This document shows positions 1 through 64,000 of a stretch of DNA of 64,000 nt, piece by piece (the first letter of the stretch is position 1; every line of letters starts with the position of its first letter). Source of the stretch: an uncultured Chthonomonadaceae bacterium (GTDB lineage Bacteria; Armatimonadota; Chthonomonadetes; Chthonomonadales; Chthonomonadaceae); contig CAWFQB010000002.1 of NCBI GenBank assembly GCA_963817895.1, positions 608,001 through 672,000 on the forward strand, read 5' to 3'. The notes under the pieces were generated by a model. It saw only the letters and a list, made by a program, of their open reading frames with translations. It made no database searches and had not been told where the DNA came from. Position numbers and translations under genes: made by a program.

Positions 1-91
1 CAGTTCAGTTCCTATTGTCTATTCTGCATTGGCGGTAGAATTCCTCTAATAACCTTCATGCGCTACCACATCGTCAAGGGTGAACAGTTAG

Positions 92-269
92 GTAGGGGCG
101 CTGCTTGCTGCGCCCTCTGCAAACTTGCTGCGCCCTCTGCAAACTTGCTGCGCCCTCTGCAAACTTGCTGCGCCCTCTGCAAACTTGCTGCGCCCTCTGC
201 AAACTTGCTGCGCCCTCTGCAAACTTGCTGCGCCTTGATTGAGGAGGGTTCAGCAAGCAGAACCCCTAC
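92..269. repeat. GTAG-type REP doublet (REPIN-like) with an internal 20-bp tandem array
   Basis: GTAGGGGCGCTGCTTGCTGCGCCCT (92-116) and an inverted partner (245-269, rc GTAGGGGTTCTGCTTGCTGAACCCT); six identical CTTGCTGCGCCCTCTGCAAA units at 104-223 plus a partial unit. Confidence 0.85.
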
Positions 270-326
270 AACCTACCCTACCATTCTACTTTGACGGTGT
301 AGTACGCACAATTTTGCGCATGAGTA

Positions 327-374
327 GCCCTTCTCCTGGCGCGTTGCGCGGCCAGGAGAGGGGTTGGGGTGAGG
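327..374. repeat. CCCTTCTCC...GGAGAGGGG..GGGGTGAGG palindromic intergenic repeat
   Basis: Hairpin plus G-rich tail; closely similar copy at 39999-40046 and related copy at 10272-10313. Confidence 0.75.
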
Positions 375-458
375 CGCATAAAGAAGGAAACAGCAGAGGC
401 AACGTCCAATTTGACAAACATTATAACACTCCAAAATGAGAACGGGAAGAACGAACCT

Positions 459-1845
459 ATGCGTGTGCTGATTACCGGAAGCGATATCCGACAAGCGCAA
501 ATGGCTCTGCCTGCGCTAAAAGCCGAGCATGAAGTCATCGCCCTAAACGAAGATGCGCTGCTGAAACCGGCGCGACTGGAAGCGGAACTGGCAGGCATTG
601 ACGTTGTGCTGCATCTTGCGCCCCTTTTGCCGATTACAGACGAGCGGCGCGCGTTTGATCTGGCGACGCGGGGAACGTACAACCTGATGAAAGCCGCGAT
701 TGATGCGGGCGTTCGGCGCGTGGTTGTGGGCAGTACGCTGGACTTGTTTGACGCGCGTTCCCATTTCGTGGAGGGTGACGGAGGGCTGGCGTCCGCGTCC
801 CTGCCCCATTCCCGAACATCTGGTTCCCCTGCTGGCGGAACAGTCGGTACGCGAATCAGCGCGGGGCGTGAATATGCCGGGCGTGTGCCTGCGTTTCGGA
901 ACAGCCTCGGAGGAAGAAACGGCGGAACATATTCGCGATGCTGTTTGTTCTGTCGGCAATCATCGTCCGTTCTGGCGGGTTCGGCACGTTGGACACCGGA
1001 CGGGAACCCGGCAGGACGATGGCCGGAGTTGGCAGGAGATACTCGGCCCGGAACAACCCATAGCCTCGCGCCCGATTTGCAACGTTGTCGTTTTCGGCGC
1101 GGGCGGGCCGGTGGCTGCGGACGCCGCGCAGATGTTGAAGGCTGCGTATACGCTTCGCCTGACAGACCTGCGCCCATTAGAAGACATTGCGCGGGAAGCG
1201 AAACCGCAATCCGAATACGCGCCTCTCCCTGTTCCGCTCGGCTTACCGCATGAAAACCGCGTCGTAGATGTCCGCAACTATGACGAGGTAGACGCCGCCT
1301 GCGAGGGCATGGACGCCATTGTAAACTGTACCGTTGTACGGCACGACCCCGAAGACGCGTTTCACGTCAATACGTGGGGCGCGTACAATATTGCCCGCGC
1401 CGCCGCCAAACATCAAATACGGCGGGTTGCGCATACCGGCCCGCAAATGGTAGCCCTGACGCATGAAACAGGCTACTGGGGTGACGAAGAGGTTCCCGGT
1501 AACGCCCCGCCCCGCGTGGGAACGCACCTGTACGGACACAGCAAGTTTTTGGGGCAGGAGATTTTGCGCGCGTTTGCCGAATTCTACGGACTGGAAGTTC
1601 CCGTGCTGCTGTATAACATTTTCGTCGCGCCCGACAAACCGTTCGGCATGGATCAGTTCGCCGTCAGTTGGCGGGACTCGTCCCGCGCCCTTTGCGCCGC
1701 GCTGAATGTGGCGTCCCTGCCTCGGCCTTATGAGATCATGAACATCTCCGCCGACCTGCCGCATGGCCGCTTTCTGCCAACCCGCGCCGAAGAACTGCTC
1801 GGCTGGAAACCGCTGGACGACCTGCATCAGAACTGGCGCGGGTAA
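459..1845 (+). CDS. NAD-dependent epimerase/dehydratase with two tandem SDR domains (frameshift near 760)
   Basis: MRVLITG start and GTYNLMKAA in ORF 369..1253; continues in ORF 700..1845 with VVVFGAGG and YGHSK (YxxxK). Confidence 0.75.
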
Positions 1846-1865
1846 AGAACAAATACGAACTTAGC

Positions 1866-1895
1866 CGCGAATGAACGCGAATGAACGCGAATAAA
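1866..1895. repeat. 10-bp tandem repeat CGCGAATGAA x3
   Basis: Read directly from the sequence; intergenic. Confidence 0.7.
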
Positions 1896-1926
1896 TGCAA
1901 TTGCGGCTTAAACAGGAGGCGCGAAG

Positions 1927-2355
1927 ATGGAATCGAAGACGACGGGTAAGCGGATTGTCACTAAGGGCGCGTATGCGCGAGTTCAGATCAACAAGTATTG
2001 GGGATGGGTACAGACCGCAAGTTCGTTTTTATTATGTATTGCGATACTTTTCGTTATTATACAGGACACAGAGCATAATTTTGGGTTGAGCCATATAATC
2101 CGAGAGCTGCTATTAGTTGTATTTGCAGTTTCGCTGTATCACGTTGCGGTATGTCAACTAAAGCGTACCCTTGCCATTAAACCTGTTGTTCCCCTCACCC
2201 GTGCCAATACTGGCAGCCTACCCACCTCTGACAGTCTGGTACGCGCTTCGGAGGAACCGATGCAGGCACAGAAAGCCGCGTTGCTCCGCGCTGCCGCAGC
2301 AACACAGGAAATGCCACCTGACCAACTTGTGCGGGCGGTGAACGGGCAGGAATAG
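1927..2355 (+). CDS. Hypothetical membrane protein (2 TM)
   Basis: AGGAGG RBS, two hydrophobic segments, Ala-rich C-terminus LVRASEEP...LLRAA. Confidence 0.7.
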   Translation: MESKTTGKRIVTKGAYARVQINKYWGWVQTASSFLLCIAILFVIIQDTEHNFGLSHIIRELLLVVFAVSLYHVAVCQLKRTLAIKPVVPLTRANTGSLPTSDSLVRASEEPMQAQKAALLRAAAATQEMPPDQLVRAVNGQE

Positions 2356-2365
2356 AGGCAGGCAC

Positions 2366-3373
2366 ATGAAAGTTTTAATTATTGGCGGCACGGGACTGAT
2401 TAGTACAGGCATTACCCGCCTGCTGCTGGAACGCGGCGATGCGGTGACGCACTACAACCGGGGGCAGCGTTCACAGGAGTTTGCGGGACGGGTGACAACC
2501 GTTCCGGGGAATCGGTACGCCCATGCCGCGTTCGAGGCGCAGATGGCGAAACGGCCCCGTTTCGATGCGGTTGTGGATATGATCGGTTACGCGCCTGAAG
2601 ACGTGGAAAGCCTGTTGCGGGCGTTCGGCGACAAGTGCGGGCATCTGGTTTTTTGCAGCACGGTAGACGTGTACGCCCGTCCCGCGTCCCGTTACCCGGT
2701 GACGGAATCGGAACCGTTTCGTCCGACAAGCTGGGAGTACGCGCAAAAGAAAGCGGCCTGCGAAGCTCTTTTGTGGGAGTGGCAGGCGCGGGACCGGCAG
2801 CCGTTTACCGTAATCCGCCCCGTCCACACCTACAGCGAACAGGGCGCAATCGTGCATAGTTTCGGGAGCGCGAATTATCATCTGGACAGGTTGAAAAAGG
2901 GCAAGCCCATCATCGTACATGGCGACGGTAGCAGTTTGTGGTCGTCCGTACATCGAGACGACGCCGCGCCCGCCTTTGTCAACGCGCTGGGCAATCCGGC
3001 CACGTTCGGTAAAAGCTACCATCTGCCCGGCGACGAGTGCATTACGTGGAAACAGTACCACGAACAGGTTGCTGAAGGTATCGGCGCGCCACCGCCCCAA
3101 TTCGTTGCCATTCCTACCGATGTGTTGTACCGGATGGACAAGCGGGCGTATATCTCTGCCATCAACTTCGCGTACAACAACTGCTTCGATCCCACTGCGG
3201 CCAAAACCGATTTAGGATTCCGCTATACCATTTCTATCGCGCAGGGCGCAAAGCAAATTTATGAGTGGCTGACCGCCAACAACAGACTGCAAAACAGCGA
3301 CGACGTGACGGCAGACGATCAAATTATTGCCGCGTGGGAACAGGCGCGACAGCATTTGCCATCTTCAATTTAG
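2366..3373 (+). CDS. NAD-dependent epimerase/dehydratase family protein
   Basis: MKVLIIGGTGLIS Rossmann motif, STVDVY, YAQKK. Confidence 0.9.
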   Translation: MKVLIIGGTGLISTGITRLLLERGDAVTHYNRGQRSQEFAGRVTTVPGNRYAHAAFEAQMAKRPRFDAVVDMIGYAPEDVESLLRAFGDKCGHLVFCSTVDVYARPASRYPVTESEPFRPTSWEYAQKKAACEALLWEWQARDRQPFTVIRPVHTYSEQGAIVHSFGSANYHLDRLKKGKPIIVHGDGSSLWSSVHRDDAAPAFVNALGNPATFGKSYHLPGDECITWKQYHEQVAEGIGAPPPQFVAIPTDVLYRMDKRAYISAINFAYNNCFDPTAAKTDLGFRYTISIAQGAKQIYEWLTANNRLQNSDDVTADDQIIAAWEQARQHLPSSI

Positions 3374-3384
3374 CGCGTCTCATG

Positions 3385-4233
3385 TCAGTCTTGTTCAACG
3401 AACTGCCAATCATCCGCCAAAGTTATCTGAAAATTCAGGTTATGAAAGCTGCGCGGAACCTCGGTTGCTTTGCATTTGCCGAAGCCGATACCACGAGGGG
3501 CGCCGTCCGAGCCAATCCAAAAACACACAACGCCATTGCTGTCGCGTTCGGCAAGTGTGACGGTATAGAAGCCGACGCGAACAGGCTTTGTCGGCACATC
3601 GCCGCGCTCTATTCGTTGCGCCAGTTGCTCGAACTGTGTTCGCTGCAACGCAAAAATCAAGCGCATCGGCCAGTAGGTATCAGGCATCAGGAACACCGCG
3701 CCCAATATGGCAAGCCAGCAAACCCCCAACAGGCTCAGGCAGGGCCTACTCCACGCCTTCTTACCCGAACGCAACACGATAAACCAGACAATACCAAGAA
3801 ACAGGGTGAGAATACCAAGCAGAAAACCGCCTGCCGCTGTTGCGGTCGCTGACTCGCCAAGCGCGGTGAAGCACGTAAGCCACGCAATGCTTTGCAGGTC
3901 AATGCCGGTACACAGCGCCAACAGTCCAATGTCTATTCGCCGCAGCCATACGTTTGCCGCAAAAGATGTTGCGCCGGGATAGGTTTGCGCTTCAACAGGT
4001 AACATGGTTTTCCTCTCGTGATCCATCGCATCCATTTGCGCGTTGAACTCGCGCAGTTTGCGCCGACGTTCCTCCGGCCCAAGATGCGCCCACAAGCGGA
4101 AGAAGACCCGCAACGCAGCCACTATCCACTGCGCAAACCAGAGTTGAAGAGCATCTTCGTATTTTTTGCGCTTCCACGACTTCATCTGTTCGCGTTTCTC
4201 CAACTTGTATGCTTCTGCTGTGAAAGCAGGCAT
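3385..4233 (-). CDS. Hypothetical multi-TM membrane protein
   Basis: 282-aa ORF with about 3 hydrophobic helices; co-directional with upstream genes. Confidence 0.6.
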   Translation of the reverse strand: MPAFTAEAYKLEKREQMKSWKRKKYEDALQLWFAQWIVAALRVFFRLWAHLGPEERRRKLREFNAQMDAMDHERKTMLPVEAQTYPGATSFAANVWLRRIDIGLLALCTGIDLQSIAWLTCFTALGESATATAAGGFLLGILTLFLGIVWFIVLRSGKKAWSRPCLSLLGVCWLAILGAVFLMPDTYWPMRLIFALQRTQFEQLAQRIERGDVPTKPVRVGFYTVTLAERDSNGVVCFWIGSDGAPRGIGFGKCKATEVPRSFHNLNFQITLADDWQFVEQD

Positions 4234-4248
4234 TTACGCGGCGTGAAG

Positions 4249-4587
4249 CTATTCGTTCTTTGGTTCGCGTTGCTCCAAGCGTTTTCGCAACTCCTCATTT
4301 TCGCGCTGTAGTGTTTCCAGTTGTTCCCGCAAGGTGTTGTTTTCCGGTTCAGGCTGTGAAGGGCCGGGGAGCAACAGGCGATCTGAACGCAGCACGATGT
4401 TCTCCAAACGCAACCGTTGCATTTCGCGTTCGCTTTCGGCTTTATCCCGCTCCCGCTCGAAATCATGCGCAAGTTGTCGCGCGATCTCATAAAGTTCGGT
4501 AAACTTCTGGTTGAGTTCCTTGATTTCCTGCCGCAACTCTTTAGTAGCGTCTTCCTGTTTCTGAACTCGTTGGGTCAAGGTAGCCAC
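4249..4587 (-). CDS. Hypothetical coiled-coil protein
   Basis: Heptad-like charged sequence (ELRQEIKELNQKF; LREQLETLQRENEELRKRLEQ). Confidence 0.7.
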   Translation of the reverse strand: MATLTQRVQKQEDATKELRQEIKELNQKFTELYEIARQLAHDFERERDKAESEREMQRLRLENIVLRSDRLLLPGPSQPEPENNTLREQLETLQRENEELRKRLEQREPKNE

Positions 4588-4624
4588 TTTTGTGGCGTAC
4601 TCTACAAATTGCTTTCACATCAGG

Positions 4625-4850
4625 TTATCCCGCTCTTTTCAGTCGGTTCATCTGCTCTCTCAATTGCGCGAGAGTGACTTCGGAACGCGCTTTGATAACC
4701 TGTCTTTCCGCTTTCAGACGCTCACTTTCCGCCTCATCTCTGTCCATAAGTTCTTCGAGTTCGGTTGATCTCAACAAGCAACTGTGTGGCAATGGCTTCG
4801 TATTCCGCTTTGGACTTGTGTTTTGGCTTGGTTAGTACGGTTACGCTCAT
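4625..4850 (-). CDS. Small coiled-coil protein, frameshifted (not in the ORF track)
   Basis: ATG at 4850 (MSVTVLTKPK), then AEYEAIATQLLVEIN and ELEELMDRDEAESERLKAERQVIKARSEVTLAQLREQMNRLKRAG* in shifted frames. Confidence 0.45.
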
Positions 4851-5042
4851 GGTTCTGCGCCTTTATTGAGTTGACATAGCATCAGAATTGGGTAGGATGC
4901 TGCGTTCATCGTTAGCCAATGCATCCGCTTGCATAGTGGATCAATGCAAGCAAAAGGGAGGGCAGATAACTGCGCTCTCTTTAATTATACACCGGAACCT
5001 TCCCGCATCGAATACGTTTGTATGAACTTGTATTGTCCGCTT

Positions 5043-5585
5043 TCAGACACGTTCCAGCGGTTGATGGGGTTCCGGCGGCAGGACAACGCAGATACTATCG
5101 CCGGGACATACTTCGCCATCCGTAAGAACAATGCCCATAATGCCCGCTTTGCGAATCAGATTGCCCGCTTCGTCCCGGTCTAAGGTTGCCGCCATCAAAC
5201 CCGGCTGAAAATTGTCCAACTGCGAACAGGGATTGCGCAGCCCCGTCACTTCGACAACAGCCGTATCGCCAAGATGCAGGCGCGTTCCTTTCGGCAATCC
5301 GAGCAAATCAAGGCCGCGCGTCGTGATGTTTTCGCCCATGTCTCCGGCGGATACCGCAAACTCGGCGTCTCGTAATTCGTCGTGCAGTTCGGCGTGTATC
5401 AAATGTATCTGCCGCAAATTGGGCTGTGTTGGGTCTTGCGCCACCCTCGAACGATGCTTCACCGTTGCGCCACAATGCGCGTCCCCCTCCACGCCAAAAC
5501 CACGCAGTACACGAATACCGCTTTGGTTCTCCTTGCTGAACGTGTGCGTAGTCTTGCGGCTTACCGTTACCACTATGGCGCTCAT
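5043..5585 (-). CDS. MOSC domain protein (YiiM-like)
   Basis: GVEGDAH, GENITTRG, EVTGLRNPC, GDSI motifs. Confidence 0.9.
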   Translation of the reverse strand: MSAIVVTVSRKTTHTFSKENQSGIRVLRGFGVEGDAHCGATVKHRSRVAQDPTQPNLRQIHLIHAELHDELRDAEFAVSAGDMGENITTRGLDLLGLPKGTRLHLGDTAVVEVTGLRNPCSQLDNFQPGLMAATLDRDEAGNLIRKAGIMGIVLTDGEVCPGDSICVVLPPEPHQPLERV

Positions 5586-6376
5586 CGAATATCACTCCTA
5601 TGAGCAGCGCCAATGGCAATCATTTCAAATGCCGAGGCATAGTATTGATTTACATCCTTCAACACGTTTTCCGCATCAGCGCGAGGATCAACCTTAGAGG
5701 CAAACCATTGAGAAAACGTTACCATACACTCCTCATCAGCATTGCTCATGATTTCACTTGCCCAAAGAGTGTACTGAAGGTTAAATCTTTGTAAATCTTC
5801 CTTTGGATGAAAGCCGTGCCTCTGACAAAAATCTTGATAATCCTGTTTGAACACTCCGTTAGCAACCTTGTTCCACATGAAAGCTGTATCATATATCGGG
5901 AATAAACTGGGATTGAAAAAGTGCAGGAACTTGGAAACCGCCATCCACGGATAAACGGTTGGATAACGCAGTGTAGGCTTAATCTTACCGATGCTGGTCA
6001 AACAAGCCTCGACTTTGTGGTTGCTGGCACTGTTGATGAGGTTAGCAGAGGTAAGCGAAGATGAGCGTGAACAAAGTTCACACTCATTTGTTAAAACTTG
6101 GAAAGTTTCTTCAGCACTCCAACATGGACCCGCAGCATTGCGAAATACCTGCCAACCTGAGCGTAAACTTTCATAGATATGGCTGAACGCTTCCTGACTT
6201 TCTGGTTTGTTACCTTTCGCCGCAAAAGCCGTTTTCGCCTGGTTGTAGAGATACAACTTATGACTAAGGCTCCAGCCTGTGGGAACGGTCGAATGGTAGG
6301 AGTCTAGAGCTTGTTTGGTATATGGCGCAGTATAAAAATGTGCTAATCTCATTTCTCTCCATTCTACAAGCGGCAC
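5582..6376 (-). CDS. AT-rich hypothetical protein with an SKFLHFFNPSLFPIYD motif (HhH/DUF6308-like); start may be 6352
   Basis: 264-aa ORF with ATGA overlap to the MOSC gene; lower GC than its flanks. Confidence 0.6.
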   Translation of the reverse strand: MPLVEWREMRLAHFYTAPYTKQALDSYHSTVPTGWSLSHKLYLYNQAKTAFAAKGNKPESQEAFSHIYESLRSGWQVFRNAAGPCWSAEETFQVLTNECELCSRSSSLTSANLINSASNHKVEACLTSIGKIKPTLRYPTVYPWMAVSKFLHFFNPSLFPIYDTAFMWNKVANGVFKQDYQDFCQRHGFHPKEDLQRFNLQYTLWASEIMSNADEECMVTFSQWFASKVDPRADAENVLKDVNQYYASAFEMIAIGAAHRSDIR

Positions 6377-6509
6377 TCCCTGTTTTGCTACACCATGTAC
6401 ACACGATAGTTCTAACGCTCATGTCCATTATAGAGGAACAACGAGAGGTTGTCAATAGTTTTGACATACGTATTCAACGCTTGGTCACGATGAGAGGGTA
6501 ACAATATAG

Positions 6510-6770
6510 ATGGTACAAGAAATAGTTGGTGGCGAGGCTTATAAGTTTGAGCCGTTGGGCAAGTATGTGGTTCGCGCGGTTGGCGTATGTGGCGGACGCC
6601 CAACGTTCAAGTACACGCGGGTTGAAGTGGAAGGCATATTGGATCGTCTCGCGGCGGGTGAAAGCGTGGGAAGCATTGTTGCTGGGTTTGGCGGACGTAT
6701 CTCGCGTGAGGCCGTTTTAGAAGCCGTCCGAATTTCAGACAATGTTTTCGCAATCAGGCGGGTAGAATGA
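6510..6770 (+). CDS. DUF433 family antitoxin-like protein
   Basis: VCGGRPTFKYTRVEVEGILDRLAAGES...ISREAVLEA pattern. Confidence 0.85.
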   Translation: MVQEIVGGEAYKFEPLGKYVVRAVGVCGGRPTFKYTRVEVEGILDRLAAGESVGSIVAGFGGRISREAVLEAVRISDNVFAIRRVE

Positions 6771-6880
6771 GGATATTGTTTTCATTCTTCACTTGCGATA
6801 AGCAGGCGAACACTGTCTTCCAAGTAACTCCCGGTCACGGGAGTTACTTTTGGAGTGACCTTGCTCCGCAATTGGGGATG

Positions 6881-6970
6881 CTGAACCATGATTTTTATGA
6901 TTTCAGGATTAACATGATTGAGTACACGCGCCATCATGGTAATCCTTTAATCACATAAATCATGGTTCAG
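6881..6970. repeat. GAACCATGATTT...AAATCATGGTTC palindromic element, copy 1
   Basis: 14-bp terminal IR with 9-bp periodic interior; homologous to 35838-35942 and 47332-47456. Confidence 0.8.
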
Positions 6971-7002
6971 ACAGTCTACTTGGGGAAGGTAGCGCACACG
7001 GC

Positions 7003-8730
7003 ATGAGCCTGTTACTTGACGGAACTATTATTCTGCTCTACTTCGCCCTGATTACCTATGTCGGGCTGGCGATGGGGAAGCGCGAAAACACCCTGAGCGA
7101 TTTCGCGCTTGGCGGGCGCAACATTCCGTGGTGGGCGGTGATGGCGTCCATTATCGCGGCGGAAACCAGCGCGGCCACGTTTCTGGGCGCTCCTGGCGAG
7201 GGCTACGACAAGCGCAGTCTCGCGTATGTGCAGCTTGTCATGGGTGTGATTATCGGGCGGTTCCTCATCGGCAACTTCTTTCTCAAGCCGTACTACACCT
7301 ACAAAGTTTACACGGTCTACGATTATCTCGGCGTTCGGTTCGGGCCGCGCACCAAAAAGTACGTGTCCGGCCTGTTTCTCGTCATGCGGACTCTGGCGTC
7401 GGGGGCGCGGCTGTTCGTGCCGTCGCTTGTAATGGTACTGGTGTGGCGGTTGTTCACCAATGGCGGGAAGCCGGTCGCGTTCAGCCAGCAGGCCGTGAAC
7501 AGCGTCGCGCCGTATGTCGTCGCCATTGTCGCGCTGACGATTTTCACCTGCATCTATACGGCAATGGGCGGCATCAAAGCGGTCATCTGGACGGACGTGA
7601 TACAGGCGTGTCTGATGTTCGGCGGGGCGCTAGTCGCTATCGGGACGCTGCTGCATCACGTCGGCGGGTTCGAAGCCGTTGCCAGAGCTGTGCCGAACAT
7701 GACGCATGTGCAGGGCTACTTTCTGACCGGGTTGGAGTCGGATTCCGTGGCCGCGTGGCAAGCGAAAGAACACGTTGCCACAATGGGATTCTGGCAGTAC
7801 GTCCGGCTCGTTTTCGCCAGTGACTATACGCTGTTTTCCGCGCTCATCGCGTCCACGTTGGGCAACATGGCGGCGTTTGGCACGGATCAGGACATGGTTC
7901 AGCGGATGCTCACCGCGACAACCTATAAAAGCGCGCGGCGCAGCCTGCTCACCGCCGCCTTTATGGACATTCCCATTGCCGCCGCGTTTACGTTTATCGG
8001 CATTCTGTTGTATGTGTACTACCTGCAAGACCCGACGTACAAACCCGTCGCCAATTCCGACGTGTTCGGCGCATACATTCTGAATGTGATGCCGACTGGC
8101 ATACGCGGACTGGTGCTGGCGGGCGTGTTCGCAACCGCGATGGGTTCCCTTTCCGCCGCCCTCAACTCGCTGGCGACAAGCGCGACGAATGACTGGTACA
8201 TTCCCCGTGTTGCCGCGCGTCTGCCCCACGCGGATGAAGCGCAGTATGTGCGGGCGGCGCGGGGCTTTACACTGTTGTTCGCCGGATTGATGGTCTTGAT
8301 TGCCGTCGCGTTTGCCAAAGCCAAAGTGACCGACCCGAACATCCGCATCATTCCCGTCGTACTCGGAATTGCCGGATTTATTCTCGGCCCCATGCTCGGC
8401 GTGTTTCTCATCGGCATGTTCACGCGCAACCGGGGTTCGGACCGGGGCAATATTCTCGCCGTCACAATTGGCCTTGTGGCGACAACCATTTTGGGTCGCC
8501 TGCACATCACGCTTGCCAACACGTTCGCGCCCCTGTTCGGCCACGCGCCCACATTCGCCGCCCCCGACTGGCTGCCGCTAGTATCGTTTACATGGTTCGC
8601 CATGATTGGCGCGGTTGTCGTGTTCGGCGTAGGCGTGTGGTTCCGAACGCCGGAAAGTGTTCTGGAAGCGGCAAAACGCAGAGCCGCAGAAGCCGATGCA
8701 GGCGAAGACAAGCCGCTTGCTTTACGGTGA
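7003..8730 (+). CDS. Sodium:solute symporter family transporter
   Basis: LGGRNIPWWAV, GGIKAVIWTDVIQ, DQDMVQR; about 13-14 TM. Confidence 0.95.
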   Translation: MSLLLDGTIILLYFALITYVGLAMGKRENTLSDFALGGRNIPWWAVMASIIAAETSAATFLGAPGEGYDKRSLAYVQLVMGVIIGRFLIGNFFLKPYYTYKVYTVYDYLGVRFGPRTKKYVSGLFLVMRTLASGARLFVPSLVMVLVWRLFTNGGKPVAFSQQAVNSVAPYVVAIVALTIFTCIYTAMGGIKAVIWTDVIQACLMFGGALVAIGTLLHHVGGFEAVARAVPNMTHVQGYFLTGLESDSVAAWQAKEHVATMGFWQYVRLVFASDYTLFSALIASTLGNMAAFGTDQDMVQRMLTATTYKSARRSLLTAAFMDIPIAAAFTFIGILLYVYYLQDPTYKPVANSDVFGAYILNVMPTGIRGLVLAGVFATAMGSLSAALNSLATSATNDWYIPRVAARLPHADEAQYVRAARGFTLLFAGLMVLIAVAFAKAKVTDPNIRIIPVVLGIAGFILGPMLGVFLIGMFTRNRGSDRGNILAVTIGLVATTILGRLHITLANTFAPLFGHAPTFAAPDWLPLVSFTWFAMIGAVVVFGVGVWFRTPESVLEAAKRRAAEADAGEDKPLALR

Positions 8731-8804
8731 GTAAGAGCCGCGCGATTTATTCCCTGGTTGCTGACGCTATTTGAAGCAGATGACTGCAAAAAGTAAACAT
8801 TGGT

Positions 8805-8966
8805 TCATCGGCGCATCTCGGAAATGACGTCTGTTACAGAAAGCCCTTCCGGCCAGACTTTGCTGAGTTCATCTGCAAGTTGTTGGCGCTCTTTCTCCCA
8901 ATATGCTTGCGTGGTTTTCAAGCGTTGACGCGGTTCTTTAATCTCTTTGGAAGTTGTTTCTGCCAT
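8805..8966 (-). CDS. Small VapB-like antitoxin-type protein
   Basis: 53 aa ending WPEGLSVTDVISEMRR, resembling VapB C-termini. Confidence 0.5.
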   Translation of the reverse strand: MAETTSKEIKEPRQRLKTTQAYWEKERQQLADELSKVWPEGLSVTDVISEMRR

Positions 8967-9065
8967 AACTGAAGTATACTTGGAATCCAACATAGAATGG
9001 TATAGGCTGGTATAATGAACCTGTCTCTGAAAATGTAATCTCCTCGTTGAAGGGCAATCACTACC

Positions 9066-9842
9066 TTGCAGCCGGAAATTTCCTTATTTGATGGCAAAGT
9101 CTGTTCTCGCTGCAAGATTTGGCAGCCGTTCTGTAACTATTCCAAAGACAGTCAGAAGCTGGATGGTTTAAGGTACTTTTGTAAGACTTGCCGCAAGAAG
9201 GATAAGACGGATCCCGCTTATACAAAGGCTTACAACGAAGCGAACCCTGAAATTCGTAAAGCCGCGATGAAGAAATGGGCGGACGCGCATAAAAGTGAAC
9301 GCAATGAGTATAATCGTCAACGTTACCAAAATCCGAAGATAGCAGAGAAACTGCTTAACAGGGTTAAGAAGTATGCTGCTGCGCACAGGGAAGAACGCCT
9401 TCGATATGGCAGAAAATGGCGTGATAACCACAAAACCTTGATTGCGCAAAATCATAAGTCTTATTATCCGGGCTATTACTTCGCGCTAAAAGCATCGCCG
9501 GAAGAAGTTCGTAGGCTGTTGCCGAAATTCAAACATGCTTCTGATGCTGCAATACTGGATTGGCAGCATCGTCATAAAACGCAGGCTCGTCATCGAAAGT
9601 ACGCTTATCGCTCAAGGAGGCAATCCACCGATGGTAAGTTTACTAATCAAGAGTGGCAAGCATTATGCGTGGAGTTTGGGAGGCGCTGTCTTCGTTGTGG
9701 GGGACATGATGATCTGACAGCAGATCACATCATTCCACTCGTCTTGGGCGGCAGCAACGATATTTCAAATATTCAGCCACTTTGTAGATCATGCAATAGT
9801 TGGAAAAACAAAAGAACCATTGATTTTCGGAACATTGTTTAG
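9066..9842 (+). CDS. HNH endonuclease with N-terminal Cys4 zinc finger (phage-type)
   Basis: CSRC...DGLRYFCKTC; C-terminal CLRCG...DHIIPLVLGGSNDISNIQPLCRSCN. Confidence 0.9.
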   Translation: MQPEISLFDGKVCSRCKIWQPFCNYSKDSQKLDGLRYFCKTCRKKDKTDPAYTKAYNEANPEIRKAAMKKWADAHKSERNEYNRQRYQNPKIAEKLLNRVKKYAAAHREERLRYGRKWRDNHKTLIAQNHKSYYPGYYFALKASPEEVRRLLPKFKHASDAAILDWQHRHKTQARHRKYAYRSRRQSTDGKFTNQEWQALCVEFGRRCLRCGGHDDLTADHIIPLVLGGSNDISNIQPLCRSCNSWKNKRTIDFRNIV

Positions 9843-9847
9843 GAAGG

Positions 9848-10183
9848 ATGAAGACAATGCCTAGCGTAGTTGAAGAGCGTCGTATTGGTGTCATAGATTT
9901 GCCGGAAACGGATGTGCCGCCGACCGATGGCGGATTGGAGCATACGCCGGATGATACGGGAAGCGATTTCGGCAGATGCCCGGTGTGCCAGAAGCCGCTT
10001 CGCCCACACGACCCAAATACCGGTGAGCCGCGAACGCCGCCCGTCGGCAAAGGGTTTTCCAGCCGCGCCAAATGCGGCGGGTGTGGCACGATTTTGTACT
10101 ACAAGGGTGACAAAGAGTGGGGCATCCTCCTGGACAGCGACCTGTCCGACGAAGACCGCGCCCTTGATAAACTCCGCTGGTAA
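9848..10183 (+). CDS. Small zinc-ribbon protein
   Basis: CPVC...CGGC; AGGAAGG RBS. Confidence 0.7.
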   Translation: MKTMPSVVEERRIGVIDLPETDVPPTDGGLEHTPDDTGSDFGRCPVCQKPLRPHDPNTGEPRTPPVGKGFSSRAKCGGCGTILYYKGDKEWGILLDSDLSDEDRALDKLRW

Positions 10184-10271
10184 GCAGGAATATTGGTTTT
10201 CCGCGCGGAACAAGCGCTTCATGTAACATTTCCCCTGCTAACAATCTCTAAGAACCTGCTTTCCATACGTT

Positions 10272-10313
10272 CCCCTTCTCCCAGTATTGGGAGAAGGGGT
10301 CAGGGATTGAGGG
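10272..10313. repeat. CCCCTTCTCCCA/TGGGAGAAGGGG palindrome with GGGATTGAGGG tail
   Basis: 12-bp perfect IR; same architecture as 327-374. Confidence 0.75.
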
Positions 10314-10386
10314 CTATAGGAAACATTTTGAACTCATTCGCTGCGTTTTCAGGCGCAGCCACTCGGCGCGATGAGGAGATACAATT

Positions 10387-11721
10387 ATGCCGGACAACAA
10401 ACGAATAGATCGGCGCGGGTTTTTGAAGAGCGCGGCAACTGTGGGAGCGGGTATCGGCCTGTTCCACATTGTTCCCGCGTCCGCAATGGGGCGCAACGGC
10501 AAGACCGCGCCCTCGAACCGCGTGGTTATGGGCTGCATCGGACTTGGGGGGCAGGGTTCGGGGAATATGGGCGCGTTCCTCGGCCAGCCGGACACGCAGA
10601 TTATCGCTGTCTGCGACGTGGACCTGAACCATCTCAATGGCGCGCAGCATACTGTCAACGACCACTACAAAACAATGGACTGCACCGCCTACCACGATTT
10701 CCGCGAACTGCTGGCCCGCAAGGACATTGATGCCATTTCCCTTGCCACGCCCGACCACTGGCACGCCGTTCCCGCGATTATGGCGCTGAACGCGGGCATG
10801 GACGTGTACGGCGAAAAACCTATTTCACACTGCCTGATGGAGGGCCGCTACATGGCCGACGCGCAGAAGAGAAACGCGCGTATCTGGCAAACGGGAAGCT
10901 GGCAGCGCTCGCAAGACAACTTCCGCAAAGCCTGCGAGTTGGTACGCAACGGACGAGTGGGCAAGGTTGTTCGTATCGAAGTGGGATTGCCCACCGGCAG
11001 CCCGCATGGGCCTGTCACCTTCAAAGACGCGCCTCCCGAACTGGATTACGAGTTCTGGGTCGGGCCATCGCGTATGCAGCCGTACTGCGACGAGCGGACG
11101 CACTGGAACTGGCGCTGGCAGCTTGATTACGGTGGCGGTCAAATGATGGACTGGATCGGCCACCATGCCGACATCGCCAACTGGGGCATGGGATGGGACA
11201 GCTACGGCCCGTCCGAAGTGGAGGGCAAGGGCGAGTACCCGACCGAAGGCATCTGGAACGCGGCCACCACCTACCATGTCGTTGCCAAATACAAAGCGCA
11301 TGGTCCTGTCGCGCATCCAAACGGCGTGGAATTGCACGTCGCCAACGACGGCAACGCGAACATCCGCAGCGGAACCAAATGGATTGGCGAAGACGGCAGT
11401 TGGGTGTGGGTAGACCGGGGCGGCTTCGACGCCAGCCAGAAGGGTTTGTTGCAGGAGCGTATCAGCCCCAATGAGGTACAACTGTACCGCAGCCCCGGCC
11501 ATCAGCGCGAATTCGTGGATTGCGTGAAAACCCGGCATCAGCCCCTCGCCCCGGCGGAAACCGCGCACCGCGCCGCGTCCATCGGGCATTTAGGCCAGAT
11601 TGCCATGCTGTTGGGCCGCAAAATACGCTGGAACCCGGAAACCGAAACCATTGCCGACGATCCCGCCGCCACCCGCATGTTATCCACACCCATGCGCTCT
11701 CCGTGGCATTTAGAAGCGTAG
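10387..11721 (+). CDS. Tat-exported Gfo/Idh/MocA oxidoreductase
   Basis: DRRGFLK Tat motif, IGLGGQG, ATPDHWH, YGEKP. Confidence 0.93.
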   Translation: MPDNKRIDRRGFLKSAATVGAGIGLFHIVPASAMGRNGKTAPSNRVVMGCIGLGGQGSGNMGAFLGQPDTQIIAVCDVDLNHLNGAQHTVNDHYKTMDCTAYHDFRELLARKDIDAISLATPDHWHAVPAIMALNAGMDVYGEKPISHCLMEGRYMADAQKRNARIWQTGSWQRSQDNFRKACELVRNGRVGKVVRIEVGLPTGSPHGPVTFKDAPPELDYEFWVGPSRMQPYCDERTHWNWRWQLDYGGGQMMDWIGHHADIANWGMGWDSYGPSEVEGKGEYPTEGIWNAATTYHVVAKYKAHGPVAHPNGVELHVANDGNANIRSGTKWIGEDGSWVWVDRGGFDASQKGLLQERISPNEVQLYRSPGHQREFVDCVKTRHQPLAPAETAHRAASIGHLGQIAMLLGRKIRWNPETETIADDPAATRMLSTPMRSPWHLEA

Positions 11722-11726
11722 ACAAA

Positions 11727-11829
11727 GTGGAGAGTGAAGAGTGAGAGTGAAGAGTGAGAGTGAGAGTAAATGCTTGTTCTCTCACTCTCACTTAGCACTT
11801 TCACTACATTCTACTCTCACTCTCACTTC
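11727..11829. repeat. (GAGAGT/GAAGAGT)n ... (ACTCTC)n inverted-pair repeat
   Basis: Tandem tract followed by its reverse complement; related tract at 16504-16530. Confidence 0.7.
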
Positions 11830-11844
11830 CCCAAAGGACCAAGC

Positions 11845-13902
11845 ATGAAGCCGACCCGTAGAATCGCGACCGCGTTGACGCTGCTCGCGCTGGGCGCGGG
11901 CGCCGCCGTTGCCACGCGCGCCGGAGCGCAGACCGCCCCGCAAGATGATCCCTTCGAGAAACTCAAAACCTACGATTTTCAGAGCCGGGGGCCGGTCGAG
12001 GCCATCCGCAACCTGATTGACCAATCCGTCACGGATAAAACCGCCACTTCGCAGATCGAGCAGAAACTGGACGCGGTTCTGGACGATCCCGCCGCCACGT
12101 TTGCCGGCAAACAGGAGGCCGCCCGCTTTCTGTGGGTAATCGGTTCCGGCAGAAGCGTGCCGTCACTGGCAAAAATGCTTGCTGATGACAAACTGGCCGA
12201 TGTCGCCCGCTACGCATTGGAGCGCAACGCCGATCCGGGCGCGGCCAAAGCGTTGCGCGAAGCGGTCACGACAACGAAAGACAAAACGCGCATTGGCGTT
12301 ATCAACTCTCTGGGCAACCGGGGGGATGCGGACGCCGTACCCGTCCTGAAGCCGCTGGTGGCCTCTTCCGACACAACAGTTTCAGAAGCGGCTATTATGG
12401 CGCTTGGCAAAATCGGAACCCCTGCCGCTGTATCCACTCTTCGCGCCCTGCCGCCCGACAACACGCAGGCCGGACGGGCGATGATTCGCGCGGCGGAACG
12501 GCTGGCGGCAAGCGGCAAAAAATCCGATGCGCAGAAATTATACGAGGGGTTGGCGGGAGAAAGCCGTCCTAATGTGATTCGGGCGGGAGCCGTTCGCGGA
12601 TTAGCGGCGATGCAGTCGCCCCGCGCTGTTGCCGTATCACTGTCCGCGTTGAAATCTTCTGACACCTATTTGCAGCAGGTGGCCGCACAGGTTTTGGGCC
12701 AGTTGAATACGCCCGCCGCCACTGCGGAAGCCGAAGCCGCGTGGCCTACCCTGCCGCCTGCCGCGCAAACCGTGCTGCTGACGGCGTGGGCGGACCGCAA
12801 CGAAACGAGCGCGGGCGCGTTAGCGCTGCTGGCAACCGAAAGCGCTGATCCTGCCGCGCGTCAGGCGGGCATTTATGCCAGCGGACGTATCGGAGGCGTG
12901 AAAGCCGTGCCGCGCCTTGCGGACATTGTGGTACATGGGCAGGGCGGGGATCGCAACAGCGCGCGGGAAGCCTTAGCAGGCATGTCGGGCGCGGACGTGG
13001 ATACCTCCATTCTGCAACTGGCGCAGAACGGTTCGGCGGACGCGCGCGGAGCGATGCTGAACATTCTGGCGGATCGCCCGACCCCAACCACGCGGGCCGC
13101 CCTGCTCAACGCCGCCAAAGGCAGTGATTCTCGCGTTGCGGTTCAATCCCTCCGCGCATTAGGACGTATCGGAAGCGCGGCTGAGTACCCGGAACTGATT
13201 CAATTAACGGTCACAACGTCGAATGATGACGCGCGGGACGCGGCACGGGACGCGGTTGTATCCATCAGCGGGCGCGTAGGCAATGGCGAACAGGCCGCAG
13301 CACCGGTTCTGGCGGCGTATGCGGGCGCGTCCTCACAGGGCAAATCCGCTCTTCTGCCCGTGCTTGCCAACATCGGCACGGATCGCGCTTTGGCCGAACT
13401 GACGAACGCGACAAAATCTGGGGACGCGGGCGTGAAGCAGTCCGCTGTCACAGCCCTTGCCGAAACATGGGCTGATACGCGCCCACTGCCCACACTGCTG
13501 AATATCGCGTCCACCGACAGCGATAAATCCCTGCGCGTACAGGCGTTGCGCGGGTATCTGCGCCTTGTGCAGCAGGACGAGCGCATGGGGAGTGTGGAGA
13601 AAGTCGGTCGCGTGGGTCAGGCGTTGCAGACCGCGCAACGTCCCGAAGAGAAGCGACAGGCGCTCAATATCCTGCGCGATGTTCGCGTGACGCAGGCGGT
13701 AGAGTTAAGCGCGAAGTATCTGGACGACCCGGAGGTATTTTCGGACGCGGCGAACACCGTGATTTACCTCGCAGGCCCACAGCGCAGAAACAACCGTAAT
13801 CTGCCTGCGGTCAAGGGATCGGCCACAACCGCCGCGCTGACCAAGGTGATTGAAATGACCAAAGACGACAATCAAAAGGCGCTGGCGCAAAGCCTCCGGT
13901 GA
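11845..13902 (+). CDS. Secreted HEAT-repeat protein
   Basis: Signal peptide MKPTRRIATALTLL...AGA-Q; repeated ALGKIG/ALGRIG PBS-HEAT motifs; AAGGA RBS. Confidence 0.85.
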   Translation: MKPTRRIATALTLLALGAGAAVATRAGAQTAPQDDPFEKLKTYDFQSRGPVEAIRNLIDQSVTDKTATSQIEQKLDAVLDDPAATFAGKQEAARFLWVIGSGRSVPSLAKMLADDKLADVARYALERNADPGAAKALREAVTTTKDKTRIGVINSLGNRGDADAVPVLKPLVASSDTTVSEAAIMALGKIGTPAAVSTLRALPPDNTQAGRAMIRAAERLAASGKKSDAQKLYEGLAGESRPNVIRAGAVRGLAAMQSPRAVAVSLSALKSSDTYLQQVAAQVLGQLNTPAATAEAEAAWPTLPPAAQTVLLTAWADRNETSAGALALLATESADPAARQAGIYASGRIGGVKAVPRLADIVVHGQGGDRNSAREALAGMSGADVDTSILQLAQNGSADARGAMLNILADRPTPTTRAALLNAAKGSDSRVAVQSLRALGRIGSAAEYPELIQLTVTTSNDDARDAARDAVVSISGRVGNGEQAAAPVLAAYAGASSQGKSALLPVLANIGTDRALAELTNATKSGDAGVKQSAVTALAETWADTRPLPTLLNIASTDSDKSLRVQALRGYLRLVQQDERMGSVEKVGRVGQALQTAQRPEEKRQALNILRDVRVTQAVELSAKYLDDPEVFSDAANTVIYLAGPQRRNNRNLPAVKGSATTAALTKVIEMTKDDNQKALAQSLR

Positions 13903-13964
13903 GCAGGGAGGAAAGCCTTCTGATTGTTTCTTATCACAGCAACGGTCGGCTCCAGGCTCCACGC

Positions 13965-14010
13965 CTAAAACAAAGTAGGGACACAACATTGTGTCCCTAC
14001 TTTGTTTTAG
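13965..14010. repeat. GTAGGGACACAA REP palindrome with extended arms; probable bidirectional terminator
   Basis: 22-bp perfect IR between convergent genes; core shared with 26639 and 32753. Confidence 0.85.
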
Positions 14011-14043
14011 TTGAACGATACTGGTATTAGACTGAAAGGGTTT

Positions 14044-14775
14044 TCAGCCTGAAACCAGATTTGCTTTGCCGGTTTGCAGATCGTAGATTGCGCCGGCAAT
14101 TTTTACATGTCCCTGCCGCACATGCTCGGCCACAATCGGTTTGAGCGCGCGCAGTTGTTCCATGCCAAGCTGCACATTGGCGCGGATGGCGTTTTCCAAC
14201 ATATCGCCAGGCGCGTGTTCCACTTTGGCGACAGCGGGTTCGATCATGTGGACAAGGCTGGTAATAGAACCGGGCAGGCTGTGCTTGTCATGGTGATACT
14301 GCACAGCCGCGCGGACAGCCGCGCACTGGCTATGACCTAAAATCATAACGAGGGGTACGCCAACCTGTTCCACCGCAAATTCCACACTGGCTTTTATCAC
14401 GGCTCCCGCGCTGTTGACCACATTGCCCGCCACCCGAATCACAAACAGGTCGCCAATCCCCATGTCGAACAGAATTTCCGGCGGAACCCGCGAGTCGGCG
14501 CAGCCGATCACGGCAGCAAGGGGTTTTTGCCCCGCTGCCACCGCCTTGAAATCTTCGGGACGGGCGCGCGGATGCCGCAGTTCCCCCTTTACAAAACGCG
14601 CGTTGCCGTCCATCATCTCTTTCAAAGCGTCGTCCGCGCTCATGCGGGGCTGCGGTCGGGGCGTGGCGGGCGGCGTTTGCGCGTCCGCGTCAGAAGCGGC
14701 ATTGCCAAGCGTCCAACTCAGCAGCGCGGCCCCGGAAACCTGCGTAAACTCGCGGCGGGAAAAACGTGAAGGCAT
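14044..14775 (-). CDS. Beta-class carbonic anhydrase with Tat signal
   Basis: SRREF Tat motif; CADSRV, RVAGN, GHSQCAA zinc ligands. Confidence 0.93.
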   Translation of the reverse strand: MPSRFSRREFTQVSGAALLSWTLGNAASDADAQTPPATPRPQPRMSADDALKEMMDGNARFVKGELRHPRARPEDFKAVAAGQKPLAAVIGCADSRVPPEILFDMGIGDLFVIRVAGNVVNSAGAVIKASVEFAVEQVGVPLVMILGHSQCAAVRAAVQYHHDKHSLPGSITSLVHMIEPAVAKVEHAPGDMLENAIRANVQLGMEQLRALKPIVAEHVRQGHVKIAGAIYDLQTGKANLVSG

Positions 14776-14776
14776 C

Positions 14777-16255
14777 CTAATTCTCCTCTATGTAATACTT
14801 GTCAGGCTGCGTTTGAATACTGGGCTGTCCGTCAATGTTGAGGACAAGCACGGACGCGCTTGAATCCGGCAGATGATCGGGCAGGCGCAGGGTTACGCCG
14901 TATTTGGTTTTCTTGACCGGAACGGCTTTGCGTGAAGGGTCGGCTAGAAAGTACGCGGACGTGATTTTGTTTTGCAGGCCGGGGAGGTCGAGCGTATCGC
15001 CCGGACGCTTGTACAGGTGCAGGTAGATTTTACCCGAATTGGCAGTACACGCGCCCCAATCGAATTTGCGGCTGCCGAAGGGACTCGGTGATGTACCGTA
15101 AATGGCTTCGCCGTTTGTTTTCAGCCATTCGCCCATGCCGATAAGCCGGTCCTGCATGATTACTGGAATTCGCCCGTCTGCTGTCGGCCCGATGTCGAGT
15201 AATAGATTGCCGCCCTGACTGACCATGCCGATAAGCAGGCGTATCAGTTCCGGCGTCGTCCGGTAATTGTCGTAATCCTCGTTGCGGTTGTAGCCGAAAC
15301 TGGCCCCGATGCCCCGGTTCTCTTCCCATTTATGCTGCGCAGTGGCGTCGGCCTTGAAATCCGTGAAGCCGCCATACTCGGTCGTATAATAGCCGCCGTG
15401 CTTGCCCCGCGTGTCGCTGCCCCACCGGTCGTTGATAACCACATCGTCGCCGGTTCCGCTGTCATTGTATAGCCACGCCATCAGTTCGGGCGTATGCCAT
15501 TCCGCCGACGTGTGTTCCCATTCCCCGTCCGCGAAAATAATGGACGGCTTGTAGCGCGTGACCAAATCCTTGAACTGCGGGAAGAAATGCTCGTCGCGAA
15601 AGCGGGCAAAATCGGATTTATAAAGGGGGTTGTACCACTCGTACAGCGAATAGTAGAAGCCCATTTTCAGCCCACGAGCGCGTACCGCCGCGCTCAAATC
15701 GCCTGCAAGGTCGCGATGCGGCCCCACTTCCACGCTGTTCCACGCCCGCCCCCAATCCCGCGTCGCCTCCCTGCTCGGCCACAGGCAAAATCCTTCGTGG
15801 TGCTTGGAGGTCAGGGCCACATATTTCGCGCCGCTGCGGGCAAACACGTCCGCCCACTGCTGCGGATTGAACAACTCGGCCTTGAACAGGGGCGCGAAGT
15901 TCTCATACGGAAATTCTTTGCCGTAATTTTGTTCGTGGAACTGCCGGGTCGGATTCTTGGGATCGTTGAGGTAGTTCCAGTACCATTCGGCATACGTGCC
16001 TTTTTTGCCCCACGACGGCACGGAATACACGCCCCAGTGAATGAAAATGCCAAACTTCGCATCTTTGTACCATTGTGGAATTGGGCGGCTGTCCAGCGAT
16101 GTCCAGTTCGCCTCGTACCTTTTGGCGTATTTTTTCACAGCGGCAGTTTTAGGGACGGGGACAATTTTGCCGTTTGCGGGCGCGGAGAAAGCGGGCGTTT
16201 GGGACCTTGCGCCGATCAGCAGCAACGCGGCAAGCAGGTTTCGAGCGTATTTCAT
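14777..16255 (-). CDS. Alpha-L-fucosidase (GH29), secreted
   Basis: AKFGIFIHWGVYSVP, TSKHHEGF, INDRWG, GGNLLLDIGP; AAGGAG RBS before ATG 16255. Confidence 0.95.
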   Translation of the reverse strand: MKYARNLLAALLLIGARSQTPAFSAPANGKIVPVPKTAAVKKYAKRYEANWTSLDSRPIPQWYKDAKFGIFIHWGVYSVPSWGKKGTYAEWYWNYLNDPKNPTRQFHEQNYGKEFPYENFAPLFKAELFNPQQWADVFARSGAKYVALTSKHHEGFCLWPSREATRDWGRAWNSVEVGPHRDLAGDLSAAVRARGLKMGFYYSLYEWYNPLYKSDFARFRDEHFFPQFKDLVTRYKPSIIFADGEWEHTSAEWHTPELMAWLYNDSGTGDDVVINDRWGSDTRGKHGGYYTTEYGGFTDFKADATAQHKWEENRGIGASFGYNRNEDYDNYRTTPELIRLLIGMVSQGGNLLLDIGPTADGRIPVIMQDRLIGMGEWLKTNGEAIYGTSPSPFGSRKFDWGACTANSGKIYLHLYKRPGDTLDLPGLQNKITSAYFLADPSRKAVPVKKTKYGVTLRLPDHLPDSSASVLVLNIDGQPSIQTQPDKYYIEEN

Positions 16256-16419
16256 GGCAGGCGCTCCTTTTGAGAATAGCATAGTATGCTTCATGTATTC
16301 GCGTATCATGGCCTGAACTCCTCTTACATGCAGGACAATAGCCACTTTTCACGACCTGCGCGACTATCCTTTACCCGTCGTTAAGCAATCCGCAACCCTT
16401 GTGCGACACAGGCAAGGAT

Positions 16420-16445
16420 GCAACTTATTTTCATTGTTCGCCGTC
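16420..16445 (+). promoter_or_regulatory. Putative ECF-sigma promoter (GCAAC-N17-CGTC) for the MoxR operon
   Basis: Matches the general ECF AAC/CGT consensus about 110 bp upstream of ATG 16554. Confidence 0.4.
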
Positions 16446-16553
16446 ATAGTGTGCGATACGGTTGTATTCTCCATACTTACGAACAGAGTTGACCGAAGGT
16501 GGGACTCTCACTCTCACTTGCCACTCTCGCTTTCTAAGCCCTGATACGAAATT

Positions 16554-17619
16554 ATGCAAATAATCACACCCCGGCAGTTGAGCAAACTGCTTCTAAACGT
16601 TGCCATGACGCGCACAGTTTTTATCTGGGGGCCGCCCGGCATCGGCAAATCCGCGCTTGTGGAACGGTTCGCCCGTGAGGTCGGGCTGGACTGCGTCTCC
16701 CTGCTCGGTTCGCAACTGGCCCCGGAAGACCTGATCGGCGTCCCGCGCATCGAAGATGGGCGTTCCGTGTTCTGCCCGCCGCGCATGATTGCCCGCGATG
16801 AGGCGTACCTGCTGTTCGTGGACGAACTCAACGCCTGCTCATTCGAGGTGCAAAAAGCGTTTTACAGCCTCATCAATGATCGGCGGCTTGGCGAGTACCA
16901 TCTTCCCGCCGGTTCCGTTGTCGTCGGGGCGGGCAACCGGGCGCAGGATCAGGCGATTGTGAAACCGATGTCGTCCGCCCTGATGAACCGGATGCTGCAC
17001 GTTGAATTGAAGCCGACCGCCCGCGACTGGCTGGATTGGGCGTATGCGCAGGGCATTCACGAGTGGATCATTCGTTACATCGAAACCCGCCCCGACCATC
17101 TGGCCGCGCCCGCCGCCCAAAACCGAAGAAACGTTCAGCACGCCGCGCTCATGGCATATTCTGAGCGACGCCCTGCTCGCTTACGGTTCCGAGGTCAACG
17201 CCGGACGAGATCGAAATGCTGGCGTCCGGCTGTCTGAGCGGCAGCCATGCCCGCAGTTTCGGCGCGTTCATCAAGCAGTTGATGGGAACCCTGCGCATCG
17301 AGAAAATACTGTCCGGCGAACAGCCGCTTTGCCGCGTTCCGCCGAAGACCGGGACGTGTTGTATTTCATTGTGCAGTCCATTCGCGCCCAACTCGCCAAA
17401 ACCCTGCCGCCCGAACGCGACGATGTCCGCCCCGCCCACCGCCAGATGGTCACGCAGGCCAAGCGCGTGTTGGTAGACCTGTGCGACATCAGCGTGGAAA
17501 TGGCGACGGTCATGGTAGCCGAAGAGATGGGCGAATCCGCCCGCAACCTGCCCGCGTGGTTTCTGGTGGAAGTGGTACGCGACCTGCCCCGTCTCGCGCA
17601 GCGCGTAGCGGTAAAATAA
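16554..17619 (+). CDS. MoxR-type AAA+ ATPase (frameshifts near 17105, 17205, 17330)
   Basis: WGPPGIGKS Walker A, LLFVDELN Walker B, GAGNR, ALMNR, TPRSW across three frames. Confidence 0.85.
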
Positions 17620-17624
17620 GGGGG

Positions 17625-17682
17625 CAGGATTCAGGATTCAGGGGTCAGGCGTAATCCACAATCAAAAATCGTCAATCAAAAA
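17625..17682. repeat. Heptamer tracts (CAGGATT-type, then AATCNAA-type)
   Basis: Two adjacent 7-bp repeat families in the intergenic gap. Confidence 0.55.
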
Positions 17683-19568
17683 TGAACAAAGAACGGAAGC
17701 AAAAAGAACAGCATAAGGAAGACCGACTGACGCGGACGCGGCAGCGGATACGGGGCGCGTGTTCGCAATTGCACAAGTCCGTGCTGTCGCCACTGCTTGC
17801 CAATGTCACGCTGTCGGAATGTGACGAGTCGGACAGTGACGTTGCCATCGGGGGCGTATCGCCGTCGAGTAATGCGCTGTGGGTCAATCCGCATCGGCGG
17901 CAGGAGTTGGGCGAGGCGGAATGGACGTTCATTCTCGCGCATCTGCTGCTGCATCTTGGGTTGGGACACGAGGCGGCATTGCCCGATAAACACGCCCTGC
18001 TGTGGACGCTGGCCTGCGAACACGCTTCAGACAATCTGGCCGCGTCCCTGCATCTGGGACGCGCGCCCCACGATTACGGCGTGGATACCGCCTTTGCGGG
18101 CATGACGGAAAACACTATTTACGACCTGCTTGCCAACGACAAACGCGCCCTTGCCAATGTGAAAACGTATGCGGGCGCAGGCCGTTCCGACATCATACGC
18201 CGCGAACCCCGTTCCGGCGTATCCCGTTCCATCGGCGAGTTGTATCAAACAGGCGGCAAGCGGCGCGATTACGAAATGCTGCTGGCGGAAGGCATCCGCA
18301 TGGGCGTGGAACGGGCGGTCGAGGAGGCGGCGGACACATTGGGGCAGGCAACGGAAGACCGAACCAAAACATGGCGCCCGCTTGAAAACGCGAAACGCTG
18401 GGTGATGAACGAGCTTCCGCTGCTGGGGGCATTGGCGGCGCAGTTGCGCGTGATTGCCGATGGCGCGATGTGCGACCGCATGGACATACCCGTCGCGGCG
18501 GTCAATGCGGGATTAGGCGAAATCTATTTTCATACCGGGCGCGGATTGTCGCAGGAGGAGGTATTGTTCGTGTACGTTCACGAACTGCTGCACGTCGCGC
18601 TTCTGCACCATGCCCGCTTACAGGGCCGTGACCCCTATCTTTGGAATCTAGCGGCGGATTTTGTCATCAACGGCTGGCTGGTGGAGATGGGCGTGGGGCA
18701 GTTCCCGCACGTCGGCGGCCTGTACGATCCGCGCTTGAAGGGCATGTCAGCCGAAGAAGTGTACGATCTGTTGGGGCGTGACCCGCGCAAATGCAAAGAA
18801 TCTGGTCGGCTTCGGCGGCAAAAAGGGCGACGTGCTGCTGGACGAGCGGCGCATCTACAAGGGCGAAGTGTCCACGCTGGACGACGTATACCGGCGGTGC
18901 ATGGCGTCGGGATTGGCGTGTCAGGGGTACGGGCGCGGCACGATGCCCGCCGGACTTGATCGAAGAGATCAAATCGCTGTTCACGCCGCCCGTGCCGTGG
19001 GATGTGGAACTGGCGCGGTGGATGGACGTCGCATGTTCCGATTGTGCGCGAAACCCTGCGCTCGTATGGACGGGCCAGTCGGCGGCAGGCGTCCACTCCC
19101 GATATTCCGCGCCCCGCCCGGTATGTGCCGCAGGAGTGGCGCGACGCCTGCACGTTCGGCGTGGTTTTGGATACGTCCGGCTCGATGGATCGGGAATTGT
19201 TGGGGCGGGCATTGGGCGCAATCGCGTCCTATGCCGAAGCCCGCGAAGTTCCTGCGGTTCGACTGGTCTTGTGCGACGCCGCGCCGTATGACCGGGGCTT
19301 TCTCTGCCCTACCGACCTGCGCGGCATATTCCCGGTTCAGGGGCGAGGAGGAACGGTTTTGCAGCCCGCCATCAACTACCTGCTCAACCGCCCGGACTTT
19401 CCCGGTTCCGCGCCCGTAATGATTATCACGGATGGCTGGTGCGAGGAGGAGTTGCTCGTGCCGCGCGACCATTGCTTTGTTATGCCGCGCAAAGGCTGGA
19501 AGGAGGGCGCAATGCCGCTAAGAACGTCCGCCCCCATCTTCCGCGTCCTCAAACCGGATCAGGAATAA
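17682..19568 (+). CDS. DUF2201-type putative metallopeptidase + vWA domain protein (frameshifted)
   Basis: HELLH...WNLAADFVIN; DTSGSM MIDAS, GRGGT, IITDG in the downstream frame. Confidence 0.85.
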
Positions 19569-19586
19569 CGAATAGGCGAGTGTTTC

Positions 19587-20210
19587 ATGCCGACAGAGAC
19601 TATTGCCGATTTAGACAGGGTTCCTATTGTGGAGTGCGGAGAACCGTTGGTGGATTTGCGAACGGCTTGCCCGAATGTGGAAGTCGGTACGCACCCGATT
19701 TTCCTGCGCTCCGGCGCGGCGGAACGCTTAAATGCAGCGCAGGCATGGCTGGAAACGCATCATCCCGGCTACGGTTTGCGCGTTGGCGATGCGTACCGCA
19801 GTTTCGACAAGCAGGCGCGTTTATTTCGCATTGCCTGCCGCGTTTCGCGTCTGCTGCATCCCTTCCGTTCCCGCGCTTATGTCCACGATGCCGCCAATAA
19901 GTACGTCGCCGCGACAGATACAATCTCTCCCCCGCCCCATACGACGGGCGGAGCAGTTGACGTCGGACTGCTCACGCCCAATGGCAAACGCGCCGATATG
20001 GGGCCGTTCACCCTTGCCGCAACCCGCGCCGACTACGTCGAACTCTCTCCCCTTGCCCGATCTCATCGTGAAATGTTGTTCGCCGCAATGGAACACGCCG
20101 GCTTTTCCAACTATCCCGAAGAGTGGTGGCACTGGTCCTACGGCGACAGCGGCTGGGCATGGCGCACTTCTCAACCCTGCGCCTGTTATAACAGGTGTTC
20201 CCTCTTATAG
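19587..20210 (+). CDS. D-Ala-D-Ala dipeptidase (M15, VanX/DdpX-like)
   Basis: DAYRS, HTTGGAVD, EEWWHWSYG. Confidence 0.9.
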   Translation: MPTETIADLDRVPIVECGEPLVDLRTACPNVEVGTHPIFLRSGAAERLNAAQAWLETHHPGYGLRVGDAYRSFDKQARLFRIACRVSRLLHPFRSRAYVHDAANKYVAATDTISPPPHTTGGAVDVGLLTPNGKRADMGPFTLAATRADYVELSPLARSHREMLFAAMEHAGFSNYPEEWWHWSYGDSGWAWRTSQPCACYNRCSLL

Positions 20211-20252
20211 TCAAGGCGATTGTTGGTTGATTTTCGTTCTTTATATAAGAAC

Positions 20253-21653
20253 TCACTTTCCGTCTCGCCGCGTATCTCCTGGATATTTTGGATTCACAAC
20301 TCCGGTTTTAATTTTATAAGCGTAGAAAGATACTAGTGAGACACATACTAATGTTATGAGTACAATTCCTTGATACAACAAACTGGAAGGATTAACCCAC
20401 TTTAACGTCTCAGCAACCACACCCACAGTGGCTATAGTCATTCCAACTAACGCAATTACGTTGGAACGGCGGCGCATAGCAGAGACATCATATTTGATAT
20501 TGGTAAGTGTCTCTTGCACTACTTGAAGGTCTTTACTGTACGAGCGCGGCAGATTCTCTCGTATCCACTCACCATTGAAGACGGTGCTGTATATGCAGTT
20601 ACGCACCTGGAGTAAGCCGTTTTCACTGCGAACAATGCCGGACAGTTTCAGATGAGATTTGACAAGAGATTTTTCCTCGTCTTCGACGGGAATGTTTTCC
20701 AGTAATACCTTCTGGTAGGTTATCAGGGCTTCCTCTTTGTTAGGGGCGCGCAACAACAGCATATCTCGGATAAACTGAAGGTGACTGTCCTGCCGACTCC
20801 CCCTTTCCAGGAATATTTCGTGAACCACTTTATCTATGTCGGCTTCGTTCCAGTGGGCGCAATTCTGCTCACATAGGGCGCGAAATAGTCGTTGCGTCAG
20901 ATACGGATGCCCGCCTGTCCATTCCAGCGCCCATGTCACAACCTGCCGGGTTTGTCGGGAATTAAGGTTGAGGGGCTGCGCCAGAGGCAGTGTCTCTTCT
21001 GCCGTAAAGTCGGCGAGTTCCACGTGCTGTCCGATGTTGAACGGAGTGCGTGAGGGATCGCGGATCAGATCGCCGGGGGTTGCCACGCCGATTAGCACAA
21101 ACGAGAGCCTTTTGAGGTTTTCGTCCGTTGCCCGCGCGTTGTAGGTAGCGCGAATGGCGGCAAAGAAGTCGTCCGTAAAGCCAAGACTCAGGGTTGTATC
21201 TATCTCATCAATGAAGATAACAATGGGCTGGCTGACCTCGACAAGCAGAATCTGCTGAAAGAATTTCATCAGACGCTGTACCGGCCCAAGATCAGACGTG
21301 GTTTTCCACCATGTCAGCACGTCCGTCGAGAGAGGCAACTGCTCTTCTATTTTTATGAGCAGGCCCAGATACCAGGCTTCGGGAGTCACTTGCGTACCGA
21401 TTGCCGTCAGATCAATAATGACCGCCTGCACGTTTTGCTGTTTCAAACGGCGCGCGGTTTCGATCATCAGGCTCGACTTGCCGACCTGACGCGACGACAA
21501 AACATAGGCGAACGTACCGGCGCAGCACAGGTTCAGCAGATGCGTGTCCGCCTGTCGCGCGATGTACAATCCACCACCCGCCTGCACCGTTCCGCCCACC
21601 GTGTAAATGCCGGGCGCAGTTACTCTTTCCGCAATTTGCATTTTGACTCCCAC
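20253..21653 (-). CDS. AAA_35-like STAND NTPase with C-terminal 2-TM domain
   Basis: SSRQVGKSS, IFIDEID, GGHPYLT, then two hydrophobic helices. Confidence 0.85.
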   Translation of the reverse strand: MGVKMQIAERVTAPGIYTVGGTVQAGGGLYIARQADTHLLNLCCAGTFAYVLSSRQVGKSSLMIETARRLKQQNVQAVIIDLTAIGTQVTPEAWYLGLLIKIEEQLPLSTDVLTWWKTTSDLGPVQRLMKFFQQILLVEVSQPIVIFIDEIDTTLSLGFTDDFFAAIRATYNARATDENLKRLSFVLIGVATPGDLIRDPSRTPFNIGQHVELADFTAEETLPLAQPLNLNSRQTRQVVTWALEWTGGHPYLTQRLFRALCEQNCAHWNEADIDKVVHEIFLERGSRQDSHLQFIRDMLLLRAPNKEEALITYQKVLLENIPVEDEEKSLVKSHLKLSGIVRSENGLLQVRNCIYSTVFNGEWIRENLPRSYSKDLQVVQETLTNIKYDVSAMRRRSNVIALVGMTIATVGVVAETLKWVNPSSLLYQGIVLITLVCVSLVSFYAYKIKTGVVNPKYPGDTRRDGK

Positions 21654-21683
21654 GTAAAGCCTTCAAACAAAGCGACTGCGAGA

Positions 21684-22784
21684 TCAGGACGCAGGCGGCA
21701 TGTGGTTTTTAATCCAGCGCCCGTCAAAGACCTTTCGGTAAAGGCGGTTGCGGACATAAAGCCAATCTTGTTGACGATGCACGATGCCTGCCAGTTTCAA
21801 ATGGCACTTCAGCAGCGATTGTTCCTCATCCAGCACCTTGCGATCTTGCCTGTAAATCGCCTGGTACATTTGCAGGACGGTAAGGGCGCTTTCCGGATGT
21901 GGCGCGCGCTTGAGCAGCATGTCTTTGACAAAAGAGAGATTGTCATCGCCGCGTCCGCCGTCCTTCATAAATGTTTGGCGTATCAGAACTTCGAGTTCAG
22001 CCGGTGTCCATGCCTGAATCGGAACCTCTGCAATCAGGCGACATAACCTTTGCGTGAGGTGTGGGTGTCCTCCTGTCCATTCCAGCACCCCGCCAAACAG
22101 GTTCGACGCTTCCCGGTCGGGCAACTTCCAGCCACCAGTGAGGGAACACGCTTCTTGCTCGGTGAAATCGGTCAGTTCGATATGCTGTCCAATATCAAAT
22201 CGTCTTACGTTTACGTCGCGCAACAGTTCTCCGGGCGTCGCCACACCAACCAGAACAAAGGCCACGCGCCGCAGGTCGGGGTTTAAGGCGCGGCGGCTAT
22301 GCATCGCTCTGATTGCCATGAAAAAATCATCCATGGAAAACCCCAGGCTTAATATCAGATCAATTTCATCTATAAAGATGATAAGGCGATTAGGAACATG
22401 GGTGCGCAGCAGCTCCTCAAAAAAGTCAATCAAGCGCGGCCCCAGGGGCTTATCCCCGCAAGTGCTCCAAAGTTGCGCCACATTATTGGGAGAGCGCAGT
22501 TGGTCGCTGATCGTCGTTATAAACCCGTTATACCACTCCTCCTGCGTCAACTCCTTCCCAAGCGCCTGCAAATCCAAAAAAACCGTATTCGTGTCGTGAT
22601 TTTGCAGCTGATTCATCGCGCGCACGATCAGGCTTGTCTTACCCACTTGACGTGAAGCGAGGATATGCGCCGAATCCCCGTTAAGACAGTGCTTAAGCAG
22701 TTCGGCATCCGCTTTGCGCTCGATGTACAACCCTCTCTCCGGCGACACAGCCTCCCCAACAGTATACAAGGTTACATCAGACAC
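21684..22784 (-). CDS. Stand-alone AAA_35-like STAND NTPase
   Basis: GTG start with GGAGG RBS overlapping the upstream stop; ASRQVGKTS, IFIDEID, GGHPHLT. Confidence 0.85.
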   Translation of the reverse strand: MSDVTLYTVGEAVSPERGLYIERKADAELLKHCLNGDSAHILASRQVGKTSLIVRAMNQLQNHDTNTVFLDLQALGKELTQEEWYNGFITTISDQLRSPNNVAQLWSTCGDKPLGPRLIDFFEELLRTHVPNRLIIFIDEIDLILSLGFSMDDFFMAIRAMHSRRALNPDLRRVAFVLVGVATPGELLRDVNVRRFDIGQHIELTDFTEQEACSLTGGWKLPDREASNLFGGVLEWTGGHPHLTQRLCRLIAEVPIQAWTPAELEVLIRQTFMKDGGRGDDNLSFVKDMLLKRAPHPESALTVLQMYQAIYRQDRKVLDEEQSLLKCHLKLAGIVHRQQDWLYVRNRLYRKVFDGRWIKNHMPPAS

Positions 22785-25424
22785 GAAGATGCCTCCCGAA
22801 ATATTCGGCATACAGGGAACAGCGCGGCACAACAACGCTCTTTTCCAGCCGTACCAATCCCGCCCCACGCAGCCTAAAACTCATCTGCTCGTCATTCAGC
22901 GCACTTTTATTAATTACCAGTCGCATCGCCTTCATCTGATCCGGCTTGTTGGAAAGGCGCAGCAAATGGTAACGCAAGTGATCTCCGAACGGCCCGTTGT
23001 CCAGGGCAGCGGTTTCAAAAAACTCCTGCGCCGTATACCGTTCCTGCGCCAACAGATATAAGGCCCGCCGCGTCAGATAAGGATGCCCTGCCACCAATAG
23101 GTGTAATCGCGCGGCCTGTTCTTCATCCAAAGAGGGCGTATGGAGTTGATTTAGCTGGCGAACCTGATCCAGAGTAAAGTCGCTCAAGTCCACGACTTCG
23201 CCAACATTGAAAGGGGATTGATGCAGATCGTCTATCAATTGGTAGGGTTCGGTAGACGTTACCAGTGCCAGATCCAGTCGTTTCCAGCCGGGATCGCTGC
23301 CCGTCACCGCGCGATTGTTGTGCCAACTGCGCAGCATCGCAAAAAAATCGGCGCGGAAAGTGGTATCAAACACCGTTTCCACCTCATCCATTGCAAGAAC
23401 CACCGGCGCGTTAAGGGAGGGAAGCAAATGTTTTCCCATATAGCGCGTACAGCGTTGATTGTTACTCAACGGCGTATCCCAGTATTCCTGCACTTTGTCT
23501 TCGGCCTGTAGCGCGTCGGTCAGTGTCAGGCAGAACTGCTGGTAAAAACTATTCGCATCCAGAAGCGCGTCGCGTCCAAACAGTTGAAAATCAAGAAAAG
23601 CGACCCGTTTGTCGCGTTCCAGAGCCTCCTGCATCACTCAATTCAACAAGGAGCTTTTCCCTATTTGCCGGGGGCCTTTGATGGTGATCGTCACGCCGGA
23701 ACCGCGAATGGCTTCAATCGCCACGCGGTCAGCTTCACGCGCCACATAGAAAATCGAATCAGCCTGCATCGTCCCTTCAGGCTTTTCCAGCGGGATCGGC
23801 TGCGCGGCAGGGGCAGGCGCGACGGAAACAAGGGAATTGGGCGCGGGATTTAGAACCGGGATTTGCGCCAGTTCCGCGCCTCCGATAGCCTGCATCAACT
23901 GTTGCGCCAGCGCGTCAGTATCCTGTGGCCCGTTCCAAACAGCCCACTGAATAGGATCAAGATAGGAGTTCAGAGGATAGCGAAGGGGTTCCTTATAGCG
24001 CAGGCGTACCGGCAGAATACGCGGCCTGCCTTCGCGCTGCGCGCGGCGATGCGCGATTGCCACCTCCCCGCCCACCATCTCGCTGTTGACCGAGTGTTCC
24101 GAAAGCAATACAATCAGGAAATCAGCCCGTTCCAGTTCCGATTGTATGCGCCCCGCCCAATCCGTTCCTATTTCGATAATCTGGTCAATGAACACGTCAT
24201 GATGCGGGCGCAGAGCGGCGTAAAGTGCGCTCGCCACGCCGGTATCTTCCTCCACATGCCGATAGCTGATAAAGATGCGCACGCGCTTGTTTGCTGCCAA
24301 AGTGGTTTCCGTTGAAGTTGGAGGTTGCGCAGTAATTACGTTGGGCGTAGACTGTCCTGTGGCATTTGTCGCGGGGGCAGTCGCGTTGCTGTTTGTGGCG
24401 GAAGCCTGACCGCCTGTATTGACCGCGCCCGTCTGAACACCGATAGCCGCAACATTTGCCTGTGCAGGATACGTGGTAGACGTGGCGGCAGGAGATTTTT
24501 GCAGCAGGTACTGCGTCAGATGGTTTCGCGCCAGTTTCTCGAACTGCGCCTCGCCATTATACGTCCAGTACAGCCCCTCGGCGGGAAAGCGCCGTTTGAA
24601 TTCCAGCACATGCTTGAATTGATCAATCTCTTCCAGCGAGGTTGGCAAATACGCCTTCTGGTTGAAGTAGACCATGATTTGCGGACGGCCTGTTTCCTGC
24701 CAGGAGTGGTACGCGGTTAAAAATTCGTGTTCCGTACCCGATCCAGCATCCTGCGTAGGTGTCCCGAAGCGTTTCCAGAAAACACCGATGAGGATGTCCG
24801 CGTCCTGAATACGCAGGGAAGTGTCTACAACCCCCTGTGGGCCATACGGAGAAAATCCCGGCGCGGCGTCCGTTTCCCAACGTATCAGTTCAATCACTTT
24901 GCCCTGCGCAGGCGCGATAGTGTGGTTGATACCTCCACCACCCCCGCAAGCAGGTCGCGCTCGGCCTGCACATCGCCGGGGGAAGCAACGACAACGCGCC
25001 ATACCTGGCGCGTTGGCCCCGAAGAAGGCGGCGTAACGGTGGAGGCATTGTCGGAAGTGTTGACGGGAGTAGTTACGTTGCTTTGCGCAGAGGGGAAGGG
25101 ATTAGATACACCTTGTACGTTGCTTCCCTTTTGCGTGGCGGCAGTGGAAGCGCCTTGCTGTCGTAAAGTATGCACGAAGGCATTCAGGCGCTCGTTTGAT
25201 GGATTGATTTCCCACGCGCCTTCAGCCAGTTCAACGGCGCGCCCGCGCGCTACCGCCCACTGTACCAGATCGAATACTGTATCCGCCAAGCTGCCCTGCC
25301 CGACAATGGCGTTCAGGTTCATACCCAGCCGAAACCTGATCAGACGTTCCAATTCCCCGCGCGAAGGATAAGCCGCCAGTAACGCCTCATACAGCTGCTG
25401 AAACTGTTCCGATGTTAATTCCAT
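22777..25424 (-). CDS. EAD1-DUF4062-TIR-AAA_35 STAND protein (frameshift near 24930; in-frame TGA at 23638-23640)
   Basis: QQLYEALLAAYPS...LVQWA (EAD1-like); VASPGDV...ER, RWE, RFGTP, SGTEHEF (DUF4062-like); IFISY...GEV (TIR); GPRQIGKSS, LAMDEVE, AGHPYLT. Confidence 0.8.
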
Positions 25425-25673
25425 TGTCTGTCTGCCCGCCTCATGCTAACGGCTTGCCCGCCCGTTGATAAAAATACTGCTCATGCAAAGGCTATTATTC
25501 GTCAATCATTGTAAACTATCCTGCAAATTTGCACGACGATTGATTTTGTTTTTATTCCATTCTAATGAGCAAGTAACCCTGTTCTCAATCAGAGGACAGG
25601 GTTGCTTTATGCGCTTGCTTCAACAATGCGGCGGGGCGACGAATAAAGGCAAAACGTTGCAGTCACAATATCT

Positions 25674-26582
25674 TTAAGGACAGCGCTTACTGCGGGTTGG
25701 GACACGTACTCGGTTCGGCAGCGTTTCAGGTAGTTCAGGCCGTGTACCTGGCCGGTCATTTCCAGTTCGCCTTTGTAGACGGGGTCGTGCCAGCCTTCGA
25801 TGTCGATGCTGCCTTTGAAGCCGCCCCGGCGCAGATCGCTGATGATGTCGGTCCAGTTGCTGTCGCCAAAGCCGGGCGTGCGGTGGAAGGCGAACTGTGG
25901 CGGGCCGTGACGCCGTACTCGCGCGACCACGTCCCATAGGACCGTCGCGTCCTTGCCGTGGACGTGGAAGATCTTGTGCACCCATTTGCGCAGTTGCGGC
26001 AGTGGGGTCAATCAGGCTGACCATCTGGTGACACGGCTCCCACTCCAGGCCCAGGTTGTCGGCGGGAACGGCGTCGAACATCATTTCCCAGGCGGCGGGC
26101 TGTGCGCGATATTCCAGTCGCCGCTGCTGCCAGTCGCCGCCCATGTCGCAGTTTTCAAAGGCGATCTGAACGCCTTATCCGCGGCCCGCTTTGCCAGCGG
26201 CCCGAACACTTCCTTGAAACGGCGCGAGGGAGTCGGGAATGGGCTTGCCGCGCAAGCCGCCCCGTAAATCCGGCGACAATGTCCGCGCCGAAAGGGGCGC
26301 GTCGTCAATGGCGGCCTCCCACGCCCGCAGGGTTTCCAGGTCGGTTTCTTCGCCTTCCAGCGGGTTGCCGAACACGGCAAGGGAACTGACAACCGCCTGA
26401 TCGCCCAACGCCTCTCGGACACGCGGGGCCAGTTCTTTCAGGTTCGCGCCGCCGAGCGTCTGCCAGAACGAAATCTGGATACTCTCAAAGCCATGCGGCA
26501 AAATCTGCCGGATGTATCCGGCGCGATCGGCCTGCTTGCCGTCCGCCATCGTGCCGATGCGTATATCCGGCGTGTAGCTCAT
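25674..26582 (-). CDS. Sugar phosphate isomerase/epimerase (TIM barrel), several frameshifts
   Basis: GLEWEPCHQ, HVHGKDA, TPGFGDSNW, IDIEGWHD across ORF fragments. Confidence 0.8.
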
Positions 26583-26638
26583 GCGATTTCCCCTCATAAC
26601 AGCAGATTATTCTCAACACCGTTCAAGCAGAACAGGGC

Positions 26639-26668
26639 CGTAGGGACACAACATGTTGTGTCCCTACG
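26639..26668. repeat. GTAG REP, perfect 30-bp palindrome
   Basis: CGTAGGGACACAACATGTTGTGTCCCTACG is self-complementary. Confidence 0.9.
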
Positions 26669-26695
26669 CAGTCTTACAGGTTATAATACTGGTTA

Positions 26696-27656
26696 TTAAC
26701 GAGGCGCGTGTTGGCGCAGTTGTTGCCGCCGCGCCTGAAAAATAAGGCTGACAAGGGTTTCCCGCTGCCATGCGGGGAGTTGAACGAATTCGCCCCGGAC
26801 GCGCAAACTCAGGCCGCCGCGCGTGACGATACGTTCACTGGAATGAACTCGCAGATGCAGGAGCGTTTCGCGCATAAGCGGAATATTCAAGCGGCACTCC
26901 AGCGTTGCGCCCTCCTCCCACTGCTCACATAAATGGGCAAGAGTATCGGGACGCTGCGCTCCATCGAGTTCCAGACACAGGCCGCCGCCGGATAAATCGC
27001 GCAGGGTTCCGCGCAACGTTTCCGCTCTGCTTTTACCATGATCGTCTGTCAGCCGTTGATTGCAGCGTGATAGGAGCCTGAAGCGAGACGCGAACATACT
27101 TCCGACGCTGTATGCGGGCCAGCCAGAAGGGGAGTTTCACCACAACGCGCGTTCTGAACGGCTGTTCCGGGTCGGGATCAACGCTGCGCGCTGCTGCCGT
27201 AAAGCGGAACAGTTCACTGTCGCCACTTATCTGCACGGTCAAGGCTTGCCCCACAAAAATCGGGCAATGTCGCTGCCTCGCCGTTTCATCCTCGCGAGTC
27301 AGCGTTTCCGGTTCCATCAGGAGCGTCAAGAACCCACGCTTCAGGCCGATAATTTGCCCGGTGATCGCCCCGTTGCAAGGTGACGCCGCGAAGTTGAAAC
27401 TTGCCTCATTCGCTTCTTCAGAAAGAGAGTTAGAGTGTAACTTAGCCGTGTCTACGCCCACCAAAATACGGAAATTCTGTCCAATACGCAGGGCTTCCGC
27501 AGCCGGAGCGACTTCGCCTGCCGCCATTTGCCGCGCCTGTTTCCAGTACCAGAAGCGTTCGGAAGTGTGCCACAAACTTGCCACAATTAATCCCGCTCCG
27601 GCCAGCAACATTCCCCAGACTACCCAAACTACCCACGTTCCCTCAACGACCTGCAT
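26696..27656 (-). CDS. Membrane-anchored YcgR/PilZ-domain c-di-GMP receptor (frameshift near 27050)
   Basis: N-terminal TM; QRRKYVR (RxxxR) and DLSGGG (D/NxSxxG). Confidence 0.8.
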
Positions 27657-27674
27657 GGCTGCGCCCTCCACAAA

Positions 27675-27794
27675 GGATGAGGGATGAAGGATGAAGGATG
27701 AAGACAATGCTCTTCAGTATTCATTCCTTTATGCAGAAGTGAAACTCTCATAATAGAGAGAATCCTTTCATCCTTCATCCCTCATCCCTCATCC
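27675..27794. repeat. (GGATGAA)4 ... (TTCATCC)4 inverted-pair heptamer repeat
   Basis: Read directly from the sequence; same family at 35019-35065. Confidence 0.85.
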
Positions 27795-27884
27795 TTTGTA
27801 TCCGCTTCCATGCGTCGATTTTAGAACTGAAAATCCATTTTCCTTCTTGTTGCGGTACAGACGATTACATTGCAAGATTTGTGC

Positions 27885-27930
27885 CAAAAATGCGCGAAAC
27901 GCTTTCAAGCAAGCATTTCGCGCATTTTTG
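27885..27930. terminator. Probable intrinsic terminator hairpin
   Basis: CAAAAATGCGCGAAA / TTTCGCGCATTTTTG IR with A/T runs, downstream of the prepilin gene. Confidence 0.6.
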
Positions 27931-27960
27931 CGGGGAGATAAACCCAATCACTATCGACGA

Positions 27961-28712
27961 TCAACATCTTACGGGCAGGACGTGCGCCCGACATCGCCGT
28001 AGATGTAGCCGGACAGCAACAATCTGGCTGGGACGGTGGTATTTGGCGTGGCCGTCCATGAAGGTCACATTGGAGCCGTCAATGTGCCGCGTGGAGATCA
28101 GATTACCGCCCAAGCCATTGACGGGCGGCAGAAAATAGCCATCATCGGTCGAGTCGCCGGAAATGTCATTGGCGTCCTCGCACTCTTCCAGCAGCAGAAT
28201 CCAACTGCTGGTGGTATCGAAAGCGGCCAGCGTTTTGCCGTACACGAACGGCACAGCGGGCGTCGGATTGCCCGTAAAGGCGCAGCCATTAACGGCGTAT
28301 GAGTTGCCGTTAAAGCGGCCTTTGCTGTCATCGGGACACACGAATACCTGTGCGTTCTTGACGTAAGAGTAGATCGCGCCCTGACGCGGATCGTAGCCGG
28401 GAGGCCCATCATGCTGTCTGCCGCAAACTTGTTATAGTATATCCAGCCGCCCTGTTTGCCTGCCGCATCCGCGCCTTCCGCTGCGGACGGCAACTGCTCA
28501 TCGTAATCCTGCACGTACTGAAAAAAAGCCAGACCAAGCTGCTTTTCGTTGCTCAGGCAACTGGTGCGCCGCGCCATTTCACGGGCGCGGGCAAAGGTAG
28601 GAAACAGAATCGAGGCGAGAATTGCGATAATGGCGATGACCACGAGCAATTCAATCAGAGTAAAGGCGGTATTGGGCGTTGGGCGTTGGGCGTTGGGTAT
28701 AGCGTGGCGCAT
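27961..28712 (-). CDS. Prepilin-type N-terminal methylation / DUF1559 / H-X9-DG protein (frameshifted)
   Basis: [53 protein letters not shown]. Confidence 0.88.
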
Positions 28713-28762
28713 ACAACAGTGTCCTTCCAGCAGAAATCAACTTACAGTGGACTTTTAGAAGC

Positions 28763-28790
28763 TTGCGATAAGCTCTCAATAGTTTTCAAT
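28763..28790. promoter_or_regulatory. Possible Fur-family operator upstream of the prepilin gene
   Basis: TTGCGATAAGCTCTCAA imperfect IR overlapping CTCAATAGTTTTCAAT. Confidence 0.3.
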
Positions 28791-28994
28791 GCAAACGGCG
28801 GGAGCGGGAACGTCCTCGACTTCATCAACCGCCTACAGTAATGATAACACAGGTTTCAGCCAGCGGCAATCCTCAATAACAGAATACCGGCAACATCTGC
28901 TGTTCTGTCCCCGGCCTGCCCTCTTATTTACTGAATATACAGCAGAACTATAAGAAAATTGTGAAAGCCGCTCATGCGTTTTGGATAGATGGAT

Positions 28995-31265
28995 CTAGTT
29001 GACGGCAGACGCGCCGGTTGCGGCGCGGCCTTTTTCCAGAACGCCGCGCGCTGTTACCAGGCGGTTGTGGGCATCCGTCAACTCTATCAGGGCGTCGGTG
29101 CGGGCGGCGCGGAGCGAATTGCTGATTTGCGCCTCATTGGAACCGATATACTTGCGCAGGTAGCCGATGGACTGCGCGAGCAGGGCCGCGCCCTGTCCGT
29201 AATGGGCGTGGGTCACGTCCTGTCCGGCGGCGGGCGGCAGTTTGTCCAGAAAGTCGGACGCGGCTTCGGTACGCTCTTTCAAGTCCGTCGCGTGCTGCAT
29301 CAGGTCGGCGTTGGCGCGTTTGCCCACGCCGCCAACAATTTCATTCACCTGATCCAGCATGTCCTTCATGCGCGATTCGAGCAGTAGCATGATCTCGAAA
29401 TAATCGCCCTGATACGTTTGCGTGTCGGTTGCCGGAGTCAGACTCCGCGCCCGCTCGATCTGCTGCAAACACGCGGCATACTGCGTGGTGTCACTGCCCG
29501 CCCGCGCCACCAGAACGCGCGCCAATCGGCGGTGCGGGAGGGGGCTTTTCGGATCGTTCTTTGCCGCGCTTTCAAACGCGGTCAGGGCTTCGGCAAACTG
29601 GCTGTCGCCCAGCAGAGCGTCGCCAAGCGCAACCTGCGCAGCCGTATCTTTCGGGTTTGCGGCAATCACGTCGCGCAGCATTTTAATGGCGTTGGCGGTA
29701 TCGCCCTTGCTGAACAGGCTGTTGGCGCGCAGGCGGGACAGGTCGGCGTCGTTCGGAGCCAATCGCGCTGCCCGCTCGATTTCCGATACGGCCATATCGG
29801 GCATTTGCCGATCCTGATAGGCGATAATCAGTTTTTTGCGCAGGTTCAAATCGCCCGGATTTTCGTTGATGGCCTGCCGCAGCGTTTCGATGGCGTTGGA
29901 CAGGTCGCCCGTCTGCCGATACCGATCCGCGATGGCCTCAAGATTTACTTTATCCGAGGGCGCAACCGGGGCTACCAGAGTCGGCTCGGTCAGCAGGCTC
30001 GCGCCCGCGTCCGTGTTCAGAATGGCAGGCTGATTTTTGCGGCTGTCCGGGTCGTTTTTGGGACGGGCATCGGTGACGAGCGGCAGGGCGGGCGGCGTGG
30101 CTGCCGAGGGTGTTTCCTGCGGGTTCGCGCCGTTGTTTCCATTGCCGCTCTCACCGGCAACAGGTGGATTTCCGGCAGTATTGCGGACAATCTGTGTATT
30201 GCGCGTATTTTTAGCAGGCTGCTTGCCCGGTTTCGCCGTCTTGTTTCTTCCACCTGAAGGCGTTTTCTCCGGCGTTACCGTATCCGTATCGGCGGGCGTG
30301 TTGTTCCGCGCCGCGCTGTTCCCGGTTGCCGCGTTCGCGCCGCTATCACCGGTACGGCTCGTTACCGGATTTCCTGTTTTTTCCGAAGTTCCCGCCGCGC
30401 CGCCCGTACTGCCTGCCGTTTTCTGACCGCCCGCGTTTGCGCTGTTATCGTTCTCGTTGGTCGTATCGGGCGTGTTTTTGGCGACAGCCGTATCGTCCTG
30501 CCCGTTGTCGCCGCTCTTATCTTTGCCGTTTTTGGCGACTTTGTCTTTTTTGCTTTTCTTCGGGTCCGTCTTGCCGATGATGCGGGTTTTATTGAGATGG
30601 ATGTTGTCGGCAAGATGGGAGGGGATGCCCAGATACCTGTCAATGTTGTCTACCATCAGCGCCAGCATCTGGTCATTTTTCAGGCGCATTTTGCCGATTT
30701 GCGCGTCTATGGTGAACGGCTGCGACAGGGGCGTAATCCACTGTTCCGAACCCGCGTCCTGCATCAGGCGCGCCTCGGTTTTCAGGCTGGCCTTGTCCAT
30801 GTCGCTGCTAACCATTAAAATGCTGCGCGCGCCGATGATACCGGCGAGTTTTTGCAGCGACGCGGGCGCAATGGGTTCGGCCAGTTCCGAGGCGGTAATG
30901 GCGTGTTCCAGCAGAGCGCGGCGGATACTGGGATGATCCGGGCTGTACAATATCACCTGATACTTGCGCGACTCGCGCACGGACGTTCGCAGCATCAGCG
31001 ACAACGCGCTATTCACATCGTCGCGCTTTGCGGGCGTTCCCACTGGCCGCTGCACGACGAGGAGCAGGATGGGCAGACCGTCGGGGGTGGCTGGTGGCTG
31101 GTGGTTGGTGGTTGGTGGCTGCGTATCATCAGTCTTCTGTTTTACGTCTTCAGTCTTTGGGTTGGCATCCTGCGCATACACGGGCGCGGGCATCAGCCAC
31201 GAACCGCCAGCCGCCAACCACCAACCACCAGCCACCAGCCACCCGCATTTCGTTAATTGCCGCAT
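28995..31265 (-). CDS. Secreted TPR-repeat protein with a long disordered linker
   Basis: Signal peptide ending VYA-Q; TPR motifs (AQVALGDALL, ALTAFESAAKNDP). Confidence 0.8.
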   Translation of the reverse strand: MRQLTKCGWLVAGGWWLAAGGSWLMPAPVYAQDANPKTEDVKQKTDDTQPPTTNHQPPATPDGLPILLLVVQRPVGTPAKRDDVNSALSLMLRTSVRESRKYQVILYSPDHPSIRRALLEHAITASELAEPIAPASLQKLAGIIGARSILMVSSDMDKASLKTEARLMQDAGSEQWITPLSQPFTIDAQIGKMRLKNDQMLALMVDNIDRYLGIPSHLADNIHLNKTRIIGKTDPKKSKKDKVAKNGKDKSGDNGQDDTAVAKNTPDTTNENDNSANAGGQKTAGSTGGAAGTSEKTGNPVTSRTGDSGANAATGNSAARNNTPADTDTVTPEKTPSGGRNKTAKPGKQPAKNTRNTQIVRNTAGNPPVAGESGNGNNGANPQETPSAATPPALPLVTDARPKNDPDSRKNQPAILNTDAGASLLTEPTLVAPVAPSDKVNLEAIADRYRQTGDLSNAIETLRQAINENPGDLNLRKKLIIAYQDRQMPDMAVSEIERAARLAPNDADLSRLRANSLFSKGDTANAIKMLRDVIAANPKDTAAQVALGDALLGDSQFAEALTAFESAAKNDPKSPLPHRRLARVLVARAGSDTTQYAACLQQIERARSLTPATDTQTYQGDYFEIMLLLESRMKDMLDQVNEIVGGVGKRANADLMQHATDLKERTEAASDFLDKLPPAAGQDVTHAHYGQGAALLAQSIGYLRKYIGSNEAQISNSLRAARTDALIELTDAHNRLVTARGVLEKGRAATGASAVN

Positions 31266-32708
31266 GATTTAATCCCTTTTTCGCAGACGCGGACGCCGTT
31301 GCGCGCGGTTTCGGGGTCGCGGGCTTCCAGCTTGCGGTACTCGTTGATGGCCCGCTCAAAATCGGATTTAGCGGAGGCAAGATCGTTCAGTTGTTGAAAG
31401 CAGAGAGCGCGTTGTTGCAGCACGTAGCCCATCTGGTCGCCCGCGCTGGCAAGCGACTTGGTAAAAGCGTCAATCGCGCCTTTGTAATCGCGCGAACGTT
31501 TTTTCTCATCGCCGAGCGCCAGAAAGGAGCGGGATTCCGTAGTTGTCCCCGGACCGGGCGGGGGAACGGTTTTCACTGCGCCGGTCGGAGTTTTGTCTAC
31601 CACGATGCGGCTGAAACCGTTGCCTTCACTTCCGCCCTCGTTCTTTTTGCCGGGAACATCCCCGGAGGTGACCTGCATGATGATCTTGCCGTTACCCTCG
31701 GTCCCATCCGGGTCGCCGGTCAGAACGACACGTCCACCATTACCGTCGTTGGCTGTATTGCCGGAATTGCCTCTGTTTGCGGTTGTTTTTGGCGGCTTTA
31801 TTCCCGGCAGGCGCGGGGAAGCGGGGGCGCTGGAAGCGGAAGGTACAGGCACATACCGGATCGGGCCTTGCTTGACAATCACGATAGGATTGGGGGAACC
31901 GGGCGGGTTCGCGCCCAATGTGGGCAGGTTGTTGGGTACAATCGGATTTACGCCGGGATTGTTTGCGCCGGGGCCGTTGGGAGCGGCGGGACCGGGCAGG
32001 TTTCCCGCCAGTCCGTTGGGTTTGCCTGTCGCTTTATCCGCTGTTGTTACCGGTAGGGTTGGCAATACGCCCGTACCCGGAGTGTTGGCGAGGACAGTGG
32101 GAGCGGGAGGATTGGCGCTGATGGCAGACGAACGAGCGGCAATATCGGAGTCAAGACGGAGTCGGAACGGCGGCTCGCGGACGGAATTGCAGGGCTACCA
32201 GTCCGCCCAACACGAACAGGGCGACCGCAATGCCCGCGCTTGTGAACCGCGCGTATCCCAGACCCGGAGCGGCCTGCGGGTCGGCCATGACCACGCGATG
32301 GGTTTTGCGCTCACTCCCCTGTTCGGCCTGCCCGCGCAGTTCGTCGAGTTTGACCCGATCCGCGATGCTGCCGGGATTGAGCTGCAACACGCGCTCGTAT
32401 TCGCGTATGGCCGCTTCGCGATCCCCCTGCTGCTCGTACAATTGGCCGAGGAGCGAATGGGCTGAAGTGCTGTCGTTGCGCAGGCGCAGGATTTCCTGAC
32501 ACAGCGCCATCGCGCCCTCCAGATTGTTCTCTTTGCGCAGGCGATAGGCGCGTTCCAGCAACGCGCTCACCTGCTCGTCTTCGGGCATGGCGCGCTCAAA
32601 CGCATCCTCGTTGATTTTGGCGGCGGCCGCGCGGTCGAGTTTTCCGCCGCACTGCTTGCAAAAGTTGCTGTCTGCCGCATTTTTGATACCGCATGAAGTA
32701 CAAAACAT
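31253..32708 (-). CDS. Zinc-ribbon + TPR membrane protein with Pro-rich linker and C-terminal TPR (frameshift near 32155)
   Basis: MFCTSCG...FCKQCG, AHSLLGQLY, TM, then ORF 31253..32065 ending in a TPR. Confidence 0.75.
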
Positions 32709-32752
32709 AAAAATTTCCTGTAGGGTGGCTAAACGGTCAAGGGTAAAGTCAG

Positions 32753-32778
32753 GTAGGGACACAACATGTTGTGTCCTT
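32753..32778. repeat. GTAG REP, third copy
   Basis: GTAGGGACACAACATGTTGTGTCCTT. Confidence 0.85.
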
Positions 32779-32976
32779 CACAGGCGCTTGCCGCGCCCTG
32801 TATAAACATTGCGCCCTGATTCGAGGAGTATCCAGGCAGAATTATAGCCCAAAATGCGGATTTTTTGCAAGCGCGTGGAACCGAATCACCATTCACATCG
32901 TAATTCTTTTGCTTTCCCGCCAAATGCGAGAATACCGGGCAAAAGCGCGTTTGTGGCGTTTGCCTGTCGAAGGCAA

Positions 32977-33005
32977 TTGACAAATTTTGCAACGCCGATT
33001 ATAAT
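32977..33005 (+). promoter_or_regulatory. Consensus sigma-70 promoter
   Basis: TTGACA-N17-TATAAT about 100 bp upstream of ATG 33109. Confidence 0.75.
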
Positions 33006-33108
33006 GACGTATTCAGCGGAAAGCGCAGTTCGTTTTTCGCCTGCCACATACTGCTTTGTTTATAGCGGATTAACTCCTTTAAGTTTGTTTTTGAGAAGGT
33101 CGTGATCT

Positions 33109-34821
33109 ATGTCTTCAGCGATTTCGGATACGCAATCCACGAATGTCCAGCAAATCGTAGTTTCGCTGGATCAGCCGGATTTGACTATCGAACCGGGCAG
33201 CGCCACGCGCCTTGTCGTCACCATGAGCAATCAGCAGACCGCGCCCGACCGCCTGCTTTTGGAAGTGGAAGGCATTGACATCGAATGGTACAACATTCCG
33301 GTTCCCGCCGTGAACGTTGCGCCCGGCGCGAGTGTCAGCGAACGCATCAATTTCAAAATGACCCGCAGCAGCGAAAACAGGGCGGGTTCGTATCCGTTTC
33401 TGGTGCGCGTGGTCGCGATGGAAACGGGCGAAGTCGGCATGGCGCAGGCTATGCTGATCGTGAAACCTTTCGATAGCCTACAGGTGGAAATGTCGCCGCG
33501 CCGCGCCGTCGCCTCGTTTTTCCATCCGCTCAACGATTTCGAGGTGACAGTCGCCAATGAGGGCAACGCGGAAGAGGCGCTGGAACTGTTTGCCAGCGAC
33601 CCGGAAGACGATTGCGCCTACGAATTCGACGTTGACCATCTGGTTCTCAAGCCGGGGCAAACGCAGACCATTCCAATGGCCGCGCGTCCCAAAGCCTCCG
33701 CATGGATCGGCAGTCCGCGCCTGTACAGTTTTAGCGTATCCGCGCGTTCCAGCGAGGACACGTACCTATCCGCTAAAACGCAGGGACAAATCGAGCGTCG
33801 CGCCCTTGTTTCGCCCTTTATGGGACTATTTCTGCTGCTGCTGGGATTGGGCGGGGGCGGCTACATGGCGTTTCGGCCCGCGCCGCTCGCCCCTGTAAGA
33901 ATGAACAACTTCGCGGCTACGACTTCGTCTGTCATGGAGGGCAAGCCGGTCACGCTCACATGGGATGTATCGGGCGACAAGCCGGTTATCAAACTATTCC
34001 ATACCATCGGCGAAAAAGGGACCGAAGTGGCGGACGGCGAACTGAACAAGAGTACGGGTAACGCGCAATATACTCCGGTCGGCCCGCAAACAATGTATAC
34101 GCTAAAAGTAACCGGGCCGGGGAATGAGGGCAAATGGCAGACCAAATCCATTACTGTCAATGTCACGGCCGCGCCCACCCCGCCTAAACCAACGCTGACG
34201 GATTTTTATGCGGATACCGGCAAAGTCCATGTTGGCGAACAGGTCATCTTTTCGTGGGTCGGGAAGAATGCCAACTCGTATATTCTCGATCCGGGCGGAT
34301 ACACGTTCAGCGGCCTGTCACATTCTACGCCCGTCGTGATGAACAACGTCGGCGACATCAAGTTCCAATTGAGCGCTATCAGCGCGGATAAGCATGTTCA
34401 GTCCGCGCCCAAAACGGTTAAAATCACGGTTGTTTCCAAAGAGCAATCGGTTGCCACGATTGTAGACTTTACCGCGCCCAAAACCGTCTACATTGGCGAA
34501 CCGTTCCGCCTGCGCTGGACCGCCAAACGAACCGCAACGGTTCGCATCGAGGACGACCGGGGCGACATCATCGGCAACAATCTGGAACCGTCCGGCAGTA
34601 TCGAAGCGAAAATTAATGACCATACCATCTATACCCTGACAGCGGCGGACAATCTGGGCAAAACCATCATCAAGCAGATTACGGTCGTCCCGCAAACAAA
34701 ACCCCTGCCGCCGCCCGAACCACTCCCCTCGCCCACGCCGGAGGGGGACAAGAACACGAACACTCCGCCCGCAACGCCGCCCAACGACAGCGCGAATCCG
34801 CTGACTCCGAAAGGGCAGTAG
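33109..34821 (+). CDS. Single-pass membrane protein with Ig-like beta-sandwich domains on both sides
   Basis: Beta-rich N-terminus, central TM (MGLFLLLLGLGGGGY), repeated VTLTW/YTLTA Ig-like units, Pro-rich tail. Confidence 0.75.
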   Translation: MSSAISDTQSTNVQQIVVSLDQPDLTIEPGSATRLVVTMSNQQTAPDRLLLEVEGIDIEWYNIPVPAVNVAPGASVSERINFKMTRSSENRAGSYPFLVRVVAMETGEVGMAQAMLIVKPFDSLQVEMSPRRAVASFFHPLNDFEVTVANEGNAEEALELFASDPEDDCAYEFDVDHLVLKPGQTQTIPMAARPKASAWIGSPRLYSFSVSARSSEDTYLSAKTQGQIERRALVSPFMGLFLLLLGLGGGGYMAFRPAPLAPVRMNNFAATTSSVMEGKPVTLTWDVSGDKPVIKLFHTIGEKGTEVADGELNKSTGNAQYTPVGPQTMYTLKVTGPGNEGKWQTKSITVNVTAAPTPPKPTLTDFYADTGKVHVGEQVIFSWVGKNANSYILDPGGYTFSGLSHSTPVVMNNVGDIKFQLSAISADKHVQSAPKTVKITVVSKEQSVATIVDFTAPKTVYIGEPFRLRWTAKRTATVRIEDDRGDIIGNNLEPSGSIEAKINDHTIYTLTAADNLGKTIIKQITVVPQTKPLPPPEPLPSPTPEGDKNTNTPPATPPNDSANPLTPKGQ

Positions 34822-34854
34822 TTGCGTGATAACCACTTGATGAGGAAAACAAAC

Positions 34855-35031
34855 ATGCCTTCTCTAACTGCCGACGATTTTGCGCGTCTTGTCACCCTGC
34901 ATATCCCCGAAACCGTATCCGCGCTGGCCTTTTCGCCGGACGGCACGCTCATCGCCGTTGCCGCCGGCGACAAAGTGCATGTCTATAAAATTCCGCCGCA
35001 AGTACAGAAACAGGCAAAGGATGAAGGATGA
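34855..35031 (+). CDS. 58-aa single WD40-blade protein
   Basis: GAGGA RBS; VSALAFSPDGTLIAVAAGDKVHVY. Confidence 0.6.
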   Translation: MPSLTADDFARLVTLHIPETVSALAFSPDGTLIAVAAGDKVHVYKIPPQVQKQAKDEG

Positions 35032-35065
35032 AAATGCTTCATCCTTCATCCTTCATTCTTCATCC
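35019..35065. repeat. (GGATGAA)2 ... (TTCATCC)4 inverted-pair repeat between convergent genes
   Basis: Read directly from the sequence; supplies the stop codon of the WD40 ORF. Confidence 0.8.
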
Positions 35066-35067
35066 TT

Positions 35068-35823
35068 TTATTTGAGCGTTCGCTGAAAGAACATTGCGGC
35101 GTCGCGGATGTTGGCGGGGGACAGCAGGTTGGTTCCGTGTTCGGAGCCGGTCGAGAGGCGCAGGGCGTGGTCGCGGCCTGACAGAGATTGCGTGATTTGT
35201 TTCGGCCCGCTTCCGGCAATAGCGTCGTTCTTGTCGTGGTAAATGACGACTGCGCCCTTGAACTTGCGCGCGGGGGCCAGCGCGTCCAGTCCGTGATAGT
35301 TCGCGCCGGGTGAAAACAGCGCGACGCTTTTAATCTGGTCGGGATGGGCGGCAGCGTAAATCAGGGCGTTGTTCGCGCCATACGATGCGCCCGCCAGTCC
35401 TGTCGGCAACTTGTCCTTCAACGACGCAATGGCGGCGGCAATGTCACCCGATGTGGGCCAGGGCGCGTTTTCGCCGCTTTCTCCCGGTCCCTGCGTCGAG
35501 CGTCCCGCCCCCCGCTGGTCAATCGCAAGCGCGTTAATGTGTGCCGCCTGCAATGCGCGGCATAAGGGAACCCAATCGCTGCCCTGCCCGCCCCGCTGAT
35601 GCAGCAGAACCACATTGCCCTGCGCTTTGCCCGCAGCCGCGTACAAATCCCCCGCTATCGTCCAGCCGTCCGCCGTTTTGAACGTAACGCCTTGCGCCGC
35701 CTCTGTTTTTTGCCCCTTCGCACTCGGTTCTCCCGCCGTCGCCTGCCGCCCCGATTGACAGCCCATTGCCGCGCTCATCCCAATCAGCCCAACTATTTTC
35801 AGCAAACTTGTATTATTTCGCAT
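35068..35823 (-). CDS. Alpha/beta hydrolase lipoprotein
   Basis: Lipobox-like AAMGC, IDQRGAG, GASYG nucleophile elbow, EHG. Confidence 0.85.
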   Translation of the reverse strand: MRNNTSLLKIVGLIGMSAAMGCQSGRQATAGEPSAKGQKTEAAQGVTFKTADGWTIAGDLYAAAGKAQGNVVLLHQRGGQGSDWVPLCRALQAAHINALAIDQRGAGRSTQGPGESGENAPWPTSGDIAAAIASLKDKLPTGLAGASYGANNALIYAAAHPDQIKSVALFSPGANYHGLDALAPARKFKGAVVIYHDKNDAIAGSGPKQITQSLSGRDHALRLSTGSEHGTNLLSPANIRDAAMFFQRTLK

Positions 35824-35837
35824 GAGGCTCTCCCTGT

Positions 35838-35942
35838 GATTGTCTTGAACCATGATTTATGTGATTAAATGATTACCATGATGAACGCGCCTCCTCAATC
35901 ATGGAAATCCTCTAATCACATAAATCATGGTTCAAGACAATC
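35838..35942. repeat. GAACCATGATTT palindromic element, copy 2
   Basis: 30-bp perfect IR (35838-35867 / 35913-35942). Confidence 0.88.
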
Positions 35943-35947
35943 TATTC

Positions 35948-38900
35948 CTAACTTGAAATGGTAACGGTCAACTTCTGGCCCGCCTTCATGCTCAGGGGAT
36001 GCGCGAATTTCAGATGCAGGCTGTTGTTCTCCTGATACAGTGTGGTGAGAACGCTTCGCTGCGCCAGTTGCGCCGTCGCCGTAAACTTCGCCGCATTGCC
36101 TCCCGTTGGAGCAGACAGGCGCAGTTCGTTGAGCGTTAGGGTTCCGTAATCCAGCAGCAACGTGTTTTCCTGCGCCAAATTGGTTTTGGATTGCGGCTTT
36201 TGCTCGTTCTGCCGGTTTGCGACGACTGCCTGCGCCTGCGTCGCGTTTGCGACTGAAGGGCGTGTTTGTGTAAACCGGCCCCATCCCTGCGCGGTCGTGA
36301 ACAGGCTGCGAAAATCGTGGGGCGACAGTCGGGGCGCAAGACGTAATATGCCCTTTGGCCCGTGATACTCATAACCGGACGCCGCAAGAAGCAGGGACCA
36401 GCTTGCCATTGCCCGCCCGTAATGGTCGCTGCATTCGATTTCATTCCACGGGTTGCGCTTGATGCCGTCGTATCGGGCGCGAACGGCCTCCACGAGTTTC
36501 AGCGCGTCCTCAGTCATGCCCTCATACAGCAGATGCGCGGCGACCTGATATTCTACGCCCGTCCAGACCTCATCACAGTACAGAATCGGCGCGACTTTTT
36601 CCGGCCTGCCGCCGCGCGGCCACGTACAGCACACCAACCCCTGATCTTTTCCGTTGGCGAACACGCGCTGGCCGTGATAGTCCCAACGGGTGAAATCCGC
36701 TATGAAGTTGTGCTTCATCATCGCGGCAAGCGCGGTTTTCACCTTTTCGGGGGATAGTATCGGCCCCAGTCCAACGACATGCGCCCACCATTGCCCCAAT
36801 ACCTGATCGGCGTGGCATCCCGGTCCGTACTGCGTGGGCGTGGTCAGATAGGCGTCGAAAACCTGCTGATAATACTCCCCATTCCAGCAGATTTTGTCGC
36901 AGTTTTCCCGGCCTTTCTCGTACAAAGCATGGTAACGAGCGGCGGTTTCCGGCTCCTTCTGCTCCCGCGCCATCTCTTCCGCCGCGCGCAGGGCGGCGAG
37001 ATATTGTGAGGAGATAAATGAGTTGTGTCCGAACACGTCACAATCGTAGGTGTTCGGCTGACGCCCCTCCACAAGCCCGTCGCCATTGGCGTCGTACACC
37101 CGAACGGCAAAGTCCATCGCCTTTTTCACGGCAGGCCAGTAGGTGTTCAGAAAACGGTTGTCCGCGCTTTGCAGATGTTCGCGGTACGCCTTGCAGATCG
37201 TGCTTAGATGCCCGTCTGTGAACGGCCCGGTCGCGCGGGGAACGTCGAGCGGCAGCTGCACCCGATGCCGAACGCCACCGTCCTCCTGTAATTGAACGGT
37301 CAAATCGGTATCGCGGACATTGCGCTCCAGTTCAGGAAACAGTTTCGCCAGCGTTTGCGCGTAGTTATAAACGTGCGTACAATTCATGGGACAGCAGCCG
37401 AGTCCTTCGTAGGCGACCCACCTGCCGTTTTCAATCCACATCGAGGTTTGAGTGCGCGGTATGCACATTTGCGACGAAATGGCGTCCCGAACCACATACG
37501 GCAGCGTACTGTCGAACAGCGAATGGTGAAACCGCTTTGTCTCTTCGTACAATCGCTTGTCGTTCTTGTGCAGATACGCCACAACCGCGCCCGCATAGGC
37601 AAACCAGTTGTTATACATGTTGCCGAGCCGGTACTTCACCTCGTACTCGCCCACATTGCTACCGAAACCGACATCCATTGTGCGGTCACGGTAGCGGTTC
37701 GGGAAATGCCAGCCGAGCGTGAAAACGATTTCGGTTTCCTGTCCGGCCTGCAACGTAAACTGTGAGGCAATCGCGCCGTTCCACGTTTTGCCGGGTTCGG
37801 CGGGCGTAGAGGGTGTGGGATCGAGCCTCCCGTCCGACTGAAAATCCTGCCAGAAAGCGTCCAGCGTATCCCACTGTTCGCGCCGGGTGACATTGCCGCT
37901 TCCCGAAACGCCAAGCGCCATGCTTCCCCACTGCGGATGCGAACTCGCCAGGCCCTCCCCGGCCATTTGCGCGGATTGGAATGTATGTTCGGGTGAGGCC
38001 AACGCCCTTGCCATCAGGCTGCCCAGGAACGCGCGCCGCTTCTGGAACGCCGCCGCATCGGAAGTAAACCACTGCTCCAGACCGGTCAGCAGCAGTACCG
38101 CCTTCCCTTTGCCATGCGTCCATTCGACTGCAAACGGCTGCCCGTTTCTGAGGCGATGAACAACCGCGTCTGGTCGGGCATGAAAATCAATAAGAATGGC
38201 GTTGTCCGCAACGGTCAGGCTCTGCCCTGCCGCCCCGTCCGCAGCCGGAAGTCCGAAAAATTCAACTGGCGCGTCGGCGTCATTGGCCGCGCGCGTTTGT
38301 CCGCCTGGACGCGCCACATTGGTATACGTAAACGGCAGAAAGGCGCGTATCTTCGCCTTTTGTTCGGGCGTAACACCCGAACGCGCAATAATGCTGTCGC
38401 TGAACACAATGTCGTCAATGTTGATGTGTCCCCAGGCGTCCGCGCGCGTATCCACGATTTCAATTTGCGCCATCTGCCCGTGAAACTCGCCCACATCCCA
38501 TTTTTCCGGGCGCAGTTTTTCCTCATTATGCCCCACTTCGGTTCGTGCCACTTTGCCGCCAACGCGCAGGTTGATGCACGTTTGACCGGCATGATTGCCG
38601 CCGCCGATGAGAAAATGGATATACTGCCGCTCAATGGTAAACGGTTTCGACGTGAGTTTGCCGGTTGCCGCGTCGCCATTCAGATACGTGTTGACTAATC
38701 CCTGCCCGCCGAACCCGGACACGTTCTGCTGGCTCCCCAATGTCCCACGCGCCGGCCCGGTTCCGAACGCATCCCCCTCAACCGTCCACTTCGCCGCATC
38801 ATACGTTTTTGCTTCAAAGTTTTCATACACGATGTCCGTAGAAGCCGTTGTATCGGGCAATCCCGCTGCCAGCAACTGCGCCCCGCCCAATATCAGCAGG

Positions 38901-39896
38901 CTGCCGCCGCCCGCGACAAACGTGTCCAGCGCGTCCCAATTCCCCCCCGGCTCCAAGTCGTCAATGACTGCGATTTTAGATTTTAGATTTTGGATTTTAG
39001 ATTGAGTTCTCCTCTTCTCCTTTTCTCCTTTTCTCCTTTTCTTCCTGAAGCGTCAACTCCTTCGGCACGGCGGATAGATTGGGGAAGAAGCGCAGGTCTA
39101 GATTGTGGAAGAGGCGGGACAGGCGGGCCGCGCTGCGGGAACTGGTCAGCATTACAACCGGCGCGGAAAAAGAACCGCTGTGCCGGTTGGTTCTGGTGGT
39201 CAGATGCAGCAGGTGCAGGTTATCGCGCTTCTCATACTGGTTGACGTTGCCCCGGCACTCCTCATAGGAGCCGAAGCCGTCAAAACCGACGGCATTCTGG
39301 CACGTTTGCGCAAGGGATACCTGCACGGCTTCGCGCCCGGTATTCTTCACCTTAAAGCGGAAGACAACGCCGGGAACGCCGCTGTCGCGCGTATTGAGCG
39401 GAATGAACGGGCAGTACGTTTCGCAGGTGACGGCAAGGGGAAGCGCGTCGTCTTTGTAGGTGAGCCAGGCGAACGGGTATTCGCCCCGAAACTCCACGTC
39501 CTGCACGGTCGGCAGTTTGCCGGGGGAATCCAGTTGCAGCAGGCGGGCCGAAGCGGGTTTGCCCTCGGCTTTGGCCCATAGCGCGAAGAACGTGGCGGGC
39601 AATTGCGCCGACGGGTTGCAGTGGTTGAAAATCTGCCAGTTGCGCAGGTTTCCCCCGCCCCCTATCGCCACATTGCCCGCGCCCAATCCGCCCATCGGCA
39701 TGGCGACCTGCGCCAGCCGCCTGCCGCGATACACGCCGGGTTCTTCCGGTTTGCGGGCAGTAACGTTTGCTTCCTGCGCTTCAGTTGCGGCAGTCGCCGT
39801 TGCCGCCAGCGTGGTTCCCGCGCATGCCCGCCCCACAAACCCGATAAATCCGCGCCGATCCATTTCGCTCATAAGGTTCTCCGTTGGTTGACTCAC
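35948..39896 (-). CDS. Tat-exported GH116 family glycoside hydrolase with an inserted lectin-like module; frameshift in the repeat tract at 38972-39045
   Basis: DRRGF; PMGGLGAG...NWQIFN (GH116 N-terminal domain); CTHVYNY, PNTYD, EVWTGVEY, NPWNEIEC. Confidence 0.85.
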
Positions 39897-39998
39897 TGCT
39901 TTGCAATTATAGTGAAACTTGCCGCAGATGTCAATAGCCCCTATCTTTGTTTATGCGCTCGATGTCAGAAGCGTAACCTGAATTGAGCAGCACAAAAA

Positions 39999-40046
39999 GC
40001 CCCTCCCCCAGCGCGTTGCGCGGCAAGGAGAGGGGCTGAGGTGAGG
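39999..40046. repeat. CCCCTCCCC...GGAGAGGGG..GGTGAGG repeat downstream of recA
   Basis: Shares the GCGCGTTGCGCGGC core and tail with 327-374. Confidence 0.75.
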
Positions 40047-40061
40047 TACTCCAGAACGACG

Positions 40062-41129
40062 TTAAATCTCGTCTTCGTCCTCTTCTTCGACTTCGGCGAG
40101 ATTGACGATGGGGACTTCCGCGCCCTTGTTGCGGATGCGGGCTTCGATCTCGTCCATCAACGGCTCGTTGTCTTCGAGGAACGCGCGCGCGTTTTCGCGG
40201 CCCTGTCCCAGACGAATCTCGTTGAAGGAGAAGTACGCGCCCGCCTTGTGGATGATGCCCAAATCCACGCCCATGTCCAGCATACTGCCCGAACGGCTGA
40301 TGCCTTTGCCGAACATGATGTCGAACTCGGCCTGCTTGAACGGCGGCGCGACCTTGTTCTTAACGATCTTCACCTTGACCCGCGCCCCGACCGCATCGGT
40401 TCCGTTCTTGACGGTTTCGGTGCGGCGCACTTCCATGCGGACGCTGGCGTAATACTTGAGCGCCATACCGCCACTCGTGGTTTCCGGGTTGCCGAACATC
40501 ACGCCAATCTTCTGGCGCAACTGGTTGATGAAAATGGCTGCCGTGTTGGTGCGGTTGATGCTGCCCGCCACTTTGCGCAGGGCTTGCGACATCAGGCGCG
40601 CGTGAACGCCCATGTGCGAGTCGCCCATGTCGCCTTCCAGTTCCGATTTGGGAACCAGGGCGGCAACCGAGTCCAGAACCACCACGTCTATCGCGCTCGA
40701 CCGGATCAGGGCGTCCATGATGTCCAGCGCTTCCTCGCCCGTTGTCGGCTGCGAGATGAACAGGTTGTCAATGTCCACGCCGAGGTTTTTGGCGTATTCC
40801 GGGTCAATGGCGTGTTCCACGTCCACATACGCGCACGTTCCGCCCTTTTTCTGCGCCTGCGCGATGATTTGCAGCGCAATGGTGGTTTTGCCCGAAGACT
40901 CCGTGCCGTAGATTTCCGTGATGCGTCCGCGCGGAACGCCGCCCACGCCCAGTGCCATGTCCAGCGCGATAGAGCCGGTGGAAATGGAGTCCACCTGCAG
41001 GCGCATGGATTGTCCCAGGCGCACGACGCTGCCCTTGCCGAATTGCTTCTCAATGCCTGACAGCGCCATATCCAGCGCTTTGGTCTTTTTCGCGTCCAAC
41101 TTACCAGTTGTTTCTTCTGCTGTTGCCAC
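40062..41129 (-). CDS. recA: Recombinase RecA
   Basis: [38 protein letters not shown] start with AAAGGA RBS. Confidence 0.99.
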
Positions 41130-41269
41130 GTTGAGTGGTCCTTTCTTGTGCTTCGCCGAAGTTCTGACGAAGCGGGTCACGTGAGGACGCAGCGGCGTTC
41201 CACCTGCCGCCGCCCCCTTGCTGCCCGTACATGACTGCAGCGAGGGATGCGACGCGCGGGATGAAGAGA

Positions 41270-41342
41270 GGAAAAAGGAGAAAGGAGAAAGGAAAAAGCC
41301 TTGCTTATGTGGCTTTCTCCTTTTTCCTTTTTCCTCTCTCCT
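41270..41342. repeat. (GGAGAAA)n ... (TTTCTCC)n inverted-pair heptamer repeat
   Basis: Read directly from the sequence in the thpR-recA gap. Confidence 0.75.
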
Positions 41343-41405
41343 GCCTTCGGGAAACGCGGGTGGCCTCCGGTTTTAGCGCACAGGGTCAAACACTGTCAAA
41401 TCTGT

Positions 41406-42020
41406 CTACGTATTGTACTCGTTGCGCACACTAAAAGCAAATGATTTTACAATGGTGTACACGGCTCCCTCGCGCCGTAAATCGCTTTGCATCAGCACGC
41501 ACTCCCGCGCCGGAAAGACGCCCAATTCCGTCTGGAGATCGGAGTCGGCCTGCGCAAGGGGCAGATTTTTCGCTACGCTCTCCTCCCCATCTCGCGTTTT
41601 CATGCGGGCAAGGGTGATATGGGGAGTGTAGGGTTTGGTTTCTGCCGGGAAATCCCGCTTTGCGAGTTCTTCATTAAGATACTGCGCGGTCTGCTGCAAA
41701 ACCGGAACGCCTTCTGCCGCGCCCACCCATAAAACTTGCGGATTGCGCTGCCGGGGAAATACGCCGATATTTGCTATGCTCAAGTCCCACGGCGCAGACC
41801 GCGCCGCCACTTCTTCCACGCCCTCAAGGACGGACGGCAGTTGGCTATCCTCCACGTCACCCAAAAACTTCAGCGTGAAATGAAACTGTTCGGGCTTCGT
41901 CCAGCGGATACCCTCATCGCCCATAATGTCGCGTAGCCGTGTTTGAACCCGCTGCACTGCGTCGCGTATATCCTCCGGCAAGAGTAAGGCTACGAAAAGT
42001 CTTTTCATATCAGCCATCAT
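41406..42020 (-). CDS. thpR: RNA 2',3'-cyclic phosphodiesterase
   Basis: RLFVAL; two HxT motifs (HFTL, HITL); cinA/recA context. Confidence 0.93.
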   Translation of the reverse strand: MMADMKRLFVALLLPEDIRDAVQRVQTRLRDIMGDEGIRWTKPEQFHFTLKFLGDVEDSQLPSVLEGVEEVAARSAPWDLSIANIGVFPRQRNPQVLWVGAAEGVPVLQQTAQYLNEELAKRDFPAETKPYTPHITLARMKTRDGEESVAKNLPLAQADSDLQTELGVFPARECVLMQSDLRREGAVYTIVKSFAFSVRNEYNT

Positions 42021-42050
42021 GGAACTCGTTTATCATCCATATGGAAACGT

Positions 42051-42074
42051 CCGAACACCTGAACACCTGAACAC
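42051..42074. repeat. 8-bp repeat CTGAACAC x3
   Basis: Same family as 60149-60274. Confidence 0.65.
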
Positions 42075-42078
42075 CGTA

Positions 42079-42546
42079 TCAGTTTTGCGCCGGGTCGTGA
42101 CTGCGATAATACTCGAACACTTTGTCTATGCTGAACGTTTCCGGGTCTTTGGGAATAAACAGCACCGGGTTTGTCGGATCATAATCGAACGGAAGTTCCA
42201 TCATAATCACGTTCTCGCTGAACACCTTGTACCGCTTTTCCAGTTCGCCCAGACAGGCGAAAATCACGCCGTAAATCGTCGCGGTCAATATCCGCTCATC
42301 CGCCCGTTCGCCGGTCAGGGCATCTACCGCCACGCCGGACAGGACGCCGAGCAGGTTCAGCATGTCATCGCCCTTGCGCTGATTGGAACGCACCACGTCC
42401 AGCAGCAGGCTGTCGGGAAGCAGTTCCAGCGCCAGTTCCCACTGCGATTCCTGCGGTAGTTCCTCCACCTGTATCAACGCTTCACGCAACTGTTGCGCCG
42501 CCAAAATATCGGCATCGGCAAGGGTTATCTTCGGGTATCGCTTCAA
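42079..42546 (-). CDS. Hypothetical protein
   Basis: 155-aa ORF, AAGGAG RBS, TTG start. Confidence 0.7.
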   Translation of the reverse strand: MKRYPKITLADADILAAQQLREALIQVEELPQESQWELALELLPDSLLLDVVRSNQRKGDDMLNLLGVLSGVAVDALTGERADERILTATIYGVIFACLGELEKRYKVFSENVIMMELPFDYDPTNPVLFIPKDPETFSIDKVFEYYRSHDPAQN

Positions 42547-42562
42547 AACAGGCTCCTTGTGA

Positions 42563-42684
42563 GGTTTCAGGTGTCAGGTTCCAGGGGTCAGGAGTACGTT
42601 CTCTACTTTTCCTGATTTTTACAAGCAGGCCATCAGATACAAGGATGTATTACTCTGACACCTGACGCCTGAAACCTGAAACCT
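42563..42684. repeat. (GGTTTCA-type)n ... (CCTGANA)n inverted-pair heptamer repeat
   Basis: Read directly from the sequence; related to 17625-17650. Confidence 0.75.
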
Positions 42685-44044
42685 AACTCTTCTGTATTCT
42701 TTCCACATCGCGCTCTTCGGAACTACGCGAACCGATGCCGCGGACCAGTACCATGCTGCCCTGCGCGGTGGCATACAGGCGCGTGTCGTCGTCAACGGCG
42801 ATCACGCGCACTTCTTGCCCCGACGCATCCAGAAACGGCTCGTTCTGGAAGTTGGCGCGGACGGGATCGTATTGCAGCAGGGAAATCTGCCGCTCGATGC
42901 CTTTCAGTTTCTCGTAGGGCGTTCGCGCCAGATTGGAAAACACGCCGGACGCATAGCCGATGTTGGGATAGCTGCGCCCAAAACGATCACGCAGGAGGGC
43001 TTCCAGATTCTCATAGGCGCGCTCGGATTCGGCGCGTTTGGATTCCAGTTCACTGCCCTTGCTCTGCCACAGCGCCCGAACGCGCTCCAATTCCCGTTCC
43101 GTCTGTTCCTTATCGGCCTGCGCCTGTTGGCGGTCTTCTTCAGACAGTTCGCCGTTCAGTTTGTCCGCCGCCGATTGCGCCTTCAGTTCCCAATCCGTTT
43201 TCTGCTGCGACAGGTTGAATATATGCGCCGTTTGCAGGTCAATCTCCTCCTGCAATAATCGGGCGCGGCGTTGTTCGTCCTGAAATAGCGTTTCGTACTG
43301 CTTGAACGCCTCGCCCTTCACCATCCACGTATCCAGATCGCGTTTCAGCGCGGACGGCGACCAGTCGCGTTTTTCGCTTTTGGCCCGCTGTTCGGCCTCG
43401 GTTTTGATACGGCGAATCTCATCATCGGTTAGATGCTGATTGCTGCGTTTGGCTTCTAGAATGGCGCGGGCGGCATTCATCAGGCCATACGTCGCGCCGT
43501 ACACGACCGGAATAATGGCAAGCCCGCCGAACACCGGCACGAACAGTTTCACGCCCGCCGACATCAGTTGCAGCGCGAGGAAACTGCCGCCCAGAACCGC
43601 CAGAATGGATTTGTAGAGGTCGTTAGCGCCGCTCTTGTCCAGCGGCTGCCCCATCACCTGACTCATGGCGTACACACCCGCCACCTGAACAGGCGTCAAA
43701 ATCACCAAATCGGCCAGCGGTATCGGCTGAATAATCAAGACCGCGCACAGCAGCGAAGTGGCGTTGATGATAATAGTCAGTTTATCGCTCTCCGGTATGG
43801 AGGGATCGTCGGCAATCTGTTGCAGCAGGTCGCCCGTTGGCAGGCCCATTGGCGGTTGGTGACTGGTGGCTGGTGGTTGGTGAACGGCGTTGTTGCTTCC
43901 CTTCTCCTCTTCTCCTTTTCTCCTTTTCTCCTCTTCTGTATTTGCCACCGGTCGTGTCAGGGCGGAAATCAGGGACTCGGCTTCCTGCGCCGAGATTTTG
44001 CCGTCTTGCAGCAGTTGCAGCACCCGCATTACGTTATCGTCCAT
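42683..44044 (-). CDS. SHOCT-like + DUF697-like membrane region + coiled coil + putative RelE-like C-terminal domain
   Basis: RVLQLLQDGKISAQEAESLISAL; QPIPLADLVILTPVQ; long coiled coil; C-terminal RLY...GIGSRSSEERDVERI. Confidence 0.65.
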   Translation of the reverse strand: MDDNVMRVLQLLQDGKISAQEAESLISALTRPVANTEEEKRRKGEEEKGSNNAVHQPPATSHQPPMGLPTGDLLQQIADDPSIPESDKLTIIINATSLLCAVLIIQPIPLADLVILTPVQVAGVYAMSQVMGQPLDKSGANDLYKSILAVLGGSFLALQLMSAGVKLFVPVFGGLAIIPVVYGATYGLMNAARAILEAKRSNQHLTDDEIRRIKTEAEQRAKSEKRDWSPSALKRDLDTWMVKGEAFKQYETLFQDEQRRARLLQEEIDLQTAHIFNLSQQKTDWELKAQSAADKLNGELSEEDRQQAQADKEQTERELERVRALWQSKGSELESKRAESERAYENLEALLRDRFGRSYPNIGYASGVFSNLARTPYEKLKGIERQISLLQYDPVRANFQNEPFLDASGQEVRVIAVDDDTRLYATAQGSMVLVRGIGSRSSEERDVERIQKS

Positions 44045-44100
44045 AGTGGTTTGTCCTCTGTGTTTAAGAATGAAAACGAGTCGAACGTACTACGGCGCAA

Positions 44101-44796
44101 TTACGAATTGGGGTTCAAAACTCCTTTGTATTCTTTGCCCTGTATCCAGATAGGGTCATGCGTAATGTCAGGGTACTCTACCTCGAAATCGTCGGCAATG
44201 ATATAATCGTCCTCAGCTTGAAACAAAATGGGCAATGGTTTTCCCGGCACGGTTCTTGGTCCGTACCACGCAATGTTCAACTGATCCAGCGCATTACACA
44301 AAGCCATGTAGGTGGGACGCGGCAGCGAACCAACAGCAAAAGGCGGTTTTCGGCCCCATTTCGTAAACAAACTCTGAACCCCTCCGTCTTGTGCCAGCCG
44401 CCTGTCTTTCGCAATCACAATCCTGTCCAACTGCTGCGCTTGCTCGATGGAAACGGGATCATTGACGAACAGTTGGCCGGTGTTTTCAAAAGGCCACAGC
44501 AGCGGGTCATCAAATGAAAAACCCCAGTCTGTAACCAGCGAAACTACTCGCACATGCGCCTGAATCAGGCCAATTGGATAAACGGTAAATACAATTTTGG
44601 CTTCGTCCGGGTAATCAAAGAAAGGCTGCTCCTCGCGTTTGTACAGGGGATGCAGCCAAAACGGATAAAATCGCGCTCTGTAATAGCTGCTCTCCTGCGA
44701 TACAGTCCCATTGGAAACGATTTTGTACCCGGCGGCTTCCGCATCTACATGCCCAAAAAACAAATTCTGCACTTCGCGAAAATTGACGCGCGGCAT
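44101..44796 (-). CDS. Hypothetical protein
   Basis: 231-aa ORF, AAGGAA RBS. Confidence 0.7.
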   Translation of the reverse strand: MPRVNFREVQNLFFGHVDAEAAGYKIVSNGTVSQESSYYRARFYPFWLHPLYKREEQPFFDYPDEAKIVFTVYPIGLIQAHVRVVSLVTDWGFSFDDPLLWPFENTGQLFVNDPVSIEQAQQLDRIVIAKDRRLAQDGGVQSLFTKWGRKPPFAVGSLPRPTYMALCNALDQLNIAWYGPRTVPGKPLPILFQAEDDYIIADDFEVEYPDITHDPIWIQGKEYKGVLNPNS

Positions 44797-44813
44797 CAGC
44801 GTTTTCCTTTGGA

Positions 44814-45122
44814 TTATGTCTGTTGGTTACGATACCAGATGGTGTACACTGCCAACAGTTTATCTGCTGCTGCTTCACAATCTGTATGGCTGTGTGTCAT
44901 TCCCATTTGTCTGTTTTCGATTTCGCGCAGATGCGCTGCGAGACTTTCCCGCGTTGCGCCGGAAACAAGCAGCGAACAGATAGGCGGCGCGTAGCTGTCG
45001 TACTCGTCCATCGCGGCAGGATAGCCAAAAATACCAATCGGGTCCCAATCTACCAGCAGTATCAGACGTATGAAACCTTCCAGAGAAGCGAATTCCTTCC
45101 ACACTACTTTTACCTTGCGCAT
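44814..45122 (-). CDS. Small helical protein with WDPIG...DEYD motif (DUF1871-like)
   Basis: DWDPIGIFGYPAAMDEYDSY. Confidence 0.7.
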   Translation of the reverse strand: MRKVKVVWKEFASLEGFIRLILLVDWDPIGIFGYPAAMDEYDSYAPPICSLLVSGATRESLAAHLREIENRQMGMTHSHTDCEAAADKLLAVYTIWYRNQQT

Positions 45123-45204
45123 GGTTCTGTATATAATGACCCCAAGAATTCGGACAGTGGTTTAAGGTGGTGGCTGTGTCACAATAAACACAGGAGAACC
45201 CACT

Positions 45205-45495
45205 ATGTCTACCATCCGTAAACGCTATTCTGCCGAGTTCAAAGCAAAACTGGCTTTGGAAGTGGTCAAAGGCAACCACACTCTTGCCGAGATTGCCAGT
45301 GACGCGCAAGTGCATCCCAATCTGCTGATGCAGTGGAAAAAGCAACTGCTCGACAGTTTGCCTACGGTCTTTGCCGATAAGCGCGTCAAAGACACCAAAG
45401 ACCAGGAAGAGAAAGAAGCCCAACTTTACCAGCAGATCGGCCAACTCAAGGTTGAACTGGACTGGCTCAAAAAAAAATCAGGTCGCCTCGGTTGA
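45205..45495 (+). CDS. IS3 transposase OrfA (HTH)
   Basis: RKRYSAEFKAKLALE...LYQQIGQLKVELDWLKKK; A9 slippery site at 45469-45477. Confidence 0.93.
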   Translation: MSTIRKRYSAEFKAKLALEVVKGNHTLAEIASDAQVHPNLLMQWKKQLLDSLPTVFADKRVKDTKDQEEKEAQLYQQIGQLKVELDWLKKKSGRLG

Positions 45496-46324
45496 GACGC
45501 TGCGGCAGCGCGTGGAAGTCGGGCATCCGCATCTGAGCATTGGGCGTCAATGTGAACTGCTCGGTCTGTCGCGTTCCGGCTACTACTACCAGCCAACAGG
45601 TGAAAACGCGTTCAATCTGCTTCTCATGCAGCTCATAGATAAGGAGTATACCAAGCATCCATTCTTCGGCTACCGGAAGATGGTTCATGTCTTGCGCGAA
45701 GACGGGCATCTTGTCAACAAGAAGCGGATTGCCCGCTTGATGCAGGTTATGGGATTGCAGGCCATGGTTCCCGGCCCGAATACGAGCCGCCCGCATCCTG
45801 AAAATCCCATCTACCCGTACCTTTTGCGCGGCGTCAAGATAAACGCAGTCAATCAGGTGTGGAGTTGCGACATCACCTATATTCCCTTAGAGAAAGGATT
45901 TGTCTACCTGTTTGCCATTATCGATTGGTACAGTCGCTTCGTTCTGACGTGGCAATTGTCCAACACGCTCGACACGGCTTTTTGCTGCGAAGGACTGGAT
46001 CAGGCTCTGGGAAGCGGTAAGCCCATGATCTTCAATTCGGATCAGGGCGTCCAATTTACCAGCAAGGAGTTCACGGGTCGCTTGCTATCCGCCGACATTA
46101 CCATCAGCATGGATGGACGAGGCCGGGCGCTGGACAACATCTTCGTGGAACGCTTGTGGCGAACGGTCAAATACGAAGACGTGTATCTCAAAGGCTACGA
46201 AACGCCAAAAGCCGTGTACAACGGATTGCACAGCTACTTCCAGTTCTATAATGAAGCGCGTCCGCACCAAGCGCTGGCCTACAAAACACCAGCCCAAGTG
46301 TATCAACAAGCGCTCGGTTGCTAG
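45477..46324 (+). CDS. IS3 transposase OrfB (DDE integrase core), expressed by -1 frameshift
   Basis: WSCDITY, FNSDQGVQF, DNIFVERLWRTVKYE. Confidence 0.93.
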
Positions 46325-46409
46325 AGCAAAACAACCGATGCGGCGACCACCTTAAACATGACGAAAATTTGTCTTGACAAAGGGGGTCACTATAGTATTC
46401 CGGTAAACG

Positions 46410-46967
46410 TCAGTTGTAAAAGAGCGGGTCGGTAGTCGCGTAGCAGGCGAACATGATGGCGACATACTTTTGAAATACGTTGCGGTCGAAAACGTGTTTG
46501 CTGGCGTAGTTTCCGTTTGTTTCGATGCTGTGCAGCAGGTCCTCAAATATCACAGTTGTCAGCCTAATCGCGCTCATGGCGACGGCTGTAGGCGTGGTTA
46601 CGGGCGGCAACAGTTCATAACAGTACATCAGGGCAGGCTCGTTTTCGCCCGCTTCCTGATTGGCAATGGATTGGAACACGTTTACCTTCATGAACGCATC
46701 CAGACGGCAGCGGGGATGCCCTGTTACCAGTAAAATTCGCGCGATTTTACTGAATTCCTCAATGTCTAATGGCCGGTCAAGCACATTCAGAGCGTATATG
46801 TCGGCGCGTAGTTCACGACAGCGACGGCGCATATTGGCGCGGGCGTCGTTGATAATCTCCTGCATCTCCTCGCGTATAGGATCATCGGCGGGAAACAGAT
46901 CGAATGTCTCAAACGTCGTACGAATGACAGCGCAATCGTTGAGCATATCCTCCAGATTGTAATTCAT
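46410..46967 (-). CDS. Hypothetical protein
   Basis: ATG at 46967 overlapping the upstream TAA; about 185 aa, helical. Confidence 0.65.
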   Translation of the reverse strand: MNYNLEDMLNDCAVIRTTFETFDLFPADDPIREEMQEIINDARANMRRRCRELRADIYALNVLDRPLDIEEFSKIARILLVTGHPRCRLDAFMKVNVFQSIANQEAGENEPALMYCYELLPPVTTPTAVAMSAIRLTTVIFEDLLHSIETNGNYASKHVFDRNVFQKYVAIMFACYATTDPLFYN

Positions 46968-47251
46968 TATTCTGGTTCCTGCGCGGCTATTTCCTGCGCC
47001 ATTCGCCTGCAAACCTCAATTTCAATCACGAACAGTTCCTCTACAATGATTTTCTCATCCGCACCCTTTTGTCTCATTTGATGCGGAACACTACAATTAA
47101 CGGCTACTTTCCAGCCACGTTGCTTTTTCACTTTATCACGCAATTCAACACCAAACAGAGAACGTGGTTGCGCCTCAAAAAATTGCAGTCCGGCATAAAA
47201 AGCGTAAATCCACGTTTGCGCTGTAGTGCTGTTCACGTACCCAATATACAT
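46967..47251 (-). CDS. Hypothetical protein (xPxMYIG motif); 5' end uncertain
   Basis: Frame is open upstream (LDKIIEYFENVSKSPAMYIG) into the palindromic repeat with no ATG. Confidence 0.5.
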   Translation of the reverse strand: MYIGYVNSTTAQTWIYAFYAGLQFFEAQPRSLFGVELRDKVKKQRGWKVAVNCSVPHQMRQKGADEKIIVEELFVIEIEVCRRMAQEIAAQEPE

Positions 47252-47331
47252 CGCCGGAGATTTGGAAACGTTTTCAAAATACTCGATGATTTTGTCTAGA
47301 TGTTCGCAATTCTTGCGGCAGTCTCCTGTCA

Positions 47332-47456
47332 GCGCCTGCGCATCTTGTCTTGAACCATGATTTATGTGATTTTGATGATTACATGATTGGCCCGGTCTTC
47401 ATCATGGTAATCCTTTAATCCTGTAAATCATGGTTCAAGACAAGATGCGCAGGCGC
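47332..47456. repeat. GAACCATGATTT palindromic element, copy 3, with IR extended into cinA
   Basis: 33-bp perfect IR (47332-47364 / 47424-47456). Confidence 0.88.
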
Positions 47457-48682
47457 AGCATATTGAGGGCGGTTTGGGCGGAACGGGTGCGGACGATCTG
47501 CCGGGAACCGATGAAGTTGCACTTTTCCACGTCGCAGCCGTCCGGGTACGCGACCCCGATGTAGACCAACCCAACCGGCTTTTCGGGAGTGCCGCCATCC
47601 GGGCCGGCAACGCCCGTGATGCCGATGCCATACGTTGTGCCGAACCGCTTCCGCGCCCCTTCTGCAAGAGCCTGCGCCACTTCCGGGCTGACGGCTCCCA
47701 CGCGGGCAATCGTTTCGGCAGGCACGCCAACCAAATCCGTCTTTGCCTCGTTGCTGTACGCGACCACGCCGCCAATAAAAACTTTTGAACTGCCCGCCAC
47801 ATCGGTTATGCGCTGCGCCACCATGCCGCCCGTGCAGCTTTCCGCAGTGGCTACCGTGTGTTTGCTGTCGCACAGCAGGGTTACGACGGCTTTTTCTATC
47901 GGGTCGTCGTTTTCGCCATAAATCACGTTTCCCAATCGTGACCGCACCTGTTGCGCCCGTTCCACAATCATCCTATCCGCTTCGGCTTCGCTGTCCGCCC
48001 GCGCCGTCACGCGCAAATGAACCTCGCCCACTTTGGCGTATGGCGCGACAGTCGGGTTGGCGTCCAGCATCAGGTCTTTGATTTTGTCCTCGACCATGCT
48101 TTCGCCCATACCCGCAACCCTCAAGGTGAGTGAGCGAATCGTGCCGACATTACCCGTTTTTTCGCGCAAGTAGGGCATGACGATGTTATCCACGAGGGGA
48201 ATAAACTCGTTGGGCGGGCCGGGAAGGGCAATGCCGATTCGGTCCACGCCCCCAATTTTGTTCTCGAACAGCAGGCCGGGGGCCGTGCCGTTTGGATTGT
48301 CCAGAGCGCGACCGTTGACCGGGGCCATCGCCTGCCGCAGATTGCTTTCCAGCAGGGGCGTGTTGCGCAACGCGAAGAAATCCCGCAGTTTTTGCGCGAT
48401 AGCCTCGTCCATTTGCAGCGGATCGCCGAACGCTTCCGCCAAGCCGTCGCGCGTAATGTCGTCCATTGTCGGCCCAAGCCCGCCAATGGTAATCACGATT
48501 TCGGATTCGCTTAAAGCCTGCCGTAGCGCGGCCAGCAAACGCTCGTGATTATCCCCCACCGTTTGCCGCCGGTACACGCCGATCCCAACTGAGGACAGCG
48601 CCTTCGCCACATACGCCGCGTTGGTATCCACGATCTGGCCCAGCAGCAATTCTGTTCCCACCGATACGATTTCCGCCCGCAT
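47435..48682 (-). CDS. cinA: Competence/damage-inducible protein CinA
   Basis: VGTELLLGQIVDTN, GGLGPT, AESCTGG, ITGVAGP, KPVG. Confidence 0.97.
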   Translation of the reverse strand: MRAEIVSVGTELLLGQIVDTNAAYVAKALSSVGIGVYRRQTVGDNHERLLAALRQALSESEIVITIGGLGPTMDDITRDGLAEAFGDPLQMDEAIAQKLRDFFALRNTPLLESNLRQAMAPVNGRALDNPNGTAPGLLFENKIGGVDRIGIALPGPPNEFIPLVDNIVMPYLREKTGNVGTIRSLTLRVAGMGESMVEDKIKDLMLDANPTVAPYAKVGEVHLRVTARADSEAEADRMIVERAQQVRSRLGNVIYGENDDPIEKAVVTLLCDSKHTVATAESCTGGMVAQRITDVAGSSKVFIGGVVAYSNEAKTDLVGVPAETIARVGAVSPEVAQALAEGARKRFGTTYGIGITGVAGPDGGTPEKPVGLVYIGVAYPDGCDVEKCNFIGSRQIVRTRSAQTALNMLRLRILS

Positions 48683-48768
48683 AAGCCCCTCCTCTATTTC
48701 CCGTATAGTATTTGTTCCTATTTGTAGTGCGCCCATTATACGCGCCCGGTGAAGAGATTGCAAGGGGA

Positions 48769-48833
48769 GGTAGATAGGTAGATGGTAGATGGGTAGGGAT
48801 GTCTGTCTACCTATCTACCTATCTACCTATCTA
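48769..48833. repeat. (GGTAGATA)n ... (TCTACCTA)n inverted-pair repeat
   Basis: Read directly from the sequence in the divergent promoter region. Confidence 0.75.
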
Positions 48834-49002
48834 CTTCCTCACAAATGTGAACACGATAGCGCTTTCATTCGTCTTACGCTTATGCGTGACACTCCGGCAC
48901 AGGAGAGACAGAGTGACAGCGCGTGTCAGTTCAGGAAACACAACGCGCCCCTTCGTCCATTTTTTCGGCGAATTCAGAAAAATTTCAAAGAGAAGCAGGA
49001 TA

Positions 49003-49027
49003 GCAACGAATGGATGGCGAATACGTA
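49003..49027 (+). promoter_or_regulatory. Putative ECF-sigma promoter (GCAAC-N16-CGTA) upstream of the sigma factor gene
   Basis: AAC/CGT consensus with an A-rich upstream element. Confidence 0.4.
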
Positions 49028-49171
49028 TTGTGAATGTCTGCTTGCATACGCGCGACAACAGCCAGGCGAACAGGGAATGTTGGTACGGTCTGACTGCAAA
49101 ACACAGGCTTTGATCCCATTGGGTGAGCGCAATCGGATGAATCCAGGGGGTTGGAGAAACGTCGTTCGGCA

Positions 49172-50362
49172 ATGATGCACAGCAGAGCGGAAGGGGGTTC
49201 CTTCATGGTTCCAACCGCCTCGGTAGCTTTGCTTGACAACCACGCAGGGGAAGAAGACGCTATGGATATGCCCGGTTACCCATCCGGCGAACATGCGCCG
49301 CGACGACGGCGCGCAGGTGGCGGACGCAAACGTAAGACGGATACTGCCTCGTTGGTTCCGGCGAGTGTTGGCGGAAGTTCCGCCGACCTTGACACGTCGC
49401 AGGTGCGGCGTCTGCTGGAAGATTTTGTGTCCGAAGACGAGGAGCCTGCCGATCTCGAACGAGCGGATGATATGTCTCCGATAGAACAGCGGATGCGGGC
49501 GCGTTCGGGACATCCCGGCGTTACGTCCGTTCCCGATGACATCCATTCGTCTATTTTGCAGCCCGGTGGCAAAACCGCCCTGCTGACGCCCTGCCAGGAA
49601 ATTATTCTTGCGCGTCGCATCGAACATGGCGACCATCTGGCGAAAGATGCCCTTGTCAACAGCAATCTGCGATTGGTCACGTCCATAGCGCAGCGCTACC
49701 AGGGGCGCGGTCTGGCGATGGAAGATTTAATGCAGGAGGGCGTTATCGGCCTGATACGCGCCGCCGAAAAGTTCAACTGGCGGCGCGGCTTCCGCTTCAG
49801 CACGTATGCTACGCACTGGATTCGGCAGACGATTATGCGCGCCATTGCCAATTCGGGGCGCAGCATCCGCCTGCCCGCGTATGTCGTGGATACCATCGGA
49901 CGCTTAACGCGCATCCGGGGCGAACTGGAAAACACATTGGGACGCGCCCCCTCCCGCGCGGAACTGGCGCAGGCGGCGGGGATGCAGGAAGACCAGCTTA
50001 TCGAACTGCTGCAAAGCATGGTGGAACCGGCTTCGCTGGATATGCCGCTTGGCGAAGACGGCGAACGCAGTTTGGCGGAAGTGATCCCCGCCGAGGAGAA
50101 CCAGAGTCCATCCGCCCGCGTGTTCCGCCATGCCGTACAGGAAGAGGTAGCCCGCGCCCTGAAAAGCCTGACTCCCCGCGAACAGGAGGTTCTGCGCCTG
50201 CGCTTCGGCCTCAACGGTTACGAGCCGCACACATTAGAGCAGATCGGCAAAGAACTGCACATGACGCGGGAACGCGCCCGACAGTTGGAACTACAGGCGC
50301 TGGAAAAATTGCGCGGCAACCGGGCCGGCGCGCGCTTAAAGGAAACACTGTCAAGCGAGTAG
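49172..50362 (+). CDS. RpoD/SigA-family (alternative) sigma-70 factor
   Basis: [32 protein letters not shown]...TRERARQ. Confidence 0.92.
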
Positions 50363-50401
50363 CCCTCGATGGGCGCTAAATTAGAAGGCAGATAAAGAAG
50401 C

Positions 50402-50436
50402 AACAGGGACGAGCGACGAAACGCTTTGTCCCTGTT
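50402..50436 (+). terminator. Intrinsic terminator after the sigma gene
   Basis: AACAGGGAC.../GTCCCTGTTT hairpin. Confidence 0.55.
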
Positions 50437-50446
50437 TCCATTCTGC

Positions 50447-50475
50447 TTGTCAAACCCAACAGCCTTTGCTATAAT
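50447..50475 (+). promoter_or_regulatory. Sigma-70 promoter of the TA operon
   Basis: TTGTCA-N17-TATAAT with extended TGn. Confidence 0.65.
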
Positions 50476-50549
50476 ACATTTATCAACTCGAAAATAAGAA
50501 GCGACTGCAACGGGACATGACCGCTATCTTAAATGTGAGGAGGAATATA

Positions 50550-50810
50550 ATGACCACACTGGAACTAGAAAAACGATTAACGGCTCTTGAAGCCGAAGTT
50601 GTTTCGTTAAAGCAACAGACAACCACGAATAAACCTACAGCAGTATTGCCTTCCTCAGTTCCATGGTGGCAGGAAATATCCGGCGCGTTCAAAGATGATC
50701 CTATTTTCGATGAAGCCATGCGCTTAGGCCGTGAATGGCGGATGTCTCAGCGCGAGGACTACGACAAAGAAGAAAACATCGAACAGGATGACACACATGG
50801 TTCTGCTTGA
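50550..50810 (+). CDS. Antitoxin (VapB-like)
   Basis: GAGGAGG RBS; PWWQEISGAFKDDPIFDEAMRLGREWR; overlaps the PIN toxin gene. Confidence 0.75.
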   Translation: MTTLELEKRLTALEAEVVSLKQQTTTNKPTAVLPSSVPWWQEISGAFKDDPIFDEAMRLGREWRMSQREDYDKEENIEQDDTHGSA

Positions 50811-51219
50811 TACCGACTTGATGAGTCTTCTGGAACGCGAAGGCACAGAAGCGCAACGGTTGCGGATGCGATTGGCAATCGTTCCACTAGACGATCTCGC
50901 TACAACAATCATCAGTTACGAGGAACAGACACGAGGCTGGCTATCCTACATGGCACAAGCGCGCACAGAAGAAGCGCGGATAGAAGCCTACGTTCGTATG
51001 CAAAATCATTTGCGCCTGTATTGTAAAATACCCATCGTTGCCTACGATGCGCGGGCGGCACCCGAGTATGAGCGGCTGCGACAGGCGAAAATTCGTATCG
51101 GCACAATGGACTTGAAAATTGCCGCAATTGCTCTTGCCAATAACGCTTTATTGCTGACGCGCAATGTGTCCCACTTCTCCAAAGTGCCAAATCTACGCTT
51201 TGAAGATGGAACCGCCTGA
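50797..51219 (+). CDS. vapC: VapC-family PIN toxin
   Basis: LLDTD, SYEE, MDLKIAAIAL, TRN..HF. Confidence 0.88.
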   Translation: MVLLDTDLMSLLEREGTEAQRLRMRLAIVPLDDLATTIISYEEQTRGWLSYMAQARTEEARIEAYVRMQNHLRLYCKIPIVAYDARAAPEYERLRQAKIRIGTMDLKIAAIALANNALLLTRNVSHFSKVPNLRFEDGTA

Positions 51220-51381
51220 CTCGGCTTAAGGACACAGACAGGAGAGTGGAGAAATACAGGGCAAAGCAACGCAGGCCATTGCTTTGCCCCGAAAACATTT
51301 GGGTTCCACTTTTATCAAGGATTTGTATTCTCTTTTCGTGTATTCCGCGTGTTTCGCGGTTCACTCTCAGGAGGTTATTCA

Positions 51382-52840
51382 ATGGCGAAGAAGATAGCGA
51401 TGATCGGCGCGGGCAGCGTCGTGTTTTGCAAGACGCTGATGAGCGATATTATGGCGACGCCCGCGCTGGCGGACAGCGAGTTCGCGCTGATGAGTCCGAC
51501 GGAAAGCAAGCTGCGGCGCATGGAAGCGTTCGGGCAGCGCATGGTTCGCGACAACGACCTGCCCGGCAAAGTGTGGGCGACGACCGATCGGCGCGAAGCC
51601 ATCCAGGACGCCGATTTCGTGGTCGTGATGATTCAGGTCGGCGGCTTTCATGCGTATGGCGTGGATTACGAGATACCGCTCAAGTACGGCATGGACCAGT
51701 GCATCGGCGACACGCTCGGGCCGGGCGGCATTTTCCGGGGACAGCGGCATATTCCCGTGCTGGTGGACATCGCCAGCGATATGGAGGCGGTCGCCAAACC
51801 GGGCGCGATCATGCTGCAATACGCGAACCCGATGGCCGCCAACTGCCTTGCGCTCGGACGAGTCTAGCAATGTGCCGTTCATCGGCCTGTGTCACGGCGT
51901 CCAGACCACGCTGGATTTGATTGCCGGCTACTGCAACGTGCCGAAAGACGAGATCACGTTCGTCTGCGGCGGCATCAACCACATGGACTGGTTCCTGAAA
52001 CTGGAACACAAGGGGCGCGACCTGTACCCGCAACTGCGCGAATGTTTCGAGAAGCCGGAATACTACAAGAACGAGAAGGTGCGCGGCGAAGTGTTCCGGC
52101 AGTTCGGCTACTTCATGACCGAATCGACCGGGCATCTGTCGCGAGTACGTGCCCTGGTTCCGCAAAAGCAAGGCCGCGCTGGATCTGTACTGCGACGAAC
52201 CCGCGTTCGGCGGCGAGTCGGGCGCGTACTACAAATGGGGCAAGGCGATGGCGGAAAAGTACGCCGAGGTGGACCCGCTGCAATTCGAGATCGACGGCGA
52301 TCGAAGCCCGCAGCGTGGAATACTGCTCCTATATTCTGGAAGCGGTCACGACCGGCAAACCGTTCCGGCTGATGGGCAACGTGTGCAACAACGGCTACAT
52401 CACGAACCTGCCCGCCGACTGCTGCGTGGAAGTGCCGACGTTTGCCGATGATACCGGCCTGCATCCGACCGTGATCGGCAACCTGCCGCCGCAGTGCGCC
52501 GCGCTGTGCATGACCAATATCAACGTGCAGCAGTTGTGCGCCGAAGCCGCTCTAACCGGCGACCCGGAGCATCTCGTTCACGCGCTGGCCCTCGACCCGC
52601 TCACGGCTGCCGTGCTGACCCTCAAAGAGATCCGCGACATGACGGGCGAAATGCTGGAACGAACTGCGCCCGTACCTGCCGCAGTTCGAGGGCAAGTCCC
52701 TGCGCCCGACGCCGATTATCAGCATCCCGGAAAACTGCGCGGCTGTTGACGTGCCGCTCGACCCCGCCCTCGCCATCGGCAAGCGCTTCGGTACGCTCAT
52801 CGAACAAAAAACCGATGCGTCTGAACCTGTCCCGGCATAA
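51382..52840 (+). CDS. GH4 alpha-galactosidase/glucosidase (several frameshifts)
   Basis: IAMIGAGS, IGDTLGPGG, YANP, GLCHG, GINH, TESTGH, VEVP, DPLT. Confidence 0.88.
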
Positions 52841-52850
52841 AGCAACCATA

Positions 52851-52897
52851 AACCACGGAGAACACGGAGAGGAGATTGAACCACGGGGGACACGGGG
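52851..52897. repeat. AACCACGGAGAACACGGAG 9-bp-period repeat, two copies
   Basis: Read directly from the sequence; related reverse tract at about 51333-51361. Confidence 0.6.
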
Positions 52898-52987
52898 AGA
52901 AGAAGGGGAAGGAGAGTCGGGAGTGATGGGAGAAATTCTGTTGGCGTCGGCTCATCGGGTGTATAATAGGGGAAGGAGGTTGAGACT

Positions 52988-53248
52988 ATGCAATCCGCAT
53001 TGAAACTGACAGCGACGGTGCTTTCCGGCAAGCGCGTGGAGTTTACCGCGCCTGAACTGACCGAGGGCGAATGTATCGAAGTTATTGTTCTGAAAGACGC
53101 GCCTGTTTCCGTAATTCCAAAACCGGAGCCTCAATTCGCGTCTGCATGGGATTTCATTCAGTCGCTGCCGCCTTCCAACTTAACGGCGGAAGATTGGGAG
53201 CGGATGGAGCGTGAATTTCAAGAGGAGCGTAACTCGTGGGGCGACTGA
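52988..53248 (+). CDS. Antitoxin-like protein
   Basis: GGAGG RBS; ends EEERNSW-like motif (FQEERNSWGD) and overlaps the PIN gene. Confidence 0.75.
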   Translation: MQSALKLTATVLSGKRVEFTAPELTEGECIEVIVLKDAPVSVIPKPEPQFASAWDFIQSLPPSNLTAEDWERMEREFQEERNSWGD

Positions 53249-53835
53249 TCTTGCCGCTATCGGGGTTAATATACGCCGATGCGCAAATTCCCATATACAG
53301 CGTAGATAACCATCTCAAATATGGCGCTATTTGCGCTCCACTTTGGCAAGTGAAAGCAGGCGCAACTCTAGTATCCAGTGAATTGACACTGATGGAAACG
53401 CTTGTTGGTCCGTTGCGGAGTGGAAATACAGTCAGGCAAAATCAGCGTGAAGCCCTCTGGCAACAGGTCAATACCCGGCTGTTGCCCATCACGCAGGACG
53501 TTCTGCGGGAAGCGGCGCGACTTCGCGCCACCATTCCCGCCCTGAAAACGCCGGACGCCATTCACGCGGCAACCGCTCTGCGGAATGGCTGTGTTTTGTT
53601 CGTTTCCAACGATACGGGATTTCGCCGTATCCCCGGCCTGCCGCTTGTTTTGTTGGATGATGTTCTTGCCGCGCCACAGGCAAACCTTAGCAGCGCGGCT
53701 TGTCACGCTTATGGGATTACGGCTGCTGAAACCATTTCGAGGACGCGGCGCAGGCCATCGTCACCGCCCATGCTGCCCTCGTTGAAGGGGGTGCGCGGAA
53801 TGGGTTTCCAGTTGTCGCGGGACGTGTCCACCTGA
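53236..53835 (+). CDS. vapC: VapC-family PIN toxin (C-terminally extended)
   Basis: IYADAQIPIY, SELTLME, KTPDAIHAATA, SND. Confidence 0.82.
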   Translation: MGRLILPLSGLIYADAQIPIYSVDNHLKYGAICAPLWQVKAGATLVSSELTLMETLVGPLRSGNTVRQNQREALWQQVNTRLLPITQDVLREAARLRATIPALKTPDAIHAATALRNGCVLFVSNDTGFRRIPGLPLVLLDDVLAAPQANLSSAACHAYGITAAETISRTRRRPSSPPMLPSLKGVRGMGFQLSRDVST

Positions 53836-54971
53836 AAGGTTTGCGGCAGGCCGGTCAGGGTGGGGTCGTACTGCCCGTTGTTGCCGCCGAGTTTGTAAAT
53901 GACAATATCCAACGAGGGGACGACGAAAATGCCGAATCCGCCCGCGCCCGACTTGTAATAAGCGTCACGCGGCGCACCCGCAACGTGTCCGTCGGAATTG
54001 TTCTCGAACATCAGGCTGAAGGGCGTGTGCGGATTATAAGGCAGGGGATTGTTGCATTTGGCGATGTAATCGGCAGGGACAAGCTGCTTGCCGTTCCATT
54101 GCCCGTTGCGCAACAGGCAGTAGCCGAAGCGCAGGGCGTCCGTCGCGTGAACAGCCGTGCTGCCCGCGCCGTTCGCGTGAGGCATGACATAATCGCCCCG
54201 GTGCAGGCAATAGTCCCACGCGCCCCACCCCATCGGCTTCGCCAGACGGGTATCAATATAATCCCGCAGTTCCATGCCCGTGACATGCCGCAGCACAATG
54301 GAGGCGATGTGCGGCGCGGGCGAAGAGTACGAATAGCCGCCTCCCGGAACCGTCCACAACGGCGTTTTTAGCGACGATTGATCCAGATTGCGAATGTCCT
54401 GTCCGGGTACGGGCTGTAACGGCACGACCTGCCCGTTCGTTACGCCGGGACTGCCGCCTTCGCCGTGATACCCCGCCGACATGCACAGCAGTTGTCCCAA
54501 TGTTATATTGGCCTTGCGCGGATCGTCGAGCGGGAATGCTTCGGGCAGATATTGCGGCGTAAATACCTTTGTATCCAATCCCTCCGGTATTTTGTCGTGA
54601 AACTCATGCAGCATGATGCCGCAGGCGATGCTTGTATACGCTTTTCCTGTCGAGGCCATATCCGGGTTGGCGTTGCGAGCCGCGCGGCCATAGTATTTTT
54701 CGTAGACGAGATAGCCGTGCCGCACAACCAGCAGGCCGCCGTTCTGGCTGCACCGCTGCGTGAAATCATAAGCCTGTTCCAGCCGCGCCAAATCCATGCC
54801 CGCCAGTTTGCGAATGGCAGCCGCGTCTTTGAGCGTTCGCCAGCCGCCCTGCGCATCCGGGGGCGGAAAATAATCGGCGGGTTTGGCCTGCGTCAGCGTG
54901 GACGCGAGCAGCAGAAGCAGAGTCAGGGCGCATGTCGCGGAACGGCCCGCAAACCGGCAAATACCAATCAT
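53709..54971 (-). CDS. Secreted serine hydrolase, beta-lactamase (AmpC) family
   Basis: Signal peptide; STGK (SxxK), YSS, LRFG, IVIYK. Confidence 0.88.
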   Translation of the reverse strand: MIGICRFAGRSATCALTLLLLLASTLTQAKPADYFPPPDAQGGWRTLKDAAAIRKLAGMDLARLEQAYDFTQRCSQNGGLLVVRHGYLVYEKYYGRAARNANPDMASTGKAYTSIACGIMLHEFHDKIPEGLDTKVFTPQYLPEAFPLDDPRKANITLGQLLCMSAGYHGEGGSPGVTNGQVVPLQPVPGQDIRNLDQSSLKTPLWTVPGGGYSYSSPAPHIASIVLRHVTGMELRDYIDTRLAKPMGWGAWDYCLHRGDYVMPHANGAGSTAVHATDALRFGYCLLRNGQWNGKQLVPADYIAKCNNPLPYNPHTPFSLMFENNSDGHVAGAPRDAYYKSGAGGFGIFVVPSLDIVIYKLGGNNGQYDPTLTGLPQTFQVDTSRDNWKPIPRTPFNEGSMGGDDGLRRVLEMVSAAVIP

Positions 54972-54984
54972 AAAATGTCCTCTT

Positions 54985-56346
54985 TTAATGTCCTGTTTTG
55001 AAAACCGTCACGTAAACCAGATAGATATTGAGGGCGGCAATGACGACGGCAATACTCCACCCAGTGGCTTTCGTCCACGCGCCGTTGACAAACGGCCCCA
55101 TCTTGTCTCGGTTACTGGTAAATTGTACCAGAGGAATGACCGCGAATGACAACTGCGCCGACAGCACCACCTGACTGAAAATGAGCAGTTTTTCCGTGCC
55201 ATTCTCGCCATAACGCGCGATCACGAGGACGGCAGGCACAATCGCCAATCCGCGCGAAATCATACGGCGAAGCCAGGGCTTGATGTGGAGATGCGTAAAG
55301 CCCTCCAGCACGATCTGTCCGGCCATTGTTCCCGTAAGCGTGGAGTTCTGCCCCGACGCCAGCAGCGCAATCGCAAACAGCGGGGTCGCCAGCGACGCGC
55401 CGACAATGGGCGAAATCAGTTTGTACGCCTTCTGGATGCTGTCCACGTCGTGCCGTCCCGTCCGGTAAAAGGTAGCGGCGGCGAGTATCAGAATAGCGGC
55501 GTTGACGAATAAAGCGAGCGTCAGCGCGATGGTCGAATCCGTATACGCCATTTTCAAGGCGTCGCGCAATTCAGCAAAGGTTTTGCCGTAAGCCCGCGTC
55601 TGCACAATGGAAGAGTGAAGATACAGGTTGTGTGGCATCACGGTCGCGCCCAGAATACCGAGCGCGATGTACAGCATGTCCCGATTGCGTATGATTTCCG
55701 TATGCGGCACAAAGCCCGACAGCACGGCAGCCACTTCCGGGCGGGCGTAAATCAGTTCCAGCGCGAAAATCGCCATCATGGTCGCAATCAGCGTGATTAC
55801 CAGAATTTCGAGCCAGCGGAAACCCTTATGCTGCAAAGCCAGCACGATTAAGACATCCAACGCGGTCAGCACAACGCCGATGACCATCGGAATATGCCAC
55901 AGCAGATTGAGCGCGATGGCTGCCCCGATCACTTCGGCAATGTCGCAGGCCACAATGGCGATCTCCGCCGACAGCCATAGCATCAGGGAAACCGGCTTGC
56001 CATAAGCGTCCCGGCACGCCTGCGCCAGATCACGGCCTGCCACAATGCCCAGTTTCGCGGCCAACGCCTGCAAAAATATCGCGAGAAAGTTGGAAATAAG
56101 AATCACGGACAGCAGGCGGTAGTTGTACATCGCGCCGCCCGCAATATCCGTCGCCCAGTTGCCGGGGTCCATGTAGCCTACCGCCACCAGATACCCCGGC
56201 CCCGCAAACGCCAGCAGTTTGCGCAGCCAGCCGACATTGAGCGGCACAGCAATAGAACGGTGTACTTCGGGCAGGCTGGGATTGCCCCCCTGTTCGCGCC
56301 ATCCCGCCGTCACGGGCGTCTCTTCCAACATAAGTTCCTTTTCCAA
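54985..56346 (-). CDS. mntH: Nramp divalent metal (Mn2+) transporter
   Basis: YMDPGNWATD and MPHNLYLHS motifs. Confidence 0.96.
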   Translation of the reverse strand: MEKELMLEETPVTAGWREQGGNPSLPEVHRSIAVPLNVGWLRKLLAFAGPGYLVAVGYMDPGNWATDIAGGAMYNYRLLSVILISNFLAIFLQALAAKLGIVAGRDLAQACRDAYGKPVSLMLWLSAEIAIVACDIAEVIGAAIALNLLWHIPMVIGVVLTALDVLIVLALQHKGFRWLEILVITLIATMMAIFALELIYARPEVAAVLSGFVPHTEIIRNRDMLYIALGILGATVMPHNLYLHSSIVQTRAYGKTFAELRDALKMAYTDSTIALTLALFVNAAILILAAATFYRTGRHDVDSIQKAYKLISPIVGASLATPLFAIALLASGQNSTLTGTMAGQIVLEGFTHLHIKPWLRRMISRGLAIVPAVLVIARYGENGTEKLLIFSQVVLSAQLSFAVIPLVQFTSNRDKMGPFVNGAWTKATGWSIAVVIAALNIYLVYVTVFKTGH

Positions 56347-56349
56347 TAT

Positions 56350-56997
56350 CTATCCTACATAGATTCGAGCGGCTGCCTGCGGCGCTACGCGCGCGAGTTC
56401 ATCCCCGACGCGCACAAGGTACGCGCCGCCGAAAGGCTCCTGCTCCACAAATTCAATCGCCGTGCCGGGAAGCAACCCCAACTGCTTCAGATGGCGCAAT
56501 AACGCGGCGTCCTCGTCGGCCACGCGGCGTATGGTCAGATGCGCCGGGGCATGTTGCTGCGCCAGTGTGCGCGTGGAAACCGGCGCGATCACGCCGTCGC
56601 GGGTCGGGATCGGGTCGCCATGCGGACACGCGGCAGGATGACCGAGCAGAGCGTCAATGCGCTCCTCGAACTCTTCGCTGATATGGTGTTCCAGCCGTTC
56701 CGCCTCTTCGTGTACCGCATCCCACTCATAGCCCAGCGCCTGTACGAGATAGAGTTCCAGCAGACGGTGATGCCGGATGATTTCCAGCGCCATTTTTTCG
56801 CCGGCGGGCGTCAACAGAACACCGTGATAGGGCGTATGATCCACCAGCCGCAGTTCCGTCAGGCGCTTGAGCATTTTGCTGACGGCTGCCGCGCTCACCT
56901 GTATACGCGCCGCCAACTCCTGCGTAGTAACCTCGCCGGTCTGCTGATGAGTTTTATAGATCGCCTTGATGTAATCCTCAACGGAAGGAGAAGACAT
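56350..56997 (-). CDS. mntR: DtxR/MntR-family metal-dependent repressor with FeoA domain
   Basis: EDYIKAIY, RHHRLLE, EAERLEH, CPHGDPIP. Confidence 0.92.
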   Translation of the reverse strand: MSSPSVEDYIKAIYKTHQQTGEVTTQELAARIQVSAAAVSKMLKRLTELRLVDHTPYHGVLLTPAGEKMALEIIRHHRLLELYLVQALGYEWDAVHEEAERLEHHISEEFEERIDALLGHPAACPHGDPIPTRDGVIAPVSTRTLAQQHAPAHLTIRRVADEDAALLRHLKQLGLLPGTAIEFVEQEPFGGAYLVRVGDELARVAPQAAARIYVG

Positions 56998-57033
56998 GCC
57001 ATACTCCCGAATTTTAACCCCGCTCAGTTCCTG

Positions 57034-57090
57034 ATATTAACTTCGGTTAATTTCCATTTCTACTATACCCCGTATTTGGTTAAAGGGCAA
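57034..57090 (-). promoter_or_regulatory. mntR-mntH promoter and DtxR/MntR-type operator
   Basis: TTGCCC-N17-TATAGT on the minus strand; ATTAAC-N4-GTTAAT palindrome at 57036-57051 downstream of the -10. Confidence 0.6.
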
Positions 57091-57158
57091 GTCAAATATG
57101 AACTTTGTTTCTCCTGTTGCTCCATTCTATCCAATCCGTTGCCTGACAGAGGCAAAAT

Positions 57159-57192
57159 AGAGGGGAGAAACTCTGATAAGTTTCTCCCCTCT
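57159..57192 (-). terminator. Terminator of the pilus operon
   Basis: 14-bp perfect IR AGAGGGGAGAAACT/AGTTTCTCCCCTCT followed by ATTTT on the minus strand. Confidence 0.6.
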
Positions 57193-57231
57193 GTTCCACA
57201 TTTTCAGCCGCGAATTACGATGGCAACAGGT

Positions 57232-58056
57232 TTACGGCGATGGTTCTTCGAAAGTGACGCTATTGGCGGCTCCGGTCGCGGTGATGCGGCGCACAGGGCC
57301 GAACGTCGCGTTAGGAGCCATGCTGCCGGGAGCATTGAAGCCCTGTTGGCCGGGCTTGATGGGCATGGCCGCGCTCAGAGACTTGCCAACCTGAATGAAC
57401 CACGTCTGCTTGCCCTGCTTCACATAAACGCCGTCTTCCGTGATGCGCGCTACCGACATGTTGTACGGCATTTTCTCCCCGGCGGACAGGGGATAGGCGC
57501 GGTCGCCGATATGAATCACTGCCACCGCCTGCGGGCCGGCAATAACGCCCGCCAGAATTACCTGATTGGCCTGCAAATTCGCGTCCGTTCCCGGCATCAT
57601 GCTATTGGACTGCGGCGCAATGGGATGTGGAACAAAAGTCGGTTGGATTGTGGTTATGGTCGGCGGAAACACCCGTACTCGTGGCGGCGAGGTGGGCCGG
57701 ATAACCTGACCGGTGACTGGACGATTGAATGGATTTACGTCCGTTGGCACGGTGGGCGTGAAAGGGTCATGCGTTGTCGCCGGTTCCACAACCGCATCGT
57801 CAAACATATTGCCTTTGCTGTTGCTTGCGACATTCTGGCCTGGAGTTCCCATTCCCGCGTTGAGCGGCGCGACAGTCGAAGTTCCCGGTGTGGCGGATAC
57901 CCCGGTTGAAGCATCGGCAGTTCCGGGTTGAGCGGCTGCCGTGTTATTGCCGCCCGTAATCTGTGGCAGTAAGCGAGTGACGCCGAACAGCAGCACCGCG
58001 CCGATAGCGACTCCCAACCCAATAATTTGCGGGCGTTCTTCTGGTTTTATCTTCAT
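57232..58056 (-). CDS. PilP/GspC-like membrane-anchored pilus assembly protein
   Basis: MKIKPEE + TM, HDPF motif, Pro-rich linker, LAGVIAG..AVI beta domain. Confidence 0.65.
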   Translation of the reverse strand: MKIKPEERPQIIGLGVAIGAVLLFGVTRLLPQITGGNNTAAAQPGTADASTGVSATPGTSTVAPLNAGMGTPGQNVASNSKGNMFDDAVVEPATTHDPFTPTVPTDVNPFNRPVTGQVIRPTSPPRVRVFPPTITTIQPTFVPHPIAPQSNSMMPGTDANLQANQVILAGVIAGPQAVAVIHIGDRAYPLSAGEKMPYNMSVARITEDGVYVKQGKQTWFIQVGKSLSAAMPIKPGQQGFNAPGSMAPNATFGPVRRITATGAANSVTFEEPSP

Positions 58057-60096
58057 TGTTTTTTGCCCTTGTTTACAAAGATGTCGGCAGGCAGTTTGCG
58101 AGTCGCGCGGGTTCGGGATCGTAAGGCGGGTTTCTTCGATTACTTTCGCCTGCGAATTCGCCCGCTCCGCTTCGGTCATCGTGTTCGTCAGATGCGGCGT
58201 AATAAAGACCATCACCTCGCTACGAGTGCGGTTGTGCTGGCGATACTTGAACAACTCGCCCACGAGCGGCAATTTCGACAAAATCGGCACTTCCGAAACC
58301 GTGCGCGACACATCATCGCGGATCAGGCCGCCGATGATAATGGTTTCGCCATCCGAAACCATGACGGTTGTTTCCGCTTCACGATTGCTTGTCTGCGGAA
58401 TGTTGCCGGCGGACAGGGACGTGATGGTGCTGACAACCGGATGGACGCGCATCGTTATATGGCCGTCCGCATTAACGCGCGGGCGCACCAGCAGAATGAT
58501 TCCGACCGGGAATTCCAGCACCTGAATCGTCGTGCCGGAAATGCCCGACTGCGAAATCTGCGTTCGGACGGTATCGCCGATGAAAATACTGGCGTCGTCG
58601 TTATCCGTTACCTGAACGCGCGGGTCGGCAAGCATCTTGCTGTTGGTGCGCGTGGTCAAAGCGCTGATCTGCGCGCCGAAGGCCGGTCCCAACCGGGTGA
58701 ATGTCGCGCTGTTGAAAGCGCCACTGGTAGGGTTCGCCAACCCGCCATTAGCAGGATTCAGAAGCTGTCCGACCGGGTTGTTGCCTGCTGTGATGGGAGC
58801 ATATTGATACTGTACGCCCAAAGCCTCCACAAACGATGGGGACACATCAATCACTTTCACTTCCACCATCACCTGACGCGGGGCTACGTCAACCTGTTCC
58901 AGTAAAGTCAGCACCTGCGTGATGTCGCCGATTGTGCCGCTCAACACAAGCGTTTTGGCGCGGTCATTCACGCCGCCCCGCCCGTTCGATGTGGAAGTGT
59001 TTCCACCCACCACGCCGCCGGCATTCGCGTTCTGCACACCCGTATCCAGGCTGCCGCCGCCGCTCTGTTCTGTGGAGGTTCCCCCCGTATTGCTTTGCGT
59101 GGTTGACGAGCCGCCGACGCTGCTGGACGCGGATCCCAATGACCCGCCCGTCAGCGGGGTAAAAGAGGGCTTGGGCGGCGAGTAGCTTTCCGGGCCGGTC
59201 AGCACTGTCACTGTAGGCGCGGCACTCTGCAAAAAGGAACGGAGGACGCGCGCGCTGCTGTATTTGATGTTGTAGATACGGTATACGCGGTCGGGTTCTT
59301 TGGGAAGCGCGGTGGCGTCTATAGTTGCCAGGGACTGCCGCGCCCGGTCAATAATGGAGCGCGGGCCGGCAAAACCGATGGAGCCGCCGGCTTTGGCCGG
59401 GTCGCCAATGGCCTCGATTTTCAGTTCAGGATACAGGCTTTTCAGCACGTTCACGGCCTGCGCGGGAATGACATTTTGCACGGCGACTACTTGCGTCTGG
59501 CTCGGATCGGGAGTGCGCAGCGTATCCTGTTCGCGCAGCAGCGCCTGCGCCTGCTGCAAATCCGCTGCCGCGCCAATCAGTAAAACCTGCGACCCGGCAG
59601 GCCGCGCCGTGACATAAGGAAATGCGTCTTCGATCACTTTCATGGCGGCGGCGGGAGATAGCGAGGTCAGCGGCACGCGCGCCTGCTCTCCCAACGGCTC
59701 AATCGCCTGCCGCAACGCGCTTGCCGGGGCCACCACATACGAGTTGCCCACCTGCCGGAACGCCAGCCCGGATGCCGCCGTGATATAGCGCAGGGCCTCT
59801 TCCGTCGTGGAAGCATTGACGTTGATGGTGACGGATTTTTTGCCCTGCCCCGCATACACAATATTGTCTTTGGTGCGGACGCCCAGGGCTTGCAGCACTT
59901 CGGAAACATCGGTATCCACAAAACGGATGCGGATGTCGCCCTTGCGCGGATTGTTCATTTGCAAGACGCCGCTTTTCAGGCCGGCAGTTTGGCTGTTGCC
60001 GTACAAAGGAGTTTGCGTGGCGATTGCGGCGGTCAATGGCAGCAGCAAGTGGCGCGGTTTCAGAACCGCTCTACGTTTGAAGGTTCGCGTGTGCAT
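58053..60096 (-). CDS. Type II/IV secretion secretin (GspD/PilQ family)
   Basis: STN-like N-terminus, QVMVEVKVI, VGIILLVRP, GETIIIGGL, VPILSKLPLVGELF, VFITP. Confidence 0.9.
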
Positions 60097-60148
60097 GTCT
60101 CTCAGGATTCCCCTTTACGCGCCAAACTACACGCGATTGATGAAGGAT

Positions 60149-60274
60149 GGGTATTCGGGTATTCAGGCGTTCGGGTATTCAGGCGTTCAGGTGTTCAGCT
60201 TATAGCTTTACCGCGCAAATGCAAATGTATAACTTTCGCGTTTCCTGAATAACTGAATACCTGCATACCTGAAC
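60149..60274. repeat. (GGTATTCA-type)n ... (CTGAATAC-type)n inverted-pair octamer repeat
   Basis: Read directly from the sequence between the pilO-like gene and the secretin gene. Confidence 0.8.
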
Positions 60275-60279
60275 ATGTC

Positions 60280-60897
60280 TTAACTGTTGGTAGGTGAGGT
60301 GGCGTTGTCCCCGGTCGGCTTGGCAGGAGCGATGATGGGAGTTTCCACATACCGCAGAAGCGTAAACGTAAGGTGCGTGATCGGCCATTGATCCGTGTTC
60401 GTTCCCCGGCTCCACCGCAAGTCCGTGGTGGTGTACAGGCGTGGCGAGTGAAGCAACTGATATAAAAACTGCCGAATGCCGTTGTAATTGCCGGATACTT
60501 CCACGTCGCTCGTGAGCGCCAGAACTCCTGGCGGCAAAGCGTTTTTCTTCGCTTCAGGGCTGTCAGCGGAGGGCGCGGGAACCACGCGATTGGTATAGCG
60601 TACCAGATGTACCTGACTCTGATCCGCAAACTTGCGAATCATATCCAGAAACAGCGATTGCTCATTGAGCGCGGGGGGTATGGCCGCAATTTTACTCAGG
60701 GTTGGCTGGTTTTTAATTTCTAAAGACAACTTGTTCAAAAACACAAGGTCATTCTCGGTTTTGGTCTGTTGCTCCCCCAGGGAACGCAGCCGCGTCACTT
60801 GAAGAAATACAAGGAATCCGGCTGCCAGCACAGCCACGACCGGCATTAACACCGTCGCCAGTTTGATCCAGGAGGCGTTGGAAGACGATTTGCTCAC
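60280..60897 (-). CDS. PilO/GspM-like protein
   Basis: N-terminal TM, coiled coil, VEVSGNYNGIRQFLYQLLHSPRL. Confidence 0.8.
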   Translation of the reverse strand: MSKSSSNASWIKLATVLMPVVAVLAAGFLVFLQVTRLRSLGEQQTKTENDLVFLNKLSLEIKNQPTLSKIAAIPPALNEQSLFLDMIRKFADQSQVHLVRYTNRVVPAPSADSPEAKKNALPPGVLALTSDVEVSGNYNGIRQFLYQLLHSPRLYTTTDLRWSRGTNTDQWPITHLTFTLLRYVETPIIAPAKPTGDNATSPTNS

Positions 60898-62600
60898 GGC
60901 GTGCCTCCAGTCTTGGGCGCGGGCGGCGGGGTTGTGGCGGCGGCGAGTTGGGTGCTGATTTTGAATTCCACATGCGGCGGAAGTTCCTGCCTGTCCCTTT
61001 TACGCTCCTGACTGTCAAGCGTGGGGAACACAAACCAGTTTACGCTGCGCATGCCGTCCAGTGTTTGCACGACCGCGAGGTCATTGACGGCAGTGCCTGT
61101 CACGCTCAGTCTGCCTCCCGAATCCAGAGCCACTTCCGTCAGTCCGGCCTGCGGCGCAACCACATTGGAAATGGCATCCATCACGCGCGGAAACGGGTAG
61201 CCTTTGTTTTGCAGGGCGGTAAGCTGATTCTGCTGTCGCTGCCAGGTGCTGACGATAAGATTCTGCTGCTGCTGTTTGGCGGTATATTCCGCTTGCAGCC
61301 TGTTCAGTTCCCGCTCTGCTACCCCAACGCGCAAATAGATCAATCCGGCAATCGTTATTCCAAGCAGCAGGACGATCAGGGAAGCGGCGGCGGACGACAG
61401 CAGAGTACGGCGCGCGGCAGCCGCAATTGCGTTCAGGCGATGCGCGCTCGTCAGGTTAAAGCGCGGCACATCGGCGGGCGCATCCGGCAGCAGTCCCAAC
61501 GCCAGGCCAAGCGCAGGCATCAGAGCCAATTCCGATGACGCCCCGCTCCCCGCGCTATCCGAGCCTGGAACCTGTAGCAGGTTCACGCCAGTTAAATCTC
61601 GCAGCAAGGCAGGCTTTAACAGCATGACATTGCGGCCCAACTCCTCCTGGAGCCAGGGCTGCATGGTTTCCATGGCAGGCGTATCCGCTACAAGCACGAT
61701 ATCGCCATCACTCCTGTCAGGATGTTCACGCCGATAATACTCGATTGAACGCCGGACTTCCAGCGCAACCGCGCGCGCCGCGCTCATATTCATGGAAATG
61801 CCGGGCAAGCCGGAGTTCAGACCCGACAGCGCCAGCCCGGGTTCCTCCTCCTCACCCAGAATGGAAGCGCGAGGACGGCCTGCATTGGAGGAGTTCTGCG
61901 CGGCATTGGGGAACAGCGTGGGAAACAGGTTTTCGCTGCCCACGTCAATGCGGCGGTACAACCGAATGGCTCCCGCATCTATAAACGCCAGTTCCGAGCG
62001 GACATGATCCACGCTCAGGCACAGCCCGCCCGGCTGTCCCTTCGTCAGCATCCAGCCGACCCGATACATTCCCAGCAGCGTCGGTTCCAGGGAAACCAGG
62101 TTCAGACCGGCCAGTTCGGCGACGCGCTGATATAAGGCAATGACGTTTTTATCCGCCGCCATCAGCAGCATCGGGGATTCGCCGCCGGCCTGCGCGTCAG
62201 CAGATGGCTGCGATTGGCCTGCGGCGCTCAAGCGCAGATAATCGAACGCGCTTTCTCCATGCCGCATGATTTTGTAATGCTCGAGTTCGCCCTCCAGCAC
62301 CGCCTGCAATTCCGTTTCCGGCACAAAAGGCACGTTCATTACCTGAGTAATGACGCTGCCTGAAGCTATTCCAAAAACGGCGTCGCGGGATACCGCGCCC
62401 GCGCTGTCTACAAGGCGGCGCAACGCGATACCGACGGCCTCCGGATCCACAATGCGGTCGCCAACAAACGCGCCCTCCGGCATCGGCGCAACGCCTGCAT
62501 GAAGCACCTGTGGATTGGACGCCCGCCCCTGCGCTTCAACGAGGCGCAGTTGGGTGGCCGTAAATGTCACGCCCAGTATGATATCTTTTCGGGTTCGCAT
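60894..62600 (-). CDS. pilM: PilM-PilN fusion protein
   Basis: Actin-like PilM (GDRIVDPEAV...ALGLAL), then NL + TM + coiled coil + LSVTGTA PilN domain. Confidence 0.8.
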   Translation of the reverse strand: MRTRKDIILGVTFTATQLRLVEAQGRASNPQVLHAGVAPMPEGAFVGDRIVDPEAVGIALRRLVDSAGAVSRDAVFGIASGSVITQVMNVPFVPETELQAVLEGELEHYKIMRHGESAFDYLRLSAAGQSQPSADAQAGGESPMLLMAADKNVIALYQRVAELAGLNLVSLEPTLLGMYRVGWMLTKGQPGGLCLSVDHVRSELAFIDAGAIRLYRRIDVGSENLFPTLFPNAAQNSSNAGRPRASILGEEEEPGLALSGLNSGLPGISMNMSAARAVALEVRRSIEYYRREHPDRSDGDIVLVADTPAMETMQPWLQEELGRNVMLLKPALLRDLTGVNLLQVPGSDSAGSGASSELALMPALGLALGLLPDAPADVPRFNLTSAHRLNAIAAAARRTLLSSAAASLIVLLLGITIAGLIYLRVGVAERELNRLQAEYTAKQQQQNLIVSTWQRQQNQLTALQNKGYPFPRVMDAISNVVAPQAGLTEVALDSGGRLSVTGTAVNDLAVVQTLDGMRSVNWFVFPTLDSQERKRDRQELPPHVEFKISTQLAAATTPPPAPKTGGTP

Positions 62601-62683
62601 ATATCTCTAATCTCGACAGCCTGGGGATTATCAGGCAAAGCCTCCTATAGAATGTACCCTCCAGAAGAGTTCCACACAACGCG

Positions 62684-63322
62684 TTAAGAATCATGCGTAT
62701 TGGGGCTGTTGCGCATACGGATGAAATTTTGCAGAGTTCGCGTTTCGCCATCGGCGCTGATGGTCGCGATAATGTTGACGGCTCCCACACCGGGCAGTTC
62801 CGCGCCCGAAGGCGCGTTCGGGTCTGCCGTCGTCGTCCAGCTTGCCACGCTTGCGTTGTACGTATTGCCTGCCGGCATGTAGTACGTGATTTGCAGTGAC
62901 TGCACATTCGACACCAGAGTCTCGACTGCCGCCGCGCTGCCATCGGAGTCAGTCTTCTGGCGGCGCAAGGTATGGGCGCTTGTATCCAGCCAGATGCGGC
63001 TCATTGATCCCGATGAGGTTGTATAACAGGTCACGTCGGAGGCGGACGCGGAAGCGATTACCTGGCCCTGCCCCGCGCCGAACGCCTGCGCGTTGCGCAG
63101 CGTGTCCCCCAGAACATCAAGAGGGCGGCGGCTGGAAGCATTGGCGTAGTTCTGCCCCAGCACGGTTGAGTTTGCCACATAGCTGCTTTGCTGAAGTGAA
63201 ACCAGCGCGGCTCCGGTCAGCAGCGCGATTAAACAGCCAATCAGCAGTTCAATCAGTGTACCCCCATAAGGCGCATTGCCGATGCGGTTAGATCGGGGAT
63301 TTGAAAATGTCGCGATTATCAT
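62684..63322 (-). CDS. Minor pilin (PilW-like)
   Basis: GGTLIELLIG prepilin motif; C-terminal IRMRN. Confidence 0.75.
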   Translation of the reverse strand: MIIATFSNPRSNRIGNAPYGGTLIELLIGCLIALLTGAALVSLQQSSYVANSTVLGQNYANASSRRPLDVLGDTLRNAQAFGAGQGQVIASASASDVTCYTTSSGSMSRIWLDTSAHTLRRQKTDSDGSAAAVETLVSNVQSLQITYYMPAGNTYNASVASWTTTADPNAPSGAELPGVGAVNIIATISADGETRTLQNFIRMRNSPNTHDS

Positions 63323-63784
63323 TTATATCCCCTTTTTCGTCAGCGTCGCGCCCGTGGTATATAGCGTTTGGCCCGTATTCAGCACGGTCACGGTGATGAT
63401 TACCGTGCGAACGGCGCTGTAAGAGGGGTAGCCGGGATCGCTGACGATGTTCGTAACCATGCGCAGGCGGTGCTGCGCCCCCTTATTCGCGCTTTCGCTG
63501 CCGCCCTGCTGATCGTAGTACAGCGTGGTCACGCCCTCAGTGGCATAATCAAATCCGGCCAGTTTCACCCGCTCCATGGCGTGACGCCCAACGGTATACG
63601 CCGCTCCCACGTTGTCTGCTTTGACCGTCAGATTGAAGGTGAAATTCCACAGGCTGATCATCGCCATCACGCTGGAAGCCATAATCAGCGACGCGATCAA
63701 GGCTTCAATGATCGTGAAACCTCGGGTTCCACCTGTCCGGGCGCGGCCCTGTCTTCGCAAGAATCCATTATGCGCGTTTCTCAT
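63323..63784 (-). CDS. Minor pilin (PilV-like)
   Basis: RGFTIIEALIA prepilin cleavage motif; ATGA overlap. Confidence 0.8.
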   Translation of the reverse strand: MRNAHNGFLRRQGRARTGGTRGFTIIEALIASLIMASSVMAMISLWNFTFNLTVKADNVGAAYTVGRHAMERVKLAGFDYATEGVTTLYYDQQGGSESANKGAQHRLRMVTNIVSDPGYPSYSAVRTVIITVTVLNTGQTLYTTGATLTKKGI

Positions 63785-64000
63785 TGATTTGCGCCTCCTG
63801 CCACGCCTGCGCCGTTGAGTTCCTGCCATGCGCCGCTAAATCCATAATATTCGGTGGGCGTATCAAAATAGCCCTTTTGTCCAATGATGTTTGTGTTTCC
63901 TCCAACGTTGATGTCGTTGCTAACGATCTGCCCCCGAAAATTGACGTTGGGATCTACATTCACCAAACCAAAAGAGTAGTTTTTACTGTTGTAAGTAATT
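63781..64000 (-). CDS. C-terminal part of a PilX-like protein (runs off the window)
   Basis: FRGQIVSNDINVGGN...WQEL ending, coupled to the pilV-like gene. Confidence 0.55.
   Translation of the reverse strand, partial: ITYNSKNYSFGLVNVDPNVNFRGQIVSNDINVGGNTNIIGQKGYFDTPTEYYGFSGAWQELNGAGVAGGANQ

Follow-up and report, generated by a model that had tools for sequence, protein, structure and literature searches.

An unusual sensor-less variant of the widespread AAA_35 NTPase pair with two predicted NAD-directed effector domains

Introduction

Three consecutive STAND-type NTPase genes in an uncultured Chthonomonadaceae bacterium raise the question of whether they constitute an undescribed immune or conflict system and, if so, where its input and output would lie. 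To our knowledge, each of the bacterial STAND defences tested so far consists of one cytosolic chain that recognises phage proteins by binding them. In NAIP-NLRC4 and in plant sensor/helper NLR pairs, cytosolic paralogous STAND proteins divide sensing and output between them. The locus lies in a window of 64,000 nucleotides (the whole stretch of DNA that was analysed; contig CAWFQB010000002.1, positions 608,001 to 672,000), and its initial annotation proposed a heteromeric NLR-like complex combining NAD+ depletion or signalling with membrane disruption or anchoring.

Results

Organization of the locus

The three genes follow each other on the minus strand (Table 1), genes 1 and 2 overlapping by 8 bp, as initially described. 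The 30-bp gap reported before gene 3 requires a GTG start at 21653; the ATG at 21641, with a GGGAG site upstream and a gap of 42 bp, is the more likely start judging from the sequence. A reading of genes 2 and 3 as one broken fusion was ruled out, since two in-frame stops and a ribosome-binding site separate them. Three sigma-70-like promoter candidates were seen against 4.1 expected.

All three products are, by profile match, AAA_35 (PF14516) STAND-type NTPases, scoring 290 and 36 bits (the two gene 1 pieces), 110 bits (gene 2) and 128 bits (gene 3) at a cut-off of 27. Walker A, Walker B (DE) and the GHP (GxP) motif are present in each, in line with the initial annotation, and are conserved across 66 homologues of each of two subtypes, here called A (gene 1) and B (genes 2 and 3); GK[ST] and DE are retained in 66/66 for both. 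AAA_35 may correspond to the Npun2340/2341 family of Nostoc, a member of the MNS clade. Pfam scanning of the three genes showed neither TPR nor WD40, as had been claimed, so that the one-chain effector-STAND-repeat-sensor layout of Avs and bNACHT proteins is absent here.

Table 1. Features of the three-NTPase locus (positions in the window)
Feature	Position	Strand	Details
Promoter candidate, sigma-70-like, upstream of gene 1	25559..25588	-	10/12 matching; count no better than chance
Gene 1, subtype A: EAD1 - NIR(DUF4062) - TIR - AAA_35 NTPase	22777..25424	-	~882 aa, assuming that both breaks are errors
EAD1 adaptor domain, residues 1-87	25164..25424	-	Pfam PF19955, 6.3e-20
Frameshift, one base short, near 24931	24929..24933	-	Probably assembly error
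NIR/DUF4062 TIR-fold domain, predicted NADase	24501..25004	-	Candidate catalytic Glu 24726-24724; PDC-S60 N-terminus match 8e-29
TIR domain	23881..24285	-	PF13676 (TIR_2), 77 bits, 1.8e-21; candidate catalytic Glu 24066-24064
Subtype A AAA_35 NTPase	22780..23799	-	Walker A ~23676-23653, Walker B, GHP; 347.6 bits across stop
In-frame TGA directly after Walker A	23638..23640	-	Arg in 57/66 homologues at same place
Gene 2 (366 aa), subtype B NTPase, bare and lacking a membrane helix	21684..22784	-	Fast-evolved; 8-bp overlap with gene 1
Gene 3, subtype B NTPase with C-terminal two-helix membrane hairpin, no outer sensor, 462 aa	20253..21641	-	
Membrane hairpin, residues ~395-443	20313..20459	-	Hydropathy 2.03 and 2.24; flanked by basic residues (ahead of helix 1, behind helix 2)

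Gene 1 combines an adaptor and two TIR-fold domains

The EAD1 and TIR_2 assignments of gene 1 exceed their Pfam cut-offs. The DUF4062 assignment holds through homologues that are 57-69% identical and in many cases carry PF13271, and not through the domain's own Pfam score (18.4 bits against a cut-off of 24.7), which is low because the frameshift splits the domain; the homologue P0242 is an intact NIR-TIR-AAA_35 protein. Both TIR-fold domains keep the candidate catalytic Glu noted initially, which is found in 119/119 aligned homologues for NIR/DUF4062 and in 205/208 for TIR. The TIR domain, present in 60/64 N-terminal regions of relatives, is the constant partner of this A subfamily. A recent preprint reports that NIR (DUF4062) has been shown to act as an NADase in Avs2, Vulcan and Vesta, where it is the effector, with NAD+ hydrolysed to ADPR and nicotinamide and the bacterial members tested causing NAD+ depletion and growth arrest (bioRxiv 10.64898/2026.09.04.749371). 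By sequence, the NIR domain of gene 1 is likewise predicted to be an NADase. EAD1 had been considered a route of input; gene 1 holds the only EAD1 match in the 81%-complete genome (G000), and since no second EAD1 was found there on a partner protein, input through this domain finds no support in this incomplete genome.

The domains and motifs of gene 1 stand, but its frame is disrupted twice in the assembly, near 24931 and at 23640-23638. The frameshift is probably an assembly error: run X1 yields a single contig here (151 bp, depth 2.1), and it is longer by one base at the site, and the assembly carries a background of 0.20 frameshifts per kb. The TGA lies outside the coverage of run X1. In-frame stops in the assembly amount to 8 in 4/121 genes, three of these genes being multi-stop and probably not true genes. 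The TGA may be an error or a real nonsense mutation, in which case the gene is possibly broken in this strain; for the module to work, the TGA has to be either an error or a strain-level variant.

Gene 2 is a derived, bare B NTPase and gene 3 a predicted membrane-anchored one

Gene 2 is fast-evolved, with a long branch (1.61), and keeps 89 of 120 near-invariant columns against a median of 118.5; gene 3 keeps 114. A fragment, P0016, is 69-70% identical to gene 2, equally bare and shares its odd residues, an indication that the derived state is under selection. Gene 2 also carries conserved changes of its own in the loop where the arginine fingers of AAA+ proteins lie. Describing genes 2 and 3 as close paralogues was an overstatement, as their 45% identity does not exceed that to other phyla (up to 47% for gene 2 and 59.5% for gene 3); their sister grouping has weak support (68/73) and a FastTree run kept them apart.

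The AF2 model of gene 2 (pLDDT 86.6) has the STAND layout, with helical and winged-helix-like domains downstream of the P-loop domain. Its full-length fold matches include SSO1545, resistosomes, NLRC4, CED-4 and Avs. The best are two archaeal ATPases at 15% identity, SSO1545 (2fna; Z 18.9, rmsd 4.4, 312 aligned) and PAB2304 (2qen; Z 18.1, rmsd 4.6, 308 aligned), stand-alone proteins without TIR or NIR effectors; NLR resistosomes rank below (Z 15.6). As far as the model goes, these matches are consistent with the MNS clade and the Npun2340/2341 family.

By hydropathy, gene 3 ends in two hydrophobic helices and gene 2 has none, as annotated initially. At low confidence (pLDDT 58), the hairpin is modelled as a helix pair joined by a short loop, and no outer domain is present. 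Base composition makes the tail look grafted (GC 0.41 and GC3 0.36 against 0.54 and 0.63 in the core). No credible homologue of it was found among 1.84 billion representatives (two weak matches, in repeat proteins), and no Pfam family covers it in a whole-protein scan. Its identification as a known mobile two-helix effector was dropped for want of a credible homologue; the best Atlas score, 0.77, is a lead only.

The locus departs from a conserved A-B pair

Subtype A adjoins subtype B in 60 of 62 informative loci from many phyla (66 loci less four at contig ends), and the 8-bp overlap of genes 1 and 2 often recurs. Generally, A proteins consist of a variable domain, TIR and NTPase, and B proteins of NTPase, membrane helix and outer sensor. 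The helix lies behind the B NTPase in 46/59 proteins, followed by WD40 (37/59) or a lectin-like FGE-sulfatase domain (10/59), and the sensors are predicted to be outside the cytoplasm. Other A proteins carry guanylate/adenylate cyclase, kinase or FHA domains. AAA_35 pairs appear to split sensing and output over two NTPases, with sensing across the membrane. In five natural fusions (P0081, P0082, P0084, P0085 and L050) a membrane-less B is joined to TIR-A, in L147 B-B-TM lies downstream of A, and 2 of 78 other loci contain at least three NTPase domains. The host genome has 25 AAA_35 matches, including several B genes without a neighbouring A, and relatives have up to 29; that the operon is a variant of so common a pair had been overlooked.

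A conserved 1+2 architecture is not supported, because it is the 1+1 pair that is conserved, and searches turned up no orthologous triple in 66 genome loci, 32 metagenome loci or one same-phylum locus, nor, starting from gene 2 at strict E-values, among the 5-6 candidates scored per genome in sets of 401, 401 and 301 genomes. Single-protein scans of metagenome and viral contigs likewise gave nothing, 50,697 phage records contained no match, and there was no PDB sequence match. By its domain content the locus is an unusual sensor-less variant of the widespread pair, with a doubled B and an A carrying EAD1 and NIR besides TIR.

A complex model of the gene 1 NTPase with gene 2 scored 0.52 (best of three controls, 0.00), with at least 84% of contacts agreeing between runs and partner pLDDT of at least 82. 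The mark used was reached by 116/157 solved and 2/215 mismatched pairs; since 18 solved pairs and both mismatched ones reached it at scores of 0.60 or below, the model lends weak support to an A-B contact.

Genomic context and links to defence

The operon has no DNA match in any of five relatives in which both flanks are matched, and neither B gene groups with the host's own expansion (support 100/99). In two congeners the abortive-infection pair AbiEi-AbiEii adjoins one flank gene at this junction, the left in G002 and the right in G001; no relative with AbiE between both flank genes was found, nor were repeats resembling target duplications at the insertion ends. PADLOC v2.0.0 and NCBIfam 20.0 gave partial TIR and DUF4062-region matches only, under cut-offs, with no full-length match to a described system in either. 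PADLOC hits, in 14/133 neighbours of family members and 12/133 of a crude control from one other genome, showed no enrichment of defence genes in this comparison.

Discussion

Several known systems resemble parts of the locus. The two-gene system in PMC8195603 (2021) probably shares the NTPase family, and has in common with it the A-then-B order, the 8-bp overlap, a TIR beside A and a helix after B; the locus differs in its extra bare B, EAD1-NIR ahead of TIR and lack of an outer sensor. The nSTAND2 two-gene system, as far as it is described in the same text (Kaur et al. 2021, PMC8195603), is also an operon of STAND NTPases predicted to form a hetero-multimer, but there GT4 or HEPN is fused to an NTPase whose motifs have eroded, whereas here both subtypes keep Walker A/B, the effectors are TIR and NIR, B is membrane-bound, and Pfam scanning found no GT4 or HEPN in the three genes. 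PsAvs2 and other NIR-STAND anti-phage proteins are likewise reported to have, ahead of a STAND NTPase, a NIR NADase that keeps the conserved Glu (bioRxiv 10.64898/2026.09.04.749371). Avs2 is, by that preprint, a single chain that recognises phage terminase through a TPR sensor, in contrast to the three chains, other NTPase family, membrane anchor and absence of TPR seen here, and no Avs profile was matched by the locus proteins. NAIP-NLRC4 and plant NLR pairs, both represented among the fold matches, share the divided sensing and output by analogy only, there being no profile-level sequence kinship. A literature search returned no functional or descriptive study of the AAA_35 A-B pair; the accessible text of Lee et al. 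2026 (PMC13581612) nowhere names AAA_35, although its clade tables may list such proteins under other labels.

We tentatively favor, at slightly short of an even chance, a horizontally acquired, stripped-down AAA_35 two-NTPase receptor, that is, a split, membrane-tethered, NLR-like switch that depletes NAD+; wired to two predicted NAD-destroying domains, this sensor-less A-B variant most likely acts as a membrane-anchored immune-type switch. The hairpin would hold gene 3 in the inner membrane, leaving its NTPase in the cytoplasm; once triggered, gene 3 would nucleate an ATP-dependent hetero-oligomer, gene 2 serving as a soluble B subunit between gene 3 and gene 1, and gene 1 being brought in by NTPase-NTPase contact. 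Clustering would activate NIR and TIR, so that NAD+ is destroyed or converted and the cell arrests in an abortive-infection or conflict response. As there is no outer sensor, the trigger would most likely arise within the membrane, from a membrane protein or envelope damage. The heteromeric complex, NAD+-directed output and membrane anchoring proposed initially fit the A-B coupling, the B-TIR-A and B-B fusions, the A-B model and the published activity of NIR. The conserved Glu of both TIR-fold domains, the AbiE genes beside the flanks in congeners, the operon's lack of a DNA match in relatives and the placement of both B genes also count for the favored reading.

That the locus is instead a decaying remnant, in which an incoming pair lost its sensor, duplicated B and had gene 1 silenced by a real nonsense mutation, is unlikely but deserves serious weight. 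The TGA in an assembly where such errors are rare, the missing sensor and the lack of an orthologous triple all suit decay and, together with the lack of a second EAD1, are counted against the favored reading; gene 2, moreover, lacks 31/120 near-invariant residues on its long branch. Against decay, genes 2 and 3 are open with Walker A, Walker B and GHP intact, P0016 points to selection, the frameshift is absent in run X1, and one strain's stop does not render the design non-functional.

Somewhat less probable again is a signalling rather than killing role, with TIR yielding an NAD-derived messenger or scaffolding partners upon an envelope cue. A proteins bearing cyclases or kinases are probably signalling switches, and the cyclase, kinase and FHA outputs suit signalling equally, which, like the flat PADLOC comparison and the lack of a relative with AbiE between both flanks, is counted against the favored reading; the many AAA_35 copies per genome in relatives and the B sensors, predicted to face outward, agree with signalling too. 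However, with NIR the locus gains a domain whose bacterial members, where tested, are reported to deplete NAD+ and halt growth, and the operon is patchy and occupies a place that holds AbiE in congeners.

Activation in trans of an effector-and-helper cassette by the host's other B-type WD40 receptors would suit the many AAA_35 genes, the B genes without an adjoining A and the missing sensor, but is improbable, given that those B proteins form a distant, well-supported clade and that A-B pairs are usually cognate and coupled. A pore-forming gene 3 tail, for which its two helices, short loop, lack of an outer domain and grafted low-GC look would speak, is the least credible proposal, and the membrane disruption suggested initially is not supported, because helix 1 follows closely behind the NTPase at the family-wide anchor position and the tail has no credible homologue among 1.84 billion representatives and no Pfam family in the whole-protein scan.

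Returning to the membrane-tethered switch, a bolder version of it is doubtful, a shade more so than signalling: a three-tier NLR cascade in which the hairpin NTPase would read inner-membrane disturbance directly, gene 2 would amplify as a dedicated soluble helper and gene 1 would fire two different NADases. If true, sensor/helper NLR networks would have a counterpart in bacteria, one that senses at the membrane. The kind of pair is itself known; what sets the locus apart, by domain content, is the missing outer sensor, the doubling of B and the addition of EAD1 and NIR. Limited as its usefulness is by the gene 1 stop and the missing orthologous triples, the locus is a minimal form without a large sensor and with an easily assayed output, NAD+, and thus a handy entry point to the A-B heteromer and the role of the bare B subunit.

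Domain content and predicted structures

The initial annotation described three minus-strand genes, the first with an EAD1-DUF4062-TIR-NTPase architecture, and the Pfam scan agrees: gene 1 matches EAD1, DUF4062 (partially), TIR_2 and AAA_35, while genes 2 and 3 have AAA_35 as their sole match. The PADLOC check it proposed, run together with NCBIfam, returned only partial matches to the TIR-fold regions. The gene 2 model is confident (pLDDT 86.6), and its fold is closest to SSO1545 and PAB2304, followed by NLRs and ORC/Cdc6. Of the proposed complex modelling, the run pairing the gene 1 NTPase, given as two pieces with ATP, with gene 2 scored 0.52 (best control 0.00), a value that the modelling tool itself grades as weak support for a contact between the two.

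Features of the operon and its surroundings
Feature	Position	Strand	Remarks
Gene 1	25424-22777	-	subtype A NTPase gene
Gene 2	22784-21684	-	subtype B NTPase gene
Gene 3	21641-20253	-	subtype B NTPase gene
MoxR-type AAA ATPase, then DUF2201 metallopeptidase-vWA gene	16554-19568	+	353 and 628 aa in congener G002
Xylose-isomerase-like TIM-barrel gene	25607-26597	-	several frames here, one ORF in congener G001
258-aa ORF	9066-9839	+	Cys-rich start, lower-GC stretch

The AAA_35 two-subtype family

AAA_35 has 25 matches in the window's genome and is present in 37 of the 61 genomes of the relatives search, this one included; its NTPases split into two subtypes, A and B. Of the 66 loci fetched with the gene 1 NTPase, 62 were informative, and in 60 of these A adjoins B. 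A TIR precedes the A NTPase in 60/64 N-terminal regions, the four without it being short, and upstream of the TIR lie CHAT (27), trypsin (2) or PNP (1) domains; A forms with cyclase, kinase or FHA domains also occur. A hydrophobic helix follows the B NTPase in 46/59 proteins, and beyond it, counted over the first 520 residues, are WD40 (37/59), FGE-sulfatase (10), GH25 (1) or NB-ARC-TPR (1), with no match in 10. Basic residues ahead of the helix suggest that the B sensor lies outside. B genes at L128, L129, L133, L150 and L160 have no membrane helix and share a helical tail behind the NTPase; they are probably cytoplasmic receptors of the pair family. Odd B tails comprise TPR with GH25 lysozyme, NB-ARC with TPR, and a C-terminal NIR (L087:8821-12195, L091:1515-4553, P0256). 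Searches for B homologues matched 45 plasmid records and no phage record. Our literature search found no paper on the function of the AAA_35 pair.

The one-plus-two architecture of the initial annotation did not emerge as the conserved unit, which is the common A-B pair, the triple being so far unique. Elsewhere in the same genome, a second 1+2 locus (C10:186313-195338, L002 region) encodes two long B proteins with WD40-like tails, then A, and all three genes belong to the host's own clade.

Distinctive features of the operon

The first distinctive trait is the output, NIR, TIR and EAD1 combined in gene 1. NIR is the new name of DUF4062, which was shown to serve Avs2, Vulcan and Vesta as an NADase effector (bioRxiv 10.64898/2026.09.04.749371), and EAD1 coupling was defined in Kaur et al. 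2020 (PMC7159879). P0242 is an intact NIR-TIR-AAA_35 protein, and EAD1 is present in one more A protein, at L144. The second trait is gene 3, which carries a hairpin but lacks an outer domain; the tail of this gene is poor in GC, and a homologue search with it found none. The third is gene 2, a bare B in which 89 of the 120 near-invariant columns are kept, against a median of 118.5 and 114 in gene 3; its bare end is shared by P0016, a fragment 69-70% identical. In the loop ahead of the last core strand, Arg is found in 66/66 B and Gln in 64/66 A proteins, and gene 2 has Val at the B Arg position with Arg directly after; these residues may reflect an arginine-finger difference.

At least three NTPase domains occur in 2/78 loci, L050 (7275-15550: TIR-A; B-TIR-A; B-TM-WD40) and L147 (2-3470: A; B-B-TM ending in a short outer tail). 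The latter repeats the order of the operon via a separate internal duplication. B-TIR-A fusions exist in nature (P0081, P0082, P0084, P0085).

Integrity of gene 1

Two breaks interrupt gene 1: near 24931 the frame shifts by one base, and a TGA stands at 23640-23638. Against G002 proteins, with 121 of 247 ORFs passing identity and coverage filters, the assembly has 28 frameshifts in 19/121 genes (0.20 per kb). In-frame stops are rare, 8 in 4/121 genes, and three of these four genes, each with several stops, are probably shadow frames. The neighbouring MoxR and vWA genes, which lie outside the insertion because they are syntenic in G002, are likewise frameshifted here and whole there; the split TIM-barrel gene is a further sign of indel errors. 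A single short contig of sequencing run X1 matches the assembly over 151 bases except for one additional base, which sits exactly at the frameshift; the contig has a depth of 2.1, and X1 is perhaps not independent of the assembly. Since the assembly has frameshifts elsewhere and X1 has this additional base, the frameshift is probably an assembly error. X1 covers this site, not the TGA, where 57/66 homologues have Arg (4 loci missed by the motif pattern were dropped). Gene 1 may be dead in this genome, and to an operon in decay we assign a minor but real chance.

Genomic origin and surroundings

In a tree of 43 of 148 rows, the host's own expansion excludes both B genes (support 100/99), which are weak sisters (68/73). 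The operon DNA has no match in five relatives, although both flanks do. In G002 the left flank gene is followed by AbiEi-AbiEii, and in G001 this pair faces the gene of the right flank, the orientations matching. This suggests a slot swapping defence cassettes; AbiE was seen between both flank genes in no single relative, and no close AbiEii was found in the window's genome. G001 also encodes an anti-phage dCTP deaminase homologue (L119:10222-11754, PADLOC 9e-151), roughly 9 kb away from this junction. The 258-aa ORF gives the impression of a mobile endonuclease.

The survey for defence-island enrichment that the initial annotation proposed showed none against a crude control from one genome: at E 1e-20, PADLOC matched 14 of the 133 family-flanking ORFs submitted (from 154) and 12 of the 133 G002 control ORFs submitted (from 140), mostly generic kinases or repeats in both.

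Proposed mechanism and relation to known systems

Beyond the observed parts, motifs, coupling and family grammar, our leading but tentative reading is a membrane-anchored heteromeric NTPase switch. Gene 3, anchored in the membrane, would nucleate an oligomer that gene 2 would extend or tune and to which gene 1 would be recruited; NIR and TIR, once clustered, would consume NAD+. Their candidate catalytic Glu is retained in 119/119 NIR and 205/208 TIR homologues. Signalling without killing is rather unlikely, and activation in trans by host receptors is improbable. That the gene 3 hairpin serves as a pore is very improbable.

As an NTPase switch, the operon would work in a similar way to NLR or Avs systems, but it is a member of neither Avs nor nSTAND2. 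Kaur et al. 2021 (PMC8195603) name a family, Npun2340/2341, of the MNS clade and an operon encoding two STAND NTPases. The operon is a variant within the known AAA_35 pair family, a family that merits testing; the conserved unit is the pair, the triple so far stands alone and gene 1 may be dead.
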